The translations under genes were made by a program, and so were the position numbers. From Arcobacteraceae bacterium (GTDB lineage: Bacteria; Campylobacterota; Campylobacteria; Campylobacterales; Arcobacteraceae), in the NCBI GenBank assembly GCA_048268245.1, contig JBLWVX010000003.1:55551-119550 (forward strand): a stretch of 64,000 nucleotides of DNA. Direction: 5' to 3'. Below, piece by piece: positions 1-64,000 of the stretch (positions within the stretch are counted from its first letter, which is position 1; the number at the start of each line of letters is the position of its first letter). The notes under the pieces were generated by a model. That model was not told the origin of the DNA and did not search any database. It saw only the letters and a list, made by a program, of their open reading frames with translations.

Positions 1-801
1 GTTCAAGGGGATTTTATAAATATCATATCTGTTCTTCCAAAGGGAAAACCTGATAATAAAGGTAAATATTCAGATTTTGATGTTCAATATATAGCAAATA
101 ATATTAAAGTTTTAGGATTTATTAAAGATGGTGTAAATGAGTCTTCAAGTATTACAAAAGAAAAAATTAAAAAAGTAATAAAGAAAAAAGTTGTAGAAGA
201 AATAGTAAATATAAAAGCAAATGAAATGATACTTGATATAGATCCAAATGTTTTGATTTCACTTATTAAAGATTATAATAAAGGAAATCAATTATGGATG
301 GTAAAAACTAAAGAGTCTATTCAGATTAAACCACTTGATGAAATGACAAAAGAAGAAACAAAAGAGTTTAAAAAAGAAATAAAAGAACCTTTATCAAAAG
401 AAAATAAAAAAGTAAAAAAAGTATATAAGCCAAAGGTTTATAAGTACCAATGGTATAAATCAAAGGTTAATACTATTACTAAAAGTGCAGTAATTGATTA
501 TACAAATGATAAAGGTGATAGTAAAACTAAAAAAAGAAGTGTAGAAATAAAAGTTGATTCACAAAGGATATGTAACTCTATAAAAGATAAGTTTATTATA
601 GGAACATCTGCAAGGTTTTATATAAGAAATGAGCCAACAACTAGATCAAGTAAAAAAAGTATCTTAGAAAAAAATACAATTATTCCTTATGTTGAAAAAT
701 TAGACACTTGGTATAGGACTTGTGATGGACAGTTTGTAAGTTCAAAAGTTGCAAATGAGATTTCATATTCAAATGCAGTAAAAAAAGCAGGTAAAAGATG
801 A
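1..801 (+). CDS. cpaB: Flp/Tad pilus assembly protein CpaB/RcpC-like, 5'-truncated by the window edge
   Basis: Frame 1 is open from base 1 (VQGDFINIISVLPKGK..., resembling the CpaB GDxVDV motif) into the tracked ORF 226..801. Lies directly upstream of TadE-like and secretin genes. Confidence 0.65.
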   Translation, partial: VQGDFINIISVLPKGKPDNKGKYSDFDVQYIANNIKVLGFIKDGVNESSSITKEKIKKVIKKKVVEEIVNIKANEMILDIDPNVLISLIKDYNKGNQLWMVKTKESIQIKPLDEMTKEETKEFKKEIKEPLSKENKKVKKVYKPKVYKYQWYKSKVNTITKSAVIDYTNDKGDSKTKKRSVEIKVDSQRICNSIKDKFIIGTSARFYIRNEPTTRSSKKSILEKNTIIPYVEKLDTWYRTCDGQFVSSKVANEISYSNAVKKAGKR

Positions 802-1241
802 AAAATCAAACAGTAAAAAATAAACCTAATTTAAAAGATGCTGTAGTAGAGCAAATCATTTTATGGATTGTTATATTTATATCTTTTGTAAGTATTTTAT
901 TTTTTATTATTGATTATTCAAATGCACTAAAAGCTAGTGAAAATGCAGATTCAATTGCTAATTACACAGCAAGAATGGTAGCACTAAATGAATCGGAAAG
1001 TGATATTGCTGATGGTATTAATAGAATAAAAGGTGATTATGTACAAGCAGTTACAACAGCTGGTATTTCTTGTACAGAAGATACAACTGATGCAAGTAGA
1101 CAAGTAATAGTAAATGTATCTGGAACACTACCAAATAATATTATTCTAACAGGAAGTAATAATATAAACTCAAAAGCAGTAGTTTATAATGAAAGTAGTG
1201 AATATAAAAAAGAGTGTAGTATAGCACTTAGCTTTAACTAG
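798..1241 (+). CDS. TadE-like pseudopilin
   Basis: Short basic N-terminus, AVVEQ then a hydrophobic helix (IILWIVIFISFVSILFFII), then A-A-x-x-x-AR-like ANYTARMVA. 147 aa with a Cys pair. 4-bp overlap with cpaB. Confidence 0.7.
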   Translation: MKNQTVKNKPNLKDAVVEQIILWIVIFISFVSILFFIIDYSNALKASENADSIANYTARMVALNESESDIADGINRIKGDYVQAVTTAGISCTEDTTDASRQVIVNVSGTLPNNIILTGSNNINSKAVVYNESSEYKKECSIALSFN

Positions 1242-1250
1242 GAGAGAGTT

Positions 1251-2733
1251 ATGAAAGTAGTATTAAAAAGTTTATTTATTTTATGTATATTTTTAAGTAT
1301 AGGAAATACAAATGAGCTTATAAGTAAAAATTTACATGATAAAAACATATCCGTAAGCAAAGGTTCATTTAAAGTCTTTGAGTTTAAAAAGATGATTAAG
1401 AATATAAAAGTAAGTGATGAGTCTATGATAGATGTAGACTTTTTAGAAAATAGTGAAAAGCCTTTGCAGGCTATAAAAGTGTTTACTAAAAAACTTGGAA
1501 ATGGAAATATCCTAGTTACTTTCTATGACTCAAGTTCATTACATATAAATATAAATATCACTGAAAATTTAAATACTATAGTTGAAGTTGCAAATATAAT
1601 AAGTCCTAAGTTAAAAGTAAAACAAACTAATGGAAAAGTAATCTTAAGTGGAAGTGTAAAGAATCAAAAACAAAAAGATAAGATTTTAGACTTATTTAAA
1701 AAAGCAGGTGTGAATCTAGAGACTGATTTAGTTGATTTAGCTACACTTGAAAATCCAGATAAGATGGTAAGAATCAAGCTTTATGCAGTTGAAGTAAATA
1801 ATGATAAAGGGCTTACAATAAAGAATAATTGGTTTAGTTCAGGTAAGAACTATATTCAAAATATTAATGATGAAGGACTTTATTATAATACTCCTTTGGA
1901 TTATTCTGGAAGTACTCAAGAATATAGCGATGCAAATAATCAAAGAAATATTTTAGTACATGATGCAATTGATAATCTTATGAAAGATGCAGTATCTCTA
2001 ACAGGTGGATTAACTGGTGCTGCTAATGTATTAGGTAAATATTTTAATGTAGGAGTTACTTTAAACTACTTATCTTCAAAAGGTGTAGCTGAGGTTTTAG
2101 ATGAAACAACACTTTTAACATTAGAAAACCAAGAAGCAGATTTTTTAGCAGGTGGAACTTTAAATATAAGAACACAAACTACAACTTCTCAAGGTGTACC
2201 ATCAACTGAATTAAAAGAGATAAAGTATGGTTTACAACTTAATATAAAAGCTAAAAATATTGTAGATGATAAGTTTATAAAACTAAATATTGTTACAAAA
2301 TCAAGTAGTGCAGATTTTGCAAATACAGTAGATGGAATCCCAAATATTACAGAGAAATCAATCACTACAAATGTAGTAGTAGCAAATAAATCTACTATTG
2401 TTTTAGGTGGTTTAATAAATAGAAAAAATGCAAGTGATATAGAAAAAATACCATTACTTGGGGATATTCCAGTATTAGGGTTTCTATTTACAAGTAAAGC
2501 TTTTAAAGAAGGGAAAAGTGAGCTAGTGTTTTTTATTACACCTGAAATAGTTGATCCAAAAGCAAACAACCAACAGCAAGAGTTCTTACAAAAAACAACA
2601 TTTACAAAAGCCATAGATGAAAAATTTGAAAATGATAAAAAAGAAGTAGAGAAAGAAAAAAATAAAAGTTTTAATAAAAAAGAAGACTCACAAAGCTTAC
2701 ATGAGCAAAGAGTAAAAGAGATTTTAGGATATT

Positions 2734-2735
<2 letters not shown>
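1251..2735 (+). CDS. rcpA: Tad pilus secretin RcpA/CpaC
   Basis: Signal peptide, pilus N-domain (ISVSKGSFKVFEF), BON-like segment (KVILSGSV), secretin C-terminal motif IPLLGDIPVLGFLF...SELVFFITPEIV. SD GGAGAG upstream. Confidence 0.85.
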
Positions 2736-3884
<1,149 letters not shown>

Positions 3885-3909
3885 TTAAAATTTCGCAATT
3901 ATATCTAAA

Positions 3910-4392
3910 TTATGTTGATAGTTTTTCTTCTAGTTGTTTTTTTAAACTTTCATTCTCTTCTTTTAGAGTTTTGATTTTTAAAAGTAGTTCTTTTCTCTCA
4001 TTTGCAGGTTCAATTGCTTTAGATATTGATATAATAATATTTCTAATATCAATTGGTTTGATTATGTAAGAGGTGATTCCAAGTTCTATTGCTTGTTTTA
4101 AGTAGCTTATATCTTGATGGGCAGTTGTGATTAAAACAGGAACATCTTTATTGATTTTTTTTATTTCTTCAATCATTTCTAAGCCATCCATGTTAGGCAT
4201 GGAAAGGTCTGTAACTATAATATCAATTTCTTCTTGATTCTCTATGAACTTTTCTAAACCATCCTTCCCATCAACTGCAGGGATAATCTTGGCATTTACA
4301 AGTTCTAATGTTACTATAGTATTTTGCTGTATAGCATTATCATCTTCTACGTATAAAACTGTTATGTCTTTTAACATTTGTTCATTAATCAT
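3910..4392 (-). CDS. Single-domain response regulator (REC) with short coiled-coil tail
   Basis: VLYVEDD, phospho-acceptor TDLSMP, TTAH, IKP. No DNA-binding output domain. Confidence 0.9.
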   Translation of the reverse strand: MINEQMLKDITVLYVEDDNAIQQNTIVTLELVNAKIIPAVDGKDGLEKFIENQEEIDIIVTDLSMPNMDGLEMIEEIKKINKDVPVLITTAHQDISYLKQAIELGITSYIIKPIDIRNIIISISKAIEPANERKELLLKIKTLKEENESLKKQLEEKLST

Positions 4393-4516
4393 TATATTTA
4401 GGCCTCTTTTGATAACTTATAGTATCTATAGTTGGATAAAAAAGTTATTAAATCTTGCTTTTATTAATATTATTTAATTTTAGATATAATGATAAATATT
4501 TACACAAAGGTCATAA

Positions 4517-5917
4517 ATGAAATTACTTTTAGTTTTTATTCTAAGTATTAGTTTTTTATACTCAAAAGAGCTTAAATCAATCACACTAGAAGAAGCAATT
4601 CAAATAGCTTTAGAAAACAATAAAAGAAATAAAGTGTCTAAACTAGCTTTAGAAGTTGCAAATGCACAATATAACCAAGCATTAAGTGCAAACTATCCAA
4701 CTATAAATGCAATGTTGGTTGGTATTAGAAAAGATGAAAATCCTATTTATCAGCAAAGAGGTGAATTTACATTACCAGATGGATTAAAAAATTTGTTAGA
4801 AGGTTTAGCTAGTGCACAGGCAGGTCAGCAAGTAACTATTGACCCTACAATTCCAGCAAATATGAATACAACAAGTTACGGTAGAGATATAGTAAAAGGT
4901 TCAATTAATGTACAATACCCAGTTTATACAGGTGGAAAAATCTCAGCTATCATTGAGCAAGCTAAACTAAACAAACAAATTGCTTTTAATGCTATGAAAA
5001 GAGAAGAAGAGAGTGTTGTATTTGATACTAAGAAATACTTTTATGGATATGTATTAACAAATGAGTTACATAAAATTGCTAAAGACTCTTATGAGAGAAT
5101 GCAGTTTATTTCAGATTTGACTAAAAAGTTTTATGAAAGTGGTGAGTCTTTAACTGTTAAAAAAACTGATTATTTATCAGTTCAAGTTACAGTTACATTA
5201 ATAGAATCAATTGTTTCAAAACTTGAAGCAAACAAAAATCTTGTAAAATCAGCTTTAATTAACTCTATGGGTTTATCATGGGATAGTGATATAAATATCT
5301 CATATACAAATAGATTAGTTCCTCCAAATTACACTCTTGCAAAATTAGTTGAAAAAGCATACTCTTCAAATAAAGATATAAATGAAATAGATATAGCTTT
5401 AAAGGTTACAAAAGAGCAAATAAAAGAGAAAAAAGCCGGACATTATCCTACTTTAGCTTTTATGGGTGAAGTTTCAAGAACTTATAACTCATATGAGTAT
5501 GGTTTTTTAAATGAAGACCAAAGAAATAGATGGAATATAGGTTTTGCAGCAAACTTACCACTATTTGATGGGTTTAAAACTACAAGTGAAGTAGAAGAAA
5601 AAATTGCTGAAAAAAAGAAAATGTATCTAATAAGAGATATGTTAAAAGATGCAGTAGCTATGCAAGTTAAAAATGAGTTAACAAATGCACTGATTGGTTT
5701 TAAACAAATCAAAACACTTAAAAAAGCAAAAGAACTTGCTAAAGATAGTAGAGAATTAAATATAAGAGCTTATCAAATTGAAGCAGTTGAGCCAAAAGAT
5801 GTAGTTCAAGCTCAATATATTGAAGCTTATGTAAAAGCAGATTATTTAAAATATGTACATGATTATTTAATCTCATTAGCAAAAATTGATAAACTAGTTG
5901 GAAAAGAGTTAAAATAA
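4517..5917 (+). CDS. TolC-family outer-membrane channel
   Basis: Signal peptide, ITLEEAIQIALENN, two OEP repeats (YPTINA...; HYPTLAF...NLPLFDG). Confidence 0.9.
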   Translation: MKLLLVFILSISFLYSKELKSITLEEAIQIALENNKRNKVSKLALEVANAQYNQALSANYPTINAMLVGIRKDENPIYQQRGEFTLPDGLKNLLEGLASAQAGQQVTIDPTIPANMNTTSYGRDIVKGSINVQYPVYTGGKISAIIEQAKLNKQIAFNAMKREEESVVFDTKKYFYGYVLTNELHKIAKDSYERMQFISDLTKKFYESGESLTVKKTDYLSVQVTVTLIESIVSKLEANKNLVKSALINSMGLSWDSDINISYTNRLVPPNYTLAKLVEKAYSSNKDINEIDIALKVTKEQIKEKKAGHYPTLAFMGEVSRTYNSYEYGFLNEDQRNRWNIGFAANLPLFDGFKTTSEVEEKIAEKKKMYLIRDMLKDAVAMQVKNELTNALIGFKQIKTLKKAKELAKDSRELNIRAYQIEAVEPKDVVQAQYIEAYVKADYLKYVHDYLISLAKIDKLVGKELK

Positions 5918-5918
5918 T

Positions 5919-7556
5919 ATGGAAACAAATTACAGTAAAAATAAGCTATTTAAAAAAGTATATGTTCTTCTTTTTTTAGGAATCACATTGATTACTATTA
6001 TTTTTGCTGCAATTGGAGTGTCTTTACAGAAAAAAGCAGTTTTAGAACTTATGCAGTCAGAAGCTAAAAGTTTAGCTCAATCTATTACTTTTGTAATCTC
6101 TAAATCTTTGTTAATTGATGATGATTCATCAATTATTGATTTTAATAAACAATACATAAAAAAAGCAGATAAAGTTAAAAATATAATAATTTCAAAATCA
6201 AATGGAAAAGATTACTTTATAATTAGAAAAGAGTCTTGGGAACATAGACAAAATATTAGTGAAACCTTTACAAATATGCAAAAGAATATACCTACAAACT
6301 CTATGATTTATTCAGCATTTTTAAATGAAGAAGTTTTTCATTATGTATATCCTATGCAAATATCAGGAATTACATGGGGTTGGCTTCATATTAGTTTAGA
6401 TTTAAAGAAATATTATGAAAAGTTAGAACATCTTTATGCTCAATATTTAGTACTGTTTTTATCTTTTACATTTTTAGCTTTTGTAATTTCTTTTTATATA
6501 GCTAGAACTTTTGTTAGACCTATTGTAGAACTTAATAAAACAGTATCTCAAGTAAGCTCTGATAATTTAGATGTTATAAAAGTTGATAATGTTAGTAATG
6601 ATGAGGTAGGAGAGTTAACGAAAGCTTTTAACTCGATGATTTCACAGTTAAGTATCTCTCAAAAAAGTCTTAAAAAATACCAAGCAGATTTAGAAAAAAG
6701 AGTACAAGAAAGAACAGCTGATTTAGAAAAAGCAAACAAAAGTTTAAATGAAAAATCAGAACAACTAGAAGAGTTAAATAGAAACCTTGATACAAAAGTA
6801 AAAAAAGAGATTGAGAAAAGAAAAGAGCAAGAAGAAATGCTTTTACAGCAATCAAGACTTGCTGCAATGGGTGAAATGGTAGGAAATATTGCTCACCAAT
6901 GGAGACAACCTTTAAATGCTTTAGGAATTATTATTCAAAATATTGATTTATCTTATAAAATAGGTAAATTAAATGAAGAGTTTATGAAAAAATCAATTGA
7001 TGAGTCTTTAGATTTAACTACTATGATGTCAAAAACTATTGATGATTTTAGAAATTTCTTTATACCAAATAAGAAAAAAGAGAATTTTTTACTTCATGAG
7101 AGTTTAAATAGCTCATTAGAGTTAATTGGTTCTACATTTAAAAACTATAATATTAGTGTGAAAAGAGATATTGACAAAGGCTTAGAGGTTTTTGGTTTTC
7201 CAAATGAGTTTGCTCAAGCTTTACTAAATATTTTGTCAAATGCAAAAGATGCTTTAATCGAAAAAAGAGTTGCTAAACCTGAAGTTTGTGTGAAGCTAAA
7301 AAAATATGAAGACATAGGAAAAATATTTATAAGTGATAATGCTGGTGGAATAGATGATGAAGTAATGCTTAAAATATTTGAACCATATTTCACTACAAAA
7401 GAGCAAGGGAAAGGTACAGGAATTGGTCTTTATATGTCAAAAATGATTATTGAACAAAATATGAAAGGTAAAATTTATGCTAGAAATATAGATAATGGTG
7501 TAAGTTTTATAATTGAAATACCTTTAAAACAAAAAGATGAAGGAAAAACTATTTAA
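5919..7556 (+). CDS. Membrane sensor histidine kinase (2 TM, periplasmic sensor, HAMP)
   Basis: H-box IAHQWRQPL, NAKDA, DNAGGI, IFEPYFTTK, GTGIGL. HAMP segment DEVGELTKAFNSM. Confidence 0.93.
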   Translation: METNYSKNKLFKKVYVLLFLGITLITIIFAAIGVSLQKKAVLELMQSEAKSLAQSITFVISKSLLIDDDSSIIDFNKQYIKKADKVKNIIISKSNGKDYFIIRKESWEHRQNISETFTNMQKNIPTNSMIYSAFLNEEVFHYVYPMQISGITWGWLHISLDLKKYYEKLEHLYAQYLVLFLSFTFLAFVISFYIARTFVRPIVELNKTVSQVSSDNLDVIKVDNVSNDEVGELTKAFNSMISQLSISQKSLKKYQADLEKRVQERTADLEKANKSLNEKSEQLEELNRNLDTKVKKEIEKRKEQEEMLLQQSRLAAMGEMVGNIAHQWRQPLNALGIIIQNIDLSYKIGKLNEEFMKKSIDESLDLTTMMSKTIDDFRNFFIPNKKKENFLLHESLNSSLELIGSTFKNYNISVKRDIDKGLEVFGFPNEFAQALLNILSNAKDALIEKRVAKPEVCVKLKKYEDIGKIFISDNAGGIDDEVMLKIFEPYFTTKEQGKGTGIGLYMSKMIIEQNMKGKIYARNIDNGVSFIIEIPLKQKDEGKTI

Positions 7557-8520
7557 TTAGTTTTACTGTATCTTTTGTTTTAGTTCCTATAATTTTTAGT
7601 TGAAATTCAAATTGATCATAATCACCATTAATTTTTTTATATGTTGTACTTGGATTTGCTAAAAGTTCAACTTCTATGAATTTATTAATCAATAGATTAT
7701 CAGCTGTACTTCCACACTCAAATAGTGCCATGTGCATTCTCGCACCTGTTAAATCGTAAGAGTTTTCTAAATTTTTAAAAGATTGACTTATTTGTTTTGG
7801 GTCATTATTTTGTTCCTTTGTTAAAGAATCAACCATAGGAACACAAAAGTCATTATATATATCTGTATCTAAAACCGACTGATCATTTCTTATAAAACCA
7901 TCATCAGTATAAAAATATTTTATATCATTTTTAAAGTGTGACCAATTTGAATTCCCTGATGCGGTACAAGCATTTCCTAAATCAACTCCATAAAATTCAT
8001 CATAATCTGTATCTGTATATCCTCTATGACCACTTAAATTAAATGTTATTATATTGCCTTTAAATAAATGTGAATTATCACATCCATTTATTCCAAATGG
8101 TGATAAGTCTGATGTCTCTGTTAAGTCTGCTATTATTGCTACAGAGCTTGTACTTAAATCAAAGCTTGCTAAATCAAGGAATTTATACCAAAAAGTTTCA
8201 TGTGTGTAATTTGGAAGTGAAACTGTTACTGTATAAGGGTCAGATATAAAATCCCAAGTATATGTGATTTCATCTTTTATTTGTGCACCTAATGGAGTTT
8301 GAGCTAGTATATCATTTGCAATAGTTTCAGCATTAGTTGTATCCATATCAACATCAATATAGTACTTTGCAGCACTTAATGCAGCATTATCTGTTAAAGC
8401 TTTAAGCTTATAATATTTATTTCTAGCTTCAATATCATCTAGTATAGTCGCACCTATAATTATAAGGGTTGCAAAAAGAAAAATCCCTAACATAATTTGA
8501 TCAATAAATGCTTTTTTCAT
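7549..8520 (-). CDS. TadG-like (Tad domain) pilus assembly protein
   Basis: N-terminal TM followed by LKALTDNAALSAA, matching the Tad_N LQ-x-AADAAALAAA pattern. Own TGcTATAAT promoter and AAGGA SD. Confidence 0.7.
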   Translation of the reverse strand: MKKAFIDQIMLGIFLFATLIIIGATILDDIEARNKYYKLKALTDNAALSAAKYYIDVDMDTTNAETIANDILAQTPLGAQIKDEITYTWDFISDPYTVTVSLPNYTHETFWYKFLDLASFDLSTSSVAIIADLTETSDLSPFGINGCDNSHLFKGNIITFNLSGHRGYTDTDYDEFYGVDLGNACTASGNSNWSHFKNDIKYFYTDDGFIRNDQSVLDTDIYNDFCVPMVDSLTKEQNNDPKQISQSFKNLENSYDLTGARMHMALFECGSTADNLLINKFIEVELLANPSTTYKKINGDYDQFEFQLKIIGTKTKDTVKLIK

Positions 8521-8696
8521 GACTATCCTTTCTTTATATATTATAGCATATAATTATTGATTTTCTAAATATTCTAATCTATTTGATTTGTTATAAATAA
8601 CTTAAGTAAAGTCATAAAAACAGAATAAATAAGTATAAATAATTTTTAGTAAAGATGATGAGTTTTTATTAAAATCTACTATTAATTTAATTAAGA

Positions 8697-8711
8697 TATA
8701 ATATCAAAATG
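8697..8711 (+). promoter_or_regulatory. Sigma70 -10 box 6 nt before ATG; probable leaderless transcript
   Basis: TTAAGA-TATAAT(8697-8702)-ATCAAA-ATG(8709). No SD. Confidence 0.65.
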
Positions 8712-10142
8712 AAAAAGATATTGATAATTTTAGACGGTATTGTTGCTAAGAAATTGATGCATAGAATTGTTGAAGCTAACACAAATGAAAATGCATATGA
8801 TGTAATTTACATGAGTGATTTAATACTACCTGTTCAAAAGCCTTCAAACTTTACTTTTTATAAATTTGATCCAACTTCAAAATCTAAATTATCTATGGTT
8901 TTAGATAAAAATATTCATACAGAAGTTTTAATTGCACTTAATTCAAAAGATGAGATGATAAGTGTAATAAAAAACATTAAAGAACATAAACAAAATCTTC
9001 AAATGAATGTTCTTGACTATTGGGGTTTAGAAGTAGATGATCCTTATGTAAATATTTATAAAGGTATTGAAGTTTTAGCAAATGGAATGGTTGAAAGACT
9101 ACCGAATATTCCCATTGTTGCCCAAAATATTGGTCTTAAGCAAGGTGAAATAATGGAGATTCGAATTCCATTTGGTAGTTCTTATGCTTATAGATATATA
9201 GGTTCAATTGAGCAAAAAAAATGGAAAATTTTTGCTTTATATAGAAACCAACAACTTCTTACTATTAAACCCTCACTTGTACTAAAACCAAATGATGTGA
9301 TTTTAGTAGTTGGTAAACCTTATGTTTTAATGCAAGTATTCAATGCAATTGGTAAAAACCAAGGGCAATTCCCTATGCCGTTTGGACATAATATTTATTT
9401 ATATTTAGATTTATATTTACAAACAGAACAGAGTGTAAGAAAAGCTATTTTAGAAGCTAAATTTTTGAATCAAAGATTAAAAAATAGAAATTTAATAGTA
9501 AGAATCACAAGACCTACAACTGTTGGTATTATGAACTTCATCAAAGATGAATTAAGACATTTTCCTTCAATTACATTAAGAATTGATTATGGGAATATGG
9601 GAATCTTTAAAATACTAAGAGAAGATTTTAGAAAATATGATATAGGTATGATTATTTTAACTCAAGAGATGTTCAAAAATAAAGAAGCAATATCTAGTTT
9701 AATTGATTTTAAAGTACCTATTTTTAAACTAGGAAAAGAGAAGTTAAAATCTGTAAAAAGTACAGTAGTAGTTTTAAATGATACTCCATCTTATGAGCAA
9801 ATATCTCCTATGGTTTTTGATGTGGCAAGTCAAGTAAAAACAAAAACAAAAATTTTTGATTTAGACCCAGTTGGTGAAGAAGAAGATAAATCAAATCTTT
9901 TAGACCATTTTGAGAATCTTGCGAAAATTTTTAATGAAAAAGTTGAGATTATTTCAAGTAGTGAGAACCCAATAAGAAAACTAAAAAAACAAAAAAATAT
10001 GCTTCAAATTTTACCATTGAAAAAAGAGATGTTTAAAAAAAGGTTCTCTTTTAAGTATATTTATACAAATTCAGACTTTATATCGTTTGATATGAACCAA
10101 TATAATCAACTTCTAATTCCAGTTGTTGAAGAGCAAAATTAA
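8709..10142 (+). CDS. COG3400-type TrkA/RCK_C-domain protein
   Basis: Degenerate Rossmann-like N-terminus, RCK_C segment GEIMEIRIPFGS...IFALYRN...VLKPNDVILVVG. Confidence 0.7.
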   Translation: MKKILIILDGIVAKKLMHRIVEANTNENAYDVIYMSDLILPVQKPSNFTFYKFDPTSKSKLSMVLDKNIHTEVLIALNSKDEMISVIKNIKEHKQNLQMNVLDYWGLEVDDPYVNIYKGIEVLANGMVERLPNIPIVAQNIGLKQGEIMEIRIPFGSSYAYRYIGSIEQKKWKIFALYRNQQLLTIKPSLVLKPNDVILVVGKPYVLMQVFNAIGKNQGQFPMPFGHNIYLYLDLYLQTEQSVRKAILEAKFLNQRLKNRNLIVRITRPTTVGIMNFIKDELRHFPSITLRIDYGNMGIFKILREDFRKYDIGMIILTQEMFKNKEAISSLIDFKVPIFKLGKEKLKSVKSTVVVLNDTPSYEQISPMVFDVASQVKTKTKIFDLDPVGEEEDKSNLLDHFENLAKIFNEKVEIISSSENPIRKLKKQKNMLQILPLKKEMFKKRFSFKYIYTNSDFISFDMNQYNQLLIPVVEEQN

Positions 10143-10161
10143 ATTAAGGATAAGTTTTATA

Positions 10162-11298
10162 ATGAATTTTGAAAAATACCCTTTTGAAAGGTTAAATGAA
10201 CTATTAGCTGATGTAGTTCCAAATGAAGAATATGAATTATCAGCATTAACTATAGGTGAGCCAAAGTTTGAAACACCTGGATTTATTCAAGAGACTTTAA
10301 AAGAAACAACATCTTCTTTAAAAAAATATCCTGCAAGTGCAGGTTTACCTGAGTTAAAACAAGCAATGGCAAATTTTGTAAAAGAGAGATTTGATGTTGA
10401 TATTAAGCAAAGTGAAGTAATACCTACATTTGGTACAAGAGAAGCACTTTTTAATTTCCCACAATTTGCTCTTTTTGACAAAAAAAATCCAGTTATGGCG
10501 TTTACAAATCCTTTTTATCAGATTTATGAAGGAGCAGCAATTGCAAGTAGAGCTGAAGTTATTCATATAGATTTAACAAAAGAGAATAACTTTAAAGCCC
10601 AACTTAGTGATGAAGAGTTAAAAAGATGTGATTTAGTAATTTTAAATTTCCCAAATAATCCAACATCTGCTGAAATGACAAAAGAAGAGTTAGGGATATG
10701 GGTTAAAAAAGCTTTAGAGTTTGATTTTATTTTAATCAATGATGAGTGTTATTCTGAAATATATTTTGATGAAAAAGATAAACCAGCTTCACTTTTAGAA
10801 GCAAGTATTGCAGTTGGAAATACAAGTTTTAAAAATGTACTTGTAATGAACTCTATTTCAAAAAGAAGTTCAGCACCAGGTCTTAGATCAGGTTTTGTAG
10901 CAGGTGATGAAGAGATTTTAAAAGCTTATATGAAGTATAGAACTTATATAGGGTGTGCTTCTCCTATACCTTTACAAATAACTGCTGCAGTTGCTTGGAA
11001 TAATAAAGAGCATGTTGATGAGTTTAGAGCAGTGTACAAAGAAAACTTTGAACTTGCAAAAGAGATTTTAGGAATAAACCCTCCAAAAGCAACTTTTTAT
11101 ATTTGGCTTGAAGTAAAAGATGAATTAGAGTTTACAAAAGAGCTTTACAGACAAAAACATATAAAAGTTTTACCAGGAAGTTTCTTAGGAAGAAATGGTA
11201 TTGGTAAAGGATATGTAAGAATTGCATTAGTTGAAAATGCGCAAAAAACTAAAGAGGTATTAACAAGATTAAAGGATTTTATTGATGGACAAAAATGA
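10162..11298 (+). CDS. dapC: N-succinyldiaminopimelate aminotransferase (PLP class I/II)
   Basis: LTIGEP, NFPNNPT, NDECYSEI, NSISKRSSAPGLRSG. ATG at 10162 follows AAGGA. Confidence 0.85.
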   Translation: MNFEKYPFERLNELLADVVPNEEYELSALTIGEPKFETPGFIQETLKETTSSLKKYPASAGLPELKQAMANFVKERFDVDIKQSEVIPTFGTREALFNFPQFALFDKKNPVMAFTNPFYQIYEGAAIASRAEVIHIDLTKENNFKAQLSDEELKRCDLVILNFPNNPTSAEMTKEELGIWVKKALEFDFILINDECYSEIYFDEKDKPASLLEASIAVGNTSFKNVLVMNSISKRSSAPGLRSGFVAGDEEILKAYMKYRTYIGCASPIPLQITAAVAWNNKEHVDEFRAVYKENFELAKEILGINPPKATFYIWLEVKDELEFTKELYRQKHIKVLPGSFLGRNGIGKGYVRIALVENAQKTKEVLTRLKDFIDGQK

Positions 11299-11866
11299 GT
11301 TAAATGAAGCAAGAACTAACCCTGAGTTTCTAAAATATTTGGAAGAAACTAGAGTTTCATCTATGGAAAATAAAAATATTTCAGCGATGTATGAAACACT
11401 TGATTCTATGCTTGTTCTTGGTTTAGATGAAGAAAAAATAAACTCTTTATATGAAGTTATTTTAAGAACTGCATTTGAAAATGTAGAAAAAATAGTAAAT
11501 GAGAATAAAAAACTTGATTTAGTTGATAATAACTTACTATATGTAAGAGCTTTTTATGAACATGCAATTGAGAAATGGTCATACGATAACTTTGATGGAG
11601 CAAAAGAGTTAGTTTTTGTTTTAGCTAATATTATTGATGATGAAATTTTAGAGCAAGCATTAAATGTACTTTTAGTAGTTCTTGCTAAGAAAATCTCTTT
11701 AGATGACTTTTATGAAACAGAAGTAAATTTAGATACAAACAGTTCAAATGAAAAGTATGGATATTTTTTAGTTGACTTTAAATTTATTCCAAACAAGTTC
11801 TTAGAAGAGAATAAAGAGCTTTTACAAGAGCAATATAAAAAACTACAACCTTTACTGGATGCCTAG
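11285..11866 (+). CDS. Conserved hypothetical helical protein
   Basis: About 193-aa ORF coupled between dapC and murC. AAAGGA SD 8 nt before ATG 11285. Confidence 0.75.
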   Translation: MDKNELNEARTNPEFLKYLEETRVSSMENKNISAMYETLDSMLVLGLDEEKINSLYEVILRTAFENVEKIVNENKKLDLVDNNLLYVRAFYEHAIEKWSYDNFDGAKELVFVLANIIDDEILEQALNVLLVVLAKKISLDDFYETEVNLDTNSSNEKYGYFLVDFKFIPNKFLEENKELLQEQYKKLQPLLDA

Positions 11867-13171
11867 ATGAAAGTTCATTTTATTGGAATAGGTGGAATAG
11901 GACTTTCAGCCTTAGCTAGATTTTTAAAAAATGATGGTCATGAAGTATGTGGTTCGGATATGAAAAGTACTCCTATTACTAAAGAGTTAGAATGTGAGGG
12001 AATAAAAGTTTCATGTCCTCAGAATGCTTCAAATATTAGTGATGATTTAGATTTAGTAATTTACTCAGCAGCAGTTACTGATGAAAATCCAGAGTTAATT
12101 GAGTCTAGACTTAAGCAAATTAGAACACTTTCAAGAAAAGAAGCCTTACCTATTATCTTAGGAGATAAAAAGAACTATTGTGTTGCAGGTGCCCATGGTA
12201 AATCAACTACGACAGCTATTTTGGCTTCTATTTTAGATAGTTCAGCATTAATTGGTGCAATTTCAAAAGATTTTGGATCAAACTTTAGATATGTAAATGA
12301 TTTAGTTACTTTTGAAGCAGATGAATCAGATGCTTCTTTTTTACTTTCAAATCCTTACTGTTCAATTGTAACAAATGCAGAGCCTGAACATATGGAATAC
12401 TATCAATATGATTATGATAAGTTTTTTCAAGCTTATGAAAAGTTTATAAACTTAGGTGAGAGAAATGTACTAAATGGTGAAGATGAGTATATCAAAAAAC
12501 TAAATATTAAAAATCCAAACTTTTTATATCCAAGTGCTGATATTAAAAACTTATGTTTTTTACTAAAAGATGGAGAGCCTTTTACGAAATTTGATTTAAA
12601 AGACTTAGGTTCTTTTGAAGTTTGGGGTTTTGGTTATCATATTGCTTTAGATGCTTCACTTGCTATTTTAGCAGCCCTAGAAGAGTTAGATGTAGAAACT
12701 ATTAGAAAAAACCTTTTAAACTATAAAGGGATTAAAAAAAGATTTGATATCGTTCAAAAACATGATAATATGGTAGTAATTGATGATTATGCCCATCATC
12801 CAACAGAAATCGAAGCTACTATGAAATCAGTTGAAGTTTATGACAATCTTACAAATTTAGATAAAAGAATTGTGATTTGGCAACCTCATAAATACTCAAG
12901 AACACATGATAATTTAGAAGGTTTTAAAAGATGTTTTAGAAGATGTGATGAGTTAATAATACTTCCTATTTGGACAATTCCAGGTGAGGTTGTACTTGAT
13001 ATAGACTTTCAAAAAGAGTTTGCATCATACAATCCTACTTTTGTTGATAGACTAAAAACAAGTGATGGAAAGATTGAACTTATTAAAGATGATAAGATTA
13101 TTTCTGTTTTAGATGAAGGAATAATTTTAGGAGTTGGAGCAGGAGATATTACTTATCAGTTAAGACATTGA
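11867..13171 (+). CDS. murC: UDP-N-acetylmuramate--L-alanine ligase
   Basis: HFIGIGGIGLS, AGAHGKSTTT, FEADESD, GIKKRF, DDYAHHPTEI. Confidence 0.97.
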   Translation: MKVHFIGIGGIGLSALARFLKNDGHEVCGSDMKSTPITKELECEGIKVSCPQNASNISDDLDLVIYSAAVTDENPELIESRLKQIRTLSRKEALPIILGDKKNYCVAGAHGKSTTTAILASILDSSALIGAISKDFGSNFRYVNDLVTFEADESDASFLLSNPYCSIVTNAEPEHMEYYQYDYDKFFQAYEKFINLGERNVLNGEDEYIKKLNIKNPNFLYPSADIKNLCFLLKDGEPFTKFDLKDLGSFEVWGFGYHIALDASLAILAALEELDVETIRKNLLNYKGIKKRFDIVQKHDNMVVIDDYAHHPTEIEATMKSVEVYDNLTNLDKRIVIWQPHKYSRTHDNLEGFKRCFRRCDELIILPIWTIPGEVVLDIDFQKEFASYNPTFVDRLKTSDGKIELIKDDKIISVLDEGIILGVGAGDITYQLRH

Positions 13172-13250
13172 TTTGTTTTTTAACTAAAAATAAACATTTT
13201 TGTAATAGAATGATAACTAAAACCAACTATTTTAAAAAGGTGGAAATAAA

Positions 13251-14444
13251 ATGAAGGTTTTAGTTAGAAAATTTTTAAAAAATGAGTCTACCTCAGGTAT
13301 TATATTAATGATAGTAACCTGTATTGCTTTGATTTTTAGTAATACATTTTTATCTGAATTTTATAATACCTTTTTACATACGCCAATTGTATTTAAAGTT
13401 GGTGATTTCTTAGATATATCAAAGCCCTTAATTCTTTGGGTAAATGATGGTTTAATGGCTATTTTCTTTTTACTTATTGGTTTAGAAATAAAAAGAGAGT
13501 TGATCTTAGGGCATTTATCCTCCTTTTCAAAAATAGCTCTTCCTGGTATTGCTGCAATTGGAGGGATGTTAGTTCCTGCACTATTTTTTGTTTTTTTTAA
13601 TTATAATGATGATTTTGCTCTTAGGGGTTGGGCAATACCAACTGCTACAGATATCGCTTTTGCATTGGGAATTGTAGCTCTTCTTGGAAATAGGGTACCA
13701 ACTTCTCTTAAAATATTTTTGATGGCATTAGCTATATTTGATGATTTAGGTGCAATTTTAATTATTGCATTTTTCTATACTTCATCGCTATCTTTTGAAT
13801 CATTGGCGTTAGCTTTATTTACTGTTGTTATTTTATATTTAATGAACAAAATGCAAATTAAGCTTATCGGAGCATATTTAATTGTAGGTGTATTCTTATG
13901 GATATTTATTTTAAAATCAGGTGTTCATGCAACTTTAACAGGTATTATATTAGCCTTTGCCATACCTTTAAATATGATAGATGAAGAAAAACATAAAAGA
14001 ATCTCACCAGTAAAAACTTTACAACATCATATACATTTTTGGGTTGCTTTTTATGTTTTACCTATATTTGCTTTTGTAAATGCAGGAATTGATTTAAGGG
14101 ATATGTCAATAGAGAAGATTTCAAATCCTGTTTCTTTAGGAATTATATTAGGTCTATTTTTAGGAAAGCAAATAGGGGTATTAACTTTTACTTATCTTGC
14201 AGTAAAACTAAAACTTGCAAAGCTTCCAAAATGTACAACTTGGATTCAAATATATGGAATATCAGTATTAACTGGTATTGGGTTTACAATGAGTCTATTT
14301 ATTGACTCACTAGCATATAGTGATTCTGATGCCTTTTTCTATACAGATAAACTAGCTATTTTAATTGGTTCAGTTTTATCAGGAGTGTTAGGTTATTTAG
14401 TTTTAAGAATGACAAAAAGTAAAAAGCACTGTAGTGTAGACTAG
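13251..14444 (+). CDS. nhaA: Na+/H+ antiporter NhaA
   Basis: WVNDGLMAIFF, GLEIKRE, GWAIPTATDIAF, LAIFDDLGAI, GIGFTMSLFI. Confidence 0.96.
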   Translation: MKVLVRKFLKNESTSGIILMIVTCIALIFSNTFLSEFYNTFLHTPIVFKVGDFLDISKPLILWVNDGLMAIFFLLIGLEIKRELILGHLSSFSKIALPGIAAIGGMLVPALFFVFFNYNDDFALRGWAIPTATDIAFALGIVALLGNRVPTSLKIFLMALAIFDDLGAILIIAFFYTSSLSFESLALALFTVVILYLMNKMQIKLIGAYLIVGVFLWIFILKSGVHATLTGIILAFAIPLNMIDEEKHKRISPVKTLQHHIHFWVAFYVLPIFAFVNAGIDLRDMSIEKISNPVSLGIILGLFLGKQIGVLTFTYLAVKLKLAKLPKCTTWIQIYGISVLTGIGFTMSLFIDSLAYSDSDAFFYTDKLAILIGSVLSGVLGYLVLRMTKSKKHCSVD

Positions 14445-15226
14445 ATAATAGCAGAGTTTTTTACTTTACTTGGAGTATAACCTACATATTTTTTAAATAT
14501 TTTTATCATATGAGACTGGTCAGTAAAACCACACTCATATGCTATATGACTAAGTGGTAAGTTTTCTTTTTGAAGTTCTCTTATTTTTACTACTTTTTTT
14601 ACTTGAATATATTGATTTACAGTTAGTCCTGTATGCTTTTTAAACTCTCTTAAAAAGTGATATTTAGATAGATTAACATGTGAAGCAATATCTTCAAGTT
14701 TTAAGTCTTGTCTGTATATATTTTCTTCTATATATTTAAAAGTCTCTTCTATTTTGTTTTTATTTAAAGTAGAATTTTTAATCTCTTCTTGTTTTATGAG
14801 TGAGTGATATTGAAGTAGATTTTCTATCAAGTTTATAAGATTACTATCAATTAAAATTTCATTTTCATTCTCTTTATCTAAGCTTTCATATAGCTCTTTA
14901 AATAGCATAATTGTCACTTCATCTTTTATAATATTTTCTAAATTAATGTTAAAATCTATTTCTTTTTGAAGTACAATTTTTGCTGTTTGTTCAAAAATAT
15001 CTTTAGGAATTATTATGTTTAAATGTGACCAGGTACTTTTTTGAGTACTGTGGTATTCAAAAGGATTGATTATTTGAAGTGAGTTCTTCTTAGCATGTAA
15101 AGTGCCTTTTTCATTTACAAAAGTATGCACTCCCTCGTATACTAAACTTATCGTATACTCTTCATGGAAGTGCTTATGCATAGTTATATCTTTAAAATGA
15201 TTGTTTATATAAAAAATCTTGGACAT
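14441..15226 (-). CDS. AraC-family transcriptional regulator (cupin sensor)
   Basis: HKHFHEEY cupin motif, C-terminal double HTH ending IAYECGFTDQSHM. Confidence 0.92.
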   Translation of the reverse strand: MSKIFYINNHFKDITMHKHFHEEYTISLVYEGVHTFVNEKGTLHAKKNSLQIINPFEYHSTQKSTWSHLNIIIPKDIFEQTAKIVLQKEIDFNINLENIIKDEVTIMLFKELYESLDKENENEILIDSNLINLIENLLQYHSLIKQEEIKNSTLNKNKIEETFKYIEENIYRQDLKLEDIASHVNLSKYHFLREFKKHTGLTVNQYIQVKKVVKIRELQKENLPLSHIAYECGFTDQSHMIKIFKKYVGYTPSKVKNSAII

Positions 15227-15228
15227 TT

Positions 15229-15798
15229 TTACCTTTGTAAAACTCTCTTTTTTGTATCATATACTAGTTCATAGTAATTGTTATTATTGTATTGAAATTC
15301 TTGTATTACTTCAAGTCCAAGCTTTCTTTTATGAGCTTCAAATGATCTTGGGTTTAATTTATTCACAAAAGTAACTAAGATTTCATACTTTTTTGACATA
15401 TAATCAATAGCAAAATCAAATAGCTTTTCTAATACTCCTGAACCTCTTACTTTTTTGTCTACACATACAGGACCATACTGATATGAGTTATCTACAGTAA
15501 TCTTTTTGTCATTATATGTAAGGTTTGGTAAGTCTTCAATCATAAAAGCAAACATAGGCCATTTTGACCAGTACTGCCATGAAGCAGACATAACATATGC
15601 TAAAACTTCATCATTTTCATTTACTGCAATGAATATACCTTGCTCTTTATTTATAATATCTTCTAGTTGTTCTTTAGTAAATGCAGTTGTTACAAAACCA
15701 TCTTTCTTGTCATCTTCTTGTATTGAATCTATTTGATATTTATTATGTAGTTTTAAAATTGAATCAACATCTTTAATTTTGGCTACTTTTAAATGCAT
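15229..15798 (-). CDS. GNAT-family acetyltransferase
   Basis: YGPVCVDKKVRGSGV acetyl-CoA-binding motif A, NPRSFEAHKRKLG. Confidence 0.85.
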   Translation of the reverse strand: MHLKVAKIKDVDSILKLHNKYQIDSIQEDDKKDGFVTTAFTKEQLEDIINKEQGIFIAVNENDEVLAYVMSASWQYWSKWPMFAFMIEDLPNLTYNDKKITVDNSYQYGPVCVDKKVRGSGVLEKLFDFAIDYMSKKYEILVTFVNKLNPRSFEAHKRKLGLEVIQEFQYNNNNYYELVYDTKKRVLQR

Positions 15799-15865
15799 TT
15801 TAGGTCCTTAATTTTTTATGTATGATATTTAAATATAAAAAATTTATATAGTAAAATATTGCTTA

Positions 15866-16642
15866 TTATAAAACAAAAACTTTTCCATTTTTAATTTCTA
15901 TTTTTCCTGATAGCTCATATTCAAAAACTTTATCATTATATTTTGCTACAGCTTCATCATATAATGGTGAACTCTGACAAAATTCCAAGAAATCATCTTT
16001 TGATGGTACTATAGAGGAAGTATTTGTAAATTCATTTATAAACTTATCTAAGTCATATATGGGTTCAATCAAACCTTTTTGAACAAGCTCTTGTGTTCCT
16101 AAGCTTTCATTTATTCTATGGGGTAGGGTATATACTTTTTTGCCCATTTCAAGTGCGTAATCAACAGAAGTAAGACTACCAGAGTTTAAATCTGCTTGTG
16201 TGACAATTAGAACTTCTCCTAAGGCTACAACTATTTCATTTCTTAGTACAAAAGTATAATTTCGTGCTTTTTGTTTTTCTTCATATGCAGATAAAACTAA
16301 ACCTTTTTGTTCAATACTTGCTATTAAGTTTTTATTCACAGTAGGATATCTTATATCCAAACCATTTGCAACAACTGCTATTGTTTTATAATCTTGAGAA
16401 GCTTTATGTGCTATCGCATCAACACCCATAGCAGCACCACTTACAATAGTTGCACCATGCAAAGAGAGTTTTGAAGAGAGTTTATGAGTAAACTCTTTTG
16501 TATATGAATTGGGTTTTCTTGTACCTACTATAGAAATCATAGGAGTTTGTAGAAGTTGGGTATTTCCAATAGAAAAAAGTTGATGAGGGTACTTTTTCAT
16601 ATTTTTTAATTGGGGGATTTTAAAATCAATAGTTTTAATCAT
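15866..16642 (-). CDS. dprA: DNA-processing protein DprA
   Basis: ISIVGTRK, IVSGAAMGVDAIAH, FVLRNEIV, SGSL. Confidence 0.93.
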   Translation of the reverse strand: MIKTIDFKIPQLKNMKKYPHQLFSIGNTQLLQTPMISIVGTRKPNSYTKEFTHKLSSKLSLHGATIVSGAAMGVDAIAHKASQDYKTIAVVANGLDIRYPTVNKNLIASIEQKGLVLSAYEEKQKARNYTFVLRNEIVVALGEVLIVTQADLNSGSLTSVDYALEMGKKVYTLPHRINESLGTQELVQKGLIEPIYDLDKFINEFTNTSSIVPSKDDFLEFCQSSPLYDEAVAKYNDKVFEYELSGKIEIKNGKVFVL

Positions 16643-16682
16643 AACAACTCTTTATAATAAAGTAAGTTATTATATCAATATT

Positions 16683-17768
16683 TTATAAATAAGGCAATTC
16701 GTTTACAAAAATTATCTCTAAGCCTTTAAGAAGATGTTTAGATTCTTTTAAAACTTTAATAGTCATAGAATGAGGATGTCCAATAGCTATTGCATAACCT
16801 CTTTTTTTGGCTATTTTAATTGCTTTTTTTAGTTGGTTTTGAATATAAGCATACTCTTTTTTATTATCTATAAAAGTGTTTCTTACTATATAAGGCATAT
16901 TGTACTTTTCAGCCATTTTTTTAGCAACCGATTTAGCAGTTGTTCTACTATCTACAAAGATGAAATTATATTTTTTTAAAGCTCTAAATAGTTTATCCAT
17001 AGCTTCTTCATTTTGTGTAAATACTGAACCTGTATGATTATTTGTAAATATAACATTAGGGTACCATTTTCTTAAGTTTTTAACTCTTTGTTCTATTTGC
17101 TCATATGTATGAGTGATTTTTAGAGTATTTTTTTCAGGACCCTTGAATTTACTAGATGCTTGCATAGGAAAATGAATCATATGAAAAGGTAAATCTTGAG
17201 CAATTTTTGCTGAATTAGGATGACTTTTTGTAGGAGGTAAAAATGCCATATTAACTTTATAACCTATATCTAAGATAGCTTTTTTTTGTCTAGATGAGCT
17301 TACATCATCAATCATAATAACTATTTTTGGTTTACTTACCCCATCATATTTATATAAAGATTTTTTCAAGAACTTAGACTTATCATCTTTCTTTACTTCT
17401 TCTTTTTGTTTTATTACTTCTTTTACTAAAGGTATCTGCTCTTCTTTTTTTTCTTCAAGTTTTTCTTTAATAATTTTTATTGGCTTATCAATATGGTCTT
17501 TATTAAATTCTTGAGTATATTCTTCAAAGGCATTTTTAGGATCTTCTTCTAATTTGAAAAATTCATCAAGCTTTTTTTCTTGAAACTGTTTAACGCTTTT
17601 TTCTTCTACTATATTTTTAGGAGTATCTTTTTTTTCATTTTGCATAATAAAATAGCTAAGAGCTGAAGCTATAAATGCAAATAAAAATACTAATAAAAAT
17701 ATATTTATTAGTTTTACTTTTGATATATTATTTTTTTTTGGTGATTTTTTTCTAGTTTTTTTAGTCAT
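16683..17768 (-). CDS. Divergent polysaccharide deacetylase family protein (YibQ-like)
   Basis: N-terminal TM, IVIMIDD, NNHTGS, FVDSRT, RNTFIDN, IAIGHP. Start may be TTG 17780. Confidence 0.9.
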   Translation of the reverse strand: MTKKTRKKSPKKNNISKVKLINIFLLVFLFAFIASALSYFIMQNEKKDTPKNIVEEKSVKQFQEKKLDEFFKLEEDPKNAFEEYTQEFNKDHIDKPIKIIKEKLEEKKEEQIPLVKEVIKQKEEVKKDDKSKFLKKSLYKYDGVSKPKIVIMIDDVSSSRQKKAILDIGYKVNMAFLPPTKSHPNSAKIAQDLPFHMIHFPMQASSKFKGPEKNTLKITHTYEQIEQRVKNLRKWYPNVIFTNNHTGSVFTQNEEAMDKLFRALKKYNFIFVDSRTTAKSVAKKMAEKYNMPYIVRNTFIDNKKEYAYIQNQLKKAIKIAKKRGYAIAIGHPHSMTIKVLKESKHLLKGLEIIFVNELPYL

Positions 17769-17778
17769 AGAAGAGAGC

Positions 17779-17807
17779 AATTTAAGGAAGTGAAACTCCC
17801 TTAAATT
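17779..17807 (-). terminator. Hairpin after ilvC
   Basis: AATTTAAGGAAG-TGAAA-CTCCCTTAAATT inverted repeat just past the ilvC stop. Confidence 0.6.
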
Positions 17808-17813
17808 ATATTA

Positions 17814-18839
<1,026 letters not shown>

Positions 18840-19007
18840 TTAACCCTCAGTAAAAATTTTTGTAATTATATCAAAAAAAACTGAAAGTTTAGGAAAAGTA
18901 GAAAAAATTGACCATTTAGTCTAAATAATTACATCTTAATAACATTAATTCAATAGAAATTTAGATAAAATAAATATTAAAAATTAGAAAAATAAGGAAG
19001 CTATAAA

Positions 19008-20858
19008 TTGTATAGTTTAATATTTAAAAAAATATTACAAAATAGAAACGATTTTACTAATGATGAGATTAATAAACTTGAAGACTTTATAAAAGAAGAG
19101 ATTATCCTTACGGATAACGATAAATATTTATTAAATTCTAAATATAAAGTGGGTTTTATAAAATTACAAAATAAAAGAGCTAAATTAAAAGATTTATTCA
19201 ATGAATATAAGGATATAAATTTAGATTTCGAGCATTTATCAGGTGCTTATGATGGAGATTTTGTTTTAGCAAAAAGAGTATTTAATCCTAGAAGTAAAAT
19301 AAAAGCAAAAGTATTAAGAGTTTTAGATGGTAAAGATGGAGAAGTACTTCTTTATGTAAAAGACAAAAAGTTTTATACAATAAAAGAGAATATAGAACTT
19401 GAAAATAAAGGTGCTACAAAATACGAAGAAGGAGATGTTTTATTAGTTGATAACAAAACATTAGATTTAATAAAAAATATTGGAAATATAAAAGATCCTA
19501 AAGTAGATGAGTTTATATCTTTACACCTTTATAATGAAATAATAAGACTTGAAAAGCCTTTAGAAGTTAATGCTTTAATGGATGATGAAAAACAAAGAGT
19601 TGATTTAAGGGATTTACCATTTTGTACTATAGATCCAAATAGTGCAAAAGACCATGATGATGCAATTTATTATGATGAAAAAGATGCAATTTTATATGTA
19701 GCGATTGCTGATGTTTCATATTTTGTAAAAGAAGGAAGTGAACTTGATAAATTAGCTTTCAAAAAATCAACTTCTGTATATCTTCCGGGCAAAGTTTTGC
19801 CTATGCTACCAAATGAGTTAAGTGAAGATATGTGTTCATTAAAAGAAGGAGTTGATAGATACTCTTATGTTTTTAAAATGCATTTAGATTTAGAGAATAA
19901 AGATGTAAAAAAAGCAGAATTATTCGAAGCTATTATAAACTCTCACAAGAAGTTTTCATATGGAAGAATTGATAGGGTTTTAGAAGGACATCTTGATCAA
20001 TATAATAATGTAGAAAAAGAAATTTTTGATTATTTACTTCCTTTATATGAGGTTACAAAAAGTTTTAGGACAAAAAGACTTGAAAAAGGTTATGATTTTA
20101 GAACAAGTGAATTTAGACTAAAACTTAAAAATGGTGAACTTTTTGGAATAGATGAAGAAGAATCAACAGCATCTCATCAATTAATAGAAGAGTGTATGCT
20201 TTTAGCAAATATTCAAGCTAGTAAAAAAGTTAATAGTATTGGAATATTTAGAATACATGAAGAACCACCTTTTAAAGCTATATCTCAATTAGTAGATGAT
20301 GTAAATATTTTAGGTGTTAAAGTAAAGCTTAAAAGTGATGTTCATGACACAATTACGCATATTCAAGAAAAAGCCTCTCATAGTGTCTTAAGTGAAGAGA
20401 TTGATGAGCTTATTATTCATGCGCAAACTCAAGCAAAATATAGTTCTAGAAATTTAGGACACTTTGGTTTAGGTTTTAAGTCATACTCTCATTTTACTAG
20501 TCCTATTAGAAGATATTCAGATTTAGTTTTACATAGAATGCTAAAAACAAAAAATACACCTGAAAATATAGATGAGATTTGTGAGTATATTTCTACAAGA
20601 GAAAGAGAAGTTGATAAACTTGTTTGGGATTTTGAAGATAGAAAGTATGCTAGATGGGCAGCTAAAAATATTGGAACAGAAATAAAAGTAAAAATCATTG
20701 ATATTGAAAGAAGTAAAGCTGTTTGTTATGATAAGGCTAAGGGAATGAAAGTTACTTTAGATAATTATAAAGGACAAAATTTATACACTAAATTAAGAGT
20801 TAAAATAAAAGAAGCCGATATTGTTACAAAACAAATAATTGCTTCAATTAAGTACTAA
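19008..20858 (+). CDS. rnr: Ribonuclease R (RNB family)
   Basis: TIDPNSAKDHDDAI, IADVS, SHFTSPIRRYSDL. TTG start after AAGGA. Confidence 0.93.
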   Translation: MYSLIFKKILQNRNDFTNDEINKLEDFIKEEIILTDNDKYLLNSKYKVGFIKLQNKRAKLKDLFNEYKDINLDFEHLSGAYDGDFVLAKRVFNPRSKIKAKVLRVLDGKDGEVLLYVKDKKFYTIKENIELENKGATKYEEGDVLLVDNKTLDLIKNIGNIKDPKVDEFISLHLYNEIIRLEKPLEVNALMDDEKQRVDLRDLPFCTIDPNSAKDHDDAIYYDEKDAILYVAIADVSYFVKEGSELDKLAFKKSTSVYLPGKVLPMLPNELSEDMCSLKEGVDRYSYVFKMHLDLENKDVKKAELFEAIINSHKKFSYGRIDRVLEGHLDQYNNVEKEIFDYLLPLYEVTKSFRTKRLEKGYDFRTSEFRLKLKNGELFGIDEEESTASHQLIEECMLLANIQASKKVNSIGIFRIHEEPPFKAISQLVDDVNILGVKVKLKSDVHDTITHIQEKASHSVLSEEIDELIIHAQTQAKYSSRNLGHFGLGFKSYSHFTSPIRRYSDLVLHRMLKTKNTPENIDEICEYISTREREVDKLVWDFEDRKYARWAAKNIGTEIKVKIIDIERSKAVCYDKAKGMKVTLDNYKGQNLYTKLRVKIKEADIVTKQIIASIKY

Positions 20859-20859
20859 G

Positions 20860-21228
20860 TTATTCTTTAAGATTTGTAAATAATTTAGGTATTTTATCTT
20901 TTATAATATATTGGCCAATTAAATTGTGTCTTTTATTTATTAAAATTGGGGCTACAAGATTTACTATTGATTTTTCAATAGGGTCTTGAAGTACCACAGA
21001 AAAATATATATCAAAGTCTTCTCTTGATCTTATATGCATTTTCTCTAAGATATCATCTTCAATATTGAAATCAAAAGCAGCATGTTGTAAGTACTTTATA
21101 TTTACAATTGTAAAGTTAATCATATTCTCTTTATCAAGAATTAAAGTTGAGAAATATTCGTCTAGTTTTTCTAAGTTTACTTTTTTAATTTCATCAAATC
21201 CAAGTAAAGGAATAGTAATTTCGTACAT
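20860..21228 (-). CDS. fliW: Flagellar assembly factor FliW-like
   Basis: IPLLGF, EKLDEYF, VVLQDPIEKSIVNLVAPILIN...GQYI match Campylobacterota FliW. ATG at 21228 follows AAGG. Confidence 0.75.
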   Translation of the reverse strand: MYEITIPLLGFDEIKKVNLEKLDEYFSTLILDKENMINFTIVNIKYLQHAAFDFNIEDDILEKMHIRSREDFDIYFSVVLQDPIEKSIVNLVAPILINKRHNLIGQYIIKDKIPKLFTNLKE

Positions 21229-21277
21229 TTGAAGCCTTTTTTGTAGTGACACAATTTTATTGAAAGTATACTTAGGA

Positions 21278-21293
21278 TATGATATATCTTATG
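21278..21293 (+). promoter_or_regulatory. -10 box 7 nt before holA ATG; probable leaderless transcript
   Basis: TTAGGA-TATGAT(21278-21283)-ATATCTT-ATG(21291). No SD. Confidence 0.55.
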
Positions 21294-22271
21294 TATAGAA
21301 ACGAATTTGATAATCATTTAAAACAGAATAAAAAATTTAATGCTTATATGTTTTTTGGTCAATCAACTTTTTTAGTTGAGTATTATGCTTCTAAAGTAGC
21401 GCAACTACATGGTAATAAAGAAGATGTAGAAAAACTATATTTTGATGATTATGATTTCAAATATGCAAAAGATAAACTTTTGCAATCCTCTTTATTTTCT
21501 GACAATAATATACTTTTAATAAAATTAGATAAAAAAAGACCTAAAAAAGAAGTTATGGAGCTAATTGAAGCTTGTAATACAAATAGTAATAGTACAGTAA
21601 TCTTCTCATGTTTAGGTGATAGTGAATTTAAAACAATGGGAAGCTATTTTAGTGATAAAACAAACTCTGTTAGCATTAGAATGTTCTCACCTGCAAATCA
21701 TGAAGCTATAAAAATTTTAGAGAATGAAGCTAGAGCATTAGGCATAAATTATGAAATACCTGCTTTAAATCATTTATTTTTCATGCATAAAAATGACTTG
21801 TCACTATGTATGAATGATTTAAAAAAACTTGCAGTATTAGATGTAAAAATTACTTCAAACATAATAAATAGTCATTGTTTTGGAATAGGTGATGTATCTT
21901 TTGAAGACTTCTTAAATGATTTAATTCAAGGAAAAGATATAAGCGATGATTTGCAACTTTTATTAGAAGAGGGTGTAAATGAAATATATCTTTTATCTCA
22001 AGTGACTTCTTATGTTCAACAATTATTTATGATAAGCTCATATGCTAGAACAATGGGTGCTCCAAACCCAAAAGAGATATTAGGTTTTGTTCCTCCAAAA
22101 AATATTTGGGAAAAGAAGTCAAAACTAGCAATAAATATTAAGCCAGAAGTCTTTGCTGATATGATGGAATATTTACTTGATATTGAACTAGAGTTTAAAA
22201 CTTCAAAAATCACTAATCAAAACTTGTATTTACAAGCAACTCTAAGAAAGTTTACAGTTTTATTTAGATAA
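21291..22271 (+). CDS. holA: DNA polymerase III delta subunit
   Basis: MYRNEF start, SSLFSDNNILLIK. Upstream of rpsF, and follows rnr as in Campylobacter. Confidence 0.85.
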   Translation: MYRNEFDNHLKQNKKFNAYMFFGQSTFLVEYYASKVAQLHGNKEDVEKLYFDDYDFKYAKDKLLQSSLFSDNNILLIKLDKKRPKKEVMELIEACNTNSNSTVIFSCLGDSEFKTMGSYFSDKTNSVSIRMFSPANHEAIKILENEARALGINYEIPALNHLFFMHKNDLSLCMNDLKKLAVLDVKITSNIINSHCFGIGDVSFEDFLNDLIQGKDISDDLQLLLEEGVNEIYLLSQVTSYVQQLFMISSYARTMGAPNPKEILGFVPPKNIWEKKSKLAINIKPEVFADMMEYLLDIELEFKTSKITNQNLYLQATLRKFTVLFR

Positions 22272-22290
22272 AATCACGGACTTTACAAAA

Positions 22291-22353
22291 ATTCATCCTT
22301 GCTGATATTAGGAAATGTAAAGATACCGGCACACACTATAAGGAGAAAAATAG
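22291..22353 (+). promoter_or_regulatory. S6:S18 ribosomal protein leader (autogenous cis-regulatory RNA)
   Basis: TCCTTGC (22296-22302) complementary to SD AAGGA (22340-22344), with CCG at 22326-22328, directly 5' of rpsF-ssb-rpsR. Confidence 0.7.
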
Positions 22354-22707
22354 ATGTCAAAATTAAAACATTACGAAACAATGTTTATTGTTAAACCTAC
22401 TTTAACTGAAGAAGAGACTCAAGCTCAAATTGAAACTGTAAAAGCAAATATTGCTAAAAATGGTGGAGAAGTTATTGCTTGTGATGATATGGGAACTAAG
22501 CAATTAGCTTACGAAATTGAAGGAAACAAAAGAGGTTATTACTATGTAATTTACTTCAAAGGTGAACCATCAAGCATTAAAGAACTTGAAAGAAATTACA
22601 AGTTCAATGAAAATATCATTAGATTTATTTTCATTAAATATGAAAACAAAAAAGAAATCGCTGCATGGACTAAAATGAGCGACGAGGCAGCTAAAAAAGC
22701 TAACTAA
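22354..22707 (+). CDS. rpsF: 30S ribosomal protein S6
   Basis: [24 protein letters not shown]. Confidence 0.97.
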
Positions 22708-22730
22708 TAAAATAAAGACAGGAACCACTT

Positions 22731-23267
22731 ATGTATAACAAAGTAATTATGGTTGGAAATCTTACTAGAGATATTGAACTAAGATATTTACCTTCAGGTG
22801 CAGCAATTGCTAAATCTGCTGTTGCAACTTCATATAAATATAAAACATCTACTGGTGAACAAAAAGATGAAGTTTGTTTTTTAGATTTTAATATCTTTGG
22901 TAGATCTGCTGAAGTTGCTAATCAGTACCTAAGAAAAGGTTCTAAAGTTTTATTAGAGGGAAGACTTGTATTTGAACAATGGACTGCTCAGGATGGAACT
23001 AACAGAAATAGACACTCTTTAAGAGTTGACACTATGAAAATGTTAGATTCAAAGAGTGATTCAATGAATAATGCATCTGGGGACAACCAAGGTTATAATC
23101 CACAAGGTGGATCGTATAATCAACCAGCTGCAAATCAATACAATAATATGAATTCTCAAAATAGTAATACGCAAAACAACTATGGTGGTATGAATAATCA
23201 AGCACAACAAATGCCTGAACAAAAAATACCTGAAATAGATATAGACGAAGATGAAATACCGTTCTAG
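22731..23267 (+). CDS. ssb: Single-stranded DNA-binding protein
   Basis: [19 protein letters not shown], acidic tail ending DEIPF. Confidence 0.98.
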
Positions 23268-23284
23268 AAAAAAAGGATTATAAA

Positions 23285-23542
23285 ATGGCTGAAAGAAGAA
23301 AATACGGAAAAAAATATTGTAAATACACTGAAATGAAAGTTGATTTCATTGATTACAAAAATACAGATTTATTAAAAATTTCAATGTCTGAAAGAGGTAA
23401 AATTATGCCTAGAAGACTTACTGGAAACTCTAAAAACTCTCAAGAAATGGTAGAGAAAGCAATCAAAAGAGCTAGACACATGGCTTTAGTTCCTTACATT
23501 GTTGATACTAAAAACGTTACTGATGCAGCATACGCTAAATAA
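23285..23542 (+). CDS. rpsR: 30S ribosomal protein S18
   Basis: [35 protein letters not shown]. Confidence 0.98.
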
Positions 23543-23561
23543 GTAAAAGTTTTATAAATCT

Positions 23562-23597
23562 AAAAAGGGAAGAGGTTTTACCTCTTCCCTTTTTTTA
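23562..23597 (+). terminator. Intrinsic terminator of rpsF-ssb-rpsR
   Basis: AAAAAGGGAAGAGG-TTTTA-CCTCTTCCCTTTTTTT. Confidence 0.9.
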
Positions 23598-23603
23598 TAT
23601 ATT

Positions 23604-23789
23604 ATGAAAAGTTTATTAAAAGAGGCATTACGTCTACGATTTGAGTACTATAATCTTTATGAAAATAAAGAGGATAAATGGCATAAAAAATATAAAAATC
23701 ATGAATTATATAAAGTTGTAGTTGAGAGTTTTAAATATGATTTTACTCAAATAGCACAGAAAATGCCAGAGTTATTAAAAAAGAGTTAA
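23604..23789 (+). CDS. Small hypothetical protein (61 aa)
   Basis: Protein-like composition, fills the gap exactly and is followed by a 12-bp hairpin. No SD seen. Confidence 0.6.
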   Translation: MKSLLKEALRLRFEYYNLYENKEDKWHKKYKNHELYKVVVESFKYDFTQIAQKMPELLKKS

Positions 23790-23815
23790 TAAAAGAGGAG
23801 TAATCCTCTTTTATT
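23788..23815. terminator. Bidirectional terminator between the small ORF and the BCCT gene
   Basis: AATAAAAGAGGA-GTAA-TCCTCTTTTATT perfect 12-bp stem. Confidence 0.85.
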
Positions 23816-23817
23816 TT

Positions 23818-25797
23818 TTAGTTAATTAAATGCATAAAATGCATGTGTTTTTCGTATTGATCAACAATATCACTTCTAATACTATCTTTTTCCCAAGCCA
23901 TAATATCATAGTCTTGGCCACCTTCAATTAAGTGAACAATTGCACAAAAGTATAACTCGTCTTCTTCTCTTTCTTCATCATTTTTATCTTCATTTACAAA
24001 AGCAGGTTTAATTCTTGATATATTTTTTACTTGATATAAAAAGTTTTTATTTTCACCAAAGTTAGTCTCTTCACCAAGATTTACAACTAAAGTTACTTTG
24101 TCATGAGTATCACTCATTTTTACTTCAACATCAAATTCATTTTTTCTTAATACATTTGCAACATCTTCCATTGCTGGTTTTACAACTTTTTCTAAGAACC
24201 TTCTAACATTCTTTTTTGTTGGATAGTTTACAATATTATTAAGTCTTTTATCCCAGTCTTCTGCATTTGTTGTTGATGTTGCCATTGTAGTAGAGTATTG
24301 TAAACTCTCCTTTTTAGCAATATCAAGTCTTAGTGCTTTTATAAGACCATAAGTTGCAACTAATAAAACAATACTAAAAGGTAAGGCACTTGCAATAGTC
24401 ATGGTTTGCAAGGCTGCTAAACCACCTGCAAGTATTAGAATAGATGCAATAACGCCTTCTCCTACTGCCCAATAAACTCTTTGCCAAATTGGTGTATTGT
24501 CATTACCATTTGAACAAAGCATATCAATTACCATAGAACCTGAATCCGAAGATGTAACAAAGAATACAATAACCATAATTGTAGCAATTACAGAAGTAAG
24601 TGATGCAAAAGGAAAGTTCTCTAAAAATGCAAATAGTGCAACTGTAACATCATTTGATACTGTAGTTCCAAGTTGTGTAATTCCTTTTACTAAAATTAAA
24701 TCAATAGCAGAGTTACCAAAGAATGTCATCCACATTAATGTAAATCCAGTTGGTACTAATAAAACACCAAGTGTAAACTCTCTAATTGTTCTACCCCTTG
24801 AAATTCTAGCAATAAATAGACCTACAAATGGTGACCATGAAATCCACCAAGCCCAATATAAAATAGTCCATCCACCAATCCAGTCAGTTTTTTCATAAGC
24901 AAATAGATTAAAAGTACTACTTAGAATATTTGAGGCATATGAACCTATATTTTGAACATAGGCTTGAAGTAAGAATACAGTTGGTCCTACTATTAAAATA
25001 AATAGTAAAAGTCCTACTGCTAATAAAAGATTTATTTCTGATAATCTTTTGATACCTTTATCAAGCCCTGTAGTTACAGAAAGTGTTGCAAGTGCAGTAA
25101 CACCAAGAATTAAAATTACTTGTGTTGTAGGACCTACTGGAACATCCCATAAATAGTTTAATCCTGTATTTACCTGTAAAACACCATAACCAAGTGATGT
25201 TGCAACCCCAAATAAAGTACCAATTACTGCAAAAATATCAACAGCATGACCAATTGGTCCATAAATCTTATCCCCAATAATTGGATAAAGTGCTGATCTT
25301 AAAGTAAGTGGAAGATTATGTCTATAGCTAAAGAAGGCTAAAATAATTGCAACAATTGCATATATAGCCCATGCATGTAATCCCCAGTGAAAGAATGTAA
25401 TTCTCATAGCTTCTCTTGCAGCCTCTACTGTACTTCCATCTCCAACAGGAGGATTTAAAAAATGCATTACAGGTTCTGCAACACCAAAAAACATTAAACC
25501 AATACCCATACCAGCTGAGAAAAGCATAGCAAACCAAGATAGGTTAGTATAATCAGAGGTTGAATGATCAGGTCCTAGTTTAATATCTCCATATTTTGAA
25601 AAAGCTAAAAAAGCAACAGTTATTAAAATAATAGCAACAGTAAGAACATAGAACCAACTACCATTCTCTACTATTACTGCCTGTAAGGCTTTAAAAAAAC
25701 TATCTGCTACTTTTGGAAAAACAGAAGCAAAAAGTGCTAAACATATAATTAACCCTGAGGAGACATAAAAAACAGTTTTATTTAATTTTGAAGTCAT
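23818..25797 (-). CDS. BCCT-family transporter with long C-terminal domain (BetT-like architecture, probably glycine betaine)
   Basis: WFAMLFSAGMGIGLMFFGVAEP, HWGLHAWAIY, WAWWISWSPFVG, ISRGRTIREF. ATG at 25797 follows AAGGA. Confidence 0.93.
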   Translation of the reverse strand: MTSKLNKTVFYVSSGLIICLALFASVFPKVADSFFKALQAVIVENGSWFYVLTVAIILITVAFLAFSKYGDIKLGPDHSTSDYTNLSWFAMLFSAGMGIGLMFFGVAEPVMHFLNPPVGDGSTVEAAREAMRITFFHWGLHAWAIYAIVAIILAFFSYRHNLPLTLRSALYPIIGDKIYGPIGHAVDIFAVIGTLFGVATSLGYGVLQVNTGLNYLWDVPVGPTTQVILILGVTALATLSVTTGLDKGIKRLSEINLLLAVGLLLFILIVGPTVFLLQAYVQNIGSYASNILSSTFNLFAYEKTDWIGGWTILYWAWWISWSPFVGLFIARISRGRTIREFTLGVLLVPTGFTLMWMTFFGNSAIDLILVKGITQLGTTVSNDVTVALFAFLENFPFASLTSVIATIMVIVFFVTSSDSGSMVIDMLCSNGNDNTPIWQRVYWAVGEGVIASILILAGGLAALQTMTIASALPFSIVLLVATYGLIKALRLDIAKKESLQYSTTMATSTTNAEDWDKRLNNIVNYPTKKNVRRFLEKVVKPAMEDVANVLRKNEFDVEVKMSDTHDKVTLVVNLGEETNFGENKNFLYQVKNISRIKPAFVNEDKNDEEREEDELYFCAIVHLIEGGQDYDIMAWEKDSIRSDIVDQYEKHMHFMHLIN

Positions 25798-25885
25798 TAA
25801 AATCCTTTGTATAATGTATTTGTTATTCATTATACAAAAAAAAGATAATGTTAAGTTTATATAAGTATAGTTTACTAAGTTTTTT

Positions 25886-25915
25886 AATAAAGCCTAACTT
25901 AAGTTAGGCTTTATT
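25886..25915 (-). terminator. Terminator of nusA-cysS
   Basis: Perfect 30-bp palindrome AATAAAGCCTAACTTAAGTTAGGCTTTATT overlapping the cysS stop. Confidence 0.8.
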
Positions 25916-27314
25916 GTTTTTCCCAAACAACACCATTTGGCGTGTCCATTAAATTTATGTTCATTGCTGATAATTCATCTCTAACTTTATCAGCACTTTC
26001 AAAATCTTTAGCTTTTTTAGCTTCAGCTCTTTTTAAAATAAGTTCTTCAATTTTATTTTTTGTTTGCTCATCAATTCCAAATTGGAAGTATTCATAAGCA
26101 TCGCTTCCACCAAAACCTAAAGCTTCTTCAATGAACTCTAAAGATGCTACAAGCTCTTTTTTGAAAGCTTTATCTTTTGGATTTTCATTTAACTTTTCAT
26201 TTGCATTATTGATAAACTCATCAATAACTGAAAGGGCTTTAGAAGTATTTAAGTCATCATTTAAAGCTTCAATAATTGCAGCTTTAAAATCTTTGTTTAT
26301 AGCAGATTTTCCACCACCATAAACTCTTTTTTTAACTCTATAAAACTTGTCTAATCTTTTTTTAGAAGCTATTAAGTCTTCTTCATTAAAATTAAAGTTT
26401 GCTCTATAGTGAGCTGTTATAAGATAAAATCTTACAACTTCTCCTGAGTATGCTTTTAGAATATCTTTTAAGAAAAATGAGTTTCCAAGTGATTTACTCA
26501 TTTTTTCACCATTGATATTTACAAAACCATTGTGCATCCAATATTTTGCTAAATGCTGTTTTGAGTCACATCTAGTTTGAGCTGCTTCATTTTCATGATG
26601 AGGGAAAAGTAAGTCAGCTCCTCCTCCATGAATATCAATTTGATATTCACTATCTTCATAAGCTAAATGTTTTTTAATCATAGCAGAACATTCAATATGC
26701 CATCCTGGACGACCAAGACCAAATGGTGCTTCAAAACTTACGTCATTTTCTTTTGCAAATTTCCATAAGGCAAAGTCTGATGAGTTCCTTTTTTCAGTGT
26801 TTGTTACTACTCTTGATTGAGAGTTCTCATCACTTGCCATTGATGAAATAGAACCATAAGTTTCATCTTTTGAAGTATCAAAATATATACCATCGCTAGT
26901 TTTATAAGCAACATCTTTAGATATTAGGTTATTAATCATATCTTTCATAATTTCAAGATTTTGTGTTGCTTTTGGCTCTAATGTATTATTTAATACATTT
27001 AAAGTTTTCATATCATTTTTATAAGCATTGATATACGAAGTAGTAATATCTTCAAGTGTTCTTGATGTTATATACATCTTTTTTATAATTTTATCATCAA
27101 TATCAGTAAAGTTTTTTGTCATTGTTACTTCATAGTTGTTTATTTTAAACATTCTATGAAGTAAGTCAAATGCAATGGCACTTCTTGCATGACCTAAGTG
27201 TGAGTCATCATAAACTGTTGGCCCACACACATATATTTTTACTTGATTTTTCTTGATAGCTTCAAATTGAACTTTTTTCTTCTTTACTGAATCAAATATA
27301 TTTATAGTTTTCAT
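25911..27314 (-). CDS. cysS: Cysteine--tRNA ligase
   Basis: YVCGPTVYD, HLGH, GRPGWHIECSAM, KMSKS. Confidence 0.98.
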   Translation of the reverse strand: MKTINIFDSVKKKKVQFEAIKKNQVKIYVCGPTVYDDSHLGHARSAIAFDLLHRMFKINNYEVTMTKNFTDIDDKIIKKMYITSRTLEDITTSYINAYKNDMKTLNVLNNTLEPKATQNLEIMKDMINNLISKDVAYKTSDGIYFDTSKDETYGSISSMASDENSQSRVVTNTEKRNSSDFALWKFAKENDVSFEAPFGLGRPGWHIECSAMIKKHLAYEDSEYQIDIHGGGADLLFPHHENEAAQTRCDSKQHLAKYWMHNGFVNINGEKMSKSLGNSFFLKDILKAYSGEVVRFYLITAHYRANFNFNEEDLIASKKRLDKFYRVKKRVYGGGKSAINKDFKAAIIEALNDDLNTSKALSVIDEFINNANEKLNENPKDKAFKKELVASLEFIEEALGFGGSDAYEYFQFGIDEQTKNKIEELILKRAEAKKAKDFESADKVRDELSAMNINLMDTPNGVVWEKQ

Positions 27315-27315
27315 G

Positions 27316-28488
27316 TTATTTAAATAGTGCTTCTAAAGATGAAGTATCAGTTGTTTTTTCTTCATTATGATTTGAATCCATAGATGAAGTAGGTGTTTTA
27401 CCTTCTATTTCAACTAACTCAATATCATATTTTGTAAGCATTGAAGCTAATCTAATATTTAAACCAGATTTTCCAATAGCTTTTGATTTTTGATCACTTG
27501 GGATAGTAACTGTTGCTTTACCTTTTTCATTCCCTTCAGGTGCTTTATCAATTTTTACAGATGATATAATTGCAGGAGATAAGGCTCTTGATAAGAACAT
27601 TTCAGGAACAGTTGAGTATTCAACACAGTCAATATTTTCACCATTTAATTGTTGAGAAACTGCACCAATTCTAACACCTTTAACCCCAACAACAGAACCA
27701 ATTGGGTCTATTTGTGGATCAGTAGTTAAAAGTGCAATTTTAGCTCTAGAACCAGGAATTCTAGCACTAGCTTCAATAGAGATTTTTTCATCTTTAAGTT
27801 CAGGAACTTCAAGTTTTAATAATGACTCTAAGAATTTAGGGCTTGTTCTTGAAATTTCAATAATTAAACCATTTGATTTATCAATATTTACTGATTTTAC
27901 AACTGCTTTGATTGTATCACCTATTCTAAATGACTCACCTTTGATTCTACTTTTTCTAGCTAGCATACCTTTAACTTCACCAATTTCAATAAATGTATTT
28001 TCAGATCTATCTACTCTTGTTACAGTTCCTGAAATAATTTTTCCTACTTTGCTTTTATATTTGCTAACTAAATTCTCTTCAATAAATCTTTGAATTCTAT
28101 ACTCAAAGTTGTTATGTAAAATTGTAGCTGCGTTTCTTCCCATGTTTTCAAACTCAAGATCATAATCTACTGTATCACCAACTTCTAAGTCTTGATCAAT
28201 CTCTTTTGCTTCAGATAATTCAATAAAGTTTTCAGGGTTAAGTTTATTTCCCCATTCATCTTCACCTAAACCTAAAGTTCTATTATCACCATCAGGTACA
28301 ACTTCAATTTTTTGTGAAAGTTCTAACTTTTTACTTTCTCTATCAATATTTGCATCAAAGACTAATGTTTCATCCACCATTTTTTGGGCGGTTTTGATTA
28401 ATGCTTCTTTTAAAGCATTTTCAACATCTTCAATTTTTAAGCCTTTTTCATAGGCAATTGAATCTAAAATATCTATTATTTTGTCCAT
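27316..28488 (-). CDS. nusA: Transcription factor NusA
   Basis: MDKIIDILDSIAYEKG, S1 and KH domains (ARIPGSRAKIA, DPIGSVVGVKG, AIGKSGLNIRLAS). ATG at 28488 follows AAAAGG. Confidence 0.96.
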   Translation of the reverse strand: MDKIIDILDSIAYEKGLKIEDVENALKEALIKTAQKMVDETLVFDANIDRESKKLELSQKIEVVPDGDNRTLGLGEDEWGNKLNPENFIELSEAKEIDQDLEVGDTVDYDLEFENMGRNAATILHNNFEYRIQRFIEENLVSKYKSKVGKIISGTVTRVDRSENTFIEIGEVKGMLARKSRIKGESFRIGDTIKAVVKSVNIDKSNGLIIEISRTSPKFLESLLKLEVPELKDEKISIEASARIPGSRAKIALLTTDPQIDPIGSVVGVKGVRIGAVSQQLNGENIDCVEYSTVPEMFLSRALSPAIISSVKIDKAPEGNEKGKATVTIPSDQKSKAIGKSGLNIRLASMLTKYDIELVEIEGKTPTSSMDSNHNEEKTTDTSSLEALFK

Positions 28489-28639
28489 TAATAACCTTTT
28501 TTGTGTTGACATTGAAATGATTTGTTTTGATTTCCAATGTAATGTAGGCAGATATTATATCTAAAACTTCTTTTATACAAATTAAAGCAATTTTAAGATA
28601 AAATGTATAGTTACATTAAAAAAGAAAAGGGCTTAATAG

Positions 28640-28882
28640 ATGGAATTATTATTTGCTAGAAACGAGTTAAATGAAAAACCCAAAAAAGTACAATTAGATA
28701 AGATTAAAGAAGAATTACAAAAAGAGGGTGAAAAAATTTTCTATTTTGATAGAGATAATTCTCACAAAGATATGATGGCATTAGTAGATGCTTTAGAAGA
28801 TGAAGGCTTAAATGTATATTTTAGAGAAGTTAAATACGGTTTAGCTGATGAAGAATATATGTATGAGGTTCATGCACTTTAA
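28640..28882 (+). CDS. HP0268-family small nuclease
   Basis: MELLFARNEL...IFYFDRDNSHKD...YEVHAL. Divergent from nusA and upstream of miaB as in Campylobacterota. Confidence 0.85.
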   Translation: MELLFARNELNEKPKKVQLDKIKEELQKEGEKIFYFDRDNSHKDMMALVDALEDEGLNVYFREVKYGLADEEYMYEVHAL

Positions 28883-28901
28883 TAGAAAGTAGTTTAGCAA
28901 A

Positions 28902-30212
28902 ATGAGTTCAAACAAAAAATTATTTATTCAAACTTTAGGGTGTCAGATGAATGACACTGATAGTCAACACATTGCAGCTGAATTAGAAAAGCATAAAGAT
29001 TATACTCAAACTGAGCAAATTGAAGATGCTGATTTAATTATAATTAATACATGTTCAGTAAGAGAAAAACCAGTTCAAAAACTTTTTTCTGAAATTGGTC
29101 AATTCAATAAAAAGAAAAAAGATGGAGCTAAGATTGGTGTTTGTGGATGTACGGCAAGTCATTTAGGAAACGATATCATTAAAAGAGCTCCGTATGTTGA
29201 TTTTGTAGTTGGTGCTAGAAATATCTCTAAAATTAAAGATGTTGTTGATGTAAAAGGTGCAGTTGAAATTGCAATTGACAATGATGAGTCAATGTATGAG
29301 TTTGCTGCTGCAAAAACAAATAAATACAGAGCAAGTGTAAATATTTCAGTTGGTTGTGATAAAAAATGTACTTACTGTATTGTTCCAAATACTAGAGGTG
29401 AAGAGATTTCTATTCCACCCGAAATGATTGTAAAACAAGTGCAAAATGCAGTTGATGAAGGTGCAGTTGAAGTAATGCTTTTAGGTCAAAATGTAAACTC
29501 TTATGGTAGAAGATTTTCAGATAAAAGACCTAAATACTCTTTTACTAAACTTTTACAAGATGTTTCTAAAATTGAGGGATTAAAAAGAATTCGATTTACA
29601 TCTCCTCATCCTTTACATATGGATGATGAGTTTATTGAAGAATTTGCAAAAAATGAAAAAATCTCAAGATGTATTCATATGCCATTACAAAGTGGTTCTA
29701 CTTCAATTTTAAGAGCTATGAAAAGAGGATACACAAAAGAGTGGTTCTTAAATAGAGCAGCTAAAATGAGGGAATTAGTTTCAAACCTTAGAATTACAAC
29801 GGATATTATTGTTGCATTCCCTGGTGAAACTAATGAAGATTTCCAAGATACTTTAGATGTTGTAAGAAAAGTAGGATTTGATCAAATTTTTAACTTTAAA
29901 TACTCACCTAGACCTGAAACAGCAGCATTAGATCTTAAAGATCAAGAAATTCCAGATGAAATTGGAAGTGCAAGATTAACAGAGTTAATTGAACTTCATA
30001 AAAGACATCTTGAAGAAGAAATGCCAAAATTAGTTGGCTCTACTGTAAATATTTTAGTTGAATCTTTAAAACCTAATGGTGAGATTTCTGGATATACTGA
30101 TAACTATCTTCAAGTATTTGCAAAAGGTAGTGATGAACTATTAGGTAAATTTGTGGATGTTAAAGTAACAGATGTAACAAGAACAGCTTTAAAGGGTGAA
30201 GTTATAGCCTAA
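28902..30212 (+). CDS. miaB: tRNA-2-methylthio-N6-dimethylallyladenosine synthase
   Basis: TLGCQMN, NTCSVRE, radical SAM CDKKCTYC, LGQNVNSYG, C-terminal TRAM domain. Confidence 0.97.
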   Translation: MSSNKKLFIQTLGCQMNDTDSQHIAAELEKHKDYTQTEQIEDADLIIINTCSVREKPVQKLFSEIGQFNKKKKDGAKIGVCGCTASHLGNDIIKRAPYVDFVVGARNISKIKDVVDVKGAVEIAIDNDESMYEFAAAKTNKYRASVNISVGCDKKCTYCIVPNTRGEEISIPPEMIVKQVQNAVDEGAVEVMLLGQNVNSYGRRFSDKRPKYSFTKLLQDVSKIEGLKRIRFTSPHPLHMDDEFIEEFAKNEKISRCIHMPLQSGSTSILRAMKRGYTKEWFLNRAAKMRELVSNLRITTDIIVAFPGETNEDFQDTLDVVRKVGFDQIFNFKYSPRPETAALDLKDQEIPDEIGSARLTELIELHKRHLEEEMPKLVGSTVNILVESLKPNGEISGYTDNYLQVFAKGSDELLGKFVDVKVTDVTRTALKGEVIA

Positions 30213-30823
30213 TGAAGCTTTTCTTTAAACTAAAAATATTACCATACTTCTTATATTTTTTAGTTAGATTAATCTATGCTACAAACAAAAAAGTTTATCA
30301 TCATCCAAAATTAGGTGATGAAGCTTTTGTTTTTGTTATGTGGCATGGAGATCTACTTAGTCAACCTTTTAATTACAAAGCCCAAAGAGGTAATAGAGTA
30401 GTAAAAGGTATGATTAGTTTAAATAAAGATGGAGAAATACTATCTAAAGTTTTTGCACTTTTAGGAATAGAAGCATTAAGAGGTTCTTCTTCTAAAGGTG
30501 CAGCTAAAGTTTTAATTAGTACAATTAAGGAAATTAAATCAGGAAGTGACGTAGCTATTACTCCTGATGGTCCAAGAGGGCCTAGATTTTCTGTAGCAAA
30601 TGGTGTTGTAGCCATCGCTCAAAAAAGTGGTTCTAAGGTTGTTGTATTAAACTCAAAACCAAGTAAATATTGGCAGTTTAATTCTTGGGATAAGTTTATT
30701 TTACCTAAGCCTTTTGGTAAAATAGATTTTTATATGTCAGAACCTTACGATATTAGTAACTTACAAATGGATGAAGCAAAAGATTTTATAAAAGAAAAAC
30801 TAATGGTTCATTCAATTAAATAG
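30212..30823 (+). CDS. DUF374 lysophospholipid acyltransferase-family protein
   Basis: FVMWHG, RGSSSKG, ITPDGPRGP, SWDKFILPKPF. Confidence 0.9.
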   Translation: MKLFFKLKILPYFLYFLVRLIYATNKKVYHHPKLGDEAFVFVMWHGDLLSQPFNYKAQRGNRVVKGMISLNKDGEILSKVFALLGIEALRGSSSKGAAKVLISTIKEIKSGSDVAITPDGPRGPRFSVANGVVAIAQKSGSKVVVLNSKPSKYWQFNSWDKFILPKPFGKIDFYMSEPYDISNLQMDEAKDFIKEKLMVHSIK

Positions 30824-30839
30824 TTTAAATAGGAAATAT

Positions 30840-32402
30840 ATGTTTAGTAAAGAGTCTTTATATATTAATGCAATTAAATATGATACTCAATTAAAGCTAG
30901 ATTATAAAAAACTAGATGATGAGCAGATAATAGAAGCGAATAATTCAGTTTTTTTAGTTAAAGATGAGATTTTATCCCATGAAATTGCACACAAAATTAA
31001 TGCATCTCAAAAGCAAACACCTTTAAGCTATATTTCTACTTTACTTATTAGTGATACTACAAAGTTAATTCCTAAATCAAGTAAAAGGCCAATTGATTGT
31101 GAAATAGTACATTTTAATAATGAATATGATATTGCTGTTTTAAAATCTACTCTTTTTGAAACAGAACACTATTTTGAAAAAACAGGTATTGATTATATTT
31201 ATTCTGCTTTTCACATTTTAAATCTTCATATTGAGCAAAAAGTATGTAAAAATCAGCTTTTGATTTTTTTATTTAATAATAAGGCATTTATTTTAATTCT
31301 TGATGATAAATCAAAGATTGTATATAGTAAGACAGTTGAACTTCCAACTTTTGAAAGTGTTAAAAAAACACACTTTTACGATGATGATGTAGTGGGACAA
31401 AAACTTTTTGATGAAATTTATTATTTAGAACTAAGTGAAATAATTCACAATAATTTAAATGAGTTTTATGAGAGTGAGTCTCAAACATTTATTGATAAGA
31501 TTACTATTTTATATACTTTAAAACAACTAAGCCAAGAGCAAATTGATAATTTAAGTAATGAACTATTACTTACAATAGATTATCAACCAATAAATATTGA
31601 TGAAGAAATTTTTGAATTATCAAAAGATAAACATCACAAACAAAGCTTTATAAGCCCAAGAAGGAAAGAGAAAAAGAATAATTACTTTAGTATATTAATA
31701 GTATTATTTTTTGCACTGGCCTTTTATGGAGTTTATATTTTATTTGATGAAGTATCCCACAATAAGACTCAAGAAACTAAAACCCAAAAGAATATAAGAA
31801 GTGAAGTTAAACTTCCTGATCATGTTAATAAAAACGATAGAATAACAAAAAGGATAAAAGCTATTTTTGACTCAATTCCTTATGATGTAGTATTGAGTGA
31901 AATGGTTGTAGATGGTGATGCTTTACTTTTAAAAGCTAAATTTTTAAAAGACGATACTTTTATAAAGTCGCTTCAACCTGAACTTGGTTCACTTTATGAA
32001 ACAATAGAAGTTGAACTAGATTCTAAAGATAAAAAGCATTTTGTAGATGGTACTGTTATGGCTAAAGATTTACTTGATTTAGAGGACATTAACTATAGAA
32101 AATATAATAATAAATATATTGTTGATGAATTTTTCCCTATTTCAAGAGTGACAGAACAATTAAAAATCTTAATGCCTGAAAATGCTATAGTAAAATTTCA
32201 ATCAAGTCAAAATAAAAAAGTCACAGTTTTTAACTATTTAATTAATATTGAGATTTCTACACCTAAAGAATTTTTTGATTTGATTGACATGATAAATAAT
32301 GAACTGTATTCAATTACTATCTCATATCCTATAAGTATGATAAAGAATGATGAAGGTAAGTTAGATATTGAGTTTAATGTACAATTTAATCAACCTCAAT
32401 AG
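30840..32402 (+). CDS. Bitopic membrane protein, predicted PilM-PilN-PilO-like fusion
   Basis: About 270-aa cytoplasmic PilM-like part, basic SFISPRRKEKK, single TM at aa ~282-302, PilN-like IFDSIPYDVVLSEM, PilO-like C-terminal domain. See findings. Confidence 0.6.
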   Translation: MFSKESLYINAIKYDTQLKLDYKKLDDEQIIEANNSVFLVKDEILSHEIAHKINASQKQTPLSYISTLLISDTTKLIPKSSKRPIDCEIVHFNNEYDIAVLKSTLFETEHYFEKTGIDYIYSAFHILNLHIEQKVCKNQLLIFLFNNKAFILILDDKSKIVYSKTVELPTFESVKKTHFYDDDVVGQKLFDEIYYLELSEIIHNNLNEFYESESQTFIDKITILYTLKQLSQEQIDNLSNELLLTIDYQPINIDEEIFELSKDKHHKQSFISPRRKEKKNNYFSILIVLFFALAFYGVYILFDEVSHNKTQETKTQKNIRSEVKLPDHVNKNDRITKRIKAIFDSIPYDVVLSEMVVDGDALLLKAKFLKDDTFIKSLQPELGSLYETIEVELDSKDKKHFVDGTVMAKDLLDLEDINYRKYNNKYIVDEFFPISRVTEQLKILMPENAIVKFQSSQNKKVTVFNYLINIEISTPKEFFDLIDMINNELYSITISYPISMIKNDEGKLDIEFNVQFNQPQ

Positions 32403-32413
32403 ATTTAATAAAA

Positions 32414-32444
32414 GAATTAAAGGTTAATTCCAAACCTTTAATTC
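32414..32444. terminator. Bidirectional terminator overlapping the mqnE stop
   Basis: GAATTAAAGGTT-AATTCCA-AACCTTTAATTC 12-bp stem. Confidence 0.75.
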
Positions 32445-33488
32445 ATTATAAATAGAGTCTCTCTCAACTGGTGTAAATCCAGAATTTTGAATAAGTTCTA
32501 CAAACTCTTTTAAAGCAACTCCACCTGCACTTGAAGCGCCTGCCGCACTTTGAATTGATTCTTTTTCAATTGTTCCATCAACATCATTAGCACCAAATTC
32601 TTGAGCTATTAAAGCTAATTTTACAGTTGATGTTGCCCAGTATGCTTTAATATTTGAAATATTATCTAGCATAATTCTTGCAATTGCGTAAGTCTTTAAA
32701 ATTTCTTGACCTGTTAATGGCTCTTCAACTTTTAAGTAATTGTTTTCTGTTTGATATACAAGAGGAATAAAAGCATTAAAACCACTTGTTTCATCTTGTA
32801 AATCTCTTAGTCTTATCATGTGATCAATTCTATGTTCTCTTTTTTCTACATGACCAAATAACATAGTAGCATTACTTTGCATTCCTGCTTTATGCCAAAG
32901 TCTATGAATTTGTAACCATTCATCAGATTTAACTTTTCCACCACAAATTCTTTTTCTTACCTTTTCATCAAAGATTTCAGCACCACCACCTGGCATTGAA
33001 TCAATTCCATGATCTTTCATCATAGAAATTAAATCTTCATAAGATACATTATACTCTTTACTCAAAAAGTGTACTTCTGCAGCTGTCAAAGCTTTTACAT
33101 GAATCGCTGGATAGTTTTCTTTTATCTTTTTAAATACATCCATGTACCACTGTAATCCAGTATCTGGATTATGAGCAGATACAATATGAACTTCTTTTAT
33201 ATCATTTTTTGAAGAGTTTTTAACAATATCTAAAATCTCTTTATGACTCATAGTCCATTGATTTGGGTTTTTTCTACTTGCACTATAAGCACAGAATTGA
33301 CAAACATCTTTACAAACATTTGTTGGGTTTATGTGTCTATTAATATTAAAATATGTTTTTTTGCCGTGCTTTTCTTCTCTAATTTTATTTGCATAATGAG
33401 CCAAAGTAAATAAGTCTAAATCAAAAAGTTCTACACCATCTTCATAGCTTAGTCTTTGCCCACTTTCTAGTTTCTCAATAATACTCAT
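32424..33488 (-). CDS. mqnE: Aminofutalosine synthase (radical SAM, menaquinone futalosine pathway)
   Basis: NRHINPTNVCKDVCQFC, SMPGGGAEIF, NATMLFGH, IKAYWA, GANDVDGTIEKESIQSAAG. Confidence 0.9.
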   Translation of the reverse strand: MSIIEKLESGQRLSYEDGVELFDLDLFTLAHYANKIREEKHGKKTYFNINRHINPTNVCKDVCQFCAYSASRKNPNQWTMSHKEILDIVKNSSKNDIKEVHIVSAHNPDTGLQWYMDVFKKIKENYPAIHVKALTAAEVHFLSKEYNVSYEDLISMMKDHGIDSMPGGGAEIFDEKVRKRICGGKVKSDEWLQIHRLWHKAGMQSNATMLFGHVEKREHRIDHMIRLRDLQDETSGFNAFIPLVYQTENNYLKVEEPLTGQEILKTYAIARIMLDNISNIKAYWATSTVKLALIAQEFGANDVDGTIEKESIQSAAGASSAGGVALKEFVELIQNSGFTPVERDSIYNELKVWN

Positions 33489-33495
33489 AATTTTC

Positions 33496-33816
33496 CTATT
33501 TACAGTCTAAATCTTTACTGAACTCTTCATTTCTTCCAATATGAATAAAACCAATACAAGTTTTACTTAGATTACTATCAAAGAATCTTACTTTATATAC
33601 TGTACTTTTATATCTAGTCTTAGTATCTTCTACCCTTAATTTATTAATCACTTCCATACTATTTACATTTTTGTGTCCTAAAGTAGCAAGTATTTCAACC
33701 ATTTTTTTCTCTTTTAAGTCTTTTAATACTAAAAATATAGCAAATGCAATTGCTACTATAATTGTTATAATAATAACAGTTTTTTTAGGTAATCTTCTTA
33801 TTTCGGTTTCACTCAT
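33496..33816 (-). CDS. Hypothetical single-TM protein
   Basis: N-terminal TM (VIIITIIVAIAFAIFLVL), Cys pair in the soluble domain, operonic spacing. Confidence 0.7.
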   Translation of the reverse strand: MSETEIRRLPKKTVIIITIIVAIAFAIFLVLKDLKEKKMVEILATLGHKNVNSMEVINKLRVEDTKTRYKSTVYKVRFFDSNLSKTCIGFIHIGRNEEFSKDLDCK

Positions 33817-33824
33817 ATTTTTTC

Positions 33825-34481
33825 CTAATCTTCTATTTTCATTTCTCTTAGTGGTTTAAACTGTTTCTCTTTTTTGTCTAAATAATCAATCTCTCCATTT
33901 TGTACATCATAATGCCATCCATGAATTTCTAAACTACCATCTTCAACCTTTTGTTTTACATCAGGGTAAGTTAAAAGATTTTTTAATTGCTGTTTAATAG
34001 AATTTCTCTCAGTGATTCTATACATTTCTTCTTCTGTAGTAAACTTTTTATCTGCTAATGTTTTTTCTTTTGCAGCCATTCCAAGTTTTAACCATGTTTT
34101 TACATGAACTAAAGAAGTAGTATCTGGAATTTGATCATATTCATATAAGCTTTTACATGCACCACAGTGAGTGTGTCCACATACAATAATGTGTTTTACA
34201 CCAAGAACAGCAACAGCATATTCAATAGCTGCTGCACTACCATGGAAATCTTCATCATGTTTAAATGGAGGAATAAAGTTTCCAACATTTCTTAAAATAA
34301 ACATGTCCCCTGGTTTTGTATTTAACATTATATCAGGTGTTAATCTACTATCTGAACATCCAACAAATAGTACTTCTGGCTTTTGACCATTTAAAACTAA
34401 TTCATTTAGTTCTTCTTGCCATTTTGGAACCTTGCATTCTTGAAAACTTTTGTGACCTTTGATTAATTGTTTTAAAATCAT
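33825..34481 (-). CDS. can: Beta-class carbonic anhydrase
   Basis: Zn ligands CSDSR and HTHCGAC, FILRNVGN, AAIEYAV, HGWHYDV. Confidence 0.95.
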   Translation of the reverse strand: MILKQLIKGHKSFQECKVPKWQEELNELVLNGQKPEVLFVGCSDSRLTPDIMLNTKPGDMFILRNVGNFIPPFKHDEDFHGSAAAIEYAVAVLGVKHIIVCGHTHCGACKSLYEYDQIPDTTSLVHVKTWLKLGMAAKEKTLADKKFTTEEEMYRITERNSIKQQLKNLLTYPDVKQKVEDGSLEIHGWHYDVQNGEIDYLDKKEKQFKPLREMKIED

Positions 34482-34720
34482 TTTATTTTACTCTTATCCA
34501 TTATTATTTTTTTATCATTTACAGTTAATGCTGTAATTTTATTTATATTGTCTTTCTCTTCATCATCTTCGAGTTTATATTCAATAATATAATCCATTTT
34601 ATGACAAGATACCAAAACTGTATACCTAGATAATTGAATCTTCTCACATTTTTTGATATTTTCAATTTCATTTGAAAAAGTAAATGTAAAAAGTGTAATT
34701 AACAAAGTAACTATTTTCAT
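34478..34720 (-). CDS. Small exported hypothetical protein
   Basis: Signal-peptide-like N-terminus, two Cys, 4-bp overlaps with both neighbours. Confidence 0.65.
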   Translation of the reverse strand: MKIVTLLITLFTFTFSNEIENIKKCEKIQLSRYTVLVSCHKMDYIIEYKLEDDEEKDNINKITALTVNDKKIIMDKSKIK

Positions 34721-35823
34721 ATAAGTTCCTTTATTAAATTACATACATTTCTTAAATCCTCTTCTGATACATCTATTTTTGCAATAAGTCTAATTATGGC
34801 TATTTTTACAGTTGGTTGCCTAATGGCTCCAACTATATAACCTTTTTCTTGAAGTTGTTTTTGAATTTCTTTAACTTTTTTATTATCTGCAATTTCAATT
34901 GGAATAATTAGACTTTCAGAAGATATATTTAGAATTTCCTTAACGATTTTTAAATTTCTATTTATGTTTTCTTTTAGTTTGTGTTTATTATTTACTATAA
35001 AATTTAATGATTCTAAACCCATTGCAATATCAAAAAGTGATGGTGCAGTAGAGTAAATAATAGGTTTAGCTCTATTTTGTAAAAATTCTATAGTTTCATT
35101 GGAAGCTAATATGTAGGCCCCGTATGAACCATATGCTTTCCCTAATGTACCCATTTTTATATGCTTTTTATTAGGTTTAATTTTATAATAATCAAAAATT
35201 CCTAGTAAATTATCTCCTAAAACACCAGAACTATGAGCTTCATCTACAATTAACAAAGTATCATAACTCTTTGAGAGGTGAAAAATCTCTTCTTTAGCTA
35301 CATCTCCACCCATTGAATAAACACCTTCAATAGCAACTATTTTTCTACCTTTTCTTTTACAAGATTTAAGTTTTTCTTCTAAGTCTTTCTCATCATTATG
35401 ACTAAAAACAATAACTTGTTCATCTTTTAAAAATTTAGTAGCTAAAATACCACTTGCATGATAATCTTCATCAATAAATAGGGTGTCATTTTTTCTACAT
35501 AGAGCTTCAATCATAGAAATATTAGCTAAAAAACCAGAACCTACACATACAGCAGCTTCAAATTTATTTACTTCACAAAGTTTTTCTTCAAACTCTTTAT
35601 GAATAGAATTGTATCCATTTACAAGCATTGAAGCTTTAGGTGAGTAGTACTTTTGTTTAAGTACTCTTTCATATGCATTTTGAAAAATATTTACATTGGA
35701 AGCAAGACCTAAATAGTCGTTTGAAGCTAAATCAATTAAGCTTTCATCGAATATATCTCTAGTTCTAAATCGATTTGATTTTTTAATTGAAAGTAGTTCT
35801 TTTGAATACAAAAAATTCTCCAT
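34717..35823 (-). CDS. bioF: 8-amino-7-oxononanoate synthase
   Basis: DLASNDYLGL, GSGFLAN, EGVYSMGG, VDEAHS, GTLGKAYG, AIRQPTV. Confidence 0.9.
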   Translation of the reverse strand: MENFLYSKELLSIKKSNRFRTRDIFDESLIDLASNDYLGLASNVNIFQNAYERVLKQKYYSPKASMLVNGYNSIHKEFEEKLCEVNKFEAAVCVGSGFLANISMIEALCRKNDTLFIDEDYHASGILATKFLKDEQVIVFSHNDEKDLEEKLKSCKRKGRKIVAIEGVYSMGGDVAKEEIFHLSKSYDTLLIVDEAHSSGVLGDNLLGIFDYYKIKPNKKHIKMGTLGKAYGSYGAYILASNETIEFLQNRAKPIIYSTAPSLFDIAMGLESLNFIVNNKHKLKENINRNLKIVKEILNISSESLIIPIEIADNKKVKEIQKQLQEKGYIVGAIRQPTVKIAIIRLIAKIDVSEEDLRNVCNLIKELI

Positions 35824-35951
35824 AAGTGTTTGTGTATATTAACTAAAAAACTATAAAAAATAGTTGAATAATTTTAGAATCATTTTGATGCTAGTTTAAT
35901 GCTATTTTCAGTTGGTATACTTTCAATACTAATTTTATATACGTCATTTAA

Positions 35952-35985
35952 AAAGATGAATGTACCGCTCATTACATTCATCTTT
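35952..35985. repeat. Perfect 13-bp inverted repeat between divergent genes
   Basis: AAAGATGAATGTA-CCGCTCAT-TACATTCATCTTT. Confidence 0.9.
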
Positions 35986-36044
35986 CTAATAAAAAAGCAA
36001 TATTTTACAAGACTTTTAACAAACAATTATGTATTATCTTTACT

Positions 36045-36857
36045 ATGAATAACAAAATATTAAAAATCAAAGACTTAGACTATTTAGAGTTAAAATATTC
36101 AAAAAGTTTTCATGAATGTTCTCAAAAACATTACCATAATTTAATATGCTTCTTAGGACTAAAAAAAGGTGAAGCAAAAATAGTAATAAATGATAAAACA
36201 ATTATTTTAGATGAGAATACTCTAGTAGTAATAAATCCAAATGAGGTTCATTACTCACAAAATGCCAATTTTAATAAAGACTATTATGTTATTTATATTG
36301 ACAGAACATGGTATAAAAACTTACAAAACTTAACATATAAAACCAATGATATTTTTCTTTTACCAAATGAAATTAGAAATAAAGAATATATAAATGATTT
36401 CTTTAAACTATTTGACTTTTTAAATACATCTAATGAAAGTATAAAGAAAGAACTAATGTTATTAGAGTTTTTAAAAAAGATATTTAATGAATTTATTAAG
36501 AAACATGAGTTTCTGAAGTTAGATAATACAACTCAAATTGCAAAAGATTTTAAAGAATATATTGAAAATAACATTTCTTCAAAACTAACTTTATCAAAAA
36601 TTGCAAGTGAATTAGGATATAGCCCATATCACATAATTAGAGTTTGTAATCAAGACTTTGGTTTATCGGCTAATGCATATATTGTAAATAAGAGAGTTCA
36701 TAGAGCAAAGAAGCTTATATCTGATGGCTTTGAGATAAGTCATGCTGCTGTAGAAGTTGGTTTTTATGATCAAAGTCATTTAACAAATGTATTTAAAAAA
36801 GTATTTGCGATAACTCCAAAAGCATATCAAAAGGAAATAGAAAAAAATGAAAATTAA
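36045..36857 (+). CDS. AraC-family transcriptional regulator
   Basis: KHYH cupin motif, double HTH ending AAVEVGFYDQSHL. TATTAT 7 nt before the ATG and no SD. Confidence 0.92.
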   Translation: MNNKILKIKDLDYLELKYSKSFHECSQKHYHNLICFLGLKKGEAKIVINDKTIILDENTLVVINPNEVHYSQNANFNKDYYVIYIDRTWYKNLQNLTYKTNDIFLLPNEIRNKEYINDFFKLFDFLNTSNESIKKELMLLEFLKKIFNEFIKKHEFLKLDNTTQIAKDFKEYIENNISSKLTLSKIASELGYSPYHIIRVCNQDFGLSANAYIVNKRVHRAKKLISDGFEISHAAVEVGFYDQSHLTNVFKKVFAITPKAYQKEIEKNEN

Positions 36858-38022
36858 TTTACTTGACAAAAATAACAATTTTAATATCTTACTTGCAGGA
36901 ATTATCGGACTTTTTATAGGTGTTGGTGTTGCAAGGTTTTCATATACCTCTTTACTTCCTGCAATGCTTGAGGATGAAGCTTTATCTTTAACCTTTTCTG
37001 GAATATTAGCTTCAATAAACTATGTGGGCTATTTAAGTGGGGCTATTTTTGCGATATTTATAAAAGATATTGATACAAAAGTAAAGTATTTTAGAATAGG
37101 AATAGTTTTATGTATTTTAACTACTTTAATTTTGGGTATTACTACAAATGAAATTTTATGGTTTATTTCAAGAATTCTTGCAGGTTTTGCTGCTGCTATG
37201 GCATTAATTGTTGGTGCTGCAATTGTAATGGTAAAACTTGATTTTGAAGATAAAACAAAAGCTATGGGAATATATTTTTCAGGAATAGGTATAGCATTAG
37301 CAAGTTCTGATATTATAAGTAGATATGTTTTATCTTATTCATCTTGGGAAAATTCATGGATTGTACTTACTCTTAGTGCTGCTCTTGTTTGCTTTTATCC
37401 TTTATATATTCTATCTTTTGATAAAAAAATAGCAAGCAATAATGAAAAACATCCCTTTAACAAAGCAATTTTTTCTCCTTTTGTTGTTATTTTGATTGCT
37501 GCTTATTTTACTGAAGGAGTTGGTTTTGTAGTTCAAGGAACTTTTCTTCCAACTATTTTAAAATCAATTGAGGGACTTGAAGATATTGCTGCTTTATCTT
37601 GGCTTTTAGTAGGTCTTGCTGGGATTCCTTCTTCAATTATTTGGATGAGATTAGCTTACAAGTATGGAAGTGTAAATATAATTATTCTTGCTATGAGTTT
37701 ACAGGTTGTTGGTATTTTAATTCCAACACTTACAACAAATATGTATTTAAACCTTTTTTGTGGGGTTTTATATGGAGGAACATTTGTAGGTTTAGTTGCT
37801 TTATTTATGAATCTTGGTGGACAACTTGCAAAGAAAAATCCTGTTATGTTAATGGGTGCTTTAACTACATCATATGGAATAGGGCAAGTTACAGCTCCTT
37901 TATATGCGGTTAGTTTAACACAGCTTACAGGTAACTATAATTATGCACTTTATTTAACAGCTGCTATAGTTTCTTTTGGAGTTTTGATTTTATTGTTTTC
38001 TAAAAAAGTAATAAATAAATAG
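36847..38022 (+). CDS. YbfB/YjiJ-family MFS transporter
   Basis: GVGVARFSYTSLLPAM, LASINYVGYLSGA, 12 hydrophobic segments. Overlaps the AraC gene. Confidence 0.88.
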   Translation: MKINLLDKNNNFNILLAGIIGLFIGVGVARFSYTSLLPAMLEDEALSLTFSGILASINYVGYLSGAIFAIFIKDIDTKVKYFRIGIVLCILTTLILGITTNEILWFISRILAGFAAAMALIVGAAIVMVKLDFEDKTKAMGIYFSGIGIALASSDIISRYVLSYSSWENSWIVLTLSAALVCFYPLYILSFDKKIASNNEKHPFNKAIFSPFVVILIAAYFTEGVGFVVQGTFLPTILKSIEGLEDIAALSWLLVGLAGIPSSIIWMRLAYKYGSVNIIILAMSLQVVGILIPTLTTNMYLNLFCGVLYGGTFVGLVALFMNLGGQLAKKNPVMLMGALTTSYGIGQVTAPLYAVSLTQLTGNYNYALYLTAAIVSFGVLILLFSKKVINK

Positions 38023-38051
38023 CTTTAAAAGTTGTGAAAGATACGAATAGT

Positions 38052-38086
38052 AAAGAGTTTAAAGGTAAATAGCCTATAAACTCTTT
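38052..38086. terminator. Bidirectional terminator
   Basis: AAAGAGTTTA-A-AGG-TAAATAG-CCT-A-TAAACTCTTT between convergent genes. Confidence 0.7.
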
Positions 38087-39669
38087 TTTACAAGAAGGGA
38101 TGCTATTTTATTATGAGCATGTACAAAGTTATCAATGTCTAAATCTTCAAACTCTCTTTTTTCATTAAAGTTATTGATTTTTAAAACAATATTTGAGTTT
38201 GGTTTATACTTTAATATTGCATCACAAATCAATCTTTTTTTTGCAACATTATCTAAAGTTATTATAATACTTGAAGCTTCATCCGCTTTAAGGGATTCTA
38301 ATACTTGTACTTTCTCTAAGTGACCAAAGTATGCCATATGACCACTTTTTCTTGCATTTAAAACATGTCTTAAGTTATCTGTGATTATTACAAAAGGAAT
38401 GCCTTTTTCATTTAATTTACTTGCAACTCTTCTTCCAAGTGCAGAATATCCACAAACTATAATATGATTCTTTTTATCAATAGGTGTAATTTTATCTGAT
38501 TCAAAATACTCTTGTGCAAAAAATGATGCAATTTTATATATGTTATTTACAATAAATGGAGTTATTATCATAGATAAAACTGTAACTAAAATCAAAAATT
38601 TACTTAATGTTTCATCTAAAATACCATTTGCAGAAGCAAGGGCAAAAACAGCAAATGAAAACTCACCTATTTGACATAAAGCAAGGGCTGCTTTTACTGA
38701 GTCATTTTTATTTGCTTTTCTTCTAATCAAAAAGTAAATTACTATAGCTTTTAATAAAAGAATAGCTATAAAAACTAGAACAATATAAACAATATTTTGC
38801 ATCAAATATATAAGGTCAATTTTAGTTCCTACTGTAAAGAAGAAAGTCCCTAATAATAGATCTTTATAGGAAGCAATATCTGATTCAACTTTTATATGAT
38901 ATTTAGTCTCAGCTATAATCATACCTGCAATAAATGCACCAAGGGAATATGTAAACCCTAATTCATGAGCCAAAATAGAAGCTCCAAAAACTATAGATAA
39001 AACTGAACCTATAAATAGCTCTTCAAGTCTTGCTTTTGTTGAAAATTGCAGTAGCCAATTTACAATCTTTTTACCAATTGTAAACATAAAAATAATAATA
39101 GCAATAGCTGCTAAGGTTGTTTTCAAAATAATATCTTGTAATTCTAAAGTATCATTTGATAAAAAGCTTATAAGTAAAAGTATTGGAATTACTGCTAAGT
39201 CTTGGAAAATCAATATAGCAGTTGTTTTTTCTCCATATGGAGTATAAATATCTTTTGATTGTTTTAAGTATGTTAAAACAATTGCAGTTGAAGATAAAGA
39301 AAATGCAAGGGATACTATAATAGCTGATACTGTATCAATAGAAAATACTAACTTGGCTATTGCGAATATTAAAACGGCACTAATTGCTACTTGAAAAAAA
39401 CCATTTACAAATAAAAGCTCTTTTATTTTTTTTAGTTTATTTACAGACATTTCAAGTCCAATAGTAAACATTAAAAATACTATACCAAACTCTGCTATTA
39501 GGTTTAGTGCGTCTAAATTATGGTTTTTGCTTAGGTTAAAAATAGAGGTAATTATTATACCTGTGATTATATATCCAATAATATGAGAAATTTCATATTT
39601 CTTTAAAATAATATTCAATATTGATGATATTGCTAGTGATAAAAATAGTATAAATAGTATTGATTCCAT
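38074..39669 (-). CDS. CPA2 cation:proton antiporter with KTN/RCK domain (KefB/C-like)
   Basis: AEFGIVFLMFTIGLE, LSSTAIV, ILIFQDL, LGAFIAG, LCQIGEFSF, C-terminal IIVCGYSALG. TAAAAT 6 nt before the ATG. Confidence 0.92.
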   Translation of the reverse strand: MESILFILFLSLAISSILNIILKKYEISHIIGYIITGIIITSIFNLSKNHNLDALNLIAEFGIVFLMFTIGLEMSVNKLKKIKELLFVNGFFQVAISAVLIFAIAKLVFSIDTVSAIIVSLAFSLSSTAIVLTYLKQSKDIYTPYGEKTTAILIFQDLAVIPILLLISFLSNDTLELQDIILKTTLAAIAIIIFMFTIGKKIVNWLLQFSTKARLEELFIGSVLSIVFGASILAHELGFTYSLGAFIAGMIIAETKYHIKVESDIASYKDLLLGTFFFTVGTKIDLIYLMQNIVYIVLVFIAILLLKAIVIYFLIRRKANKNDSVKAALALCQIGEFSFAVFALASANGILDETLSKFLILVTVLSMIITPFIVNNIYKIASFFAQEYFESDKITPIDKKNHIIVCGYSALGRRVASKLNEKGIPFVIITDNLRHVLNARKSGHMAYFGHLEKVQVLESLKADEASSIIITLDNVAKKRLICDAILKYKPNSNIVLKINNFNEKREFEDLDIDNFVHAHNKIASLLVKKSL

Positions 39670-39724
39670 GTATATATTTTATCCTAAAGTATATTTTTTA
39701 ACAAGATAAAACTGTTTATTTATT

Positions 39725-40057
39725 TTACAAAGTAATATTTTCTAGATGTTCTATTTGCTCATCACAAACTATTATTGCATCTATACAAAATATAGGATTT
39801 ATTTTTTTTGTTTGTATATAGTAATCTATACTTCTTTTTAATTTTGAGAGTTTATTTTTGTGTATATTATTTATAGCAGTTTCATAATCAGGGGCTGATT
39901 TTACTTCACAGAAGTGATAAACATTATCTTTTTTACAAATAATATCTATCTCTCCTAGTTTTTTTGCATAGAAGTTTTGCTCAACTATTTTAAAACCTCT
40001 ATCTTCAAGGAAACTAAGTGCTTTTTTTTCAGCAAAATCTCCTTTTTGTTTACTCAT
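39725..40057 (-). CDS. YraN-family (UPF0102) PD-(D/E)xK protein
   Basis: KGDFAEKKA, GEIDII, HFCEVK. Confidence 0.9.
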   Translation of the reverse strand: MSKQKGDFAEKKALSFLEDRGFKIVEQNFYAKKLGEIDIICKKDNVYHFCEVKSAPDYETAINNIHKNKLSKLKRSIDYYIQTKKINPIFCIDAIIVCDEQIEHLENITL

Positions 40058-40063
40058 AAAAAA

Positions 40064-40264
40064 TCATCCACCACCAACAAATTGAAGTAATTCAATTTTG
40101 TCATCTTCTTTTGGCTTGAAATTACTCCAATTGTCTTTTTTTACAATTTCCATATTTACAGCAGCAGCCATAACTTTGTCTTCAATTTTTAATGATGTAA
40201 TAATATCTTGTAAGCTTGAATTTCCATCAAAATTTTTTGTTTCACCATTTACTATTAAATTCAT
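40064..40264 (-). CDS. thiS: Sulfur carrier protein ThiS
   Basis: MNLIVNGE start, AVNMEIV, C-terminal FVGGG. ATG 1 nt after the regulator stop. Confidence 0.93.
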   Translation of the reverse strand: MNLIVNGETKNFDGNSSLQDIITSLKIEDKVMAAAVNMEIVKKDNWSNFKPKEDDKIELLQFVGGG

Positions 40265-40265
40265 A

Positions 40266-40931
40266 TTAAACCTTTTCTTTCTCATATTCAATCATATATC
40301 CAACACCTCTAACATTTGTTATAAAATCTTCTTTTAAAGATTTTTTGACTCTATTAACTTCTGCTCTAATTGTAGCATTATCAATTTCATCACTCCAAAC
40401 AAACTCTCTAAACGTGTCATATTTTACAACTGAGTTTTTAAACTTTGTTAGGAGTTGAATGATTTGTATTTGTCTTTTTGTCAAACTTTGAACTTCGTTA
40501 TTATACAAAAGAGTTAGAGTATTTGGATTAAAACTATATGAATCTGACAATTTTTTATCTTTTTGGGGTAGTATCTTAGCTTGACTAATTTTGTCAATTC
40601 TAAGTGATAACTCTTTTAAATGAAAAGGTTTTTTTAAATAGTCATAGCATCCAAGTTCAAATGCCCTTGAAATATCTTCAATATCAATAAGTGCAGAAAT
40701 ATAAATAGTTGGAACAACTCTACTTCTTTTATGCAAAAACTCTAGAACTTCAAAGCCATTAATATCAGGGACATTAATATCTAATATCAATAAATCAAAC
40801 TCTTCCATATCTAATATTCTAAGACAGTTATTCCCATCTCTAGCACTTCTTACTTCATACTTCTTTGATTGTAAAAATTGTGTTATTGCTCTATTTAGCA
40901 TAACATCATCTTCTAGTAATAAAATTTTCAT
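40266..40931 (-). CDS. OmpR-family response regulator
   Basis: KILLLEDD, LDINVP, DYLKKPF, winged-helix end ITNVRGVGY. Confidence 0.94.
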   Translation of the reverse strand: MKILLLEDDVMLNRAITQFLQSKKYEVRSARDGNNCLRILDMEEFDLLILDINVPDINGFEVLEFLHKRSRVVPTIYISALIDIEDISRAFELGCYDYLKKPFHLKELSLRIDKISQAKILPQKDKKLSDSYSFNPNTLTLLYNNEVQSLTKRQIQIIQLLTKFKNSVVKYDTFREFVWSDEIDNATIRAEVNRVKKSLKEDFITNVRGVGYMIEYEKEKV

Positions 40932-42835
40932 ATTATTTCTCTTTCATTAAAAAGATATTTAAATGAAGTAAAATACTCATTTGAATCTATTTTAATATCT
41001 ATATTTTCTTCGTCACAAATTCTTTTGACTAAACTTAGTCCTAAACCAAAACCTTTTTTGGTTGAAGTTTCTCTATAATACTCTTTAAATATCTTTTCAG
41101 GATATTGAATATATTGTGAACAACTTGAAATTGTTAAAGCATAGGTTTTATTCTCTTTTTTTAATGTTATATAAATATTAGAGTTTTCTTCTGTGTATTT
41201 TATAGCATTAGTTAGATTATTATCTATTATTCTTTGAAGTTTAGTTTCATTAAATTCAAAAATTAATGACTCTTTTTGGCTAAAGAATTTAATTGTTGAA
41301 CCTATTTGTTTAGCTGACTGCCAAAAAAAGTCTATTCTTGATCTTATAAAATCTACAAAATCAATTTTTTTCTTTGGGTATAGTATTTGGTCTTTTTTTA
41401 CTAAGTAACTTAAATCATCATAAATATTAAAAACATTTTTTAGAGCTACTTCAATTGTAGATAAATAGGAGTTTTTACCATACTCCATTTCAAAAAGTTC
41501 AATATTACTCATTATTACGGATAATGGAGTATTTGTTTCATGTACTGCATGTCTTAAAAAAATCTTTTGAGATGCTAATAGCATTTGAGAATTAAATTTT
41601 TCTGTTTCTAGTTTATTTGATTGTTCATTATAATCTTTAGAAGATTCTTCTATTAAATGGGTTAGAGTTTTTATATTTCTTGTATAGAAATCATCTAAAC
41701 TTTTTTGTTCAACCTCTGAAATAAACTCTTTTTTTGTATTTTTAATATTTTCACTTAATGATACTACTGTAAAAGTCTGATTTAGAAGTTCAGCTTCTCC
41801 ATCTTTATAAAAAAACTCTCCATTTCCAAAAAAACCACTTGTTGTAGCTATTTCTGAATAGTCTTTACTTTCATTAAAAATAAGATTTGGCATATATCTT
41901 CTTCTTGCTAAACAAGAGTAAATAAAAAAGGTCTCACTATTTGTAAACTTCTTTTTATCTGTAATTATTTGTTTTTTTAAAATTATTTCAGCATTTCCAA
42001 AACCAAATTTAATTTTATCTTTATTTTTTAGATTTCCTGTATATTGAAAACTTCCATCTTTATGTATTTTCATTAAGGCTCTTGCTAGGAAACTTTTATT
42101 TCTTTTTACAAGTAAAGGAAATGTGGTAGCACTTTCAGGTAAACTATCAAGAATATCATCACCTAAGTACCTTTTATAAAAATCAGTAATTTTTAAATTG
42201 TTTATTTCATATACTTTATTATTGATTGATTTTGTGATTTCATGTTCAATCCCAATACTAGACCAATTGAATCTAAAATCATTTTTTACTTCAAGAACAT
42301 CTGAATTTATAGATACTCCCACTGCGCTATTTTGATATAGTTTGTCATCTAGTGATACATAGGTATTTTTATAGTTACCATTATCTGCAGCCATTGCACC
42401 ACAGATAGGTATATTTTTAGAAATACTATTTATACCTTTTAAAAACTCTTCAGCATTAATATTTAAAGAATTTGTAAAAAGTATTAAAAGTTTGCTATTT
42501 TCATCTACTAAATCTTTTGCTAAACTTACACCTTTTTTATATGAATCTTCAATTTCACTAAAACTACTTTTTAATGAACTCTTTTCAAATATACTAATAG
42601 ATACTACAATTGATTCTGTTAAAACTTCTTTTTCTAGAATTTCACCATCTGAACTACTTCCTATACAAGTAGCTTTTGGTAGGTTAGTTTTTAAGTATTT
42701 AATTACTTCTTCAAATTGTTTTTTGTTTTGTCCACAAAAAACTTGTACTAAAATATTGCTGTGATTTTTAAATTGCTCAAAGTCAATATTTTCTTTGGAA
42801 AAGTTCTTATCTATTTTATAGTTGTAGGTTTTCAT
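40928..42835 (-). CDS. Soluble FIST-domain sensor histidine kinase
   Basis: FIST_N (CIGSSSDGEI, ICGAMAADN), FIST_C (YSCLARR, GFFGNGEF), H-box HETNTPL, NNLTNAIKY, GFGLGL. No TM seen. Confidence 0.9.
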   Translation of the reverse strand: MKTYNYKIDKNFSKENIDFEQFKNHSNILVQVFCGQNKKQFEEVIKYLKTNLPKATCIGSSSDGEILEKEVLTESIVVSISIFEKSSLKSSFSEIEDSYKKGVSLAKDLVDENSKLLILFTNSLNINAEEFLKGINSISKNIPICGAMAADNGNYKNTYVSLDDKLYQNSAVGVSINSDVLEVKNDFRFNWSSIGIEHEITKSINNKVYEINNLKITDFYKRYLGDDILDSLPESATTFPLLVKRNKSFLARALMKIHKDGSFQYTGNLKNKDKIKFGFGNAEIILKKQIITDKKKFTNSETFFIYSCLARRRYMPNLIFNESKDYSEIATTSGFFGNGEFFYKDGEAELLNQTFTVVSLSENIKNTKKEFISEVEQKSLDDFYTRNIKTLTHLIEESSKDYNEQSNKLETEKFNSQMLLASQKIFLRHAVHETNTPLSVIMSNIELFEMEYGKNSYLSTIEVALKNVFNIYDDLSYLVKKDQILYPKKKIDFVDFIRSRIDFFWQSAKQIGSTIKFFSQKESLIFEFNETKLQRIIDNNLTNAIKYTEENSNIYITLKKENKTYALTISSCSQYIQYPEKIFKEYYRETSTKKGFGLGLSLVKRICDEENIDIKIDSNEYFTSFKYLFNEREII

Positions 42836-42939
42836 GCAAAATTATAACAAATTAAAATTTTACAAGATTTGAAAAGTGAGAAAAAAAGTATCAATGAATA
42901 AAATTTGTAACTTATTGACATAATAAAGTATAATATAAT

Positions 42940-43947
42940 CTACTTTATTATGTTTAGTGTTTTAAATCTATCACCCATTCCTGTTGGTTCAAGTAATATT
43001 TTAACTTTTTGAGTTTCTCTTAAATAGGTGTTTTCATCAACATTTGCTTTTAGAATTTCTAGTAAATCTAAAATACCAAAGTCAACAAGTGATTTCAATT
43101 GAGTATTAAACTTTATACTTTTTACATTTTCTTGTAAAAATAGGTCTTTTAAATAGTTGAAATGTACATCATAAGTAATGTCACTTTTTTTAAATAATTT
43201 TTTTAGTTGAATTTCTTCATCAAAGATAGGATGAACATTATGATTTTCATATACTCTTGTTGAAAAATCATTTCTTGGGTATCTATCTCCATAATCAAAT
43301 GTTAAAAATTCAAAAGAGTTTATGTTTTTACAAATAGTTTGAACAAACTCTTTATAGTCTAGACAAACTTCACCTTTTTCAATACTGTATTTTTTACAAT
43401 GTTCAATTAACTCAATATCTTGGCAGTCTTCAAATTGAATTTTATGGTCATTTACATAGGCATTTTGTAAAATACCATCTTTATTTGTATAAACTAAATC
43501 ACATCCAAAGGCATCAAAAATTTCGTTTGCTACAATAAAAGCATTAGCTAGTTTTACTTCACTAATATCATTGTAGTGCTTAATTTTGATTATTTCTCCA
43601 AAGGATTCTTTTAGGTAGTTTTTTTGTTGTTTTTGTAGATTTTCAAATCTCTCAACAATAGCAAAGTTTAGTGTGTCTAAAAGCTTTGGTTTTAAAGTAT
43701 AAATAAACTGAATTATGTCAGCTAGTAAGTAACCATGATGGGCACCAACTTCAACTAAAGTTGTATTTTTAGGAAGAATGTCTTTTTCAATAGAATCAAT
43801 TAACTTTTTAGCAATTGTTCCTCCAAAAAAAGAACTTGTTGAAACAGAAGTATAAAAATCACCTTCTTTTCCTATTTCTTTATAGTTTGCATAGTATCCA
43901 TTGTTTCCATATAACCAGTCGTTAAAATATTTATTAAATCTTATCAT
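42940..43947 (-). CDS. MidA/NDUFAF7-type SAM-dependent methyltransferase
   Basis: GYY...IGKEGDFYTS, VEVGAHHG, ANEIFDAF, TFDYG, DITYDVHF, GMGDRFK. TACAAT 6 nt before the ATG. Confidence 0.88.
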   Translation of the reverse strand: MIRFNKYFNDWLYGNNGYYANYKEIGKEGDFYTSVSTSSFFGGTIAKKLIDSIEKDILPKNTTLVEVGAHHGYLLADIIQFIYTLKPKLLDTLNFAIVERFENLQKQQKNYLKESFGEIIKIKHYNDISEVKLANAFIVANEIFDAFGCDLVYTNKDGILQNAYVNDHKIQFEDCQDIELIEHCKKYSIEKGEVCLDYKEFVQTICKNINSFEFLTFDYGDRYPRNDFSTRVYENHNVHPIFDEEIQLKKLFKKSDITYDVHFNYLKDLFLQENVKSIKFNTQLKSLVDFGILDLLEILKANVDENTYLRETQKVKILLEPTGMGDRFKTLNIIK

Positions 43948-44022
43948 GAAAGAATTGTATCTAAAAGTTTATTTGAAGAAGAAATGGAAGATAAAATGAT
44001 TATAAATAGAAGAAAAAATCTT

Positions 44023-44751
44023 CTATTTACAAGTATCAATTACTGCATTTGCATTTGCATATAAGTATACTTCTACTCTTCTATTTAAACCCATATTTGT
44101 TTCATTTGTATTCGGTGCAACTGGTTTATCGTAAGAGCAACCTTTTGAGAAAATTTGATTTTTAATTCCAGAGTTATAAATACTATTTCCTACATTTGAA
44201 GCTCTTTTCTCTGAAAGTGTTTTGTTATACTCATAGCTTCCTCTACTATCTGTATGTCCTACTACTTGAACTATAGTATTTGGATATTTTTGTAAAACAC
44301 CATTTACTTTTGTAATTTTATTAGTTGCACTTGGTGTTGGAATTGATGAGTTTGTAGCAAACATCATATCATCTCTAAACATGATTTTTACATACTTATC
44401 TGTATATGATACAATTAAGTCTTGATTTGGATCAAGGGCTGCATTTGGGTCATTATTAACTGTGGTATTTAAACTATCAGCTACTTCTTTTGCTTGTTGG
44501 TCCATTCTATATCCAATATATCCACCAAGAGCAGCCCCTGCAAGTGCACCAACAGTTTTATTTCTACTTTTACTTCCTCCACCAATATTATTTCCTAAAG
44601 CAATACCAGCTATTGCTCCTATTGTTGTACCAATTATAGCTCTTTGATTATTGTCAATTGTTTGATTTCCTGTTGAACCTGATGTACATCCAGTAAGAAC
44701 AGCAACTGCTGCAATAGATGATACAAAAGTTTTTAAGTTAAAATATCTCAT
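44023..44751 (-). CDS. OmpA-family lipoprotein with glycine zipper (YiaD-like)
   Basis: Lipobox LTGC, GAIAG/GALAGAALGG zipper, VVGHTDSRGS, NKTLSEKRA, NRRVEV. Confidence 0.92.
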   Translation of the reverse strand: MRYFNLKTFVSSIAAVAVLTGCTSGSTGNQTIDNNQRAIIGTTIGAIAGIALGNNIGGGSKSRNKTVGALAGAALGGYIGYRMDQQAKEVADSLNTTVNNDPNAALDPNQDLIVSYTDKYVKIMFRDDMMFATNSSIPTPSATNKITKVNGVLQKYPNTIVQVVGHTDSRGSYEYNKTLSEKRASNVGNSIYNSGIKNQIFSKGCSYDKPVAPNTNETNMGLNRRVEVYLYANANAVIDTCK

Positions 44752-44877
44752 TTTGAAACCTTTAATTTTTAGTCTATATTATTTTAACATAAGTAGTGTG
44801 AAATAATTGTGTTAAAAATCGTAATTAATATGTAATATATTTGTGCTATAATATTTTTAAGAAAAAAAGGAGAAACT

Positions 44878-46320
44878 GTGGAAAAAAGAACAAAAATTTT
44901 GGCAACATTAGGGCCATCAAGCCATAGTATAGAAGTGATAGAAGGTTTAATAAAAGCAGGTGCAAACATGTTTAGATTAAACTTTTCTCATGGAAGTCAT
45001 GAGTATCACAAACAAACACTTGATAATATCAGAAAAGCAATGAAAAACTTAAATAAAACAGTTGGTGTTTTACAAGATATCTCTGGACCAAAAGTTAGAA
45101 TTGGAGATTTAAAAGAGCCTTTTGAATTACATAGAGGTGATGTAATCACTTTTTTAAAAGATGAGATAGTAGGATATAAACAAGCTGATAAGAAATATGT
45201 TGTATCTATTAATTATCCAGATATTTTAAGTAAAGTAAAAATAGATGAATATATCTATTTATATGATGGAACAATTAGAGCAAAAGTTATTCAAACTGGT
45301 GATGAGGTTCAAGCAAAGATTGAAAACCATGGTATTTTATCATCAAGAAAAGGTGTAAACTTTCCTAATACAGTTATTGATATTGATGTAATTACAAAAA
45401 AAGATGAAAAAGATATTGCATGGGGTGTTGAGAATCAAGTTGATTACTTTGCAATTTCATTTGTTCAAAATGCTAAAGATATGAAAAAAGCAAGAAAGCT
45501 TCTACAAGGCTATAAAGGTAAATTAATAGCGAAAATTGAGAAGTTTGATGCAGTTGAAAATATTGATGAGATTATTGAAGAATCAGATGGTCTTATGGTT
45601 GCAAGGGGAGATTTAGGTATTGAAGTTCCTTATTATGATGTACCAACTATTCAAAAAATGCTTATTAAAAAAGCAAATAATGTTGGTATGCCTGTAATTA
45701 CAGCAACACAAATGCTTTTATCTATGACACATAACGAAAGAGCAACAAGAGCAGAGATCTCAGATGTAGCAAATGCAGTTCTAGATGGAACTGATGTTGT
45801 TATGTTAAGTGAAGAGAGTGCTGTTGGAGAAGACCCTATTAATGTTGTAGATACAATGAGTAATATTATTGCAAAAACAGAAGATATTTATAACTTTAAT
45901 AAACAATCAAAATTTGATTATTTAGATCATTTTGATGTAATTCAAGCAACTGTTACAAAACTTGCAGATGATTTGGGAGCAAAGGGTATTTTAGCACTTA
46001 CAAGTTCTGGTAAATCAGCAGTGAAAATGTCAAGATATAGACCAAGAACACCTATTTATGCATTTACTCATAAAAAGAAAATATTATCAGCCTTAACAGC
46101 TATTTGGGGTGTAAAACCTATTGGAACTATTAAAGAAGCACAAGCATCAAAAATGTTCCAAAAGATGCTTAAAGAACTTGATGCAAAAGGTTTCTTAGAT
46201 AAAAGTGAGACTTACGTAGCAACAGTTGGTTATCCTGTTGGAATGCCAGGAAGTACAAATACTATTAAGATTTTAACTCCATCAGAAATCGAGTATTATT
46301 TAAACTTTAAAAGCAAATAA
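44878..46320 (+). CDS. pyk: Pyruvate kinase (GPK motif, K+-independent type)
   Basis: KILATLGP, RLNFSHG, DISGPKVR, AKIE, MVARGDLG, TATQML. GTG start after AAGGAG. Confidence 0.97.
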   Translation: MEKRTKILATLGPSSHSIEVIEGLIKAGANMFRLNFSHGSHEYHKQTLDNIRKAMKNLNKTVGVLQDISGPKVRIGDLKEPFELHRGDVITFLKDEIVGYKQADKKYVVSINYPDILSKVKIDEYIYLYDGTIRAKVIQTGDEVQAKIENHGILSSRKGVNFPNTVIDIDVITKKDEKDIAWGVENQVDYFAISFVQNAKDMKKARKLLQGYKGKLIAKIEKFDAVENIDEIIEESDGLMVARGDLGIEVPYYDVPTIQKMLIKKANNVGMPVITATQMLLSMTHNERATRAEISDVANAVLDGTDVVMLSEESAVGEDPINVVDTMSNIIAKTEDIYNFNKQSKFDYLDHFDVIQATVTKLADDLGAKGILALTSSGKSAVKMSRYRPRTPIYAFTHKKKILSALTAIWGVKPIGTIKEAQASKMFQKMLKELDAKGFLDKSETYVATVGYPVGMPGSTNTIKILTPSEIEYYLNFKSK

Positions 46321-46349
46321 TAAGTAGAAGAGATTAACTCTTTTACTTA
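46321..46349. terminator. Bidirectional terminator
   Basis: TAAGTAGAAGAG-ATTAA-CTCTTTTACTTA. Confidence 0.75.
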
Positions 46350-48298
46350 TTTAAAATAATTTGTAATAAAGCAGCTTTATAATTTTGCCCATGACATTCA
46401 ATTTGAGTGTTTTTAGCAGTAATTTTACCTTTCATATGACTTACAATAATAGTTCTTGTCATATATAATCCTATCCCTGTACCTTGCGATTGAAATTTTG
46501 TTGTAAAATATGGCTCAAAGACTTTATTAATAATTTCATCTTTTATACCACCTGCATTATCGTAAACTTCAATATATCTCTCATTGTCTTTTTCAAAAGC
46601 TTTTATTTTTATACATTTGATTTCTAATTCTTTTTCTAGTAATGCATCTTTTGAATTATTTAAAATATTTAAGATAGCTTGTGTTAGTTCATTTTCTAAG
46701 GTATAAAGTTCAATATTTTCATCAATTTCAAGTTTTATTTGAATCCCTTTATTTTTTAAACTTGCAGACATTAAGTTTATAACTTTTTCAATTGTACTTT
46801 TTAGATTGATGCTTGTTTTAATTTTGTCTTTTTTAAAGAAGTTTCTAAAATCTTCAATAGTATTTGATAAGTGCTGTGTATTTGATACAATTAAATCAAG
46901 GTTTTTATAAAGCTTTTCTTTATTCATAAGATTTAGTTCATCTTCAAATTTAGTACCGGAAGCTATTGTACTTATAGTTGATAAAGGTTGTCTCCATTGG
47001 TGGGCAATATTTCCTATCATTTCACCCATTGAAGCTAGTCTTGATTGTTGATTAAGCATTTCATCGGCTTTTCTCATTTTTAAAACTTGTTCTTTTACCT
47101 GTGATTCTAAAGATTCATTTAGCTTTTTTAGTTGATGGTTGTTTTCTTTTAGTTCATTTTCGTATTTTTTAAATTGTAAATCTATTCTTCTAGATATTAA
47201 TAAAAGCAAGATAATTAATAATAAACTTATAATAGAAGAAATTAAAATAATTTTATACTTTGCATCTTTTACTTCTTCTTCAAGTTTTAGTTTTTTCTTT
47301 TGTATTTCTTCTTGAATTTTAGTTGTGTATTGACCTGTTCCAATAACCCAATTTAACTTTGGTACTTTTTTTACAAAAGATATCTTTTTAGATAGTTTTT
47401 CTGAAATATTATGACTAGTAGGTGTATATCCTAAGAATGAACCACCTTCAATAGAGGCTTTTTTTAAGATATTTTTGATTACATTTTGCTCTATTTTTGA
47501 AAGTGTTTCTATTTTTTTACCAATAAAAGATTTATTTATATGAGATAAAGTAGTTCCTTCTTGATTAATTACAAATAAATATTCATCTTTTTCATAACTT
47601 ATTGTATCAATAATTCTTAATATTTGATGCTGTATCTTTTTATCAATATCTTCAATATACTTTGCAGTTCCTATATAAATACCCAAAGGTTCAAAAAGTT
47701 TTACATATCCAAGTTTTTTCTCAATTCTATTGGTTTTTGGTTTTTGCCAATGCCAAGTTGTAAAACCTTCTTTTTTTGTTGAGACTATATTATTAAACTC
47801 TTGTATAAAATATTTACCTTCTTTATCTTGTAGATTGGAAAGAGTTTTTCCTACATGTGATGGGGTTTGAGGTTGCATAATAACTTTATCATTTAAATCT
47901 ATTATAAAAAAGTAGCCACTAGCATTTGAGTAAAACCTTTGAGGGTTTAAACTTTTTATAATTAGACTAAGGATTTCTTCTTTTGGTTTTGATTCATTTT
48001 GTAAATATATTTGTTTGATTGTTTTATATCCAATATTAACGATATTCTTGATATTGTTTTTTTCTTCAATAGTATTTAAATTAGTTTGAGTTTCAATAAG
48101 TTTAATAATCCTATTTACTCTATTTTTTATTGTTTTTTTAATTTCTTCTACATAGTTTGTTTGAATATTTTCTATTTCTTCTTTAAACTCTTTATTTCCA
48201 TAAGAAATAAATTCATAAGTTAGAATAGTTGAAGTTAAAATTACTGCCATAATAGGAAGGATTATGATCCAATATGTGATATTGTTAAGTCGTCTCAT
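46343..48298 (-). CDS. Cache-domain sensor histidine kinase (no adjacent regulator)
   Basis: Two TMs around tandem Cache-like repeats (GYFFIID...QDKEGKYFIQE; YLFVIN...VIGTG), IAHQWRQPL, NSKDA, DNAGGI, GTGIGL. Confidence 0.92.
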   Translation of the reverse strand: MRRLNNITYWIIILPIMAVILTSTILTYEFISYGNKEFKEEIENIQTNYVEEIKKTIKNRVNRIIKLIETQTNLNTIEEKNNIKNIVNIGYKTIKQIYLQNESKPKEEILSLIIKSLNPQRFYSNASGYFFIIDLNDKVIMQPQTPSHVGKTLSNLQDKEGKYFIQEFNNIVSTKKEGFTTWHWQKPKTNRIEKKLGYVKLFEPLGIYIGTAKYIEDIDKKIQHQILRIIDTISYEKDEYLFVINQEGTTLSHINKSFIGKKIETLSKIEQNVIKNILKKASIEGGSFLGYTPTSHNISEKLSKKISFVKKVPKLNWVIGTGQYTTKIQEEIQKKKLKLEEEVKDAKYKIILISSIISLLLIILLLLISRRIDLQFKKYENELKENNHQLKKLNESLESQVKEQVLKMRKADEMLNQQSRLASMGEMIGNIAHQWRQPLSTISTIASGTKFEDELNLMNKEKLYKNLDLIVSNTQHLSNTIEDFRNFFKKDKIKTSINLKSTIEKVINLMSASLKNKGIQIKLEIDENIELYTLENELTQAILNILNNSKDALLEKELEIKCIKIKAFEKDNERYIEVYDNAGGIKDEIINKVFEPYFTTKFQSQGTGIGLYMTRTIIVSHMKGKITAKNTQIECHGQNYKAALLQIILNK

Positions 48299-48314
48299 AC
48301 CCTTCCTTTTCTTT

Positions 48315-49508
48315 TTAATAAACTTTTGAGTATAACTCCAATAAAATTATTTGTTTGTCAATTTTATATATTTTTGCATCTAAAAGTTTAATATCTCTAG
48401 AGTTTTTAAGTGTGTCATAATCACTCTGAGTCTTAATTTGTGCCTCATTTTCTTCTTTAATAATTTTTAGAATAGAGTTATAAAGGCTTAAATCTTCACT
48501 AGTAATTTTTAATCTGTCTTCTAGCATATTAAGTTTATCTAGTTTTGTTTTAAAAAAACTTTTTTCATCATCAATCTTATTTTTTAGGTTTAGCTTTGAT
48601 TTTAAGTATTCGATTCTTTTACTTTCTATATCATTTAAGGCTCTAGTGTCTAATGGCATAGTAACAGATAAACCATATGTTTGTTTATTCGTTTGTCCAT
48701 TTGATTTTGGCTCACCATCTGTAAAATGAGTTTTTGAATAGTTATAATATACATTTACACTAGGTAAATATCTAGCCATTGTCATATGTGAATAATTTTT
48801 ATCTTTTTTTATCGCAGCTTTTGCTTTTTCAAGTTCTATATTCTTTTCTAAATAATCATCTTTAGATATAAGTTCAAATTTAGGAAGTTTGAAATCTGAA
48901 TATTTCCCTGAAGCTATATTTTCAAAGTTATTGATAAGTTCTTGTTTTTGATATTTTAAATCAATTAAAGTGTGTTTTGAACTATTTAAAGTAAGTAGGG
49001 CGTTATCTAAAAATGAACTATCTAAGAAGCCATTTAAAACTTGTTCTTTTTTTCTTTCAACATCTATTTTTGCATTTGCTAAAGATAGTTTTGTTTTCTC
49101 AATAGTTAAATCAAGTTTTTTAATTTGAAAAAGAAGATTATATGCATCTTTTATTAGATTTTTTCTTTGTTGTTGAATTTGAAGGTTTGCATAATCATGA
49201 GTTGAATCAGCATATTTTATAGCTTGATAAATCCCACCACTTTGAAAGATTGGTTGATTTATAGAAATTAGTGAAGTTTCACCTTTATATTCATCTCCAA
49301 GGTTCTTTTTAAACTGCAAAGTTATTGGATTTATCCAATCTTTTTTTAATTTAGAACTATCTTCTTTAGCTTGTTGTGTTTCTAAATCAAAAGTTTTTTT
49401 TCTACTATCTGATAAAATACTTTGGTCTAAATTGTTGTTTGCAAATAGATTTACACCAATTAAACTACATAAAAGTAGTTTAATTTTATTTGATTTTAGA
49501 AAGTGCAT
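48315..49508 (-). CDS. TolC-family outer-membrane channel (short form)
   Basis: Signal peptide, INQPIFQSGG, YLPSVNV, helical heptads. Overlaps the argD end. Confidence 0.8.
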   Translation of the reverse strand: MHFLKSNKIKLLLCSLIGVNLFANNNLDQSILSDSRKKTFDLETQQAKEDSSKLKKDWINPITLQFKKNLGDEYKGETSLISINQPIFQSGGIYQAIKYADSTHDYANLQIQQQRKNLIKDAYNLLFQIKKLDLTIEKTKLSLANAKIDVERKKEQVLNGFLDSSFLDNALLTLNSSKHTLIDLKYQKQELINNFENIASGKYSDFKLPKFELISKDDYLEKNIELEKAKAAIKKDKNYSHMTMARYLPSVNVYYNYSKTHFTDGEPKSNGQTNKQTYGLSVTMPLDTRALNDIESKRIEYLKSKLNLKNKIDDEKSFFKTKLDKLNMLEDRLKITSEDLSLYNSILKIIKEENEAQIKTQSDYDTLKNSRDIKLLDAKIYKIDKQIILLELYSKVY

Positions 49509-50670
49509 TTTCTAGCCTTTTGAAGCCTTCATTTATTTCTTCTTTTGAAATCGTTAAAACAGGTAACATTCTAAGTGTATTTTTTCCAGCTCTTAAAATT
49601 AATAAACCTTCATTAAATGATTCTTTGATTATTGCTGCTAATGTATCTGCATCTTTTACTCTAAGTCCTCTCATTAATCCAAGTCCCACGCTATCACTAA
49701 ATACATCTTTATTTGCTTCATAAACTTTGTTTAACTTGTCTTGGAAATATATTATTGTTTCATCTAGTTTTCCAGAATCTTTGTAAGTATCTAAAATCTC
49801 TAAAACTTTCAGTGATGCAGCTGTACTTAAATAGTTTCCTCCAAAAGTAGAACCATGATCACCATATGTAAATAAGTCTTTATGTGTTGTAATAACTGCT
49901 CCAATTGGAACACCACCACCTAGGCCTTTTGCCATAGTAATAATATCTGGTTCAATTTCATAAAGGTTAGTAGCTAAAAATTCACCAGTTCTGTATGCAC
50001 CTGTTTGTACTTCATCAATTATAAGTAAAATATCTTTTTGTTTTAAGTATTTTGCTAGTTTTTGAATCTCTTCTTTATCAAAAGGTTGAACTCCACCTTC
50101 ACCTTGAACAAGTTCAATCATAACAGCAACTGTTTGCTCATCAATTGAGTTATAAATGTCTTCAATTTTATTATCATATGAAAAACCATCTGGATAAGGT
50201 GAAAAGTTAGGTGAATGCATAGAGCTTTGACCTGTAGCTTTTACCGTAGTAATTGTTCTACCATGGAAAGAGTGCTCTAAAGTAATAACCTTATATCTTT
50301 TGTTTTCAAATTTAGTTTCACCATACTTTCTAGCAAGTTTAATAGCTCCCTCGTTCGCTTCAGCACCACTATTTGCGAAAAATGTTGCAACATCCATACC
50401 TGAAAGTTTTGCAATTTTTTCACCTAATTTTGCTTGTGGTTCAATAGCATAAAGGTTTGATATATGTGTAATATTACTTACTTGATTATAAATAGCATCT
50501 GCTACTTCTTTATTACCATGTCCAACAGAAACTACTCCAATACCTGATGTGAAATCTATATAATCTTTATTGTTTTCATCAAATAAAGTTGCATTTATAC
50601 CTTTTTTGAAGTTTACATAGTTTCTTGCATAAGTTTGAAGTACATAATCTTTATCTAATTGTTCTAACAT
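49486..50670 (-). CDS. argD: Acetylornithine aminotransferase (PLP class III)
   Basis: DFTSGIG, NSGAEANE, SFHGRT, ELVQGEGG, DEVQTG, AKGLGGG, HGSTFGGN. Confidence 0.93.
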   Translation of the reverse strand: MLEQLDKDYVLQTYARNYVNFKKGINATLFDENNKDYIDFTSGIGVVSVGHGNKEVADAIYNQVSNITHISNLYAIEPQAKLGEKIAKLSGMDVATFFANSGAEANEGAIKLARKYGETKFENKRYKVITLEHSFHGRTITTVKATGQSSMHSPNFSPYPDGFSYDNKIEDIYNSIDEQTVAVMIELVQGEGGVQPFDKEEIQKLAKYLKQKDILLIIDEVQTGAYRTGEFLATNLYEIEPDIITMAKGLGGGVPIGAVITTHKDLFTYGDHGSTFGGNYLSTAASLKVLEILDTYKDSGKLDETIIYFQDKLNKVYEANKDVFSDSVGLGLMRGLRVKDADTLAAIIKESFNEGLLILRAGKNTLRMLPVLTISKEEINEGFKRLENALSKIK

Positions 50671-50810
50671 TTCTTTTCCTAAATACTTTATAAATTAAAA
50701 AAGATTATATCTAAAAAATTTAAACCATATATTAACAACTGTTTTTTGAGAAGTTGTTTTTTCTTTAAACTCATTTTGGGTAAAATAAAAACTAAAATTA
50801 AAGGGAAAAA

Positions 50811-51689
50811 ATGCAGCATTTGATTAGAACTTCAGATTTTTCTAAAGAAGAGATAATTAGTTTATTTGACGACGCAAGAGAGTTTTTAAAGTTTGAATAT
50901 AATGAGGTTTTAAAAGGGAAGATTATAGTTACTCTATTTTTTGAGAACTCAACTAGAACAAGAAGTTCTTTTGAAATAGCAGCTAAAAGACTTGGTGCTG
51001 AGGTAGTATCACTTGATGTTGGAACTTCATCAACTTCAAAAGGCGAGACTATTTTTGATACAGTTGCAAATATAAATGCAATGAAACCTGATGCATTAAT
51101 CATCAGACATTCAGAGTGTGGATTACCTGACAAACTTAAAGACTTTGTTGAATGTCCTATCTTAAATGCAGGTGATGGAAAACACGCTCACCCAACACAA
51201 GCACTACTTGATATGTTTACAATATATGAACATTTTGAAGGTCAAACTGATGGTAAGAAAATAGCTATTGTTGGTGATGTAAGAACTTCAAGAGTTGCTG
51301 GTTCAAACAAAAGATTATTACCTAAATTTGGAATTGATGTATCTTTTGTATCTCCTGAGTGTTTTAGATATGAAGGTGATGATTTTAAAACTTATACAAG
51401 TTTAAATGATGTGATTGATGATGTTGATATTATTATGAGTTTGAGAACTCAACTTGAAAGACATAATCAAGTATATTTTGAGTCATTAAATGAATATGCA
51501 AAAGACTTTTGTATTACAAGTGAAGTAATGGGAGATAGAGATATTTTATTATTACACCCTGGTCCTGTAAATAGAAACGTTGATATCTCAGATGAAATGC
51601 TAAAAGACCCTAGAAATAAAGTATTAGAACAAGTTACAAATGGTGTTGCTATTAGAATGGCTGCACTTAAAAAACTAGTTTTACAATAA
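50811..51689 (+). CDS. pyrB: Aspartate carbamoyltransferase catalytic subunit
   Basis: FFENSTRT, NAGDG, HPTQALLD, HPGPVNR. Confidence 0.97.
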   Translation: MQHLIRTSDFSKEEIISLFDDAREFLKFEYNEVLKGKIIVTLFFENSTRTRSSFEIAAKRLGAEVVSLDVGTSSTSKGETIFDTVANINAMKPDALIIRHSECGLPDKLKDFVECPILNAGDGKHAHPTQALLDMFTIYEHFEGQTDGKKIAIVGDVRTSRVAGSNKRLLPKFGIDVSFVSPECFRYEGDDFKTYTSLNDVIDDVDIIMSLRTQLERHNQVYFESLNEYAKDFCITSEVMGDRDILLLHPGPVNRNVDISDEMLKDPRNKVLEQVTNGVAIRMAALKKLVLQ

Positions 51690-51698
51690 AAATACAAA

Positions 51699-52664
51699 TT
51701 GAACAAACAATTTATAGAAGAACAACTAAATAAGTATGGCTCGTCAAACGAGCCATTTTTTTTCATAATATCTTATGATTTCACAAAATTTTATGTGGAA
51801 AAACTATCAAACCTACCTGAAAATATAAAGTTTGAAATTAACCAAAAAACAAGCTCTAAAAATAAACACAAAACTACGGTTGATAAATCTCCTATTTCTT
51901 TTAGAGAATACAAAAAAAAGTTTGACTTTTTGCAAGAACAAATAAAAGAAGGAAATACTTACCTTTTAAATCTAACAGCAAAAACTCAAATAAAAACTAA
52001 ATATTCTCTTGATGAAGTATATGAAAAAGTTAATGCAAAATTTAAATTAAGATATAAAAAAGATGATGATAATTTTGTATGTTTTTCACCTGAAAGATTT
52101 GTAGAAATTAAAAAAAACAAAATTTATACCTATCCTATGAAAGGTACTATTGATGCTAAAATAATAAATGCTTCTGCAAAAATCTTAGGCGATGTAAAAG
52201 AAATGGCTGAACATACAATGGTTGTTGATTTGCTTAGAAATGATTTGGGAATAGTCTCTTCAAAAGTGAGAGTTGATAAGTTTAGATATATTGATAAAAT
52301 AAATGCAGGTGAGAAAAAACTACTTCAAGTTAGTTCAAAAATTTCAGGACACTTAGAACATAATTGGAATGAAAAAATTGGAACAATTTTAACAAAAATG
52401 CTCCCAGCAGGTTCTATTACTGGTACTCCAAAGAAAAAAACTGTTGAATTATTAGAACAAATAGAAGAATATAATCGTGATTTTTATACTGGAATATTTG
52501 GTGTTTATGATGGGGTGTCTTTGGATTCAGCTGTAATGATTAGATTTATTGAAGAAGATGAAAATAAAAACCATTTTTATAAAAGTGGAGGGGGAATCAC
52601 TTGTGATTCTGAGGTTAATGCAGAGTATCAAGAGCTCTTAGATAAAATTTACTTACCTTTTTAA
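51699..52664 (+). CDS. pabB: Aminodeoxychorismate synthase component I (short Campylobacterota form)
   Basis: FSPERF, PMKGT, EHTMVVDLLRND, PAGSITGTPK, SAVMIR, SGGGIT. Confidence 0.9.
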   Translation: MNKQFIEEQLNKYGSSNEPFFFIISYDFTKFYVEKLSNLPENIKFEINQKTSSKNKHKTTVDKSPISFREYKKKFDFLQEQIKEGNTYLLNLTAKTQIKTKYSLDEVYEKVNAKFKLRYKKDDDNFVCFSPERFVEIKKNKIYTYPMKGTIDAKIINASAKILGDVKEMAEHTMVVDLLRNDLGIVSSKVRVDKFRYIDKINAGEKKLLQVSSKISGHLEHNWNEKIGTILTKMLPAGSITGTPKKKTVELLEQIEEYNRDFYTGIFGVYDGVSLDSAVMIRFIEEDENKNHFYKSGGGITCDSEVNAEYQELLDKIYLPF

Positions 52665-52733
52665 ACTTGTAACTTTAATGTAATCAAATAACTTTATTAT
52701 TCTACGAAATATTTTAAGTAGGATAGTTTAAAA

Positions 52734-53759
52734 ATGAAAAAAGCAAATACAGTTTTTATTATAGAGTATCAAAAGGGAAGTGATAAAGGATTTGATGGTT
52801 TTAGACCAGATACAAAACCAATTTTAAGAGCCATTGAAGAAGAAACATCTTTCAAAACTGAAATTGTATTTTTTAAACCTAACAAAAAGTATCAATTATT
52901 AGAGTATTTAAAAGAGAATGCACATGCTGTTATTTCAAGAATCAACCCAGGTAATTTAAAACAAGTTGATGAGTATTTTCAGTTCTTAAAAGCATTAGGA
53001 GATAGTGGAGTTGAAATTCATACTCATCCTGATGTTATGATAAACCTTGATTTTAAAGATATTCTAGCAAAATTAAAGGGTACTGTCTTAGGTGATGATG
53101 AGTCTTATTTTTATCACAATTTTTCAGATTTTGCTTCAAAATTTCCAATAGATTTAAAAAAACATGGAATTAGAGTTTTAAAAACAAATTATGGTTCAAC
53201 AGGAGAGGGTGTTTATCTTGTAAGACAACAAGATGATGGCTCTATTATTTCAACGGAAGCTGTAAATAATGAGAAGTTCTTCTTTGATGACATTCATGAG
53301 TTTATTTCAAAATTTGAGAAAAACTTTGAAGACGATAGTGAATATGCTGAATATTTTCAAGGAAAAGTTGGTTTTGTTGGGTGTAGGTATTTAGAGAGAA
53401 TTAATGAAGGCGAAATTAGAGTTTTATTAGTAAATAATAAACCAATTTCAGTAGTTCATAAAAAACCACAAGAAGGACAGTTCTCAGCTACACTTTTTTC
53501 AGGTGCAAAATATAAGTATGAATCACCAGATGAACCTAAATGGAAAGATGTTATTGATTTAACTACAGAAGGCTTAAAAGTTTTAAAGCCATATTTAAGA
53601 GGTCAAAACTATCCATTACTTTGGACTATGGATTATATTTTAGATTATAATGAGGATGGGTCTGATAAGTATGTATTATCAGAGATTAATTGTTCATGTG
53701 TTGGAATTACAAGTGAACTTCAATATGCAAAAGATGTAGCCCAAGTTTTTGTAAGATAA
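52734..53759 (+). CDS. Cj0069-family ATP-grasp protein
   Basis: GSDKG, ISRINPG, RVLKTNYGSTGEGV, RINEGEIR, LWTMDYIL, SEINCSCVG. Confidence 0.8.
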   Translation: MKKANTVFIIEYQKGSDKGFDGFRPDTKPILRAIEEETSFKTEIVFFKPNKKYQLLEYLKENAHAVISRINPGNLKQVDEYFQFLKALGDSGVEIHTHPDVMINLDFKDILAKLKGTVLGDDESYFYHNFSDFASKFPIDLKKHGIRVLKTNYGSTGEGVYLVRQQDDGSIISTEAVNNEKFFFDDIHEFISKFEKNFEDDSEYAEYFQGKVGFVGCRYLERINEGEIRVLLVNNKPISVVHKKPQEGQFSATLFSGAKYKYESPDEPKWKDVIDLTTEGLKVLKPYLRGQNYPLLWTMDYILDYNEDGSDKYVLSEINCSCVGITSELQYAKDVAQVFVR

Positions 53760-53780
53760 AAGAAGCCATTAGGCTTCTTT
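53759..53780. terminator. Bidirectional terminator
   Basis: AAAGAAGCC-ATTA-GGCTTCTTT between convergent genes. Confidence 0.8.
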
Positions 53781-54545
53781 GCTCCAAAGTTTTAAAAAGT
53801 TGATTATGTCATCTTTAACATAGATATTTGTTGTAATATCATGTTTTGTTTGAGGTAAAATTATAACTTTTGCATTTTTATATTTTCTAAGAGCTTTTGT
53901 ACAATGACCATCAACTTCATGCTCTTTAGTAGCACTTGCGTCATTTGAAAAGTACTCATCATGTGTTCCAATGATATTTAAAAATGGTTCATATTTATTA
54001 GCACCTATTTCAAAGTTTTTTGAATAGTATGAGTTTTCACAAGAATAAGCTGTTACAATTCTTCCTTTAAACTCTTTACCTTTAAAAGAAGCAGCAGCCA
54101 ACCCACCTTCTGAATTGCCCATTAGAAAGATATTGTTTACATCTATAAAACTTATGTTTTGAAGTTTTTGAAGATTATAGTGTATCTCTGCTTGTCTAAA
54201 TTTATGTACTTTTTCATAGTTTTTTAATTTTGTTGGTGTTTCATATGTTGGTCTATTTTTTACTTTAAAAGAGTTAGGGCAAAAGAAAATAAAGTTTGTA
54301 TTTTCAACTATCCATTTTCTATAAATTACTCCTTTATTTAAACCAGCAGAGCCATGTAAAAATAAAACAGTTGGTATTTTATTAGAAGCTTTAAAGTTGG
54401 GGTATAATTTTTTAAACTTTTGAAGTGTACCAAAATAGTGTTCTTTTAAGCCTCCAAAACCTTTTGGTATTCCTATATATGCATATTTATAAGTATTATC
54501 AAAGTCTTTATATTTATCAATAATTTTTTGGTATTTTTTTTGCAT
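53769..54545 (-). CDS. Alpha/beta hydrolase (dienelactone hydrolase-like)
   Basis: LFLHGSAG, nucleophile elbow GNSEGG, GTHD, terminal KHD. Confidence 0.8.
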   Translation of the reverse strand: MQKKYQKIIDKYKDFDNTYKYAYIGIPKGFGGLKEHYFGTLQKFKKLYPNFKASNKIPTVLFLHGSAGLNKGVIYRKWIVENTNFIFFCPNSFKVKNRPTYETPTKLKNYEKVHKFRQAEIHYNLQKLQNISFIDVNNIFLMGNSEGGLAAASFKGKEFKGRIVTAYSCENSYYSKNFEIGANKYEPFLNIIGTHDEYFSNDASATKEHEVDGHCTKALRKYKNAKVIILPQTKHDITTNIYVKDDIINFLKLWSKEA

Positions 54546-54592
54546 GAGAAGCCTTAAAATAAAGTTTTGATATTATATCTTTTAAATTTAAA

Positions 54593-55174
54593 TTGACTAT
54601 AAAAGAAGAAAAAGTGTATTTTGAAACTATAAAATGTGATGACTATGAAGTTTTTAATTTAGAATATCATCAAAAACGAATTGCAAAAACAGTAGGTTTG
54701 AACATAAACTTAAGTGAGTATGTGTATCCTATTTCAAATAAACTATTAAGATGTAAACTTATATATGATGAGACAGGAATTCAAGAGGTAAATTATTTCG
54801 AGTATAAAAAAAGAGATATAAAAACCTTTAAATTAGTTTATGATGAAAATATAGAGTATTCAAAAAAGTATTTAGATAGAGGAAATCTAGATGAACTTTA
54901 TGCTAAAAAAGAAGATTGTGATGATATCATTATCATAAAAGATGGGCTTTTATTAGACACCTCAATAGCAAATATTGCAATTTTTTATGAAAATAGATGG
55001 CTAACACCTACTAAACCTTTACTTGAGGGTACAACAAGAGCTAGACTTATTAAACATGGGCAGATAATAGAAAAAGATATCAGTGTTCAGATGTTAAAAA
55101 AGTGTGAAAAGTTTGCTTTAATGAATGCAATGATAGGATTTGATGAGATAGAGAACTACTCATTTTTTTCATAA
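54593..55174 (+). CDS. pabC: Aminodeoxychorismate lyase-like (PLP class IV)
   Basis: YFETIK, YHQKR, YSKKYLDR, DTSIANI, PLLEGTTR, MNAM. Confidence 0.85.
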   Translation: MTIKEEKVYFETIKCDDYEVFNLEYHQKRIAKTVGLNINLSEYVYPISNKLLRCKLIYDETGIQEVNYFEYKKRDIKTFKLVYDENIEYSKKYLDRGNLDELYAKKEDCDDIIIIKDGLLLDTSIANIAIFYENRWLTPTKPLLEGTTRARLIKHGQIIEKDISVQMLKKCEKFALMNAMIGFDEIENYSFFS

Positions 55175-55797
55175 ACTCTATGAAGTAGCTTTTCCCATTT
55201 ATTTTCTTTCCCCCAGTTGATTTTTACTTTTTTTGTAAAACCATCTTTTGTAAATTTATAAGAATCAATTTCATTAAAAGCAAATTTTGGAATAAGCTTT
55301 TTTCTTTTATTAAAAGGAATAACTTTAAAACTTAGATTATCCAAAACTAAAGGACTTTTCTTCTTATCTTCTACATAAAGTAAAACCATATGATAGTCTC
55401 GTTCACCTTTTACTTTTACAACTGCAAAATATAGATTTTTCTTTTTAATACCAAGTTCTAGTAGTGTGAAATATTTACTTATAACATAATCTTCACAATC
55501 CCCATGACCTTGTATTAGAAACTCTTTAGGTGTTGCCCAATAATCAATTGATGAATTTGCTTTAATATCATGTTGTGGTAGAATTTTATTAAAGAAAGCA
55601 TTTATATGTGAAAGTTTTCTAATTAAAGTATAATCCACAACTTTTTCTTTTAAAGCTTTATACTTTTTTAGTCTATTTACTATTAATGATTGTTTTTTTG
55701 ATTGTTGAATATATTTAATATCATTTTTATTTAGCTTAAACTCATAGGCAAAAGTAATATTGTAAAGTATTAAAATAAGCAAAAATATTCGTTTCAT
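55156..55797 (-). CDS. Transglutaminase-like cysteine protease (BTLCP, LapG-like)
   Basis: Signal peptide, DYWATPKE, GDCEDY, HMVL, LDN catalytic triad. Confidence 0.9.
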   Translation of the reverse strand: MKRIFLLILILYNITFAYEFKLNKNDIKYIQQSKKQSLIVNRLKKYKALKEKVVDYTLIRKLSHINAFFNKILPQHDIKANSSIDYWATPKEFLIQGHGDCEDYVISKYFTLLELGIKKKNLYFAVVKVKGERDYHMVLLYVEDKKKSPLVLDNLSFKVIPFNKRKKLIPKFAFNEIDSYKFTKDGFTKKVKINWGKENKWEKLLHRVYEKNE

Positions 55798-55824
55798 AGG
55801 TTATAATACCACTAAATTTTTGAA

Positions 55825-56277
55825 ATGGATATTAATAATATGATAAATAATATAATAGAAGATCTAAATTATAAAAACTTAGTAAAAAAGCAAGTGTTTG
55901 AAACAATAGAGTTTCTTTTAGAAAAAGATCAAGAGTTTTCAATAACAGCAAATATTGAACCAATAGAGTTTACTCCTGCTTTACCAAATGCTATTAAAGA
56001 GCAACTTCAAAAGTTTTCACTTTTTATATTGAGTAACTATACTTATACAACTATTGAAATGACTGAAGATTACTTAAGTTTTGAAGCAGGTTTTGGAAGT
56101 GAAAATTTTGGAGCTGTAGTAAAAGTACCTTTACATAGTGTATTTCAAATTGTAGTTGATGAATCGATTTTATATATAAACTCTGTAGCAACAGTAGATA
56201 AGTTTAATAAAGACCCAAAAGAAAAATCAATGAATATTTTCAAAAACAATCCAAATAATAAAAAGTTTGATAAGTAG
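55825..56277 (+). CDS. Hypothetical protein, possible SspB-like fold
   Basis: YLSFEAGF...VVKVPLHSVFQI resembles the SspB core. See findings. Confidence 0.6.
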   Translation: MDINNMINNIIEDLNYKNLVKKQVFETIEFLLEKDQEFSITANIEPIEFTPALPNAIKEQLQKFSLFILSNYTYTTIEMTEDYLSFEAGFGSENFGAVVKVPLHSVFQIVVDESILYINSVATVDKFNKDPKEKSMNIFKNNPNNKKFDK

Positions 56278-56286
56278 GTATAGGTA

Positions 56287-56970
56287 TTGAAGTATGAAAA
56301 AGAGATAAAAACTGCATTTAAAGTATCAATACCTGTTATGATGGGATATGCAGTTTTAGGTTTTGCTTTTGGTTTACTTTTAGTTTCATTTGATTACCCT
56401 TGGTATTTAGCACCTATAATGTCACTTTTTATTTATGCAGGAGCATTACAGTTTGTTGCAATAAACTTTTTTAATGCTAAAGCAGGTTTTGTTGATATTG
56501 CAATAGCTACATGGTTTATAAATATTAGACAATCTTTTTATGGCTTATCTTTACTGAAAAGGTTTAAAAAAACTGGAAAACTAAAACCATATTTGATCTT
56601 TGGTCTAACTGATGAAACTTATGCACTTTTAACAACAATAAAAGATGATGAACAATTAAAAAAAAGATGGTACTACTTCTTTTTAACAGCATTTAATCAA
56701 TCCTATTGGTTTATAGGATGTACATTAGGAGCTATAATAGGCTCTAATATTAAATTTAATACAGCAGGTTTAGAGTTTTCCTTAACTGCACTTTTTGTAG
56801 TTTTATGTATAGAGCAGTATAAAAATTTACAAAATACTATGCCTTTTATAGTTGGAGCTATAGCTTCATTATTTTCACTTGTTTTTGTACCGAGTGATAA
56901 AATGCTAATTGTCTCAATTATAGTAGCACTTATATTAATGTTTACGTTTAGAAGAAAGATAGAACAATGA
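56287..56970 (+). CDS. azlC: AzlC-family branched-chain amino acid exporter, large subunit
   Basis: SIPVMMGY, YAGALQF, INIRQSFYG, FGLTDETYA, WFIGCTLG. Confidence 0.92.
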   Translation: MKYEKEIKTAFKVSIPVMMGYAVLGFAFGLLLVSFDYPWYLAPIMSLFIYAGALQFVAINFFNAKAGFVDIAIATWFINIRQSFYGLSLLKRFKKTGKLKPYLIFGLTDETYALLTTIKDDEQLKKRWYYFFLTAFNQSYWFIGCTLGAIIGSNIKFNTAGLEFSLTALFVVLCIEQYKNLQNTMPFIVGAIASLFSLVFVPSDKMLIVSIIVALILMFTFRRKIEQ

Positions 56971-57287
56971 GTGGTATTGAAATATATATAGCAATTGCTA
57001 TTATGGCAGTAGTTAATTTTTTTACTAGGGTGTTTCCTTTTTTATTTTTTAGAAAAAATGAACTTCCTTCATATGTAGTTTTTATTGAGAGATTTTTTCC
57101 TGCAGTTATTATGACTATATTGATAGTCTATTCTATAAAAGATATAGATTTTTCACTTGCTCCATATGGTATAAAAGAGATTGGAGGGATTTTATTTACA
57201 GCTATTTTACATATTGTATTTAAAAACTATCTAGTTTCTATTTTTTCAGGAACAATATTTTATATGGTTTTAGTACAGTACTTATAG
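56967..57287 (+). CDS. azlD: AzlD-family small subunit
   Basis: FFTRVFPF, FPAVIMTILIVY. 4-bp overlap with azlC. Confidence 0.9.
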   Translation: MSGIEIYIAIAIMAVVNFFTRVFPFLFFRKNELPSYVVFIERFFPAVIMTILIVYSIKDIDFSLAPYGIKEIGGILFTAILHIVFKNYLVSIFSGTIFYMVLVQYL

Positions 57288-57346
57288 TACTAGGGCTTTT
57301 TTGTAGTTTATGTGGAGTTTTGAATAAATAAGTAAGTATTTGGTAT

Positions 57347-57382
57347 AAAATAAATAAAAGGCTTAAGCCTTTTATTTATTTT
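57347..57382. terminator. Terminator at the end of fabH
   Basis: AAAATAAATAAAAGGC-TTAA-GCCTTTTATTTATTTT perfect palindrome. Confidence 0.8.
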
Positions 57383-58374
57383 TTTGGTGCAAATGGGAAA
57401 TAAGCACTTCCCCAAGTAAGTCCTGCTCCAAAGGCATCAAATAGGATATTATCACCTTTTTTGATTTTTCCTTGCTCATAAGCATAGTTCATAGCCATTG
57501 GAATTGATGCTGCTGATGTATTACCATATTTGTCTACAGTAATTACTGTCTGTTCATTATTTAATCCTAAAGCTTTTCCAACTGCACTTATAATTCTGTA
57601 GTTTGCTTGATGAGGAATAAAATGATCAATGTCATCATTTTTAATATTGTGTTTTTTCATCATTACTTCAACATCTGCTGTTAAAGTTTTAACTGCTAGT
57701 TTGAAAGTTTCATTTCCTTTCATTCTAATACACGCCATTTTTTGCTCAACTACTTCTTGTGAACATGGATGTTTACTTCCTCCACCTGGAGTTTTGATTA
57801 AATCATCATAGTTTCCATCACTTGAACAATTAACATCAACGATTGCTTCACTTTTGTCATCTGTTGCTGATATAACTGCAGCTCCTGCTCCATCTCCAAA
57901 GATAAAACAAGTACCTCTATCAGTGTAATCTAAAATTGATGTATATGTTTCTGCACCTATTATTAGTACATTTTTCTTCATTCCTGATTCAATAAATGCT
58001 TTTGCTATAGATACTGCATATACAAATCCAGTACACGCTGCACTAATATCAAAAGCTTGAACAGGAGGTAAATCTAATTTTGATGCGATTAAACAAGCCG
58101 TAGAAGGCATACATAAATAATCTGGAGTTACAGTAGCACAAACAACCATATCGATGTCTTCTTTTGCAATTCCTGCTCTTTCAATAGCAACTTCCGCTGC
58201 TTTTGCTCCTAAATCAGATGAAGCTTCATTTTCTTCAGAAATTCTTCTCTCTTTAATACCAGTTCTTTTTGTAATCCACTCATCACTAGTATCAATAATT
58301 TTTTCAAAATCTGCATTTGTCATAATCTTTGGAGGAATATATGCTCCAATAGATCTAAAAGCTGCATATGCCAT
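57376..58374 (-). CDS. fabH: 3-oxoacyl-ACP synthase III
   Basis: WITKRTGIKERR, AACTGF, FGDGAGA, PHQAN, GNTSAASIP, FGAGLTWG. Confidence 0.98.
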   Translation of the reverse strand: MAYAAFRSIGAYIPPKIMTNADFEKIIDTSDEWITKRTGIKERRISEENEASSDLGAKAAEVAIERAGIAKEDIDMVVCATVTPDYLCMPSTACLIASKLDLPPVQAFDISAACTGFVYAVSIAKAFIESGMKKNVLIIGAETYTSILDYTDRGTCFIFGDGAGAAVISATDDKSEAIVDVNCSSDGNYDDLIKTPGGGSKHPCSQEVVEQKMACIRMKGNETFKLAVKTLTADVEVMMKKHNIKNDDIDHFIPHQANYRIISAVGKALGLNNEQTVITVDKYGNTSAASIPMAMNYAYEQGKIKKGDNILFDAFGAGLTWGSAYFPFAPKK

Positions 58375-58414
58375 TTACATATCCTTAAATAAAAGTATAA
58401 CTATTATATCTAAA

Positions 58415-59407
58415 TTAATTGCTATACTGTGATAATCTCTCTTCAATATGACTATTTAAGTTTGAGCTAGCTGCATTGATAGCTTGGAATATTGCATTTT
58501 GAATTGCTTTTGGATTTGATTTTCCATGAGCAATAATTACAGGTGCTTTTACACCAAGTAAAGGTGCACCACCATATTCCGCATAGTCAACTCTAACTTT
58601 TAAGTTTTTAAATACTTTTCTCATTAGAACTGCACCAGCTATTGAAATTAGAGATCTTTTTAAATTCTTTTTGATGATTTGTCCGATTGTATCTGCAACA
58701 CCTTCGGCTGTTTTAAGTAAGATATTTCCTACAAAACCATCACAAACAACAACATCAACTGTTCCTTTGAAGATATCACTACCTTCTACATTACCTGCGA
58801 AATTTGGAACTTTTGATATAAGTTTATAAGCTTCTTTAGTAACTTCATTACCTTTGCTTTCTTCTTCGCCATTAGATAGTAAACCAACAATTGGTTCATC
58901 AAGTTGTAATACATCTTGTGCATAAACTTGTCCCATAACAGCAAATTCGAATAAGTTTTTTGCATCACTATCAACATTAGCTCCAACATCTAATACTAAA
59001 GTATTTTGGTTTTCACTAGTTGGCATAAGTGTTGCTATAGCAGGTCTTGATACACCTTTTATTCTTCCGATTCTAAGTGTTGCTAAAGACATTGAGGCAC
59101 CTGAGTGTCCAGCAGAAACAACAGCATCAGCTTTTTGGTCTCTTACTAATTCAATAGCTTTATAAATTGTAGAATCTTTTCTTTTAAGTGCATCTGTAGC
59201 AGAGTCGTGCATACTAATTACATCATCTGTATCTAATATCTCAACTCTTGATTGAAATTGTTTTGGTAATAAAGCTTCAATTTCATCTTTCTTACCAACT
59301 GCAACTGCAGTGAAGTTATTATTTTGTTTTAAAGCTGCAACAAGGCCTTGAATAATAGGTTCAGGACCGAAGTCCCCACCCATTGCATCTATTGCGATCT
59401 TCAACAT
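58415..59407 (-). CDS. plsX: Phosphate acyltransferase PlsX
   Basis: [50 protein letters not shown]. Confidence 0.98.
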
Positions 59408-59559
59408 TAGCTTTTGTATTCACCAGTGTTTGGGTTAACCGAATGAGGCATTTTCCAAGATCCATCACTATCTTTAACTGGTTTTTTTAAAGTTATTTTG
59501 TAGTGAGTTCTTCTTTTCGCTGCTCTAGTATGAGATACTCTTCTCTTTGGTACTGCCAT
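59407..59559 (-). CDS. rpmF: 50S ribosomal protein L32
   Basis: [22 protein letters not shown] at 59559 follows AAGGAG, and the tracked ORF is over-extended. Confidence 0.97.
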
Positions 59560-59569
59560 TTTTTTCTCC

Positions 59570-59950
59570 TTAAAATTCTTTTTGAAATTCACTATCATCA
59601 TGTGAACAGTTTTCACATAGATAGTAATCACTTTTAATTGATTCTAATTCACTTTGAATTATCTCATCAAAGTCAATTGTATTATTGTCTATTTCAATTA
59701 CTAAATCTTCCGATTCAGAATCTTCTTTATAAATACCATCACTTAATAAAAACTTTGCATCTTCATTTAAAGTAATAGTATCTGTGATACCACATCTGCA
59801 ACAATCGATTTGTGTATTACCTTTTAATACTGCATCGATTTTTACTAACGATTGCGATATTTTACAAAAAGTACCTTCAATTTCTACTGAATTGAGTGAA
59901 GCACTGAATTCACTAGGGTTTTGAGGTACTTTCTTAAATTCTATTTTCAT
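59570..59950 (-). CDS. YceD/DUF177-like metal-binding protein
   Basis: CCRC and CENC motifs. Canonical position upstream of rpmF. Confidence 0.85.
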
Positions 59951-59976
59951 GTTAAATTATAAAATTTACTTATTGA

Positions 59977-60390
59977 TTAACAAATTTCTCTGTCAGAGAA
60001 GAAGAATTTAATTTCATTTGCTGCATTTTCTAATGAATCTGAACCGTGAACTGCATTAGCATCAATTGATTCTGCAAAATCTGCTCTGATTGTTCCAGCT
60101 GCTGCTTCTTTAGGATTTGTAGCACCCATTAAGTCTCTGTTTTTAGCCATTGCGTCTTCACCTTCTAAAACAGTTACTACAACTGGTCCAGAAATCATGA
60201 ATTCAACTAATTCACCAAAGAATGGTCTTTCAGCGTGTACTGCGTAGAATGCTTCTGCATCAGCTTTGCTTAATTGAACTTTTTTAGTTGCTGCAATTCT
60301 TAATCCATTTGATTCAAATCTGTCTAAGATTTTACCTACAACATTTTTAGCTACCGCGTCAGGTTTGATGATTGATAGTGTTTGTTCCAT
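59977..60390 (-). CDS. ndk: Nucleoside diphosphate kinase
   Basis: [29 protein letters not shown]. Confidence 0.98.
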
Positions 60391-60445
60391 ATTTATATAT
60401 CCCTCAATATTTTTTTAAGTCGCGGATTATACCTAAAAAAATAAA

Positions 60446-60480
60446 AAAAGGCAAGTAGTTGAAAAAACTACTTACCTTTT
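60446..60480 (-). terminator. Terminator after the ferredoxin gene
   Basis: AAAAGG-C-AAGTAGTT-GAAAA-AACTACTT-A-CCTTTT, with a U-tract on the minus strand. Confidence 0.8.
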
Positions 60481-60511
60481 ATAGTGTTTGGATACAGTTA
60501 AAAACTAAAAA

Positions 60512-60787
60512 TTAGTCTTCTACTACAGGAGTTCCAGCTTCACCTCTGTCTTCTTTTTCAACAGAACCTGAACCAGCTTCATCCCATACAATACATCCTT
60601 CAGTTGGACATGCATCAGCACATGCTGGCTCATCATTGTGACCTACACACTCAACACATTTGTCAGCGTATACATAATATACATCTTCACCAGTTGGGTT
60701 ATCATCGTTATCAACAATTGCTTCTACTGGACACTCATCTAAACATGCGTCACAGCTAATACAAATATCAGTAATTTTTACTGCCAT
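60512..60787 (-). CDS. fdxA: 2[4Fe-4S] ferredoxin
   Basis: CISCDACLDECP and CVECVGHNDEPACADACP. Divergent from ahpC as in Campylobacter. Confidence 0.9.
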   Translation of the reverse strand: MAVKITDICISCDACLDECPVEAIVDNDDNPTGEDVYYVYADKCVECVGHNDEPACADACPTEGCIVWDEAGSGSVEKEDRGEAGTPVVED

Positions 60788-60922
60788 AGTAAATCTCCTA
60801 TATAATAAATTTAGTAAAACTTTATCACAGTAAATATAAAATTAACTTTAAAAAATAAAAATTATCAAATGATACTAAAAATGTAGCATTTATGGTAACA
60901 CTGGCCATTTATTAAATTAAAA

Positions 60923-60937
60923 TGATAATGATTATTG
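60923..60937. promoter_or_regulatory. Fur/PerR-like 7-1-7 box
   Basis: TGATAAT-G-ATTATTG versus consensus TGATAAT-N-ATTATCA, in the fdxA/ahpC divergent gap. Confidence 0.55.
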
Positions 60938-61097
60938 AGATAAATAAAACATTATAAATATACTCGCATATTAAGGATAAAAATTATCTTAGGATAAATT
61001 TTTACAAATTTTAAAATTTAAGGAAAGTTGTAGCTTAATTTGAAAGTTTTTGGTGTATAATTACATCACAAATAAAAAATTAATAAAGGAATTAAAT

Positions 61098-61694
61098 ATG
61101 TTAGTAACTAAAAAAGCTCCAGATTTTACAGCTACAGCTGTACTTGCAGACGGACAAATTGTTGAAGATTTTAACCTATATGAGAACATTGGTGAGAATG
61201 GTGCGGTATTATTTTTCTACCCATTAGACTTTACTTTTGTATGTCCTTCTGAGATTATTGCATTCTCTAAAAGAATTGAAGAGTTCTCTTCAAGAGGTAT
61301 CAATGTAATTGGTGTTTCTGTTGACTCACAATTCTCTCACTTTGCTTGGAGAGAAACTGCAGTTGAAAATGGTGGAATTGGAAGAATCAAGTACCCATTA
61401 GTTGCAGACTTATCTAAACAAATTTCTAGAGATTACGATGTATTATTCGGAGATTCAGTTGCTTTAAGAGGTTCTTTCTTAATTGATAAAGATGGAACTG
61501 TAAGACACGCTGTAATTAATGACTTACCATTAGGAAGAAACATTGATGAAATGATTAGAATGGTTGACACAATGTTATTTACTAACGAGCATGGTGAAGT
61601 TTGTCCTGCAGGATGGAACAAAGGTGATGAAGGTATGAAAGCTTCAACAGAAGGTGTAGCTGAATATTTAGGTAAGCACGAGGGTGACTTATAA
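61098..61694 (+). CDS. ahpC: Typical 2-Cys peroxiredoxin
   Basis: DFTFVCPSEI and VCPAGW. ATG at 61098 follows AAAGGA. Confidence 0.96.
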   Translation: MLVTKKAPDFTATAVLADGQIVEDFNLYENIGENGAVLFFYPLDFTFVCPSEIIAFSKRIEEFSSRGINVIGVSVDSQFSHFAWRETAVENGGIGRIKYPLVADLSKQISRDYDVLFGDSVALRGSFLIDKDGTVRHAVINDLPLGRNIDEMIRMVDTMLFTNEHGEVCPAGWNKGDEGMKASTEGVAEYLGKHEGDL

Positions 61695-61715
61695 TATATA
61701 ATTAAATGTATTTTA

Positions 61716-61741
61716 AATAAAGGTGTTTTTGCACCTTTATT
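61716..61741 (+). terminator. Terminator after ahpC
   Basis: AATAAAGGTG-TTTTTG-CACCTTTATT. Confidence 0.8.
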
Positions 61742-61762
61742 GTCTAAGAGAAATCAATTTAA

Positions 61763-61791
61763 TTGACTTTTTTTCAAATTAACACTACAAT
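61763..61791 (+). promoter_or_regulatory. Sigma70 promoter of rho
   Basis: TTGACT (61763-61768), 17-bp spacer, TACAAT (61786-61791). Confidence 0.7.
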
Positions 61792-61810
61792 TACACTATT
61801 ACTTTTTAAA

Positions 61811-61837
61811 CTACAAAAAAACTACAAAAAAACTACA
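61811..61837 (+). repeat. Tandem 11-mer CTACAAAAAAA x2.5 in the rho leader
   Basis: CTACAAAAAAA-CTACAAAAAAA-CTACA read directly. Confidence 0.9.
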
Positions 61838-61872
61838 TACTTAATATGTAAAATCAAAGGTTAAGATTACTC

Positions 61873-63195
61873 ATGGAAGAGTCTAAAACTCAAAGTAAAA
61901 CAAAAAACACTAGGAAAACTAGAACTCATATACCTGTTGAAGGGTATAAAATTGAACAATTAAGAGAACTTCCTTTAGAAGATCTTTTAAATATCGCAAA
62001 AGAACTAGATGTAGAAAATCCCCAAGAATTAAAAAGACAAGATTTAATGTTCTCGATTTTAAAAAATCAAATTGATGCAGGTGGATTTATTTTATTCACA
62101 GGTATTTTAGAGATTAAAGAGGGTGGATTTGGATTCCTAAGAGCAATTGATGGAAACTTCTCTGATACATCAAATGATTCTTATGTAAGTGCTACACAAA
62201 TTAGAAAATTTGCATTAAGAACTGGAGATATTGTAACTGGACAAGTTAGACCTCCAAATAAAGAAAGTGAAAAATATAATGCTTTATTAAAAATTGAAGC
62301 AATTAATTATTTACCTATAAAAGCATCAAAAAACAGGCCATTATTTGACAACTTAACACCTTTATATTCAACTGAGAAATTTAAATTTGAGTATGAATCA
62401 ACTAGAATGACAGGAAGAATGCTTGATTTATTTGCTCCAATGGGTAAAGGTCAAAGAGGTCTTATCGTTGCACCTCCAAAAACTGGTAAAACTGAGTTAT
62501 TAAAAGAGTTAGCTCATGGTATTACAAAAAATCATCCAGAAGTATCTTTAATGGTTCTTTTAATTGATGAAAGACCTGAAGAAGTTACAGATATGCAAAG
62601 AAGTGTAAAAGGTGAAGTTTATAGTTCAACTTTTGATTTACCTGCACATAATCATGTAAGAGTTGCTGAAATTGTTATTGAAAAAGCAAAAAGACTTGTA
62701 GAGATGAAAAAAGATGTAGTTATTTTACTTGATTCTATTACAAGATTAGCTAGAGCTTATAATACAGTAACACCAAGTTCTGGAAAGGTACTTTCAGGTG
62801 GGGTTGATGCAAATGCTTTACATAAACCAAAAAGATTCTTTGGTGCTGCTAGAAATATTGAAGAGGGTGGTTCTTTAACAATTATTTCAACTGCATTAAT
62901 TGAAACTGGTTCAAAAATGGACGAAGTTATTTTTGAAGAGTTCAAAGGAACAGGTAATAGTGAAGTTGTATTAAGTAGAGATGCAGCTAACAAAAGAGTA
63001 TATCCAGCTCTTGATATTACTAAATCAGGAACTAGAAAAGAAGAATTACTTCTTACTCCTGAAATTTTACAAAAAACATGGATTTTAAGAAATGCTATTG
63101 CTTCTATGGATGAAGTTGAAGCACTTAAGTTCTTATATTCAAAAATGAAAAAGACAAAAGACAATGAAGAGTTTTTTGCAGGAATGAATGAATAG
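61873..63195 (+). CDS. rho: Transcription termination factor Rho
   Basis: [62 protein letters not shown]. Confidence 0.99.
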
Positions 63196-63216
63196 AAGAG
63201 ATAATCTCTTTTATTC
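63190..63216 (+). terminator. Hairpin after rho
   Basis: GAATAGAAGAGA-TAA-TCTCTTTTATTC. Confidence 0.7.
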
Positions 63217-63360
63217 AAAACAATAAACTATACAAAACTAGTCAAAAATAAACTACACAAAATTACAATTAATTTCAAAAAAATTCTATTTTTATTCTAT
63301 ATTTAACACATATTTTATTCAAATTTCTATACTATTCCATCACTTAATGAAGGATTTATC

Positions 63361-64000
63361 ATGATAACTATAGAGAATTTAAATAAATACTATGGTGATA
63401 CAAAAGTTTTAAATGATATTTCTATAGATATTAAAAAAGGTGAGATGTTTGCTATTGTAGGACACAGTGGCGCTGGAAAATCTACACTACTTAGATGTAT
63501 TAATGGACTTGAAGATTATAGTGATGGTTCATTAAAAGTTAATAACAAAGAAATAAAATCTTTAAATAAACAGCAGTTAAGAGAATTTAGAAAAAATATT
63601 GGAATGATATTCCAACATTTTTCACTAGTACAAAGAAAAACTGTTTTTGAAAATGTAGCACTACCAATGCAACTTTGGGGATACAGTAAAGAAGAGATTT
63701 TAAAAAAAGTAAAAGAGTTATTAGCTTTAGTTGGTTTGGAGCAAAAAGTTGATGCGTATCCAAATCAATTAAGTGGAGGTCAAAAGCAAAGAGTAGCAAT
63801 TGCTAGAGCTTTGACATTAGACCCTGATGTATTATTAAGTGATGAAGCAACTTCAGCACTTGATCCAAATACAACTACATCAATTTTAAATCTATTAAAA
63901 GAGATAAATGAAAAACTAAATATTACTATAGTTCTAGTAACTCACGAAATGGAAGTTGTAAAACAAATAGCTCAAAAAGCTTTACTTTTAGAACATGGAA
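63361..64000 (+). CDS. metN: Methionine ABC transporter ATP-binding subunit, 3'-truncated (not in the ORF track)
   Basis: My translation: [12 protein letters not shown]...[19 protein letters not shown]...[10 protein letters not shown]...[15 protein letters not shown]...[15 protein letters not shown]...THEMEVV. GAAGGA SD. Confidence 0.9.

Follow-up and report, generated by a model that had tools for sequence, protein, structure and literature searches.

A single reading frame of an Arcobacteraceae bacterium, located at 30840..32402 on the forward strand of the 64,000-nucleotide stretch of DNA that was analysed (the window), encodes a fused flagellar-cage-type protein of 520 aa, which we call fcpMNO. 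We consider this gene to be the Arcobacter-type orthologue of the three-gene fcpM-fcpN-fcpO operon, collapsed into a single frame and acting at the polar flagellar motor, and assign this reading a probability of roughly 0.8. The operon, named pilMNO in H. pylori, supplies the proteins that build the motor cage of that species and of C. jejuni (PMC11870540, PMC10823254). The idea of such a fusion is not new. A 2025 preprint (PMC11870540; Fig. 6b and Extended Data Fig. 10, along with Supplementary Table 4) lists Arcobacter proteins of 524-528 aa as 'FcpMNO fusion proteins', among them those of A. nitrofigilis (WP_013136617.1, 528 aa), A. cryaerophilus (WP_105917137.1) and A. trophiarum (WP_115429067.1; both 524 aa), and the protein from the window is another orthologue of these already known fusions.

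The reading frame and its conservation

The fcpMNO frame starts with ATG in the open reading frame listing, and an AGGA Shine-Dalgarno sequence is located at 30831-34, 5 nt upstream of the start codon. Homology searches recovered 416 relatives. Among the 120 of these that were listed, lengths range from 509 to 546 aa and identities from 54 to 98%, and 119 span the entire query while the remaining one covers 93%. Relatives of 516-546 aa are proteins of Arcobacter, Aliarcobacter and Poseidonibacter. The DNA of the gene recurs without a single difference or indel in independent isolate and oyster-metagenome assemblies, and because of this identity and the full-length homologues 30840-32402 is no chance reading frame. 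In an alignment of 32 family members the mean column identity is 70%, and each of the three modules contains numerous invariant residues.

A first-pass annotation of the window, made from its letters alone, had described a single-chain fusion of PilM-, PilN- and PilO-like parts and had asked that an assembly error be considered. The corresponding alternative, that the single frame arose through faulty assembly or sequencing or represents a recent, pseudogene-like fusion limited to this genome, finds nothing in its favour. Among 80 Arcobacteraceae loci from species-level genomes, which are the most similar ones from an HP0268-anchored genome scan and are all Arcobacter-type, 70 carry one uninterrupted frame of 517-561 aa in the fcp slot; one relative, a long-read MAG (L008), has a frameshift and another (L049) a shorter in-frame version. 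The gene is absent from a further Arcobacteraceae MAG locus (L072). In a library of 1.84 billion proteins the family forms 135 representative clusters at 50% identity, mostly full length and reaching down to approximately 25% identity. Together with the identical sequence in independent assemblies, these observations already refute an artefact, to which we give practically no probability. As the fusion is kept in 70 of the 80 loci, the objection that relatives might be split by stop codons fails as well. Short family matches were considered as possible split genes and set aside, for they mostly look like fragments from short contigs.

Genomic context

Three genes precede fcpMNO on the same strand: a member of the HP0268 family (28640-28882; Pfam E 8e-35), miaB (28902-30212; assigned by Pfam) and lpxJ, which encodes a DUF374 protein (30212-30823; Pfam E 6e-24). 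This is the upstream order that the first-pass annotation had given for H. pylori and C. jejuni. The lpxJ stop (30823) and the start of fcpMNO are separated by a gap of 16 nt, and the co-oriented genes, whose upstream part occupies 28640..30823, probably form one operon with fcpMNO. Its operon partners are concerned with modifying tRNA and lipid A and are not flagellar genes, an observation that runs against a motor role. The order nusA (on the reverse strand), HP0268-miaB-lpxJ and fcp is identical in the window, in C. ornithocola and in Sulfurimonas, and the same gene order is found in at least 70 Arcobacteraceae loci. The synteny with the Campylobacter and Sulfurimonas fcpM-fcpN-fcpO genes is exact, and the gene does lie, as had been proposed, at the flagellar cage (fcp) locus. 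On the downstream side, a palindromic hairpin with a 12-bp stem, detected by a consensus scan only, lies at 32414..32444 between the convergent fcpMNO and mqnC-like genes and is a possible bidirectional terminator. The window also encodes fliW, and the organism therefore has flagellar genes.

Three modules with separate counterparts

The seven peptide strings on which the three-part description had been built are all present, at aa 116, 140, 197, 269, 342, 464 and 508. To compare the protein with split relatives we used profile-profile alignment (hhalign) against orthologues at the same locus from C. ornithocola and the C. lari group and from Sulfurimonadaceae, which took the place of H. pylori HP0271-0273 and C. 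jejuni Cj0456c-0454c. Matches to FcpM, FcpN and FcpO of Sulfurimonas and Campylobacter are colinear and mutually exclusive along the 520 aa. No segment matches any split family but its own (M 99.3%, N 97.4% and O 98.1%), with cross-matches between segments and other families at 0.1-29% and reversed controls at 0.6% or less, which upholds the M-N-O reading.

The FcpM-like cytoplasmic domain, of putative PilM/actin-like type, comprises aa 1-265 (30840..31634, forward strand). Its match to the FcpM family reaches 99.0-99.3% (E 2e-18 to 3e-20), with residues 4-265 aligned to 8-255 of 256. Newer Pfam releases label this region DUF8569 and, in some members, also DUF8341, and close homologues carry a precomputed PF27038 label that is common to stand-alone FcpM. 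When the full-length model was submitted to Foldseek, the top matches were actin-like ATPases, all weak and with low TM-scores, the model having low pLDDT over much of this domain (<50 for residues 1-45, 47-74 and 101-124 in the AF2 model). The matches in the M region include BT_3980 (E 1.2e-3), PilM (5eq6, E 2.9e-3), ROK kinases and EutJ, none of them at E <= 1e-3. A second transmembrane (TM) helix at aa ~140-170, flagged in 49 members, was rejected: the segment belongs to the M domain's hydrophobic core of beta-strands, its hydrophobicity is below threshold in the window protein, and the region is cytoplasmic by homology.

The FcpN part begins with an N-terminal peptide at aa 266-281 (31635..31682, forward strand) that carries an S-F-I-x-P-R-x-K motif and aligns to residues 1-16 of Sulfurimonas FcpN (LKHSFIAPRRKK). 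Within it, SFISPRRKEKK (aa 269-279) directly precedes the hydrophobic segment, and S269, F270, P273, R274 and K276 are invariant in the 32 family members. The basic, PilN-like start that had been noticed from the letters can accordingly be specified as the FcpN SFIxPRxK peptide. In position, aa 266-281 are equivalent to the N-terminal peptide of PilN that is bound by PilM. The only TM helix follows at aa ~282-305 (31683..31754, forward strand; helix 282-308 in the AF2 model) and is the counterpart of the FcpN TM. A Kyte-Doolittle scan gives a single hydrophobic segment, with windows starting at aa 280-288, and none of 170 full-length members has a hydrophobic segment downstream of aa ~310, in agreement with the single TM originally described.

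Beyond the membrane, a short low-complexity periplasmic linker (aa 306-327; 31755..31820, forward strand; pLDDT <50 for aa 309-321) replaces most of the FcpN coiled coil, as seen from gaps on the fusion side of the hhalign alignment to FcpN. It leads to an FcpN-type periplasmic core of alpha-beta-beta-alpha-beta-beta order (aa 328-411; 31821..32072, forward strand; AF2 pLDDT 80-95). The FcpN family, represented by a profile of four sequences, is matched at 96.2-97.4% (E 2e-9 to 1e-11), with residues 266-403 aligned to 1-158 of 168.

A second linker of 22 residues (aa 412-433; 32073..32138, forward strand), unstructured in the model, takes the position that the hhalign comparison assigns to the FcpO TM and coiled coil. 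The FcpO-type periplasmic core, again alpha-beta-beta-alpha-beta-beta, follows at aa 434-519 (32139..32396, forward strand; AF2 pLDDT ~90) without a membrane anchor of its own. It matches an 81-sequence FcpO profile at 97.1-98.1% (E 8e-11 to 1e-13). With the O segment alone, residues 424-519 align to 73-167 of FcpO, whose residues 1-72 have no counterpart. As judged from these alignments, the FcpO TM helix and coiled coil (~72 residues) are deleted from the fusion, and the lack of a TM in the O module, already remarked upon in the first-pass annotation, holds across the 170 members. We rejected the idea that the O module is a duplicate of the N module, because the N core alone scores 93.6% (E 2e-7) against FcpN and 0.5% against FcpO, and the O core scores 0.6% against FcpN.

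The periplasmic half is modelled at pLDDT 89.7 and pTM 0.85 as two presumably packed alpha-beta-beta-alpha-beta-beta modules. This model is compatible with the intramolecular N-O dimer that had been suggested, and the pairing remains a prediction. From the fused architecture without the FcpO TM it follows that each chain crosses the membrane once and that both periplasmic modules are held at a fixed 1:1 ratio with the cytoplasmic module.

Distance from canonical Pil and Gsp proteins

Pfam-A and NCBIfam searches with the fcpMNO protein returned no match above threshold, including to the PilM_2, PilN, PilO and T2SSL/GspL_C models; PilN (PF05137) appeared below threshold in 4 of 32 members, with a best E of 0.009. 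Sequences in the PDB were searched by phmmer or by profile, with the entire protein as query and with alignments of the family and of its periplasmic part, again with no match. At the level of sequence, the family lies beyond the reach of canonical Pil/Gsp models. When the periplasmic model was compared with known structures by Foldseek, collagenase subdomains and low-probability GFP-barrel matches dominated, with nothing at E <= 1e-3. P. aeruginosa PilO (2rjz_B) appeared at rank 47 (rmsd 2.2 A over 73 columns, E 0.19), and structure search alone therefore does not identify PilN/PilO. Where clear Foldseek matches to PilM and PilN/PilO folds had been expected, those obtained, such as PilM (5eq6) and the low-ranking PilO, were weak. 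The direct tie to canonical PilM/PilN/PilO is weak.

These results bear on whether the protein could instead serve as the PilM-PilN-PilO alignment subcomplex of a pilus-type machine, be it a type IV or competence pilus or a system built on the secretin near the 5' edge of the window. Fcp proteins derive from PilMNO, and within the type IV pilus clusters of Campylobacterota PilM is commonly fused to PilN (PMC11870540). The window also encodes a secretin with a BON domain (1251-2735) and DprA (15866-16642). Against this, the gene occupies the fcp slot after miaB-lpxJ and not a pilMNOPQ cluster, and its matches are specific to Fcp-family profiles, with no Pfam Pil model above threshold. A scan of open reading frames of at least 100 aa in the window revealed no pilus gene other than the lone secretin, which lies 28 kb away and has no adjoining ATPase, platform or pilin genes. 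Type IV pilus genes are moreover scored absent in Arcobacter (PMC11870540). We regard a pilus-type function as highly improbable. The first-pass annotation had left the motor, a competence pilus and a Tad system as possible clients; the evidence favours the first of these. Tad systems are not known to use PilMNO proteins.

A proposed role at the flagellar motor

According to the literature, the flagellar motor of Campylobacterota has taken over the PilMNO-type function. The occurrence of fcpMNO is reported to follow that of flagellar gene sets strictly, and not that of type IV pili (PMC11870540, PMC10823254). A position in the peripheral motor cage and interaction with PflD, PflB or MotB have been demonstrated in C. 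jejuni and H. pylori only, and pilNO mutants of H. pylori show increased migration in soft agar. In the fusion, the FcpM domain (aa 1-265) leads straight into the FcpN SFIxPRxK peptide and the FcpN TM, and the shortened linker, the FcpN core, the 22-residue linker and the FcpO core follow in the periplasm. In the reading that we prefer, the two periplasmic modules would pack in the manner of a PilN/PilO heterodimer. The chains would take their place in the inner membrane along the periphery of the PflA/PflB scaffold of the polar motor, like FcpMNO of C. jejuni and PilMNO of H. pylori, and the resulting cage would be a reduced one that hugs the membrane. Such a cage fits the Arcobacter motor, because the latter is without PflD (scored absent; PMC11870540), without FlgPQ and FlgX (FlgPQ and FlgVWX being lost; PMC9321776) and without a connection between the membranes, the A. 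butzleri motor having a 16-fold PflAB ring and no link from inner to outer membrane (PMC5758724). In C. jejuni the cage requires PflD. As both PflD and FlgX are missing in Arcobacter, the assembly route must differ, or the cage may be absent.

This last point leads to another explanation, in which fcpMNO would no longer build a motor cage and, as a vestige or as an envelope protein put to a new use, would be kept for some other inner-membrane role, possibly tied to its miaB-lpxJ partners, after PflD, FlgPQ and FlgX were lost and the flagellar genes were reshuffled. Its attractions are that the cage partners are missing in Arcobacter (PMC11870540, PMC9321776), that the FcpO anchor and the coiled coils, which give the cage its height, are gone, and that the gene is in a probable operon with non-flagellar genes. 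Moreover, no cage-like density has been described for A. butzleri, for which the published map was not interpreted for a cage (PMC5758724). However, the 70% mean column identity and the invariant residues in all modules indicate strong purifying selection, and the FcpM-binding-type motif is kept. The linkage to miaB-lpxJ also exists in species in which the proteins have been proven to belong to the motor, and deletions of miaB and lpxJ in those species have no motility phenotype (PMC10823254). The co-occurrence with flagellar gene sets reported in the preprint (PMC11870540) likewise counts against a remnant, and overall we find this explanation improbable.

Returning to the motor reading, we can offer a more specific version of it, which is speculative and on balance unlikely to hold in full. 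The single-chain, single-TM FcpMNO might build a low, membrane-hugging ring unlike the Campylobacter/Helicobacter cage, without PflD or an N/O/PflD three-helix TM bundle. The SFIxPRxK peptide, located ~6 residues past the M domain, may bind the M domain of a neighbouring chain in trans and so yield a head-to-tail polymer. In that event the fusion would represent an adaptive change of design, tied to the dynamic, low-occupancy stators of Arcobacter-type motors, and no neutral merger.

The main use of these results is in annotation. Public records call the protein 'hypothetical' and newer Pfam releases assign DUF8569/DUF8341 to its M part, and these could be renamed FcpM/FcpMNO. Current understanding is otherwise unchanged, since the fusion has already been catalogued. 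As a natural single-chain module of PilM/N/O type with fixed stoichiometry and one anchor, fcpMNO could serve as a compact construct for structural work. Because the motor of this lineage has lost PflD, FlgPQ and FlgX, it is also handy for asking what a cage minimally needs and how it affects stator dynamics.

Comparison with known systems

Type IVa pilus PilM/PilN/PilO would resemble fcpMNO in predicted fold classes, with two alpha-beta-beta repeats in each modelled periplasmic module; unlike them, fcpMNO lies outside any pil cluster, and neither PilP nor PilQ partners are encoded nearby. GspL of type II secretion and the fused PilM-PilN proteins from type IV pilus clusters of Campylobacterota would follow the design logic of fcpMNO, a single chain that combines an actin-like domain in the cytoplasm, one TM and a periplasmic domain of ferredoxin-like type, but they are without a third (PilO/GspM-type) module and are encoded inside secretion or pilus clusters. 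No sequence match of fcpMNO to either was found in Pfam, NCBIfam or PDB sequences, and there are no gsp genes nearby.

Another parallel is the split system, in which FcpM/FcpN/FcpO of C. jejuni (CJJ81176_0481-0479) are equivalent to PilM/PilN/PilO of the H. pylori cage. All three parts are colinear with the fusion, as judged from the C. ornithocola/C. lari-group and Sulfurimonadaceae orthologues, the upstream HP0268-miaB-lpxJ genes are shared, and the FcpN motif and TM are kept in the fusion. The split system consists of three polypeptides with two TMs, whereas the fusion is one polypeptide with one TM, in which the FcpO TM and coiled coil are gone and the FcpN coiled coil is shortened. Summed lengths are 594 aa in Sulfurimonas and 681 aa in C. 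ornithocola, against 520 aa in the fusion.

Partly fused relatives also exist. Two-part FcpM-FcpN fusions of 338-344 aa are reported from Nitratiruptor (PMC11870540), and two metagenomic proteins of 423-426 aa (P0248 and P0256) have the same composition. P0248, whose nearest relatives are stand-alone Sulfurimonadaceae FcpM proteins, was matched in the 1.84-billion-protein library at E 2.9e-5 and aligned to aa 88-390 of the window protein. In these fusions, as in the window protein, the FcpN peptide, TM and core follow the M domain without a break. Lineages with such fusions keep a separate, membrane-anchored FcpO (in L003, 168 aa with a TM), whereas the window protein absorbs the O core too. 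As far as can be judged from their length class and their locus after miaB, the catalogued Arcobacter FcpMNO fusions (PMC11870540) belong to the same family as the window protein and differ from it in nothing essential. The preprint flags the fusion only; the finding that FcpO is without its TM and coiled coil, and the single-TM topology, come from the present analysis.

Conservation and genomic context of the fused gene

The fcpMNO ORF (30840-32402, + strand; ATG start and 520 aa in the ORF listing) follows three genes in the same orientation that encode an HP0268-family protein (Pfam E 8e-35), MiaB and DUF374/LpxJ (Pfam E 6e-24), as the first-pass annotation had recognized. The lpxJ stop codon and the fcpMNO ATG are separated by 16 nt that include AGGA. 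Upstream, nusA and cysS are divergently oriented, and downstream a radical-SAM MqnC/CofH-like gene is convergent with fcpMNO. Between these two convergent genes lies a palindromic hairpin with a perfect 12-bp stem (32414-32444), which runs into the final codons of the mqnC-like coding sequence and is a possible bidirectional terminator. All peptide strings quoted in the first-pass annotation were located (at aa 116, 140, 197, 269, 342, 464 and 508), and a hydropathy scan reproduced its single transmembrane (TM)-like segment at aa ~282-305, with SFISPRRKEKK immediately N-terminal to it.

Searches of local Pfam-A, NCBIfam and PDB sequence libraries returned no match to the protein, and a collection of 5.8 billion proteins yielded 416 homologues. 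Among the best 120 of these (509-546 aa, 54-98% identity), 119 span the entire query and one spans 93%; their sources, where named, are Arcobacter, Aliarcobacter, Poseidonibacter or 'Campylobacterota', and 'hypothetical protein' is their sole annotation. Among these 120, nearly all carry the precomputed label PF27038 (DUF8569) and a few additionally PF27037 (DUF8341). When 1.84 billion cluster representatives were searched exhaustively with phmmer, only 135 clusters were found, mostly of 510-570 aa and down to ~25% identity. Judged from these searches, the family is small, lineage-restricted and conserved over its full length.

A genome scan with HP0268 as its anchor, and hence independent of fcpMNO itself, gave 80 Arcobacter-type species-level loci. 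At 70 of these the gene is a single unbroken ORF of 517-561 aa that starts 9-30 nt past lpxJ, or, at one of them (L080, in a deep-branching Arcobacteraceae metagenome-assembled genome, MAG), after an inserted recombinase gene. Splitting of the gene by stop codons in relatives is thus not the pattern observed, and the fusion is conserved. Of the other 10 loci, 3 are truncated by a contig end within the gene, 4 stop short of where the gene would be, and the remaining three are L008, L049 and L072. In L008, a long-read MAG, the gene (10217-11810) has a frameshift near aa 143-166; L049 (4670-6028) carries an in-frame 452-aa version in which ~39 residues stand in place of query aa ~344-459, a stretch covering most of the N core plus the linker. 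Both forms are possibly natural variants or possibly sequencing errors. In L072, an Arcobacteraceae MAG (4359-7409), HP0268-miaB-lpxJ is present, fcpMNO is absent and convergent genes come next. Arcobacter-type HP0268-miaB-lpxJ-fcpMNO loci also occur in MAGs labelled 'Candidatus Paceibacteria bacterium' (L019) and 'Desulfosporosinus sp.' (L081), labels that are likely due to binning contamination or mislabelling. Assembly error as the source of the fusion is excluded, as the exact window sequence, with zero indels, is present in isolate-run contigs and in oyster metagenome contigs; a mollusc metagenome copy of fcpMNO differs by one substitution.

Each segment matches its own Fcp family

The farthest informative match was P0248, a metagenomic protein of 423 aa aligned to aa 88-390 of the window protein (library-wide E 2.9e-5). 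Its relatives are stand-alone ~257-aa Sulfurimonadaceae proteins and a 321-aa Campylobacter ornithocola protein, all carrying DUF8569 and DUF8341. In C. ornithocola and Sulfurimonas sp. HSL3-7, nusA (-) and HP0268-miaB-DUF374 are followed by the DUF8569/DUF8341 protein and then by two TM-anchored proteins of ~170-180 aa. This order is the fcpM-fcpN-fcpO (H. pylori pilMNO) arrangement (PMC10823254, PMC11870540), and its fcp slot in the window is exactly where the 520-aa ORF stands.

Profiles of FcpM (57 sequences), FcpN (4), FcpO (81) and the fusion family (71, with the window protein as master) were built and compared with hhalign. The fusion matched FcpM at 99.0% (E 2e-18; residues 4-265 to 8-255 of 256), FcpN at 96.2% (E 2e-9; 266-403 to 1-158 of 168) and FcpO at 97.1% (E 8e-11; 378-519 to 28-167 of 169). 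Taken alone, the M, N and O segments matched their own families at 99.3% (E 3e-20), 97.4% (E 1e-11) and 98.1% (E 1e-13; 424-519 to 73-167), while cross-combinations were poor (M against N or O, 0.1%; N core against O, 0.5%; O against N, 0.6%) and reversed-template controls gave at most 0.6%. The full N segment reached 29% against O, in an alignment mostly within the TM and linker region. The three-part reading proposed at first pass is therefore borne out, each segment matching its own profile and the cross-combinations being poor. Sequence profiles and synteny establish the protein as a member of the Fcp family.

The N match starts at the FcpN N-terminus (window KQSFISPRRKEKK, Sulfurimonas LKHSFIAPRRKK) and runs on through the TM helix; S269, F270, P273, R274 and K276 are invariant across 32 family members. 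The FcpN coiled coil is shortened in the fusion, as seen from hhalign gaps and from disorder at aa 309-321 in the AF2 model. The O match covers the FcpO core only: nothing in the fusion corresponds to FcpO residues 1-72, which comprise its TM and coiled coil, and in 170 full-length family members no hydrophobic stretch occurs beyond aa ~310.

DUF8569 plus DUF8341 corresponds to the FcpM (flagellar PilM-like) protein or domain in the window (30840-31634) and at two other fcp loci (L001, 5001-5966; L002, 5001-5774), and a functional renaming of PF27038/PF27037 is possible. FcpN and FcpO are without any Pfam family.

Predicted structure

The full-length AF2 model was mediocre (pLDDT 67.9, pTM 0.41), its N-terminal half being poorly modelled. 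Its best Foldseek matches in the PDB were all actin-like ATPases: BT_3980 (E 1.2e-3), Pseudomonas aeruginosa PilM 5eq6 (E 2.9e-3), ROK kinases and EutJ. Modelled alone, the periplasmic part (aa 318-520) is predicted with confidence (pLDDT 89.7, pTM 0.85) to form two alpha-beta-beta-alpha-beta-beta modules of PilN/PilO-type topology. The high pTM spans both modules, so that the prediction is of a single packed unit and would accommodate the intramolecular N-O pairing proposed at first pass. Of the structural matches expected there, the actin-like/PilM part appeared weakly for the full-length model and the PilN/PilO part was not singled out: the periplasmic model had no Foldseek match at E <= 1e-3, collagenase subdomains ranked on top, and PilO 2rjz_B stood at rank 47 (E 0.19, rmsd 2.2 A over 73 columns). 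Pfam PilN stayed below threshold throughout, in 4 of 32 members (best E 0.009) and in Sulfurimonas FcpN (E 0.017). The deeper kinship of Fcp with Pil proteins rests on weak structural signals together with published HHpred/AlphaFold analyses.

Related loci and relation to published work

L003 is a metagenomic contig on which lpxJ, a tyrosine recombinase gene and fcp are arranged as in Sulfurimonas. At 1587-3364 it encodes an FcpM-FcpN fusion (P0248, 423 aa; P0256, 426 aa) and, after it, a separate FcpO of 168 aa with a TM anchor, whereas the window protein has the O core in the same chain. The M part of the L003 fusion is 48-54% identical to stand-alone Sulfurimonadaceae FcpM, and the L003/P0248 fusion looks independent of the Nitratiruptor fusion in the literature.

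An Xer-like tyrosine recombinase gene (277-281 aa) lies between lpxJ and fcp in L080 (10196-11029), L002 (4169-5014) and L003 (755-1600); carriers are Sulfurimonas and the one deep-branching MAG, whose fused gene product (541 aa) is 27% identical to the window protein. Because these recombinases share 43-45% identity, their sequences suggest that lpxJ-xer-fcp is the ancestral order, lost by most Arcobacteraceae.

The FcpMNO fusion is a correct finding and already known. A February 2025 bioRxiv study (PMC11870540) notes a fused fcpMNO for Arcobacter and a fused fcpMN for Nitratiruptor (legends to Fig. 6b and Extended Data Fig. 10), and its Supplementary Table 4 lists 'FcpMNO fusion proteins' of 528 aa for A. 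nitrofigilis (WP_013136617.1) and of 524 aa for A. cryaerophilus and A. trophiarum. We found no experimental work on fused FcpMNO in the literature. Our additions are modest: segment-wise statistics, the explicit statement that the FcpO anchor and coiled coil are lost, conservation in 70 species-level genomes, evidence that the Sulfurimonas lpxJ-xer-fcp order survives in one deep Arcobacteraceae lineage, and a Sulfurimonadaceae-like M-N fusion outside Nitratiruptor.

A probable role at the flagellar motor

A gene for the flagellar assembly factor FliW (20860-21252, - strand; Pfam E 3.5e-18) lies ~9.6 kb upstream of fcpMNO and is the sole recognizable flagellar gene among the scanned window ORFs; CsrA, the usual FliW partner, is reportedly lost in Arcobacter (PMC9321776). 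Among scanned ORFs of at least 100 aa, the window holds no pilus machinery except a lone generic secretin, 28 kb from fcpMNO. This 494-aa secretin has a BON domain and, together with two small ORFs before it, occupies the window's 5' edge (226-2735, + strand); it scored under every cutoff of the NCBIfam models GspD, PilQ, SctC and MshL, and the small ORFs (191 and 147 aa) had no family match. Any remaining components of a Tad, T2SS or pilus system would be encoded beyond the window. Across genomes, fcpMNO is found together with flagellar genes rather than with type IV pilus genes, which are scored absent in Arcobacter (PMC11870540). From FliW, the lack of pilus machinery beyond the secretin and this co-occurrence, we infer that the window protein is an Arcobacter-type cage subunit.

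The motors of H. pylori and C. jejuni are surrounded by a cage whose cytoplasmic and inner-membrane-proximal part consists of the three separate proteins; these associate with MotB and, in C. jejuni, also with PflD (PMC10823254, PMC11870540). In the fused form, the M domain would be cytoplasmic, each chain would cross the membrane once, and the N and O cores would pair near the membrane. The subunit would act without a PflD partner, PflD being absent in Arcobacter (PMC11870540, Supplementary Table 4). The A. butzleri motor has a 16-fold PflAB ring, its stators are not resolved and it lacks an inner-to-outer membrane connection (PMC5758724). A PflD-less, single-TM cage subunit would match a lineage that has lost FlgPQ, FlgVWX and several regulators (PMC9321776).
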